Positions 1-14,300 of a stretch of 14,300 nt of DNA are shown piece after piece. A model generated the notes under the pieces. It saw nothing but the letters and a program-made list of their open reading frames with translations, made no database searches and was not told the DNA's origin. Where the stretch lies: IMG/VR virus record IMGVR_UViG_2671180490_000011, positions 1 to 14,300 of that record; one strand, given 5' to 3'. The translations under genes were made by a program, and so were the position numbers. The stretch is from a virus. Taxonomy: Duplodnaviria > Heunggongvirae > Uroviricota > Caudoviricetes. Numbering within the stretch: position 1 is the first letter of the stretch; each line of letters opens with the position of its first letter.

Positions 1-1020
1 GGGAAAAATATCATCAGATGGCTGCTTAAAAAAAGAACAAATGGTAGTGTCCGCTATTGCCAGTACACCTCATAATGCCTGGCATAGCAAGCCCTTTTCT
101 TGTGTTGTCAAGACATTTGGCAACGTTCAAACATCTGTTTAGAAATGCCAAATTGTTGATCTAACAAATAAACCTGTATAAACAGAACACCATTTAATCT
201 ATTCCCCTGTGTAACCCACCACATCACACAATAAAAACAAAAAACTTTAATTATATTTCATAGCACACAAAAGTCAATAGAAGCCCTTTCGTGCTCCTAC
301 GTAAAAAATCCATCACTTTTCCACTGATACATCAATTCAAGGCGTTATATGTGTTCCTTAGCACATATAACATTTATTATGTTAAATGGATTTTGGCCTA
401 TATTTTGACCTGCACCCGCATAAACACTGGTTTCATCGCTTACAGCCCTTGTGAGACGTGGTGCTGTTTCTAGCATCTGATCCGACATAAAACCGATCAT
501 TCTCGTGTTTAGTGAAAGTTTAGTGAGAGACATTACAGAAAGGCTTTCTGTGTAATGATTTAATAGGTAAAAACGATGTTGATTACGCAAGAAAATTCCT
601 TGCTGATATTTGGGGATTCTGGATTTTCCAGATCGGGGGGCGCTGAAAATCGCGTTAAGCACCTCTCGCAATCTAGCCATAAGGGAAGGGATATAGGTAT
701 TAAGATGTATTTATAGCTATTTATGGCTATTTATTTTTTATTTACCTTTACTTAAAAATAACCTTATAAATCAATAAGATACATAATTATCTGTTTATAT
801 TTTAATCAATTAAATCAAGTTTAATACCCTTAAATCACCTGAAAATAGCCTTAAATACCCCAATAATTAATTTTAAGGTTTTCCGTGTTCTCTTCCGCAT
901 TATGAAAATGCAAAATAAGGCACAAAACAAGCGCACAGACGCATTAAACACACATCACCTATCCCTATACCGAGTAATGAAAACAGCGTTAGAATGCGTC
1001 CTGTTGCGTTCTGGAGATTT

Positions 1021-1179
1021 TCAGAAATCCTCTCTAAGCCATTTCAACTCACTAAGGAGTTTTCTTTCTTCGTTCTCTCTCTGTTTACGCTCTAGCCAGG
1101 CTTTTCCTTCTGGCGTAGACAGGAACTTACGAGCGTGAATCTTGCGGTTATTACGTTTGATTGCTGCAATGTTTTTCAT
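1021..1179 (-). CDS. hypothetical small basic protein (52 aa); below the length cut-off of the supplied ORF track
   Basis: Hand translation of the reverse complement: ATG at 1179..1177, TGA stop at 1023..1021, product MKNIAAIKRNNRKIHARKFLSTPEGKAWLERKQRENEERKLLSELKWLREDF. AGAGG lies 6 nt upstream of the ATG. No family recognised. Overlaps antisense to the weaker + ORF 902..1138, which lacks an RBS. Confidence 0.3.
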   Translation of the reverse strand: MKNIAAIKRNNRKIHARKFLSTPEGKAWLERKQRENEERKLLSELKWLREDF

Positions 1180-1784
1180 CGTGTGCCTCTGTATTCATAT
1201 GAAAATTAACAAGTTACATACTACACAGGGAGACTACGCATAAAACACAATACAAGTAAAGATACATTTTCAAGACAATAGGAGCCATAAAGCGCCTTTG
1301 ATGGTTATACCAAAAAATAAGCGCCGTAGGCGTATCCACTAAAAAGGGCTTTTTCACAAAAGCTATGAAGTCTTAGCAGTTCTTCTCTTATCAGGCACCC
1401 GTTGTACTCCGGTGGACGAAACCGTGCTAGAGCTTGATTCTTTCCCGATCAAGTTAGGTTTTGAAGAGGTGGGCTTTAATCCACTATTGCACTTAAAACT
1501 CTTCCCATCATTTAGCCTGTTTATCCTCTGCAACGTCTCACGACGTGTAGCATCATTGGACACCGCGCCAGGTGTGGAACATCTTGCTAAGAGTTTTGGT
1601 AGAAGGTTTAGAGACGGTGGCACGTCTTCCAGCTTCAAAGGAACTTGTTACGAGGTTGAGCCTGGGAACTACTCGCCCATACGTGTTACACTACCAAAGC
1701 CCATAACAACGTATAGGCGTTTGTAAGTGATAACAGAAGATACAATTTCTTAGAGAAGTTAAGCTAAGTTATTAATTTTCTTAA

Positions 1785-1830
1785 TGGTGCCGATAATAGG
1801 AGTCGAACCTACGACCTTCGCATTACGAAT
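1785..1830 (-). other. partial tRNA-Thr(CGU) gene (thrW-like), 3' 46 nt only; putative prophage attachment-site core (attR-type repeat)
   Basis: Reverse complement reads ATTCGTAATGCGAAGGTCGTAGGTTCGACTCCTATTATCGGCACCA: anticodon loop TTCGTAA (anticodon CGT), variable loop, T-stem/loop GTAGG-TTCGACT-CCTAT, 3' acceptor strand TATCGGC, discriminator A and CCA. The 5' acceptor strand, D-arm and 5' anticodon stem are absent; identity breaks at tRNA position about 31. Match to thrW is from memory of the E. coli sequence. Orientation places the integrated element on the high-coordinate side, consistent with the tail-fibre genes. Confidence 0.55.
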
Positions 1831-2343
1831 TATAAGAATCCGCTTCTAATTCAAAGCATTACCCCATCAACACTGCGCTCACACGTCCCACCACATCAAA
1901 ACATGTAAAGCCTTGCAAGTCATTGCGAGGCCTTATGTGTCTCAGTTTTGTCCCACCTTGTATTACGACTTGCATAGCCAATGAAGATAAATGTGACAAC
2001 AAACGGCGCAGCAGTCTTCTTTTCCTTCATACTTTCCCCACCCAGCATGCATACCTTCTACCATAACTGTAGTGAATGTCTGTTATGAGCGAGGAACGGA
2101 CGTTGCCACGGAACGGACCTAACCATTAACGAGCATCCACCAGCAAGCTATGAGGAAATTATGCAAAGCTAGCATGCCAGGGCCTATACCCAAAAACGGC
2201 CTCGGAATTTTTGATAACAGTTCGAAGTCTAATAATAAAAAAGGGAATCTCTCGGATCTGAAGGTCCCCCTTTAAGCGAGAAAAGGACATTTAATTTTCA
2301 AGTCGTGGAAATCGAAGGCAGTACCTGCCGGAGCCATTGCATC

Positions 2344-2368
2344 GAAGCCTGGATAATATCCAGGCTTC
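2344..2368 (-). terminator. perfect 11-bp stem / 3-nt loop hairpin 34 nt downstream of the oxidoreductase stop; possible terminator or RNA-stability element
   Basis: gaagcctggat-aat-atccaggcttc is a perfect inverted repeat; a second small hairpin ggcag-tac-ctgcc lies at 2318-2330. No U-tract follows on the - strand, so intrinsic-terminator function is uncertain. Confidence 0.3.
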
Positions 2369-2401
2369 ACCAGGCTCATTTATAAAATGCTGTGGTAAGG
2401 A

Positions 2402-3394
2402 TTACTCAACGGTCACGACTATTTTGCCTACCTGGCCATTGGCCTCCATATAGCGCTGGGCGTCTGCAATCTCTTCGAACGGGAACGTTTTATCGATGAC
2501 CGGTTTCAGTTTGCCAGCTCGTAAGCCTTCTGTGATGAAGGATTTTGCGCGCGCCATTTTTTCAGAGTCAGTCGTGATTTCAAACAGCTCATATCCACGC
2601 AGAGTGAGATGCTTACCGAGAATATTAAATACAGGCACAAGCATGTCACGGCTATCGAGCGCGCCATACTGGAAAAACATGCCCTGTGGTGCCATCACCT
2701 GCGTCAGTTTTGCCACGTCCGGCCCGCCGACGGGATCAAAAACAATATGGGCACCTACGCCATCTGTTGTTCGATTGATTTCAGCAACCATATCCAGCTC
2801 TGCAGTAGCAATGACGGCAGCTGCGCCAGCTTTCAGTAGCATTTCACTTTTTTCAGAGGTCCGAGTGAGTGCAATTGGGTTTGCACCCAGCATGTTAGCT
2901 ATCTGTATGGCAGCCAGACCTACGCTGCTTGATGCTGCGCGGATCACAACATTCTGACCAGCCTGAAGATTGCCATATTCAACCAGCGCACCATAAGCGG
3001 TGACATACATCATCCAGCTTGCAGCGGCTTCCTCAAAAGAAAGGTTTTCAGGATGCTTCACGATAGCATGCACAGGTGCATTGACCACTTCACCGTACAT
3101 ACCGTATTCATTAAACATAAATGAAGGGATAACGCTGACCAGATCTCCAATGGTAAACTCATCAACATTCTCACCTACGGCCTGCACAACGCCAGCCGCT
3201 TCATAACCAAGACGTGCCGGAAATTCCGGCTCAATAACATACTGGCCGTTGCGGTACATGATTTCTGCACGGTTGATACCTATCGCATGTACGCGGATCT
3301 GCACTTCACCCGCTGTCGGCGCAGGCACCTGTACATCAACAAATTCCAGCACTTCCGGGCCTCCGGTACGGTTAAAGGTAATAACTTTAGACAT
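2402..3394 (-). CDS. NAD(P)H:quinone oxidoreductase-like protein, medium-chain dehydrogenase/reductase (zinc-type alcohol dehydrogenase) superfamily
   Basis: 330-aa ORF, ATG at 3394 with GAGAG-type SD 6-7 nt upstream, TAA stop at 2404..2402. N-terminal motif GEVQIRVHAIGINRAEIMYRNGQY matches the QOR/zeta-crystallin signature; central glycine-rich nucleotide-binding stretch VVIRAASSSVGLAAIQIANMLGA. Family is firm; substrate is unknown. Confidence 0.85.
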   Translation of the reverse strand: MSKVITFNRTGGPEVLEFVDVQVPAPTAGEVQIRVHAIGINRAEIMYRNGQYVIEPEFPARLGYEAAGVVQAVGENVDEFTIGDLVSVIPSFMFNEYGMYGEVVNAPVHAIVKHPENLSFEEAAASWMMYVTAYGALVEYGNLQAGQNVVIRAASSSVGLAAIQIANMLGANPIALTRTSEKSEMLLKAGAAAVIATAELDMVAEINRTTDGVGAHIVFDPVGGPDVAKLTQVMAPQGMFFQYGALDSRDMLVPVFNILGKHLTLRGYELFEITTDSEKMARAKSFITEGLRAGKLKPVIDKTFPFEEIADAQRYMEANGQVGKIVVTVE

Positions 3395-3543
3395 ATTCAG
3401 CTCTCTTCAGTTAAAGGCACTCCTTCAGAATAATGCCGAAGGGATGCCCGAATCATTTGTGAACAATCTACGTTGTTACAAACACACCAGAAATAGCTGA
3501 GAGGGAACTTCAGTATTAATTATCCATTAACAATCCGCCTGCT

Positions 3544-4446
3544 TCAGCGGATCTGCGTGGCCAGAACATCACTGAACCAGTCGATAAAGACGCGCACTTT
3601 TGGAGAAAGGTAGCGCCTGTCGGGATACATCACTGACACGGGCTTTGACACCGATGGGTATTGCGGCAGAATCTCTTCAAGAGCGCCGGAAGCAATATGG
3701 GGAGCAACGGCATCATAGGTAGCTTGGATAATGCCCAGACCAGCCAGAGCACAGGAAAGCAGAATATCGGAATTATCAACCAGCAGGCTGCCCGCAGGAC
3801 GTAGTGAAACAATGCTCCCGTTTTCGATAAACTTCCATTCCATGACGTCACGACTGTGGTCGCTAAAAAAGTTAATTGCCCGATGTTTATCCAGATCCGC
3901 AAGTGTTTCTGGCCGCTCATGCTGCTGCAGGTAAGACGGGGCTGCACAGGTAACCATCCGGATGTCACCAAGACGTCTGGATATAAAACTAGAATCCTGA
4001 AGCGCACCCAGGCGGATAAGGCAATCTACGCCTTCCGTGATCAAATCAGTTTTTTTATCCGAAGAAACCAGCACAACTTCAATACCTGGATACAGTGTCT
4101 GAAAATGCCTAAGATTAGGGATCAATATGGAATGCGCCAGCGCCAGGGGCACATCAAGTCTCAGGCGTCCTCGCGGTGGAAGAGTCGGTGAAAAACTGGC
4201 CATCATGTCATTAACTTCGGCCAGGACATGCCTGGCATGATGATAGAACTCATCCCCTTCAGCAGTAACGCTCAGCTTTCGGGTTGTGCGATAAATGAGT
4301 TTTACACCCAGATCATGCTCTATCTGCTGTATTGCTTTGCTCACGGTGGGGCGATGGATCTGAAGTACATCAGCAGCTTTAGTGAAGCTACCCTGCTCAA
4401 CAACCTGTATGAAAATATTTAGGTATTCAATCATGTTGGCATGCAC
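3544..4446 (-). CDS. LysR-family transcriptional regulator
   Basis: 300-aa ORF with N-terminal helix-turn-helix (YLNIFIQVVEQGSFTKAADVLQIHRPTVSKAIQQIEHDLGVKL) and a C-terminal co-inducer-binding-type domain of typical LysR length. GTG at 4446 has AGGTGA 5 nt upstream; alternative ATG at 4434 (MIEYLN...). TGA stop at 3546..3544. Lies 149 bp upstream of, and co-oriented with, the oxidoreductase gene. Confidence 0.85.
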   Translation of the reverse strand: MHANMIEYLNIFIQVVEQGSFTKAADVLQIHRPTVSKAIQQIEHDLGVKLIYRTTRKLSVTAEGDEFYHHARHVLAEVNDMMASFSPTLPPRGRLRLDVPLALAHSILIPNLRHFQTLYPGIEVVLVSSDKKTDLITEGVDCLIRLGALQDSSFISRRLGDIRMVTCAAPSYLQQHERPETLADLDKHRAINFFSDHSRDVMEWKFIENGSIVSLRPAGSLLVDNSDILLSCALAGLGIIQATYDAVAPHIASGALEEILPQYPSVSKPVSVMYPDRRYLSPKVRVFIDWFSDVLATQIR

Positions 4447-4819
4447 GTGATCACCTGTTTTGTAGGCTGTTTAAAACTGACATTGTAAAGTAAACCATCC
4501 CAACGACATTATTTTTTTCGTTCAGATAAGGGCTTGTCCGCTTCTGGCACATAGCAGACCAGAGACACTGGCGTAAAGCCATGGAGGATCGGTGGGAGGA
4601 GGTAAAAATCCTCTCATGCAAAAAATACGCAAAATCGATAACAGTTGGAAATCATTCAATACTCGCACTATCGGAAGTTCACCAGCCAGTCGTAGCACGT
4701 TCTTGCATACGACGTGGCTACGGGTTTCGAGACCGGTCCAATCATCAAACGAAACATAAAATTAATTCACATTATGAGGAAAAGTATCTTTTTTGTACTA
4801 TGTAAATTCAAAGGCTTAG

Positions 4820-5689
<870 letters not shown>

Positions 5690-5708
5690 GTCTTTAAGTG
5701 ATAAGCAT

Positions 5709-5757
5709 AAACCGCAGCACGTCATGCATACGTCGTGTCTGCGGTTTTTCTTTTTTG
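5709..5757 (+). terminator. rho-independent terminator between convergent genes (GIY-YIG gene and tfa); may act bidirectionally
   Basis: Stem aaaccgcag (5709-5717) pairs with ctgcggttt (5739-5747), followed by TTTTTCTTTTTT to about 5756 on the + strand. On the - strand the downstream tract is less U-rich. Confidence 0.6.
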
Positions 5758-5758
5758 C

Positions 5759-6343
5759 TTACACGGTGTCTGGTTCTTCTGGCCACTCAATATCAGGTGC
5801 AGTTGATGTATCAACACGGTTCAGCAACACCCGATACTTCTTCCAGGCTTCCAGCAACGAGGTTTCTTCCTCCGTTGCAATTTCCAGATCTGCAGCATCC
5901 TGAAGCGGCGCAATATGCTCACTGGCTACCTGCATCAGGTTGTTTTTTGTTTCTTCCGCCTCCCGGATCCGGAACAGTTTTTCTGCTTCCGTATCCTTCA
6001 CCCAGGCTGTGCCGTTCCACTTCTGAAACTCCCCTTCCGGCGATAACCAGGTAACATTTTCCGGTAACGGACCGAGTTCAGAAATAAATAACGCGTCGCC
6101 GGAAGCCACGTCATAAACCGTTTTACCCCGATGATCTTCAACGAGATGCCACGATGACTCATCACTGTTGAAAACAGCCACGAAGCCAGCCGGAATATCT
6201 GGCGGTGCAATATCGGTACTGTTTGCTGGCAGACCTGTATGAGGCGGAATATATGCATCACCTTCACCAATAAATTCATTAGTTCCGGCCAGCAGATTAT
6301 AAATTTTTATGGTCCGTGGTTGTTCACTCATTCTGAATGCCAT
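5759..6343 (-). CDS. tfa: tail fibre assembly protein (phage lambda Tfa homologue)
   Basis: 194-aa product [48 protein letters not shown]... is near-identical along its length to lambda Tfa as I remember it. The ATG overlaps the stop of the upstream stf (TAATG), the classic stf-tfa coupling. Confidence 0.9.
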
Positions 6344-8505
6344 TATGCAAGCCTCACAATATAGTTAAATGCGATGTTTTTGACGGTGTTTTCCGCGTTA
6401 CCAGCAGCGTTAACGGTGATGGTGTGTCCATGTGAACCAATCGCAACGGAGTGCGTATGAGCACCAATACCGACAGTATGTGCATGTGCGCCTGCGCTTG
6501 CAGCTGTGCCGGACAGCGAGTGGGTATGAGCACCATCTGATGATGTCTTCCCTGCATTACGAGTCTGGCCACTACCGCTTGTTGTGCTCATAATCCCCGC
6601 GCTTAGATTTGAAATCGCGGTATAACCATTAGGGAAAATGCTCGTGTTCGTGCCACCAAATGCACCGGAACTCTTGTGTTGGTGCGCACCGGCACTATTT
6701 GCGGTCCCGCTAATACTATGGGTATGCGCCCCGGTGTTATTCGTGGATTTGGTTCCGTAATCAAACGACGATGTGGTTTTCGTCCCCAAATCCGTACTGG
6801 ATGCGCTGGCGCTGTGGGTGTGCGATTTAATGCCGTCCTGTTCCTGAGATAATACGGCCCGACCACTGGCGGGCTTGCCCTTAATCGTCCAGCCACGCAT
6901 ATCAGGGATCACGCCTGACGGATAAGCGGCTGCAAGTTTCGGGTAAGCAGATTTGTCAAAAGTCTGCCCCTGCATCAGGGCATAACCAGACGGAACGGTA
7001 TCTGATGGCCACGGGATTGGTGCGCCGACTGGGTAGCTTTCTGGTGGAAGATTTTTCGAGGTATAAACTTCTGCCCAGTCTTCCTCAAAACCATAACCGT
7101 CTCTTGAAGAACGGTAGAACAGACCACCATTTCTGTAATGCGCCTTCATCTGCAATGTCCGGCAACTTCCGACTCCGGTATAGAAGTTAACCAGAATATA
7201 GCTGTTGCCAGAGCGGGTGACATTGTAAGCGCCTGATTCGGCATTCCAGGGAACGCCACCATCCGCATCGGCATATGTATCCGTTGCCCTTCTGGCAAAA
7301 GCAGCCACATGCGCGGCGGTTAAAGTAATATCTTTGGAACCATCAAACTCAACACCAGAAACCAGTCTTGGCGTTTGCAGCTTTGTTGCTGTTAATGCAT
7401 TACCGTTCAGACTTGCGGACAGTTTGGTTCCAATAACCAGTTCGCCGGTTGCGTTATCAATAGCAAACGGTCTTAATGTATTCCAGCCACCATAAACATC
7501 ACCTTGATTGGTAAGCAGCAGGTAAGTTTTAGCGCCATCATTACGCCATAATGCCCCATACTCCCCACCTATCATTCGAATCTGATTACCACCACGCGCT
7601 ACAATTTCGTCTGTGGCAAAAAGTTTTTTGCACGACAAGTTATCGTTAACGATTAACGAATGAGACTCATAAAAACCACGCCCACTCTTAAAATCAAGGA
7701 TAACGTCCGCCGCGATACATTCAGTCGCCGGATTTGTTGCCCCAAACTTATAGGTCGTATCATTAACAACGAGATCAGCACCAGGTGCGGATATTGACAG
7801 GCCATCTTCGATAAACGCAAAAACAGGGAAAGCAGCGCCATCAACATAGAACACAGAGCGCAAATCATCGCCCTTATTACTCATCATTATTGAGTGGATG
7901 GCTCGTTCATTGTTTTGATATTGCCAGAACATTCCATAAGCATAACGCCCCCTGTCAGTCCAGCCACCAGGCATAACAAATCCGTTAAACTCGCAGTTAT
8001 TCATCGGATCGCCTGCGGTTCGCGTTGCCGTGGTGATAATGACCCTTGATGCCAGTTCGCTTACTGAGCCAGCAGAACGCATAACAACAACAGGGTAATA
8101 TTTTCCAGATGTTGCACCTGCAGGAGCGTTAACCCGCACATAACGCATACCACGCTTATCAGCAAAGTCTGTTTTACTGACCGCGTTAATGTTGTTCAGG
8201 AAGCGTCCCTTATCGGGTATATCAGCGCCGTTCTGGTCTTTCTGCAGACGTTTCTCTGCATTGTCATAGGCTGATTTTACTGCCTTTGGCGTTGCCGCCT
8301 GTGACTCGGAAGTGCTGTTGGTCGCACTGCTGAGCTGTACTATCCCCTTTTTCGTCGTGCTCGCATCCTCAAGCGCCACGGCGGATGCAATATCCTCTGC
8401 CCGTTTTGCCGCTGTCTCAGCGCGCGTTGCTGCAGATTCCGCCGTACTTTTGCTCTGTGCTGCCGCCGTCGCACTGCCAGCTGCCTCTGTCGCCTTCGTG
8501 GATGC
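6343..8505 (-). CDS. stf: side tail fibre protein, 5'-truncated copy (C-terminal about 720 aa) with its own central domain; 5' end lost at the N/junction at 8506
   Basis: Translation contains the lambda Stf motif [24 protein letters not shown], a central domain (about residues 100-510 of the track ORF) different from that of the 8553-12128 copy, and a shared C-terminal His-rich region ([55 protein letters not shown]). The track ORF 6343..8553 is an artefactual fusion: its first 15 codons are a tfa 5' fragment joined through the N at 8506. Confidence 0.6.
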
Positions 8506-8506
8506 N
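8506..8506. other. single N at a sequence junction (stf internal repeat region joined to a tfa 5' fragment)
   Basis: Literal n in the sequence; sequence identity to the 6296-6343 tfa/stf junction starts immediately after it. Confidence 0.9.
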
Positions 8507-8553
8507 TTATAAATTTTTATGGTCCGTGCTTGTTCACTCATTCTGAATGCCAT
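8507..8553 (-). other. duplicated 5' fragment of tfa (first 15 codons), truncated at the N
   Basis: 8507-8590 is a near-copy of 6296-6380 with 2 substitutions (one changes Tfa Pro9 to Ala). The encoded [15 protein letters not shown] stops at the N at 8506. Confidence 0.6.
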
Positions 8554-11500
8554 TATGCGAGCCTCACAATATAGTTAAATGCGATGTTTTTGACGGTGTT
8601 TTCCGCGTTACCAGCAGCGTTAACGGTGATGGTGTGTCCATGTGAACCAATCGCAACAGAGTGCGTATGAGCACCAATACCGACAGTATGCGCGTGTGCA
8701 CCCGCAGATGCTGCTGTGCCGGACAGTGAGTGTGTATGGTTTCCTTCTGAAGATGATTTACCTACCCATTGGGAGGTGCCACTGGTTAATGAGCCACTGA
8801 TACCAACCTGATTAGTCCCGCTAACTTGAGTACTCCCTGCCGGAAACATTCCAGTAGGTTGACTCCCGCTATTCGTTCTGGGCCCAGTCTGACTATGTTG
8901 GTGGGCCCCAGCTGAACTTGTAGAGCCGCTCAGACTGTGCGTATGCGCCCCGGTGTTATTCGTGGATTTAGTGCCGTAATCAAACGACGATGTGGTTTTC
9001 GTCCCCAAATCCGTACTGGATGCGCTGGCGCTGTGGGTGTGCGATTTAATGCCATCCTGTTCCTGAGACAATACGGCACGACCACTGGCGGGCTTGCCCT
9101 TAATCGTCCAGCCACGCATATCAGGGATCACGCCTGACGGATAAGCGGCTGCAAGTTTCGGGTAAGCAGATTTGTCAAAAGTCTGCCCCTGCATCAGGGC
9201 ATAACCAGACGGAACGGTATCTGATGGCCACGGGATTGGTGCACCGACTGGATAAAACTCTGCAGGAGGATGAGCCGAGGTGTAAAGCTGCGCCCACGGC
9301 GACCAGTTTGCGTCGGTCGTATCCCGTCGTGAACGAATAAATGCCGGAGCATGAGCACCGCTTGTACCACTCCAGCCGATGAGTAACTCACCTTCGCCAA
9401 CGGCTGTCATCCCTTTCAGGTGAATGATATTTCCATACGCTGTTGGATATCCGTTGTTATACACCTCGTATAACTCAAGACCTGCTGCCCCCTGCGTATT
9501 GTCTGTCAGCGCGGCTACCCGACCTTTTGAAGCCAGATTAACTGATGATACTGCTGTTCCACCTGACGGTAGCGCCCCGATCTCTGATGCCGTTGGCTTA
9601 TTTCTGGAGTTATAGTCCCTTCGCCAGCCAGGTGAATAATCTGTTCCGTGATTAATATAGGTAAACTGGGCGTTGGTTGTTCCGCCACCGCTGGATGTGG
9701 TCGGAGTGGTAATGCGGATCGTCATCGCTGACTTTATCCCCATTACTTCAATGACAGCTCCGGCGAGATGAATATTACCGCAGCCAGTATCAGTAATGAT
9801 TTTATTATTGCCATAAGACCAGGAACCCTTGCACATCCAGTATGGATGGTTAAATGCTCCCTGAGAATCCAGCCACTCGATAAACTGTGCAGTCGTCCAG
9901 TTTCCTGTTGTTGTGCTTACTGACCCACCGAAGGCACGGCAGGCACCAATATTTTTCGTAAAGGTGTCTTTGCCAGGGATATCCGCACCGTTCTGATCTT
10001 TCTGCAGACGTTTCTCAGCATTGTCATTGGCTGCTTTTACTGCCTTTGGCGTTGCCGCCAGCGTTTCAGACGTGCTGTTGGTCGCGCTGCTTAGCTGGAT
10101 TATCCCTTTCTGTGCTGTCGTTGCATCCTGTGCGGTGTATTTCCCGTTAGCCAGGTCATACGCGGCCTTAACGGCTTTTGGTGTTGCCGCCAGTGACTCG
10201 GAAGTGCTGTTAGTCGCACTACTGAGCTGTACTATCCCCTTTTTCGTCGTGCTCGCATCCTCAAGCGCCACGGCGGATGCAATATCCTCTGCCCGTTTTG
10301 CCGCTGTCTCGGCGCGCGTTGCCGCGGATTCCGCCGTACTTTTGCTCTGTGCTGCCGCCGTCGCACTGCCAGCTGCCTCTGTCGCCTTCGTGGATGCTGT
10401 CGTGGCGCTGCCCTTCGCTGCGGACGCTTGTCTGGTCGCCTCATCTTTTGAAGCAGACGCCGATGATGCCGATGACGCCGCCGAACTGGCGGACGATGCG
10501 GCAGCCGTTTTTGAGGATTCTGCACGGGTTTCCGACGCTTTCGCGTTCGTTTCGGATGTCTTCGCTGCGGAAGCTGACCTCGCTGCTGCCGTGGCCTGCT
10601 CAGTGGCTTCGCCAGCCTTCGTTGTGGCTGTTGAAGCGGATGATGCGGCGCTTTCTGCCGATTTTCCGGCGGCGGTGGCACTGGCTGAGGCCTGCCCGGC
10701 ACTTGTTGACGCGGCGCTGGCAGACGACGCAGCCGCTGTTTTTGAGCCTGCCGCAGCTGAGGCACTCTGTCCCGCTGCCGTTTCAGAAGACCTGGCGTTC
10801 GTCTCGGACGTTTTGGCCGCCTTCGCAGAATTTGCAGCCGNNNNNNNNNNNGTCGCACTGCCAGCTGCCTCTGTCGCCTTCGTGGATGCTGTCGTGGCGC
10901 TGCCCTTCGCTGCGGACGCTTGTCTGGTCGCCTCATCTTTTGAAGCAGACGCCGATGATGCCGATGACGCCGCCGAACTGGCGGACGATGCGGCAGCCGT
11001 TTTTGAGGATTCTGCGCTGGTTTCCGACGCTTTCGCGTTCGTCTCGGATGTCTTCGCTGCGGAAGCAGACCTCGCTGCTGCGCTGGCCTGTACAGCGGCT
11101 TCGCCAGCCTTCGTTGTGGCTGTTGAAGCGGACGATGCAGCACTTTCTGCCGATTTTCCGGCGGCGGTGGCACTGGCTGAGGCCTGCCCGGCACTTGTTG
11201 ACGCGGCACTGGCAGACGACGCAGCCGCTGTTTTTGAGCCTGCCGCAGCCGAGGCGCTCTGTCCCGCTGCCGTTTCAGAAGACCTGGCGTTCGTCTCGGA
11301 CGTTTTGGCCGCCTTCGCAGAATTTGCAGCCGCCGTCGCCGAGGAAGCTGCGCTACTGGCGCTTGATGATGCGTTCGTTTCTGATGATTTTGCCGCCTCT
11401 TTTGAAGCCGACGCATCCCGGGCTGAGGTGGCAGCTTCTGACGCTTTCGTGGTCGCGGTGGATGCAGAAGTGGCTGCTGATTGTTGTGACGCTGCCGCAT

Positions 11501-12128
11501 TCGTTTCTAACGTTTTCGCCGCACCGGCACTGGTAGCCGCCGCGCTTTTTGAGGACTCTGCAGCGGCAGCACTTTTTGAGGCTTCAGTGGCCTTTGTTGA
11601 TGCCGTTCCTGCGCTGGAAGACGCTGACTGAGCCGACGAAGCGGCCTGTCCGGCTGACGTGCTGGCTGCACGTGCTGAATCTGCAGCATCAGTCGCATGG
11701 GTTGCCGCCTCACGGGCTGATGTGCTGGCATCGCTGGCTGATTTCTTCGCGGCTGCCGTGTTCTGTGCCACCGCGGACGCGTTACGCGCCACCTCTTCCA
11801 CCATCAGCTCAAAACGGCGCAGTGCCTCCGGACGGGCATCATCCTCCGTCATGGCACCGAGAAAATCATTCAGCGTACCGGGTCGGGAATCTTCATACAC
11901 GGTGATGGTCCCGGCATGTGACGGCGGGAATCCTTCCACCAACAGAATAACGCTGTACTGACCGTACTCAACGTCCATGCTGTAACGCCCGGCTTCATCC
12001 GGATTTTCTGAGGCCAGCGTGTTCACCACCACCGTGGTGCTGTTACGTTTTGCTTTCAGCTGGATTGTGCAGTTCTGTACCGGTTTTCCTGTGCCGTCTT
12101 TCAGTACACCTGAAATCTTTACTGCCAT
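8553..12128 (-). CDS. stf: side tail fibre protein (phage lambda Stf homologue), interrupted by an 11-N gap at 10841-10851
   Basis: N-terminus [37 protein letters not shown]... is near-identical to lambda Stf. Followed by a long Ala/Ser/Thr-rich low-complexity region, the [24 protein letters not shown] motif (twice), a central domain, and the His-rich C-terminus ending [11 protein letters not shown]. Likely start is the ATG at 12128 (GGGGTGA SD 5 nt upstream); the track begins at an in-frame GTG at 12134. TAA stop at 8555..8553 overlaps the tfa-fragment ATG. Confidence 0.75.
10360..11332. repeat. two ~481-bp direct repeat units inside the stf Ala/Ser-rich region (10360-10840 and 10852-11332), separated exactly by the 11-N gap
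   Basis: Both units begin gtcgcactgccagctgcctctgtcgccttcgtggatgct and end tttgcagccg. Protein segments [18 protein letters not shown]...[10 protein letters not shown] are repeated with a few substitutions (AAVQASAA vs ATEQATAA; SETSAES vs SETRAES). Confidence 0.7.
10841..10851. other. assembly gap (11 N) within stf
   Basis: Literal run of n. Confidence 0.95.
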
Positions 12129-12139
12129 ATTCACCCCAC

Positions 12140-12165
12140 AAAAAAGCCCGCCTGAACCGGCGGGC
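12140..12165 (-). terminator. intrinsic terminator immediately upstream of the stf start (terminates the upstream tail gene); identical copies at 13197-13222 and 14267-14292
   Basis: On the - strand: GCCCGCC-GGTTCA-GGCGGGC followed by TTTTTT, then the GGGGTGA SD and the stf ATG. Confidence 0.5.
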
Positions 12166-12198
12166 TGTCATAACACTGTGTTACCTGGCTAATCAGAA

Positions 12199-12199
12199 N
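12199..12199. other. single N at a junction between stf upstream region and an internal stf position
   Basis: Literal n; flanks are ...ttacctggctaatcagaa | n | ctttctgccgattttccgg..., the latter being the internal stf sequence also found at 11143. Confidence 0.9.
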
Positions 12200-13185
12200 C
12201 TTTCTGCCGATTTTCCGGCGGCGGTGGCACTGGCTGAGGCCTGCCCGGCACTTGTTGACGCGGCACTGGCAGACGACGCAGCCGCTGTTTTTGAGCCTGC
12301 CGCAGCCGAGGCGCTCTGTCCCGCTGCCGTTTCAGAAGACCTGGCGTTCGTCTCTGACGTTTTTGCCGCCTTCGCGGAATTTCCTGCCGCTGTTGCCGAG
12401 GAAGCTGCGCTACTGGCGCTCGAGGATGCGTTCGTTTCTGATGATTTCGCTGCCTCTTTTGAGGCCGCCGCATCCCGGGCTGAGGTGGCAGCTTCTGACG
12501 CCTTCGTGGTCGCGGCGGATGCAGAAGTGGCTGCTGATTGTTGTGACGCTGCCGCATTCGTTTCTGACGTTTTCGCCGCAGCGGCACTGGTAGCTGCCGC
12601 GCTTTTTGAGGACTCTGCAGCAGCAGCACTTTTCGATGCTTCACTGGCCTTTGTTGATGCCGTTCCTGCGCTGGAAGATGCTGACTGAGCCGACGACGCG
12701 GCCTGTCCGGCTGACGTGCTGGCTGCGCGTGCTGAGCCTGCAGCATCAGTCGCATGGGTTGCCGCCTCACGTGCTGATGTGCCGGCATCGCTGGCTGACT
12801 TCTTCGCGGCTGCCGTGTTCTGTGCCACCGCGGACGCGTTACGCGCCACCTCTTCCACCATCAGTTCAAAACGGCGCAGTGCCTCAGGACGGGCATCATC
12901 CTCCGTCATGGCACCGAGAAAATCATTCAGCGTACCGGGTCGGGAATCTTCATACACGGTGATGGTCCCGGCATGTGACGGCGGGAATCCTTCCACCAAC
13001 AGAATAACGCTGTACTGACCGTACTCAACGTCCATGCTGTAACGCCCGGCTTCATCCGGATTTTCTGAGGCCAGCGTGTTCACCACCACCGTGGTGCTGT
13101 TACGTTTTGCTTTCAGCTGGATTGTGCAGTTCTGTACCGGTTTTCCTGTGCCGTCTTTCAGTACACCTGAAATCTTTACTGCCAT
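12200..13185 (-). CDS. stf: stf 5' fragment, copy B (N-terminal about 330 aa of side tail fibre protein, truncated at N 12199); distinct allele
   Basis: Same N-terminus as the 8553-12128 stf but with about 8 amino-acid substitutions (DASTSA to DAGTSA, DAADSA to DAAGSA, TKATEA to [15 protein letters not shown] to SAAAAKTSE and others). ATG at 13185, with SD and terminator upstream. Confidence 0.45.
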
Positions 13186-13255
13186 ATTCACCCCACAAAA
13201 AAGCCCGCCTGAACCGGCGGGCTGTCATAACACTGTGTTACCTGGCTAATCAGAA

Positions 13256-13266
13256 NNNNNNNNNNN
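13256..13266. other. assembly gap (11 N)
   Basis: Literal run of n. Confidence 0.95.
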
Positions 13267-14255
13267 GCGCTTTCTGCCGATTTTCCGGCGGCGGTGGCAC
13301 TGGCTGAGGCCTGCCCGGCACTTGTTGACGCGGCGCTGGCAGACGACGCAGCCGCTGTTTTTGAGCCTGCCGCAGCTGAGGCACTCTGTCCCGCTGCCGT
13401 TTCAGAAGACCTGGCGTTCGTCTCGGACGTTTTGGCCGCCTTCGCAGAATTTGCAGCCGCCGTCGCCGAGGAAGCTGCGCTACTGGCGCTTGATGATGCG
13501 TTCGTTTCTGATGATTTTGCCGCCTCTTTTGAAGCCGACGCATCCCGGGCTGAGGTGGCAGCTTCTGACGCTTTCGTGGTCGCGGTGGATGCAGAAGTGG
13601 CTGCTGATTGTTGTGACGCTGCCGCATTCGTTTCTAACGTTTTCGCCGCACCGGCACTGGTAGCCGCCGCGCTTTTTGAGGACTCTGCAGCGGCAGCACT
13701 TTTTGAGGCTTCAGTGGCCTTTGTTGATGCCGTTCCTGCGCTGGAAGACGCTGACTGAGCCGACGAAGCGGCCTGTCCGGCTGACGTGCTGGCTGCACGT
13801 GCTGAATCTGCAGCATCAGTCGCATGGGTTGCCGCCTCACGGGCTGATGTGCTGGCATCGCTGGCTGATTTCTTCGCGGCTGCCGTGTTCTGTGCCACCG
13901 CGGACGCGTTACGCGCCACCTCTTCCACCATCAGTTCAAAACGGCGCAGTGCCTCAGGACGGGCATCATCCTCCGTCATGGCACCGAGAAAATCATTCAG
14001 CGTACCGGGTCGGGAATCTTCATACACGGTGATGGTCCCGGCATGTGACGGCGGGAATCCTTCCACCAACAGAATAACGCTGTACTGACCGTACTCAACG
14101 TCCATGCTGTAACGCCCGGCTTCATCCGGATTTTCTGAGGCCAGCGTGTTCACCACCACCGTGGTGCTGTTACGTTTTGCTTTCAGCTGGATTGTGCAGT
14201 TCTGTACCGGTTTTCCTGTGCCGTCTTTCAGTACACCTGAAATCTTTACTGCCAT
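13267..14255 (-). CDS. stf: stf 5' fragment, copy C (N-terminal about 330 aa), truncated at N gap; protein-identical to the 5' end of the 8553-12128 stf
   Basis: Translation matches copy A over the region shown. ATG at 14255, upstream terminator at 14267-14292; the window ends shortly after. Confidence 0.45.
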
Positions 14256-14300
14256 ATTCACCCCACAAAAAAGCCCGCCTGAACCGGCGGGCTGTCATAA

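Follow-up and report, generated by a model that had tools for sequence, protein, structure and literature searches.

A 46-nt thrW fragment as the probable distal attachment core of a lambdoid prophage stacked against a second thrW-integrated element

The phage tail-fibre genes considered here are accompanied by a short piece of a tRNA gene, which raises the question of whether this piece marks the end of an element integrated into that gene and, if so, which of the neighbouring genes belong to the element. The window, i.e., the whole stretch of DNA that was analysed, is 14,300 nt long. A sequence-only reading had described positions 1785-1830 as a tRNA-Thr 3' fragment running from the anticodon loop to CCA without the 5' half, and alignment to E. 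coli thrW, the gene of tRNA-Thr(CGU), has borne this out with 46 of 46 bases identical. On the plus strand the fragment reads TGGTGCCGATAATAGGAGTCGAACCTACGACCTTCGCATTACGAAT; its reverse complement, ATTCGTAATGCGAAGGTCGTAGGTTCGACTCCTATTATCGGCACCA, is the 3' part of thrW. The match is likewise 46/46 in the intact genes of STEFF_1 (L002 7719-7764, tRNA annotated at 7719-7794) and K-12 (L005 2402-2447, gene at 2372-2447). The fragment starts at nucleotide 31 of the 76-nt gene, which is the final base of the 5' strand of the anticodon stem, and holds the complete anticodon loop with anticodon CGT and all that follows through to the CCA end. Identity to thrW ends sharply at 1830, where the window continues with 'tataagaatccg' and the tRNA gene with 'gcgctgctctac', and the DNA lying 5' of tRNA nucleotide 31 in the window is unrelated to thrW.

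The fragment does not have the complete cloverleaf (acceptor 5' strand, D arm, anticodon stem) of a functional tRNA-Thr gene. A scan of the window with ARAGORN was negative for tRNA genes, and with the Rfam tRNA model the fragment scored 14.2 bits against a gathering score of 29; both outcomes are as expected because the fragment is half a gene. A single copy of the core is present in the window when up to 3 mismatches are allowed, with matches in 0 of 200 shuffled controls, and the CCA-proximal 18-nt part likewise occurs once within the window. Antisense transcripts of K-12 thrW and ptwF have been reported as candidates for A-to-I editing by TadA, with UACG in a hairpin loop (2026 paper, PMC13170351). 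The corresponding antisense anticodon-arm hairpin was looked for at window 1815-1835 on the plus strand and rejected by inspection: UACG is present and the 5' stem strand is missing, so the hairpin cannot form.

Sun et al. have printed the attP and attL/attR core of Shigella phage SfI as these same 46 bases and have stated that the SfI core is identical in SfII, SfV, SfX, and P22 (PMC3636060). The minus strand of the window fragment is identical to the printed core and to the 46-nt 'attP core' annotated in the SfI GenBank record JX509734, which begins 14 nt past the stop codon of int and precedes gtrA, gtrB, and gtrI. This agrees with the proposal that the fragment is the duplicated core of a tyrosine-integrase element. 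As regeneration of a tRNA gene entails, the core is the 3' part (nucleotides 31-76) of the thrW that is intact in STEFF_1 and K-12. In addition, an int-side arm was taken from L003, a related prophage in E. coli, and joined to the core and to the window from 1831 onward to give a reconstructed attP. The reconstructed attP is found uninterrupted in the free SfIV, SfI, SfV, and SfII genomes at 98-99% identity, to window position ~1909 (79 nt beyond the core), and with blastn the SfI match reaches window ~1955. In P22-like Salmonella phages the reconstruction, including the 79 nt beyond the core, is matched at ~79%. In free Sf phages, arm, core, and int thus form one unbroken stretch. Among E. 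coli prophages the arm match extends to window 2090-2105 in CUPF06, E2528-C1, and EC93 and to 2104 in ECCHD184. The orientation that had been deduced, with the element on the tail-fibre side, is upheld by the identity of the arm from 1831 onward with the attP arm of free Sf phages and by the position of thrW-proA on the high-coordinate side in relatives. The boundary placed near 1830 can be made exact and experimentally grounded for annotation, with prophage-specific DNA from 1831 and a shared core at 1785-1830.

Similarity is also seen on the other side of the core. The 15-20 nt just 3' of CCA are alike in the native chromosome (TTAAAATCAAAGAGTTAC), the Sf-type int-side arm (TTAAAATCAATAAGTTAC), and the arm of a 13-kb element described below (TTAAGAAAATTAATAACT); the coordinates of these CCA-flanking stretches are window 1765-1784, L001 19985-20004, and L003 22049-22068. 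These look-alike stretches suggest that att similarity reaches imperfectly past the 46-nt core.

Practically no credence can be given to the idea that the fragment is unconnected with mobile DNA, be it a tRNA pseudogene in decay or a fortuitous similarity. Such an origin would fit the ARAGORN result and the fact that annotation pipelines have left the stretch unannotated, but it is refuted by the shuffle test, by the comparison of the cores of K-12 and relatives, and by the attP reconstruction. The match is 46/46 where none is expected by chance, the truncation is sharp and does not consist of scattered mutations, and the identical fragment recurs at prophage ends in many genomes.

In integration of the lambda/P22 type, Int is a tyrosine recombinase that exchanges strands within a core shared by attP and attB, and Int together with Xis carries out the reverse reaction. 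The tRNA gene is made whole again by the copy that the phage brings in, and its displaced 3' fragment remains at the distal end. The 46 bases are very probably such a core, which remained as attR on the distal side when a P22/Sf-type tyrosine integrase inserted a lambda-like prophage into thrW; they would form an internal junction of a tandem array, with an alcohol dehydrogenase (ADH) gene, a LysR regulator gene, and a GIY-YIG gene as prophage cargo. The phage attP would bring its own copy of thrW nucleotides 31-76, and strand exchange by Int within the shared identity would rebuild an intact thrW beside int on the proA side. A promoter-less copy without its 5' part would be left at the other prophage end, beyond the tail-fibre genes and the cargo slot. 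Because every core compared is identical, the crossover position within the 46 nt cannot be read from the sequence. Excision would presumably use the distal and proximal copies through Int and an adjacent excisionase-like protein; in relatives, the predicted integrase and Xis-like protein carry Phage_integrase and HTH_17 domains. Bearing on excision competence, the tail-fibre region in the window is rearranged, and the GDSC2BY4G relative of the prophage has an IS2 insertion and pseudogenes. The features of the window are collected in Table 1.

Table 1. Features of the 14,300-nt window, with strand and basis of assignment.
Feature	Position	Strand	Basis or remark
IS600 copy within the 13-kb element, right end	1-72	.	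Same junction in E. coli 8479 (L008)
Terminal arm of second thrW-integrated element, ~13 kb	73-1784	.	Follows intact thrW in STEFF_1, 8479, APEC O1, and many others
46-nt 3' fragment of thrW (tRNA nucleotides 31-76)	1785-1830	-	att core of P22/Sf-type integrases; probable distal junction (attR) of lambdoid prophage
18-nt CCA-proximal sub-core, direct repeat of 13-kb element	1785-1802	-	CTCCTATTATCGGCACCA in tRNA sense
Phage-side att arm	1831-2105	.	First 80-125 nt shared with free SfI/SfII/SfIV/SfV attP; whole stretch conserved among E. coli thrW prophages
Variable cargo slot	2106-4535	-	Conserved phage borders at ~2100 and 4536; content differs in relatives
Zn-dependent alcohol dehydrogenase family gene	2402-3394	-	Pfam ADH_N/ADH_zinc_N
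LysR regulator gene	3544-4446	-	Pfam HTH_1/LysR_substrate
Conserved right border of slot	4536-4726	.	Kept beside different cargo in CUPF06, E2528-C1, and ECCHD184
LEM-3-like GIY-YIG domain gene, conserved prophage accessory	4916-5689	+	Pfam PF22945; same position in GDSC2BY4G, CUPF06, EC93, and ECCHD184
Tail-fibre assembly gene	5759-6343	-	Pfam Caudo_TAP, E = 1e-44
Side-tail-fibre genes of lambdoid prophage	6343-14261	-	Pfam phage_tail_N in three successive ORFs, with Collar and fibre repeats

The other prophage end can be described from relatives, and from these the cognate int and an intact thrW of the window's prophage would be expected on the high-coordinate side. Without exception, the related E. 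coli genomes have their intact thrW and proA there, oriented alike, and a tyrosine integrase is found 14 nt from the CCA end of the tRNA gene. ECCHD184 has an HTH_17 excisionase-like gene followed by a 372-aa integrase (Phage_integrase domain) that ends 14 nt from intact thrW, and then proA. Measured from start to start, 39,098 bp separate this intact thrW from the distal core, which has the same orientation and is followed by an arm of the window type (96% identical to window 1784-2104) and by the GIY-YIG gene that the window also has. GDSC2BY4G contains window 1781-7000 at 99.8% identity, adjoining yagP'-paoD; at its far end the same integrase protein, WP_001132557.1, lies beside another 46-nt core, with a P22-like prophage beyond that core. 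The third example is CUPF06, in which intact thrW lies 87 kb to the high-coordinate side of a composite junction. Relatives (39.1 kb in ECCHD184; also GDSC2BY4G and CUPF06) therefore have the intact thrW and the integrase tens of kb away in the same orientation that the sequence-only reading had led one to expect, and related strains have the empty site. None of the contrary evidence that the sequence-only reading had named (lack of an intact tRNA gene and integrase, an intact tRNA gene on the low-coordinate side, or a failing alignment) was encountered: proA and the intact tRNA gene are on the high-coordinate side in every relative case, and the match to tRNA-Thr holds.

The 5426 complete E. 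coli genomes searched show how heavily this site is used. An Sf-type int lies directly beside intact thrW-proA in 1216 of them, and the empty site yagP'-thrW-proA was detected in only 948. The latter count was made with a synthetic yagP'-thrW-proA query at a coverage of at least 80%; the matches listed include ATCC 8739, 100% covered at 99.4% identity. A megablast search with the whole window found no single place covering at least 80% of it among the same 5426 genomes, and the exact 96-nt junction pattern is absent from a collection of species-representative genomes.

The low-coordinate side had implicitly been taken as chromosome, and here the sequence-only reading was mistaken, since this DNA belongs to the arm of another element integrated at thrW. 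At 98% identity, window 73-1784 matches the DNA directly after intact thrW in STEFF_1, APEC O1, 8479, and many other strains, and also an arm in CUPF06. Native thrW is followed instead by 'ttaaaatcaaagagttacc...yagP''. A native downstream region on the low side was rejected on these grounds: the empty site runs into yagP', and the low-side DNA is an insert bounded by 18 nt. In CUPF06 the arm is the end of a 13.3-kb insert (L004 6778-20125) that is bounded by the 18-nt repeat and adjoins yagP'. The repeat consists of the last 18 nt of thrW and reads TGGTGCCGATAATAGGAG on the plus strand of the window. Only these 18 nt are present at the other end of the CUPF06 element (L004 6778-6795), beside its integrase and yagP'. 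The integrase is a 425-aa protein of the tyrosine type with DUF6538 and Phage_integrase domains, and the element also encodes an E-type capsid protein, a Dit-like protein, an HTH_36 protein, and a resolvase. It has the appearance of a small cryptic phage or satellite. In the window the arm of the element abuts the CCA end of the core, and the integrase end is seen only in CUPF06. E. coli 8479 matches from window base 1, with the IS600 transposase CDS there ending 29 nt into the match, and all other genomes match only from window 73. The IS600 copy cuts off the resolvase gene of the element, which is annotated as intact in CUPF06.

As read from these comparisons, the fragment would serve two elements at once: it is predicted to be an internal junction of a tandem array, where the whole 46 nt are attR for the lambdoid prophage and the CCA-proximal 18 nt double as the repeat at the proximal end of the 13-kb element. 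The array would run from proA and thrW through the lambdoid prophage and the 46 nt to the 13-kb element with its IS600 and on to yagP'. A composite junction of this type occurs in 21 of the 5426 complete genomes, and CUPF06 is the closest of them. The chain in CUPF06 consists of yagP', the 18-nt repeat, the 13.3-kb element, a 46-nt core, a 47.9-kb lambdoid prophage, a 46-nt core, a 39.2-kb second prophage, intact thrW, and proA. Arrays of two or three elements are thus found in both GDSC2BY4G and CUPF06. RefSeq records leave the displaced thrW fragments unannotated. Tandem integration at thrW has also been produced experimentally, with SfI integrated at attL of a resident SfX (PMC3306764).

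The IS600-bearing arm beside intact thrW in 8479 suggests that arrival of the 13-kb element first and of the phage second is somewhat more likely. In the reversed order the lambdoid prophage would have come first and the 13-kb element would then have entered the 3' end of the displaced fragment, so that the fragment would be both the prophage attR and the attB of the second element. This order appears rather unlikely: the element-first state is common (with the same IS600 junction beside intact thrW in 8479, and without IS600 in many strains), and an incoming Sf phage used the proximal attL of the resident phage, i.e., the intact tRNA gene (PMC3306764). However, excision of the prophage would regenerate the state with the element beside thrW, and the counter-evidence is therefore not decisive. 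In favour of the reversed order, the repeat that the 13-kb element requires is no more than the 3'-terminal 18 nt of thrW, which the fragment contains; both orders of arrival end in an identical structure; and the prophage-only state beside yagP' is seen in GDSC2BY4G.

The ADH, LysR, and GIY-YIG genes lie inside the prophage, in the sense that they are between the att core and the structural genes. They occupy the stretch between the att arm (1831-~2100) and the tail-fibre assembly gene, and the 99.8% match in GDSC2BY4G, which abuts yagP', includes them; the earlier assignment of these genes to the prophage thus stands. The first two occupy a cargo slot that was defined by pairwise comparison with equivalent slots in L004, L007, L010, L011, and L012. 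The slot contains ADH and LysR in the window and in GDSC2BY4G, a hypothetical gene and a type II restriction-modification pair in CUPF06, IS66 and Avs2 in E2528-C1, an IS fragment and AraC in EC93, two hypothetical genes in ECCHD184, and gtrABC in Sf phages. At its right border an 81-nt relic of a capsid gene was seen (~4624-4704), where PGAP has annotated a partial 'capsid protein' pseudogene in GDSC2BY4G and ECCHD184.

The ADH-LysR cassette itself is promiscuous, and the identical ADH protein is also found in CP4-type islands and beside the integrase of a tRNA-Phe island. The order in CP4-type islands is CbtA/CbeA, further genes, and then DUF932-GTPase-LysR-ADH-Mrr, and the tRNA-Phe island was seen in E. 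coli G3/10 (loci L009, L015, and L020). The identical ADH protein is indexed in 783 blocks of the genome collection, and none of the 8 places listed by an exact look-up of ADH has the context of the window. The possibility that the window LysR is PerR, the regulator of K-12 CP4-6, which would tie the cargo to CP4-6, was rejected at 24% identity.

The presence of this cassette in CP4-type and tRNA-Phe islands and the highly variable content of the slot are points in favour of another account, in which the fragment is only the left junction of the low-side element. An unrelated insertion or deletion would have removed the 5' half of the tRNA gene, site-specific recombination would have had no part in joining the DNA from 1831 onward, and ADH and LysR would come from another island. 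This account is contradicted by the attP reconstruction and is very improbable. The identity break falls exactly at the published 46-nt core boundary, and the adjoining 80-125 nt are the attP arm of free Sf phages, in which they are contiguous with int. The same arm and cargo are found in GDSC2BY4G with yagP' in place of the 13-kb element, the cargo slot is bordered on both sides by conserved phage DNA, and no further thrW core is present between 1831 and the tail genes.

On the far side of the cargo, the side-tail-fibre (stf) region continues in relatives into lom, J, and lambda-like tail and head genes. The 'prophage tail fibre N-terminal' domain is present in complete form at the start of each of three ORFs on the minus strand of the window (8553-12134, 12193-13191, and 13188-14261). 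At 11143, 12200, and 13270 lie direct repeats of ~1.06 kb with 95-99% identity. To judge from these repeats, the 5' part of the side-tail-fibre gene, which encodes the N-terminal domain and is single in relatives, has been triplicated in tandem within 8553-14261.

The 13-kb neighbour could also be a phage satellite that habitually lies beside lambdoid helpers at thrW, with a shared core that would function as helper attR and satellite attL. This suggestion is based on its own integrase, E-type capsid protein, Dit-like tail protein, HTH_36 protein, and resolvase, and it is improbable. If it were true, the shared core would couple or order the excision of both elements and permit composite excision products, and the cargo slot would be a point of exchange of defence and accessory genes between elements stacked at thrW.

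Under the preferred reading of the 46 bases as the attR core of a lambdoid prophage, the dehydrogenase/LysR pair would travel with the phage. The DNA past the core belongs to another mobile element, and prophage and island callers that expect one element per tRNA gene would set wrong limits here. The slot beside the att site swaps serotype-conversion, restriction-modification, Avs2, metabolic, or regulatory cargo. None of these points is new in kind.

Overall, the fragment is an object of an already known kind: it is identical in sequence to the Sf/P22 att core and akin to ptwF of K-12, and tandem occupation of thrW has been documented. Beyond the sequence-only reading, the only additions are the definition of the cargo slot and the recognition of a second, low-side element whose repeat is shorter (18 nt). 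Among the closest known systems are the Sf phages. The core is identical in SfI, SfII, SfIV, SfV, and SfX, with 94-99% identity over 80-125 nt in the adjoining phage arm, and the int genes of Sf phages and related E. coli prophages are 98-99% identical over the 3' 614 nt compared. The layout is also the same, with int and core at one end and an accessory-gene slot beside the core at the other. The slot of Sf phages contains the O-antigen glucosylation genes gtrA, gtrB, and gtr(type), whereas that of the window contains ADH and LysR. SfV and SfI have a Mu-like contractile tail, whereas the side tail fibres encoded in the window are lambda-like (stf/tfa, with lom and J next in relatives). The host context of Sf phages is proA-yaiC, and here it is E. 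coli-like (yagP'/pao).

P22 is a podovirus with a tailspike, and P22-like int and arms have only ~79% DNA identity to the reconstructed attP. The target thrW is nevertheless common to P22 and the present prophage, and the 46-nt core is the same (PMC3636060). K-12 ptwF is a thrW 3' fragment at the intF end of the cryptic prophage CP4-6 and is thus the same type of object at the same chromosomal locus. Its repeat consists of the identical 46 nt and 3 more (49 nt, L005 36707-36755), followed by native yagP-paoD. The core is the same and the flanks differ: as the attR of CP4-6, ptwF is flanked by intF (466 aa, Arm-DNA-bind_3 domain) and the chromosome, whereas the window fragment is flanked by a lambdoid prophage arm and a second mobile element. 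In addition, the integrase of CP4-6 lies beside the distal fragment, whereas the Sf-type int lies beside the intact tRNA gene. In the SfX/SfI array, two elements share one internal att core and the incoming one uses the regenerated tRNA gene (PMC3306764). The neighbour in the window differs from that array in that it is not a phage with a 46-nt core but a 13-kb element with a different integrase and 18 nt duplicated.

Follow-up and report, generated by a model that had tools for sequence, protein, structure and literature searches.

The closest described relatives of the genes considered here are stf and tfa of Ur-lambda, which lie in the order J-lom-stf-tfa and whose Stf, in lambda, is 774 residues long. 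Recombination of lambda stf/tfa with Rac and Qin has been described (PMC3945230), as has a functional lambda-P2 STF chimera (bioRxiv 10.1101/2022.09.30.509847). The stretch of DNA analysed here, which we refer to as the window, comprises 14,300 nucleotides (positions 1 to 14,300 of the IMG/VR record IMGVR_UViG_2671180490_000011). It resembles the Ur-lambda system in the make-up of its fibre genes (phage_tail_N, an Ala/Ser-rich shaft, Phage_fiber_2, Collar and a His-rich C-terminus) and in having a lambda-type Tfa whose gene overlaps the stf stop codon. Of the Ur-lambda gene order, only the lom-stf spacer, stf and tfa fall within the window, J and lom lying outside; the full J-lom-stf-tfa arrangement is seen in collinear closed genomes and phages. 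It differs from Ur-lambda in that its stf alleles are longer (1133 and 1027 aa) and carry another mid-fibre module and another tip insert.

An initial annotation had recognized two minus-strand stf frames in the window and interpreted them as two fibres encoded by one phage. The frames and their common parts are confirmed, these being the N-terminal part, a repeat that begins GI(V/I) and continues for 11 residues, an 11-residue linker, and a T4-gp37-like His-rich C-terminus. The interpretation as two fibres in one phage is not supported: there is an N at every break, exact overlaps connect blocks that are not adjacent, merging these blocks gives normal single stf genes, and the tandem is present in no closed genome or listed phage. 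We consider it very probable (about 0.9) that the window is a scaffold in which at least five contigs of near-identical lambdoid-prophage stf regions stand end to end, each join being marked by 1 or 11 N, and that the true genes are Y (blocks C3 and C5) and X (blocks C1 and C4), each encoding one lambda-type side tail fibre. This would be close to the outcome named beforehand as a refutation, in which different loci are joined at the N at 8506.

There are four N sites in the window (8506, 10841-10851, 12199 and 13256-13266), and they match the four structural breaks one to one. Read along the minus strand, the blocks follow one another in the order C1, C2, C3, C4, C5, and the features are as follows.

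13267-14300, minus strand: block C1, with the lom-stf spacer, a terminator-like hairpin and the first ~331 stf codons (ORF start 14261); goes with C4 as allele X
13256-13266, no strand: scaffold gap C1/C2, 11 N; the sequence restarts in the lom-stf spacer beyond the gap
12200-13255, minus strand: block C2, with the lom-stf spacer and the stf 5' part (ORF 12193-13191); third haplotype
12199, no strand: scaffold join C2/C3, a single N
10852-12198, minus strand: block C3, with the lom-stf spacer and stf codons 1 to ~425 (ATG 12128), encoding the phage_tail_N domain and Ala/Ser-rich shaft; goes with C5 as allele Y
10841-10851, no strand: scaffold gap C3/C4, 11 N; source of the apparently artefactual 1193-aa ORF
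8553-10840, minus strand: block C4, the stf 3' part of allele X, with Pfam and PDB matches
8507-8553, minus strand: tfa start of allele X, first 47 nt, cut by the contig end at the N at 8506
8506, no strand: scaffold join C4/C5, a single N; origin of the apparent tandem
6343-8505, minus strand: start of block C5, the stf 3' part of allele Y, with Pfam, PDB and phage matches
5759-6343, minus strand: tfa of allele Y, 194 aa; PF02413 (Caudo_TAP), E 1e-44

Positions 1-2090 of the window, and only these, are 99% identical to another IMG/VR contig (L006), which represents another locus.

The ends of the blocks agree exactly with blocks that are not their neighbours. C1 ends in the 193 nt (13459-13267) with which C4 begins (10840-10648), and C3 ends in the 38 nt (10889-10852) with which C5 begins (8505-8468). 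Merging these non-adjacent blocks at their overlaps yields two intact ORFs, one of 1133 aa for Y and one of 1027 aa for X. The two overlaps, 193 and 38 nt, are unequal in length and therefore give no pointer to an assembler with one fixed k-mer. As the window stands, its minus strand presents instead an ORF at 8553-12134 with an ATG at 12128, and an ORF at 6343-8553 that is stf-like from 8505 onward and constitutes a tfa::stf fusion. The 1193-aa 'gene' at 8553-12128 is not one real gene, because it spans the 11-N gap at 10841-10851 and holds a 481-nt block twice (10360-10840 and 10852-11332, 96.9% identical). A true internal duplication within this ORF was considered and rejected, since the two 481-nt copies stand on either side of the 11-N gap and fall into different merged alleles. 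To judge from this layout, the gaps account for both the 1193-aa ORF and the 'truncated tfa' as artefacts, and we infer as much from the structure of the sequence together with the comparisons described below. A point against an artefact is that the 1193-aa ORF and the tfa::stf fusion both remain in frame across the N sites, the chance of which is about 1 in 9.

Two further stf 5' fragments are present in the window, at 12200-13191 and 13267-14261. Block C2 is ~96-97% identical to C1 and C3, with 33 and 32 mismatches respectively over 986 nt. Its first nucleotide corresponds to that of C3, its end falls 3 nt short of the homologous end of C1, and its continuation is absent from the window. We take C2 as the 5' end of a further, third copy or haplotype. 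Because the SNPs of C1, C2 and C3 form a mosaic patchwork and some blocks may be chimeric paths, there is less certainty about the pairing of C4 with C1 rather than with C3 than about the presence of two 3' alleles.

Were the tandem real, one prophage would have, behind a full stf, a 5'-truncated stf cassette that lacks a promoter and is accompanied by its own tfa. This could mean two fibres, or else a silent cassette able to take the place of the expressed 3' half through homologous recombination at the shared ends. The copies do lie in direct orientation and stay in frame where they cross the N sites, and their shared flanks of 230-330 nt, with 94-97% identity, would permit such recombination. 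Nonetheless, each novel junction holds an N, the blocks exactly overlap non-adjacent blocks, the merged genes match closed-genome genes in both length and order, and the scaffold contains two extra orphan stf 5' fragments that no cassette model needs. Neither the layout nor the junction is found in any of 5426 closed E. coli genomes or in any listed phage: at least 80% coverage of the window is reached by 0 of the 5426, the junction at 8506 is present as one aligned piece in none of them, and five records that cover both junction halves were rejected as examples because they do so in two pieces 470-673 nt apart. The best closed genome maps 12.5 kb of the window onto 7.7 kb holding one stf, and the phages listed have one matching place per record, in a J-lom-stf-tfa layout with a single stf each. 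A genuine tandem is thus highly improbable, although it would, if true, represent a cassette-type switch of host range acting on the mid-fibre and tip modules, unlike the known invertase-driven ones.

If the joins are artefacts, the alleles could derive either from different prophages of one genome or from a mixed or metagenomic sample that contained different strains. Scaffolding of mixed samples typically gives allelic contigs strung together by N, and the three 5' haplotypes with their patchwork of SNPs would fit such an origin. However, both types are carried by one closed genome, W150, in which a Y-type and an X-type stf occupy separate J-lom-stf-tfa prophages 2.9 Mb apart, and one genome suffices to explain the data because closed E. 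coli genomes have a median of 4, and up to 18, places matching the stf query. We regard an origin from different strains as unlikely.

With the window read as a scaffold of prophage contigs, each merged allele can be compared with intact loci. Allele Y (C3 and C5) encodes a 1133-aa Stf and is followed by tfa, GIY-YIG, LysR and Zn-ADH genes, the last two names being taken from the collinear GDSC2BY4G annotation. Its N-terminus matches PF08400 (window 10853-12128, minus strand; positions 1-134 of 134, E 3e-72), and the same N-terminus is found in C1 and C2; its 3' part has one Phage_fiber_2 unit and Pfam matches to Gp34_trimer, Phage_fiber_2 and Collar. The tfa start codon overlaps the stf stop, its product matches lambda-type Tfa, and the gene is 100% identical to that of the GDSC2BY4G locus; the ORF 3' of tfa encodes a LEM-3-like GIY-YIG protein (PF22945). 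The initial annotation had placed a complete tfa after the 6343 copy only, and this is borne out (5759-6343, Caudo_TAP E 1e-44), with the 8553 copy being followed by 47 nt of tfa up to the N at 8506. Together, Y and its tfa align to the closed E. coli genome NZ_CP182142.1 as one gapless collinear piece (4115/4115 nt, 98.0%), where the annotated stfR is 3402 nt long and has the same tfa and GIY-YIG context. At least 80% of Y plus tfa is covered in 1228 genomes, and the Y 3' part is present in phages ev099 and mEp332 with 100% coverage and 98.2% identity.

Allele X (C1 and C4) encodes a 1027-aa Stf, followed by a tfa whose first 47 nt alone lie in the window, and its 3' part in C4 contains an Ala-rich shaft and two Phage_fiber_2 units. 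Matches in closed genomes reach 99% coverage at about 97% identity, with at least 80% covered in 636 genomes. The X 3' part is 98.6% identical to the stf at the Qin site of SCU-152, and the 47-mer in the window is the exact start of the complete 576-nt tfaQ in that genome. X-type phages (PhiR68_2, PhiR26_1 and mEp460_ev081) match the X 3' part with 92% coverage and 97-98% identity, and the X tip itself is rare, being found in 25 of 5426 closed genomes.

The 3' parts of the two alleles are composed of corresponding segments, all on the minus strand.

8215-8247, minus strand, block C5: Y 11-residue linker
7039-8214, minus strand, block C5: Y central module, 392 aa
6715-7038, minus strand, block C5: Y collar
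6529-6714, minus strand, block C5: Y tip
6343-6528, minus strand, block C5: Y conserved end
9975-10007, minus strand, block C4: X 11-residue linker
9252-9974, minus strand, block C4: X central module, 241 aa
8934-9251, minus strand, block C4: X collar
8739-8933, minus strand, block C4: X tip
8553-8738, minus strand, block C4: X conserved end

Both copies carry GI(V/I) with the 22 residues that follow it and a shared block starting from a common 12-residue sequence, and in the 8553 copy a second GI(V/I) unit, with its 11 further residues, constitutes a 44-aa insertion. At the conserved linkers the identity between the alleles drops from 94-97% at the nucleotide level to no similarity. The central domains had been described as different and of ~400 and 260 aa; they are indeed unrelated, but measure 392 aa and 241 aa, and BLASTP between them aligns only the last 28 aa (43% identity, E 0.009). 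The C-termini had likewise been called near-identical, and while their ends are shared and each allele has seven HxH motifs at homologous positions, a tip segment of 62 and 65 aa (6529-6714 vs 8739-8933) is merely 39% identical.

The proposal that these segments reflect modular exchange is well founded, given the loss of identity at the conserved linkers and the other combinations of central and tip segments that occur elsewhere. GDSC2BY4G joins the X central segment to the Y tip, and other tips accompany the Y central segment in PhiR34_1 and the X central segment in PhiR68_2 and PhiR29_1; tabulated by module, the central and tip modules reassort independently across other genomes and phages. 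Two units that can be exchanged independently distinguish X from Y, namely the mid-fibre module and a tip insert of 62-65 aa. Both are bounded by conserved linkers (23 conserved linker residues and the HxH-rich flanks) that could provide the place of crossover for homologous recombination between co-resident or infecting lambdoid phages. We infer that recombination at the linkers produced the mosaics. Swapping of modules between stf alleles is real but is well-known mosaicism, and the alleles, the modules and the principle are already public in genomes, phages and the literature.

Each gene is predicted to encode a fibre that starts with a phage_tail_N tail-attachment domain and continues through a long Ala/Ser-rich shaft and one or two Phage_fiber_2 units to the exchangeable mid-fibre module, which would be followed distally by a collar, needle and head of the T4 gp37 type, with Tfa presumably assisting in folding. 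The needle would contain the seven HxH motifs, a kind of motif that forms the metal sites of the needle in the gp37 tip family. Sequence matches to solved structures annotate most of both central modules, the Y module being T4-gp34-like and Mu-gp52-like and the X module Mu-gp52-like, and the Y C-part also matches 8JU3 and T4 gp34 (4UXE) in the PDB; a single-sequence structure prediction for the Y central module gave an unusable model (mean pLDDT 36.7, pTM 0.23). The C-termini match T4 gp37 (PDB 2XGF) over chain positions 27-242 (E 4.8e-84 for Y and 4.6e-82 for X), and Collar (PF07484) is matched with E 3e-12 and 5e-12.

The unrelated central domains had been viewed as receptor-recognition (host-range) cassettes, a reading in which the His-rich C-terminus would be a common structural end. 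It is in the central modules that the alleles differ most, the X module is strongly similar to Mu gp52 (8JU3, E 1e-69), and the last ~95 aa of the Y module match Mu gp52 as well. Fibres of Mu and of the P2 type bind LPS, which also speaks for this view. The association of the P2 fibre with LPS is documented (bioRxiv 10.1101/2022.09.30.509847), and a Salmonella Stf binds an LPS core sugar (PMC12312913). We nonetheless find it rather doubtful that the central domains are the host-range cassettes, as a complete gp37-like tip lies distal to the central module in both alleles (2XGF, E 5e-84 and 5e-82), the modules sit mid-fibre, the Y module partly matches T4 gp34, a proximal shaft protein, and the tip reassorts without the central module. 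Moreover, the tip insert, with its 39% identity between alleles, aligns to about gp37 residues 919-965, inside the 907-996 specificity region described for gp37 within the T4/lambda RBP family (Magaziner and Salmond 2022, PMC9659904), and the most divergent homologous stretch of the alleles is the part aligned to this region. These alignments suggest that receptor use is determined mainly by the tip insert, and that the mid-fibre module is probably structural or serves as an accessory binder.

The window offers a caution, in that N-linked scaffolds running through multi-copy prophage genes can generate convincing in-frame 'tandem' or oversized tail-fibre genes; annotation pipelines would call the 1193-aa chimera and the tfa::stf fusion ORF as real. 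It also provides one more documented case of lambdoid Stf proteins assembled from an independently reassorting mid-fibre module and tip insert at conserved linkers, and these linkers would be useful for picking fusion points in host-range engineering.

Among known systems, the invertible cassettes (the Mu G segment, the P1 C segment and the Pin systems of e14, Rac and Qin) are similar in having a constant 5' part and alternative fibre 3' parts, and Pin-type recombinase genes lie 3' of tfa at some X-type loci; unlike them, the window copies are direct and not inverted. No inverted repeats of at least 18 nt are present in 4400-12200, where all self-matches are direct, nor is there an invertase ORF in this interval, or an invertase or recombinase among the Pfam-scanned ORFs (stf parts, tfa and GIY-YIG). 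Invertible or shufflon-type switching was rejected because both inverted repeats and an invertase are lacking. The T4 gp37 tip (2XGF) aligns end to end with the C-terminal ~230 aa, including the collar, the seven HxH motifs and the final 11 residues, but where the head and distal needle of gp37 align, both window alleles have a longer and divergent insert, and the chaperone here is a lambda-type Tfa, whereas T4 uses gp38 and gp57A. Mu gp52 (S', 8JU3) is matched by the X central module at residues 178-362 (E 1e-69) and by Y C-part residues 400-494 at gp52 322-415, and the NGADIP linker also occurs in Mu S and S'. T4 gp34 (4UXE, 5NXF) has its match in residues 293-364 of the Y C-part (Pfam Gp34_trimer, E 2e-27). 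In contrast to Mu gp52 and T4 gp34, the modules here are mid-fibre, upstream of a gp37-like tip, and the Mu alignment reaches ~415 of 488. Sequenced lambdoid phages are close relatives as well, with mEp332 and ev099 being of the Y type and PhiR68_2, PhiR26_1 and mEp460_ev081 sharing the X-type central module, while the X-type phages PhiR68_2 and PhiR29_1 differ from the window X in carrying a different tip insert.

The window is interrupted by exactly four runs of N, single positions at 8506 and 12199 and 11-nt runs at 10841-10851 and 13256-13266, and these delimit five blocks, C1 to C5, numbered along the minus strand. This strand carries all of the relevant genes in the ORF list.

14300-13267, minus strand, block C1
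13255-12200, minus strand, block C2
12198-10852, minus strand, block C3
10840-8507, minus strand, block C4
8505-1, minus strand, block C5
13188-14261 and 12193-13191, minus strand, further ORFs with the same 14-residue opening
8553-12134, minus strand, 1193-aa ORF, ATG at 12128
6343-8553, minus strand, 736-aa ORF
5759-6343, minus strand, 194-aa ORF
14262-14300, 13192-13255 and 12135-12198, lom-stf spacer with terminator-like hairpin, one per block

The lom-stf spacer and the 5′ part of stf, the lambda-type side tail fibre gene, occur three times, as blocks C1, C2 and C3; the starting nucleotide is the same in C2 and C3, and the ends of C1 and C2 are no more than 3 nt apart. C1 ends in the same 193 nt with which C4 begins, and C3 ends in the same 38 nt with which C5 begins; it is therefore non-adjacent blocks that naturally continue each other. 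When the blocks are merged at these overlaps, two intact genes result, Y (C3 plus C5, 1133 aa) and X (C1 plus C4, 1027 aa). The 1193-aa ORF is composed of C3, 11 N and C4, with one 481-nt block present twice (96.9% identity), one per allele, while the 736-aa ORF opens with the first 15 residues of a tail fibre assembly protein, followed by an ambiguous residue and then by mid-stf sequence. What the initial annotation described as a 5′-truncated stf and an incomplete tfa (the tail fibre assembly chaperone gene) are apparently contig ends, and the tandem layout of the two stf genes is, judged from the sequence, an artefact of scaffolding or assembly.

The lom-stf spacer precedes both stf 5′ fragments, at 13267-14261 and 12200-13191 (minus strand), and both fragments break off at an N. 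Just upstream of the stf start this spacer holds the terminator-like hairpin GCCCGCC-GGTTCA-GGCGGGC, followed by TTTTTT.

None of 5426 closed genomes covers the window at 80% or more, and the 8506 junction was not found as one aligned piece in closed E. coli genomes. In the best closed genome, GDSC2BY4G, 12.5 kb of the window maps onto 7.7 kb with a single stf. Y with its tfa aligns to E. coli CUPF09 as one gapless piece (4115/4115 nt, 98.0%) and is at least 80% covered in 1228 of the 5426; the CUPF09 counterpart of Y is annotated stfR (3402 nt) in the context J-lom-stf-tfa-GIY-YIG, and its downstream context matches that of the window. Merged X reaches 99% coverage at about 97% and is at least 80% covered in 636 closed genomes. 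Its 3′ part is found at the Qin site of SCU-152 (98.6% identity), where the exact 47-nt tfa start of C4 opens a full-length tfaQ and a Pin-type recombinase comes next. Sequenced lambdoid phages have the same alleles with one stf per genome, Y in ev099 and mEp332 (100% coverage, 98.2%) and X in PhiR68_2, PhiR26_1 and mEp460_ev081 (92% coverage, 97-98%). The closed genome W150 has one stf of the Y type near prfC and, at a distance of 2.9 Mb, one of the X type; both sit in separate J-lom-stf-tfa modules.

The proposal of two fibres in one prophage finds no support in view of the four N sites, the overlaps of non-adjacent blocks and the lack of any such layout in closed genomes. That two loci are falsely joined at N 8506, a possibility raised at the outset, is what the sequence evidence points to, because blocks overlap non-adjacently and closed genomes and phages show single stf modules. 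A genuine direct tandem, or a silent cassette, is highly improbable. An invertible cassette is excluded, since the repeats are direct, with no inverted repeats of at least 18 nt found in 4400-12200 and no invertase ORF found.

The alleles may derive from a mixed sample of several strains or from several prophages of one genome; the mosaic SNPs of C1, C2 and C3 are compatible with either, and closed genomes show that one genome suffices. The SNPs are patchy (C1 equals C2 at 300 and 321, C1 equals C3 at 387-831, and C2 equals C3 at 873-921), a pattern suggestive of gene conversion among three or more copies, or else of chimeric assembly paths.

The single stf of GDSC2BY4G (10563-13637 of its locus) is annotated as a pseudogene with an internal stop, and the annotation of mEp332 splits the stf region (2263-5663 of its locus) into two 'hypothetical' CDSs. 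Interruption of stf, also seen in lambda PaPa, seems to be common.

Downstream of tfa the window carries the following genes.

4865-5689, plus strand, LEM-3-like GIY-YIG domain gene (PF22945, E 2e-14)
3544-4446, LysR regulator
2402-3394, Zn-dependent alcohol dehydrogenase

The GIY-YIG gene follows immediately downstream of tfa but is encoded on the other strand, a position kept in GDSC2BY4G and CUPF09. The cargo of the post-tfa region, in the window the LysR regulator and the alcohol dehydrogenase, is highly variable between related loci, with examples including a Dcm methyltransferase together with a type II restriction enzyme, Avs2, a DEAD/DEAH helicase, a Pin recombinase, and a reverse transcriptase accompanied by a SLATT protein; the region looks like a defence/cargo hot-spot at the prophage right end. 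Positions 1-1780 are AT-rich (33-44% G+C), have no long ORF, and are missing from the GDSC2BY4G locus, which elsewhere is 99.8% identical; positions 1-2090 are 99% identical to IMG/VR contig IMGVR_UViG_2671180353_000009.

Global alignment of the X and Y proteins shows that the first 344 residues are identical and that near-identity extends to about residue 493, with a 44-aa insertion in one copy that is a second unit of GI(V/I) plus 11 residues. After a common 11-residue linker they diverge completely, over 392 aa in Y (nt 7039-8214) and 241 aa in X (nt 9252-9974), before near-identity returns at a 12-residue motif. BLASTP pairs the central segments with each other only over their final 28 aa (43% identity, E 0.009), and the observation of two variants with common ends and different centres therefore holds, albeit in refined form: most of the His-rich C-terminus is indeed near-identical, but it contains a previously overlooked segment of 62/65 aa, the tip, at 39% identity (nt 6529-6714 versus 8739-8933).

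Segment-by-segment comparison shows that central and tip units reassort independently in other genomes and phages. In GDSC2BY4G the tip and tfa of Y (both 100% identical) accompany the X central module, mEp332 has the Y module and Y tip, PhiR34_1 the Y module with another tip, and PhiR68_2 and PhiR29_1 the X module with another tip. Among the 5426 closed genomes the Y module occurs in 1360 and the X module in 800; the X tip (8739-8933) is rare (25 closed E. coli genomes, 24 at ≥99% identity). The modular exchange initially proposed is thus supported, although already known: the common flanks (94-97% nucleotide identity) and the lower G+C of the modules (0.47-0.50 versus 0.60 in the shaft) fit the mosaic manner in which tail fibre genes have long been known to evolve.

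Pfam identifies phage_tail_N at the N-terminus (E 3e-72), Phage_fiber_2 units, a Collar domain and Phage_fiber repeats in the 3′ parts of both alleles, a T4 Gp34_trimer domain in the Y central segment only, and a Caudo_TAP chaperone at 5759-6343; PHROG matches are to tail fibre families throughout. For the Y central module, AlphaFold prediction from a single sequence gave no usable model (pLDDT 36.7).

Compared with solved structures, both alleles match 2XGF, the receptor-binding tip of T4 gp37, along the whole of their C-terminal ~230 aa (E 5e-84 and 5e-82), and each has seven HxH motifs. The divergent insert aligns to chain positions of about 135-181, or about gp37 residues 919-965 if, as chain and protein lengths suggest, the 242-residue chain is 785-1026. 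These residues fall inside gp37 907-996, the region that PMC9659904 links to T4 receptor specificity, and by homology the distal tip, rather than the central segment, is therefore the best candidate for primary receptor determinant. The central modules sit in mid-fibre and may be structural; that they add a second contact, e.g. with LPS, we consider possible but rather doubtful.

The X central segment matches residues 178-362 of Mu fibre gp52 (8JU3, identified as gp52 in PMC11821841) with E 1e-69, gp52 residues 322-415 are matched by the final ~95 aa of the Y segment, and residues 293-364 of the Y C-part match T4 gp34; in these alignments the NGADIP linker motif is common to Mu S and S′ and the X and Y fibres. 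The modularity of X and Y fits both the recombination documented between lambda stf/tfa and the prophages Rac and Qin (PMC3945230) and the functional chimeric lambda-P2 fibre (bioRxiv 10.1101/2022.09.30.509847).

Follow-up and report, generated by a model that had tools for sequence, protein, structure and literature searches.

The region 8506-14300 of the analysed stretch of DNA (the window, 14,300 bp in length) is almost certainly an assembly artefact, in which paralogous prophage copies were falsely duplicated into a chain that corresponds to no native locus. The window contains 24 N in four runs and nowhere else, one N each at 8506 and 12199 and 11 N each at 10841-10851 and 13256-13266, which divide it into five blocks termed X, Y, Z, W and V. 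The blocks, the genes assigned to them and the four joins are as follows.

1-8505, block X: N-free chromosomal flank and prophage end
2402-3394, minus strand, block X: Zn-ADH (Pfam)
3544-4434, minus strand, block X: LysR regulator (Pfam)
4916-5689, plus strand, block X: LEM-3-like GIY-YIG gene (Pfam)
5759-6343, minus strand, block X: tfa (Pfam)
6343-8505, minus strand, block X: stf allele A, 3′ two thirds, of Gp34_trimer plus Collar type (Pfam)
8506, join 1: one N; stf interior (equivalent to window 10397) against codon 15 of a second tfa allele
8507-10840, minus strand, block Y: codons 1-15 of a tfaQ-like gene (8507-8553) and part of stf allele B
8553-10840, minus strand, block Y: stf allele B, 3′ three quarters, of Phage_fiber_2 plus Collar type
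10841-10851, join 2: 11 N; one allelic copy of a native 481-bp stf segment against the other
10852-12198, minus strand, block Z: stf 5′ end of allele A, with ATG at 12128-12126, SD, lom terminator at 12145-12166 and the last 6 nt of lom
12199, join 3: one N; lom 3′ end against stf interior (equivalent to window 11143)
12200-13255, minus strand, block W: third stf 5′ allele, with ATG at 13185-13183, terminator at 13202-13223 and the last 6 nt of lom
13256-13266, join 4: 11 N; lom 3′ end against stf interior (equivalent to window 11140)
13267-14300, minus strand, block V: stf 5′ end continuing block Y, with ATG at 14255-14253 and terminator at 14272-14293; ends with the public record
Flank pairs on either side of joins: ...GGCTAATCAGAA / CTTTCTGCCG... 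and ...CGTGGATGC / TTATAAATTT...

Mapping on the native locus L013 (CP182142) revealed that window 4705-8505 is colinear up to locus position 6301, and that the locus coordinate steps back at every N run, where window positions 8507, 10852, 12200 and 13267 correspond to locus positions 4093, 6264, 6555 and 6552, respectively. By the same mapping, no break in colinearity without an N was found in the stf region. The N runs are thus the points at which the sequence jumps between stf and tfa positions, as the preliminary description had proposed: four runs coincide with four breaks against native lom-stf-tfa loci, and a match of this kind between four randomly placed N runs and four given break points within 14.3 kb has a probability of ~6e-16. 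Moreover, all four runs part segments that copy the same native stf/tfa positions, which is the arrangement of gap-separated copies known from false duplications. Block ends also adjoin sites that are polymorphic between copies, in two of the five cases testable inside the window and in five of eight once native proxies are counted. Against a background of 3.5% polymorphic columns, the probability is 0.011 for at least two of five and ~5e-5 for at least four of seven block ends.

To the left of the joins, block X 1781-7035 is colinear with CP136025 at 99.75% identity. No public sequence is closer to the left flank than L006, which matches 1784-6469 at 100% identity (4.7 kb). Most of stf is deleted in L006 at this locus, and a lineage-specific structure is therefore not to be assumed. 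A tRNA scan of the window found none, and the sole match of an Rfam scan was IS009.

The joins differ in what they bring together. At join 1, the minus strand reads tfa′ codons 1-15, the N and then the stf interior, exactly as first described; the native context of block Y in CP148382 is the Qin-like ydfK-pin-tfaQ-stf-lom-J region. Join 2 had been taken for a step from one repeat unit to the next, which does not hold, as 10360-10840 and 10852-11332 are allelic copies of one segment (Y/Z overlap of 481 bp at 96.9% identity). This 481-bp segment is present once in native genomes, the flanks of join 2 are the two ends of that span, and the join makes an artificial 492-bp in-frame tandem; a 492-bp periodicity intrinsic to stf is ruled out because the natives hold the segment only once. 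Joins 3 and 4 share the left flank, whereas the right flank of join 4 is shifted by 3 nt. Both had been described as leading from the stf upstream region back into the stf interior. The interior side of that description stands, but Z and W also include the final 6 nt of the lom 3′ end (TTC TGA). At the site of join 3, native loci continue from ...AATCAGAA with C or T and then read TTATAACC of lom.

The right part of the window carries three direct copies of a unit made up of terminator, SD, ATG and ~1 kb of stf 5′ end (terminators at 12145-12166, 13202-13223 and 14272-14293). They had been described as three head-to-tail copies of the stf 5′ ~1 kb without a 3′ end, which is true of the repeated starts but not of Z, as Z gains a 3′ end via Y; the two together form a 1193-codon ORF in which 164 codons are spuriously duplicated. 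W differs from both Z and V at exactly 8 of 328 residues, the number estimated earlier for the middle copy, whereas Z and V are identical in protein and differ at 6 of 1034 nt. With mismatches at 15 of 481 nt between Y and Z and at 32 of 1056 nt between W and Z, the copies are heterotypic, not identical. The claim that at least two stf alleles are chained is right in that there are several: at nucleotide level the 5′ end is present as three alleles (Z, W and V), and the receptor-binding 3′ part comes in two different forms (X and Y). Over its full length, W has 99.6% identity to complete genomes (CP023359), as against 97% to Z and V, and in those genomes the W-like sequence starts a normal stf in the arrangement J-lom-stf-tfaQ. 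In fact, for each stf 5′ copy, alleles found in other genomes are closer than the copies beside it. That genomes hold several such copies is confirmed by the copy number of the 1-kb stf 5′ segment in complete E. coli genomes (median 2, maximum 14).

Re-threading of the blocks restores ordinary genes. The last 38 bp of X are exactly the first 38 bp of Z, and the last 193 bp of Y are exactly the first 193 bp of V. Joined accordingly, X+Z and Y+V each give an intact stf (1133 and 1027 aa, respectively) that is colinear with complete E. coli genomes. X+Z aligns in one piece to CP182142 over 100% of 5.1 kb, and its 1133-aa Stf shares 98.3% identity with the 1133-aa StfR of that genome without gaps; Y+V covers 99% of native stf-tfaQ loci. 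Pfam assigns PF08400, PF21446 and PF07484 to X+Z, PF08400, PF03406 and PF07484 to Y+V, and PF02413 to Tfa. The native loci carry the same domain sets, and X+Z, Y+V and Tfa are lambdoid Stf and Tfa proteins. None of the six re-threaded full-length Stf (XZ, YV, YZ, XZW, YW and XYV) occurs residue for residue in a collection of 15 billion proteins, and the exact phasing (X to Z versus X to Z/W, and so on) is thus one that we infer.

Comparison with finished genomes points the same way. In a set of 5,426 complete E. coli genomes, which comprises neither the same isolate nor S. sonnei, the flanks of joins 1, 2 and 3 do not adjoin each other in any genome. In these better assemblies, which represent other isolates of the same species complex, the junctions are absent and the re-threaded genes colinear. 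All ten native loci with an identical Tfa have one stf or a remnant of it, and never tandem stf 5′ ends. Neither the junction sequence written with its N nor an 81-mer of block X has an exact match in genome, viral and metagenome contig collections. By exact protein look-up, the W ORF, the 1191-aa ORF and the V ORF are not on record, and a 736-aa Tfa′-Stf fusion is on record solely on this one contig.

The origin of the sequence accounts for the N runs. The window is the reverse complement of the entire public record CXFP01000130.1 (14,300 bp; GCA_001257715.1, labelled Shigella sonnei, run ERR042793), from isolate ERS025894 of study ERP000568. The supplement of Page et al. 2016 (PMC5320598) lists the source assembly as a product of the Sanger pipeline, in which Velvet is followed by SSPACE and GapFiller; by this listing and the pipeline description, the record comes from a scaffolder that writes N at read-pair joins. 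In that pipeline, N gaps mark read-pair joins, and the greedy SSPACE and GapFiller steps “can lead to false joins” (PMC5320598). GapFiller grows the gap edges by one nucleotide per step and halts at ambiguous overhangs, and gaps that stay open lie mainly in repeats (PMC3446322). Altogether, the joins absent from genomes, the blocks that re-thread, the closer foreign alleles and a pipeline with known false joins indirectly bear out the earlier suspicion of a chimeric or scaffolded assembly.

We propose that the isolate carries at least three lambdoid prophage lom-stf-tfa loci, whose stf 5′ ends would be 97-99.4% identical and share exact stretches of hundreds of bases. Velvet may have failed to resolve these stf copies, and SSPACE may then have linked the contigs by ambiguous read pairs, so that allelic or paralogous pieces ended up consecutive instead of superimposed. 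Judging from the published descriptions, GapFiller would have extended the edges base by base until the copies diverged, leaving the edges unmerged with 1 or 11 N between them. The likely true loci would be (i) on the left, GIY-YIG, tfa, stf allele A (X followed by Z or a Z/W-type end) and lom; (ii) in another prophage, Qin-like in reference genomes, a tfaQ-like gene, stf allele B (Y followed by V) and lom; and (iii) a third stf with block W as its 5′ end and its 3′ part presumably elsewhere in the assembly.

Could the array be real? Unequal recombination between prophages might have placed stf 5′ modules head to tail, with the Ns being low-quality bases. Tail-fibre genes are indeed recombination-prone and mosaic, block X itself is a mosaic of different natives, and the ORFs are open and in frame over joins 1 and 2. 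However, frame would be kept at two joins by chance in ~1 in 9 cases, the four N runs coincide with all four breaks, and an N stands for a read-pair join in the Sanger pipeline. A genuine tandem duplication has identical novel junctions and copies that are each other's closest relatives; here the right flanks of joins 3 and 4 are offset by 3 nt and their N runs differ in length, which does not fit a junction propagated by duplication, and the copies are not mutually closest. With copies that lack a 3′ end and tested joins absent from every complete E. coli genome searched, such an array is extremely improbable. The functional version of it, a genuine array of promoterless or terminator-flanked stf N-terminal modules beside two complete receptor-binding ends in which the Ns are incidental, has a vanishingly small probability; if true, the array might be a reservoir for recombinational swapping of tail-fibre shafts. 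It is also highly unlikely that the alleles X/Y and Z/W/V stem from at least two co-sequenced strains and were then chained by the scaffolder. Allele differences of 0.6-3% could reflect strain variants, but a single complete E. coli genome typically holds 2 and up to 14 copies of the 1-kb stf segment, so one genome suffices for the chained alleles. Moreover, the set of 9,404 assemblies that contains the source record had already left out samples flagged by Kraken as contaminated or with more than one MLST allele (PMC5320598). X and Y also differ in their receptor-binding domains and native chromosomal contexts, which likewise argues against strain variants.

Known systems for diversifying tail fibers were considered as well. 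Invertible cassettes (Mu Gin, P1 Cin and e14 Pin) and shufflons have inverted crossover repeats around alternative 3′ segments and an adjacent serine or tyrosine recombinase. The window has no inverted repeat of ≥30 nt in 5500-14300, its repeated parts are direct 5′ ends, and no recombinase ORF was seen in 4700-14300. A diversity-generating retroelement combines template and variable repeats that differ at adenines only with a reverse transcriptase gene, whereas the mismatches between the copies here are of all base types and no ORF of the window was identified as a reverse transcriptase.

The assembly artefact has practical consequences. There is no biological novelty in the stf/tfa chain, and it has no biological importance, because the underlying genes are ordinary lambdoid stf and tfa. 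It is instead a clean, documented case of short-read scaffolding and gap filling that pile paralogous prophage genes into a false tandem. The gene models that follow from the record, namely the Tfa′-Stf fusion, the Stf ORF running from Z into Y and truncated Stf fragments, are spurious and can inflate gene-family counts, pangenomes and surveys of tail-fibre diversity. In early 2016, 18,080 of the 59,536 bacterial GenBank assemblies came from the same pipeline (PMC5320598); N in stf/tfa of such records should therefore be read as join marks, not as sequence.

In gene content, the window resembles lambda Stf/Tfa and the StfR/TfaR (Rac) and StfQ/TfaQ (Qin) pairs of E. coli K-12; its underlying genes are ordinary members, with the PF08400 N-terminal domain, Collar and a Caudo_TAP assembly protein directly downstream. 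Native lambdoid loci have lom and J upstream of stf, and none has several stf 5′ ends in a row, whereas the window genes are cut and chained. With the false joins made by SSPACE and GapFiller in the Sanger pipeline, the window shares N gaps and repeats with ambiguous extension (PMC5320598 and PMC3446322); those papers contain neither this locus nor such stacking of prophage tail-fibre paralogues, and the literature on prophage tail-fibre misassembly in E. coli yielded nothing specific. In vertebrate assemblies, a hallmark of false duplications is a gap that separates the two members of a duplicated pair within a single scaffold (Ko et al. 2022, Genome Biol 23:205, PMC9516828). Unlike the diploid haplotypes of that case, the window copies are paralogues from the prophages of a haploid bacterium, and the likeness rests on sequence. 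Nevertheless, the window shares with the vertebrate heterotype false duplications diverged copies in tandem, a gap between them, false gene gains and chimeric or fragmented gene models (PMC9516828).

The window contains 24 Ns in four runs and none besides, according to a scan of its full length. These runs, numbered as joins 1 to 4, separate five N-free blocks.

Blocks and joins of the window (all stf and tfa genes on the - strand)
1-8505: block X, window start to join 1
8506: join 1, single N
8507-10840: block Y, between joins 1 and 2
10841-10851: join 2, 11 N
10852-12198: block Z, between joins 2 and 3
12199: join 3, single N
12200-13255: block W, between joins 3 and 4
13256-13266: join 4, 11 N
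13267-14300: block V, join 4 to window end

Window 4705-8505 is colinear with the native locus of the complete genome CP182142 (GIY-YIG, tfa, stfR, lom, J), and the coordinate on that locus falls back at every N (8507 to 4093, 10852 to 6264, 12200 to 6555 and 13267 to 6552). The chance that four random N runs would hit four fixed break points is about 6e-16. Thus the Ns sit at sequence jumps in the stf region, as the preliminary description had stated; its jump from tfa codon 15 into the stf interior is likewise seen at 8506, where a 736-aa chimeric ORF crosses the N and reads Tfa codons 1-15, an X and then Stf.

Comparison of the window with itself revealed that block ends overlap: the final 38 bp of X are the initial 38 bp of Z, and the final 193 bp of Y are the initial 193 bp of V. 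The final 481 bp of Y and the initial 481 bp of Z are the same native segment at 96.9% identity, so the apparent 492-bp tandem at 10841-10851 consists of two alleles set end to end around 11 N. This rules out an intrinsic repeat and corrects the earlier view of a join from repeat unit to repeat unit; the flanks of join 2 bound one 481-bp span in thousands of complete genomes. At their right ends, Z and W both read ...GGCTAATCAGAA, which is 6 nt into lom from its 3' side (TTC TGA), and past this point all native loci continue as C/T-TTATAACC.

Joining X and Z via their overlap restored a 3402-bp ORF of 1133 aa with PF08400, Gp34_trimer and Collar domains. The 5.1-kb construct aligned to CP182142 in a single piece (100% of length, 98.0% identity), and its protein matched StfR without gaps over 1133/1133 residues at 98.3% identity. 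Similarly, Y and V yielded 1027 aa with PF08400, Phage_fiber_2 and Collar domains; coverage of native stf-tfaQ loci was 99%, with a 44-residue repeat-number indel against the best match. Native stf alleles vary by one such Phage_fiber_2 unit (1027 versus 983 aa), which is natural repeat-number variation unconnected to the N joins. Block Y also carries internal 132-bp direct repeats (9948-10261, 61-79% identity) coding for Phage_fiber_2 repeats (...ATPKAVK). The native context of Y+V in CP148382 is a Qin-like region (ydfK-pin-tfaQ-stf-lom-J), a chromosomal place different from the pao/ADH/LysR neighbourhood of block X. At each of ten native loci encoding the identical Tfa, stf is either present once, at 899-1132 aa, or degraded; none has a second stf 5' end. 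The phasing, both as to X to Z or X to Z/W and as to the place of the 3' partner of W, is unproven, because exact protein look-up of the six possible re-threaded Stf proteins returned no match on record.

Three identical intrinsic terminators, each followed by the SD and ATG of the stf N-terminal domain (Pfam PF08400), mark the three 5' starts noted previously.

Intrinsic terminators of the stf 5' copies
12145-12166: terminator
13202-13223: terminator
14272-14293: terminator

Between Z and V there are 6 nucleotide differences and no residue change, whereas W differs from both at exactly 8 of 328 residues, in agreement with the approximate count first given. Block W is 99.6% identical over its full length to complete genomes, in which it begins a normal 3.3-kb stf, but its identity to Z and V is just 97%. 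The three 5' copies thus represent distinct alleles in circulation rather than in-situ duplicates. The 1-kb 5' segment occupies a median of 2 and a maximum of 14 places per complete genome, as anticipated for several stf copies, so one genome can supply all alleles. Exact stretches common to stf 5' ends reach 369-552 bp.

Searching 5,426 complete E. coli genomes, which represent the species and not the isolate, with queries of 200 bp that had join 1, 2 or 3 at the centre found adjacent flanks in none (0/5,426); the few places of full coverage were two pieces across 470-760 bp. Join 4 shares its left flank with join 3, with the right flank offset by 3 nt. Exactly one contig on record, CXFP01000130.1 of GCA_001257715.1 (14,300 bp), encodes the 736-aa Tfa'-Stf fusion. 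Reverse-complemented, this contig matches the window exactly, with the record ending inside block V, and hence the Ns belong to the public record. Its gene calls (L015, the source record; window 6343-14255) include five stf-derived products of 355, 188, 426, 761 and 736 aa, and the 188-aa call appears to use a frame other than stf.

Where contigs are expected to abut or overlap yet fail to merge, SSPACE and GapFiller insert one N. Polymorphic bases adjoin the block ends: window copies carry A or G just beyond the left ends of W and V, native lom alleles carry C or T just past the right ends of Z and W, and tfa alleles carry A or G just past the left end of Y. Against 3.5% polymorphic columns in the background, this holds for 2/5 ends testable within the window (P = 0.011), and for at least 4/7 with native proxies added (P about 5e-5), which fits GapFiller stopping at ambiguous overhangs. 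GapFiller extends both gap edges in steps of one nucleotide, applies a 0.7 majority rule to ambiguous overhangs, closes a gap only when extensions overlap and the size fits, and leaves gaps open mainly in repeats (PMC3446322). Page et al. 2016 list ERP000568/ERS025894/ERR042793/CXFP01000001-CXFP01000378/lane 6350_1#19/Shigella sonnei in their supplement as a Sanger pipeline assembly, made by Velvet with VelvetOptimiser, then SSPACE, then GapFiller with 120 iterations (PMC5320598). By the same paper, N gaps in this pipeline mark joins made from read pairs, and its greedy steps 'can lead to false joins'.

Among public sequences, the left flank is closest to L006 (GCA_030346745.1, JAUANR010000001.1, 9875-14560), which matches window 1784-6469 at 100% identity over 4,686 bp. 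Of its stf, just the final ~126 bp remain beside tfa; after them come a small ORF, the Rz, lysozyme and holin genes, and IS1. The prophage there is degraded, and close relatives therefore vary in how much stf this locus contains; homology of block Y 8507-8679 to L006 ends at the same point as its stf remnant. Homology to ADH/LysR island genomes (L001, L006) sets in abruptly at window 1781-1784, which may be a mosaic island boundary. Window 1-1780 has no ORF above 111 aa, and similar DNA elsewhere among complete genomes carries no annotation beyond hypothetical protein and in some cases adjoins tRNA-Thr or IS600. An Rfam IS009 match (RF02111; 5802-6000, - strand; 225.9 bits, gathering score 117) lies wholly inside the tfa coding sequence, an overlap of an RNA family model with a protein-coding region. 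Opposite the Ala/Ser-rich stf shaft, long antisense ORFs (window 10402-11631, + strand, equal to L015 2670-3899, 409 aa; 7424-8161 of the native locus L002, 245 aa) are called as genes in public assemblies, have no Pfam match and probably arise as artefacts of base composition, the coding strand being GC-rich and repetitive.

The stf chain almost certainly arose by scaffolding and gap filling of prophage paralogues. Several lambdoid prophages of one genome would share stf 5' ends over exact stretches presumably longer than the reads, so that contigs broke there; ambiguous read pairs would then connect allelic pieces, the scaffolder would set them in series, and gap filling would push them into each other's territory without merging. 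Block parts beside the Ns may be majority-vote mosaics of paralogues. A real tandem array of stf 5' modules is extremely improbable, given that the block ends overlap, join 2 unites two alleles of one segment, X+Z and Y+V re-thread into genes colinear with native loci, the 5' copies are separate alleles, joins 1-3 are absent from the complete genomes, and the Ns belong to a pipeline prone to false joins. The same overlaps, colinear genes, absent joins and provenance support the chimeric or scaffolded assembly proposed at the outset. Alleles from mixed strains in the sample are very unlikely, as one genome suffices and the dataset holding the source record was filtered against such samples (PMC5320598). 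Invertible cassettes, shufflons and DGRs were rejected, their defining features being absent.

As a biological feature the stf chain is not real; it is of value solely as a documented hazard for annotation and databases. It would be the bacterial-paralogue counterpart of the false heterotype duplications, with a gap between the copies, of vertebrate assemblies (PMC9516828).
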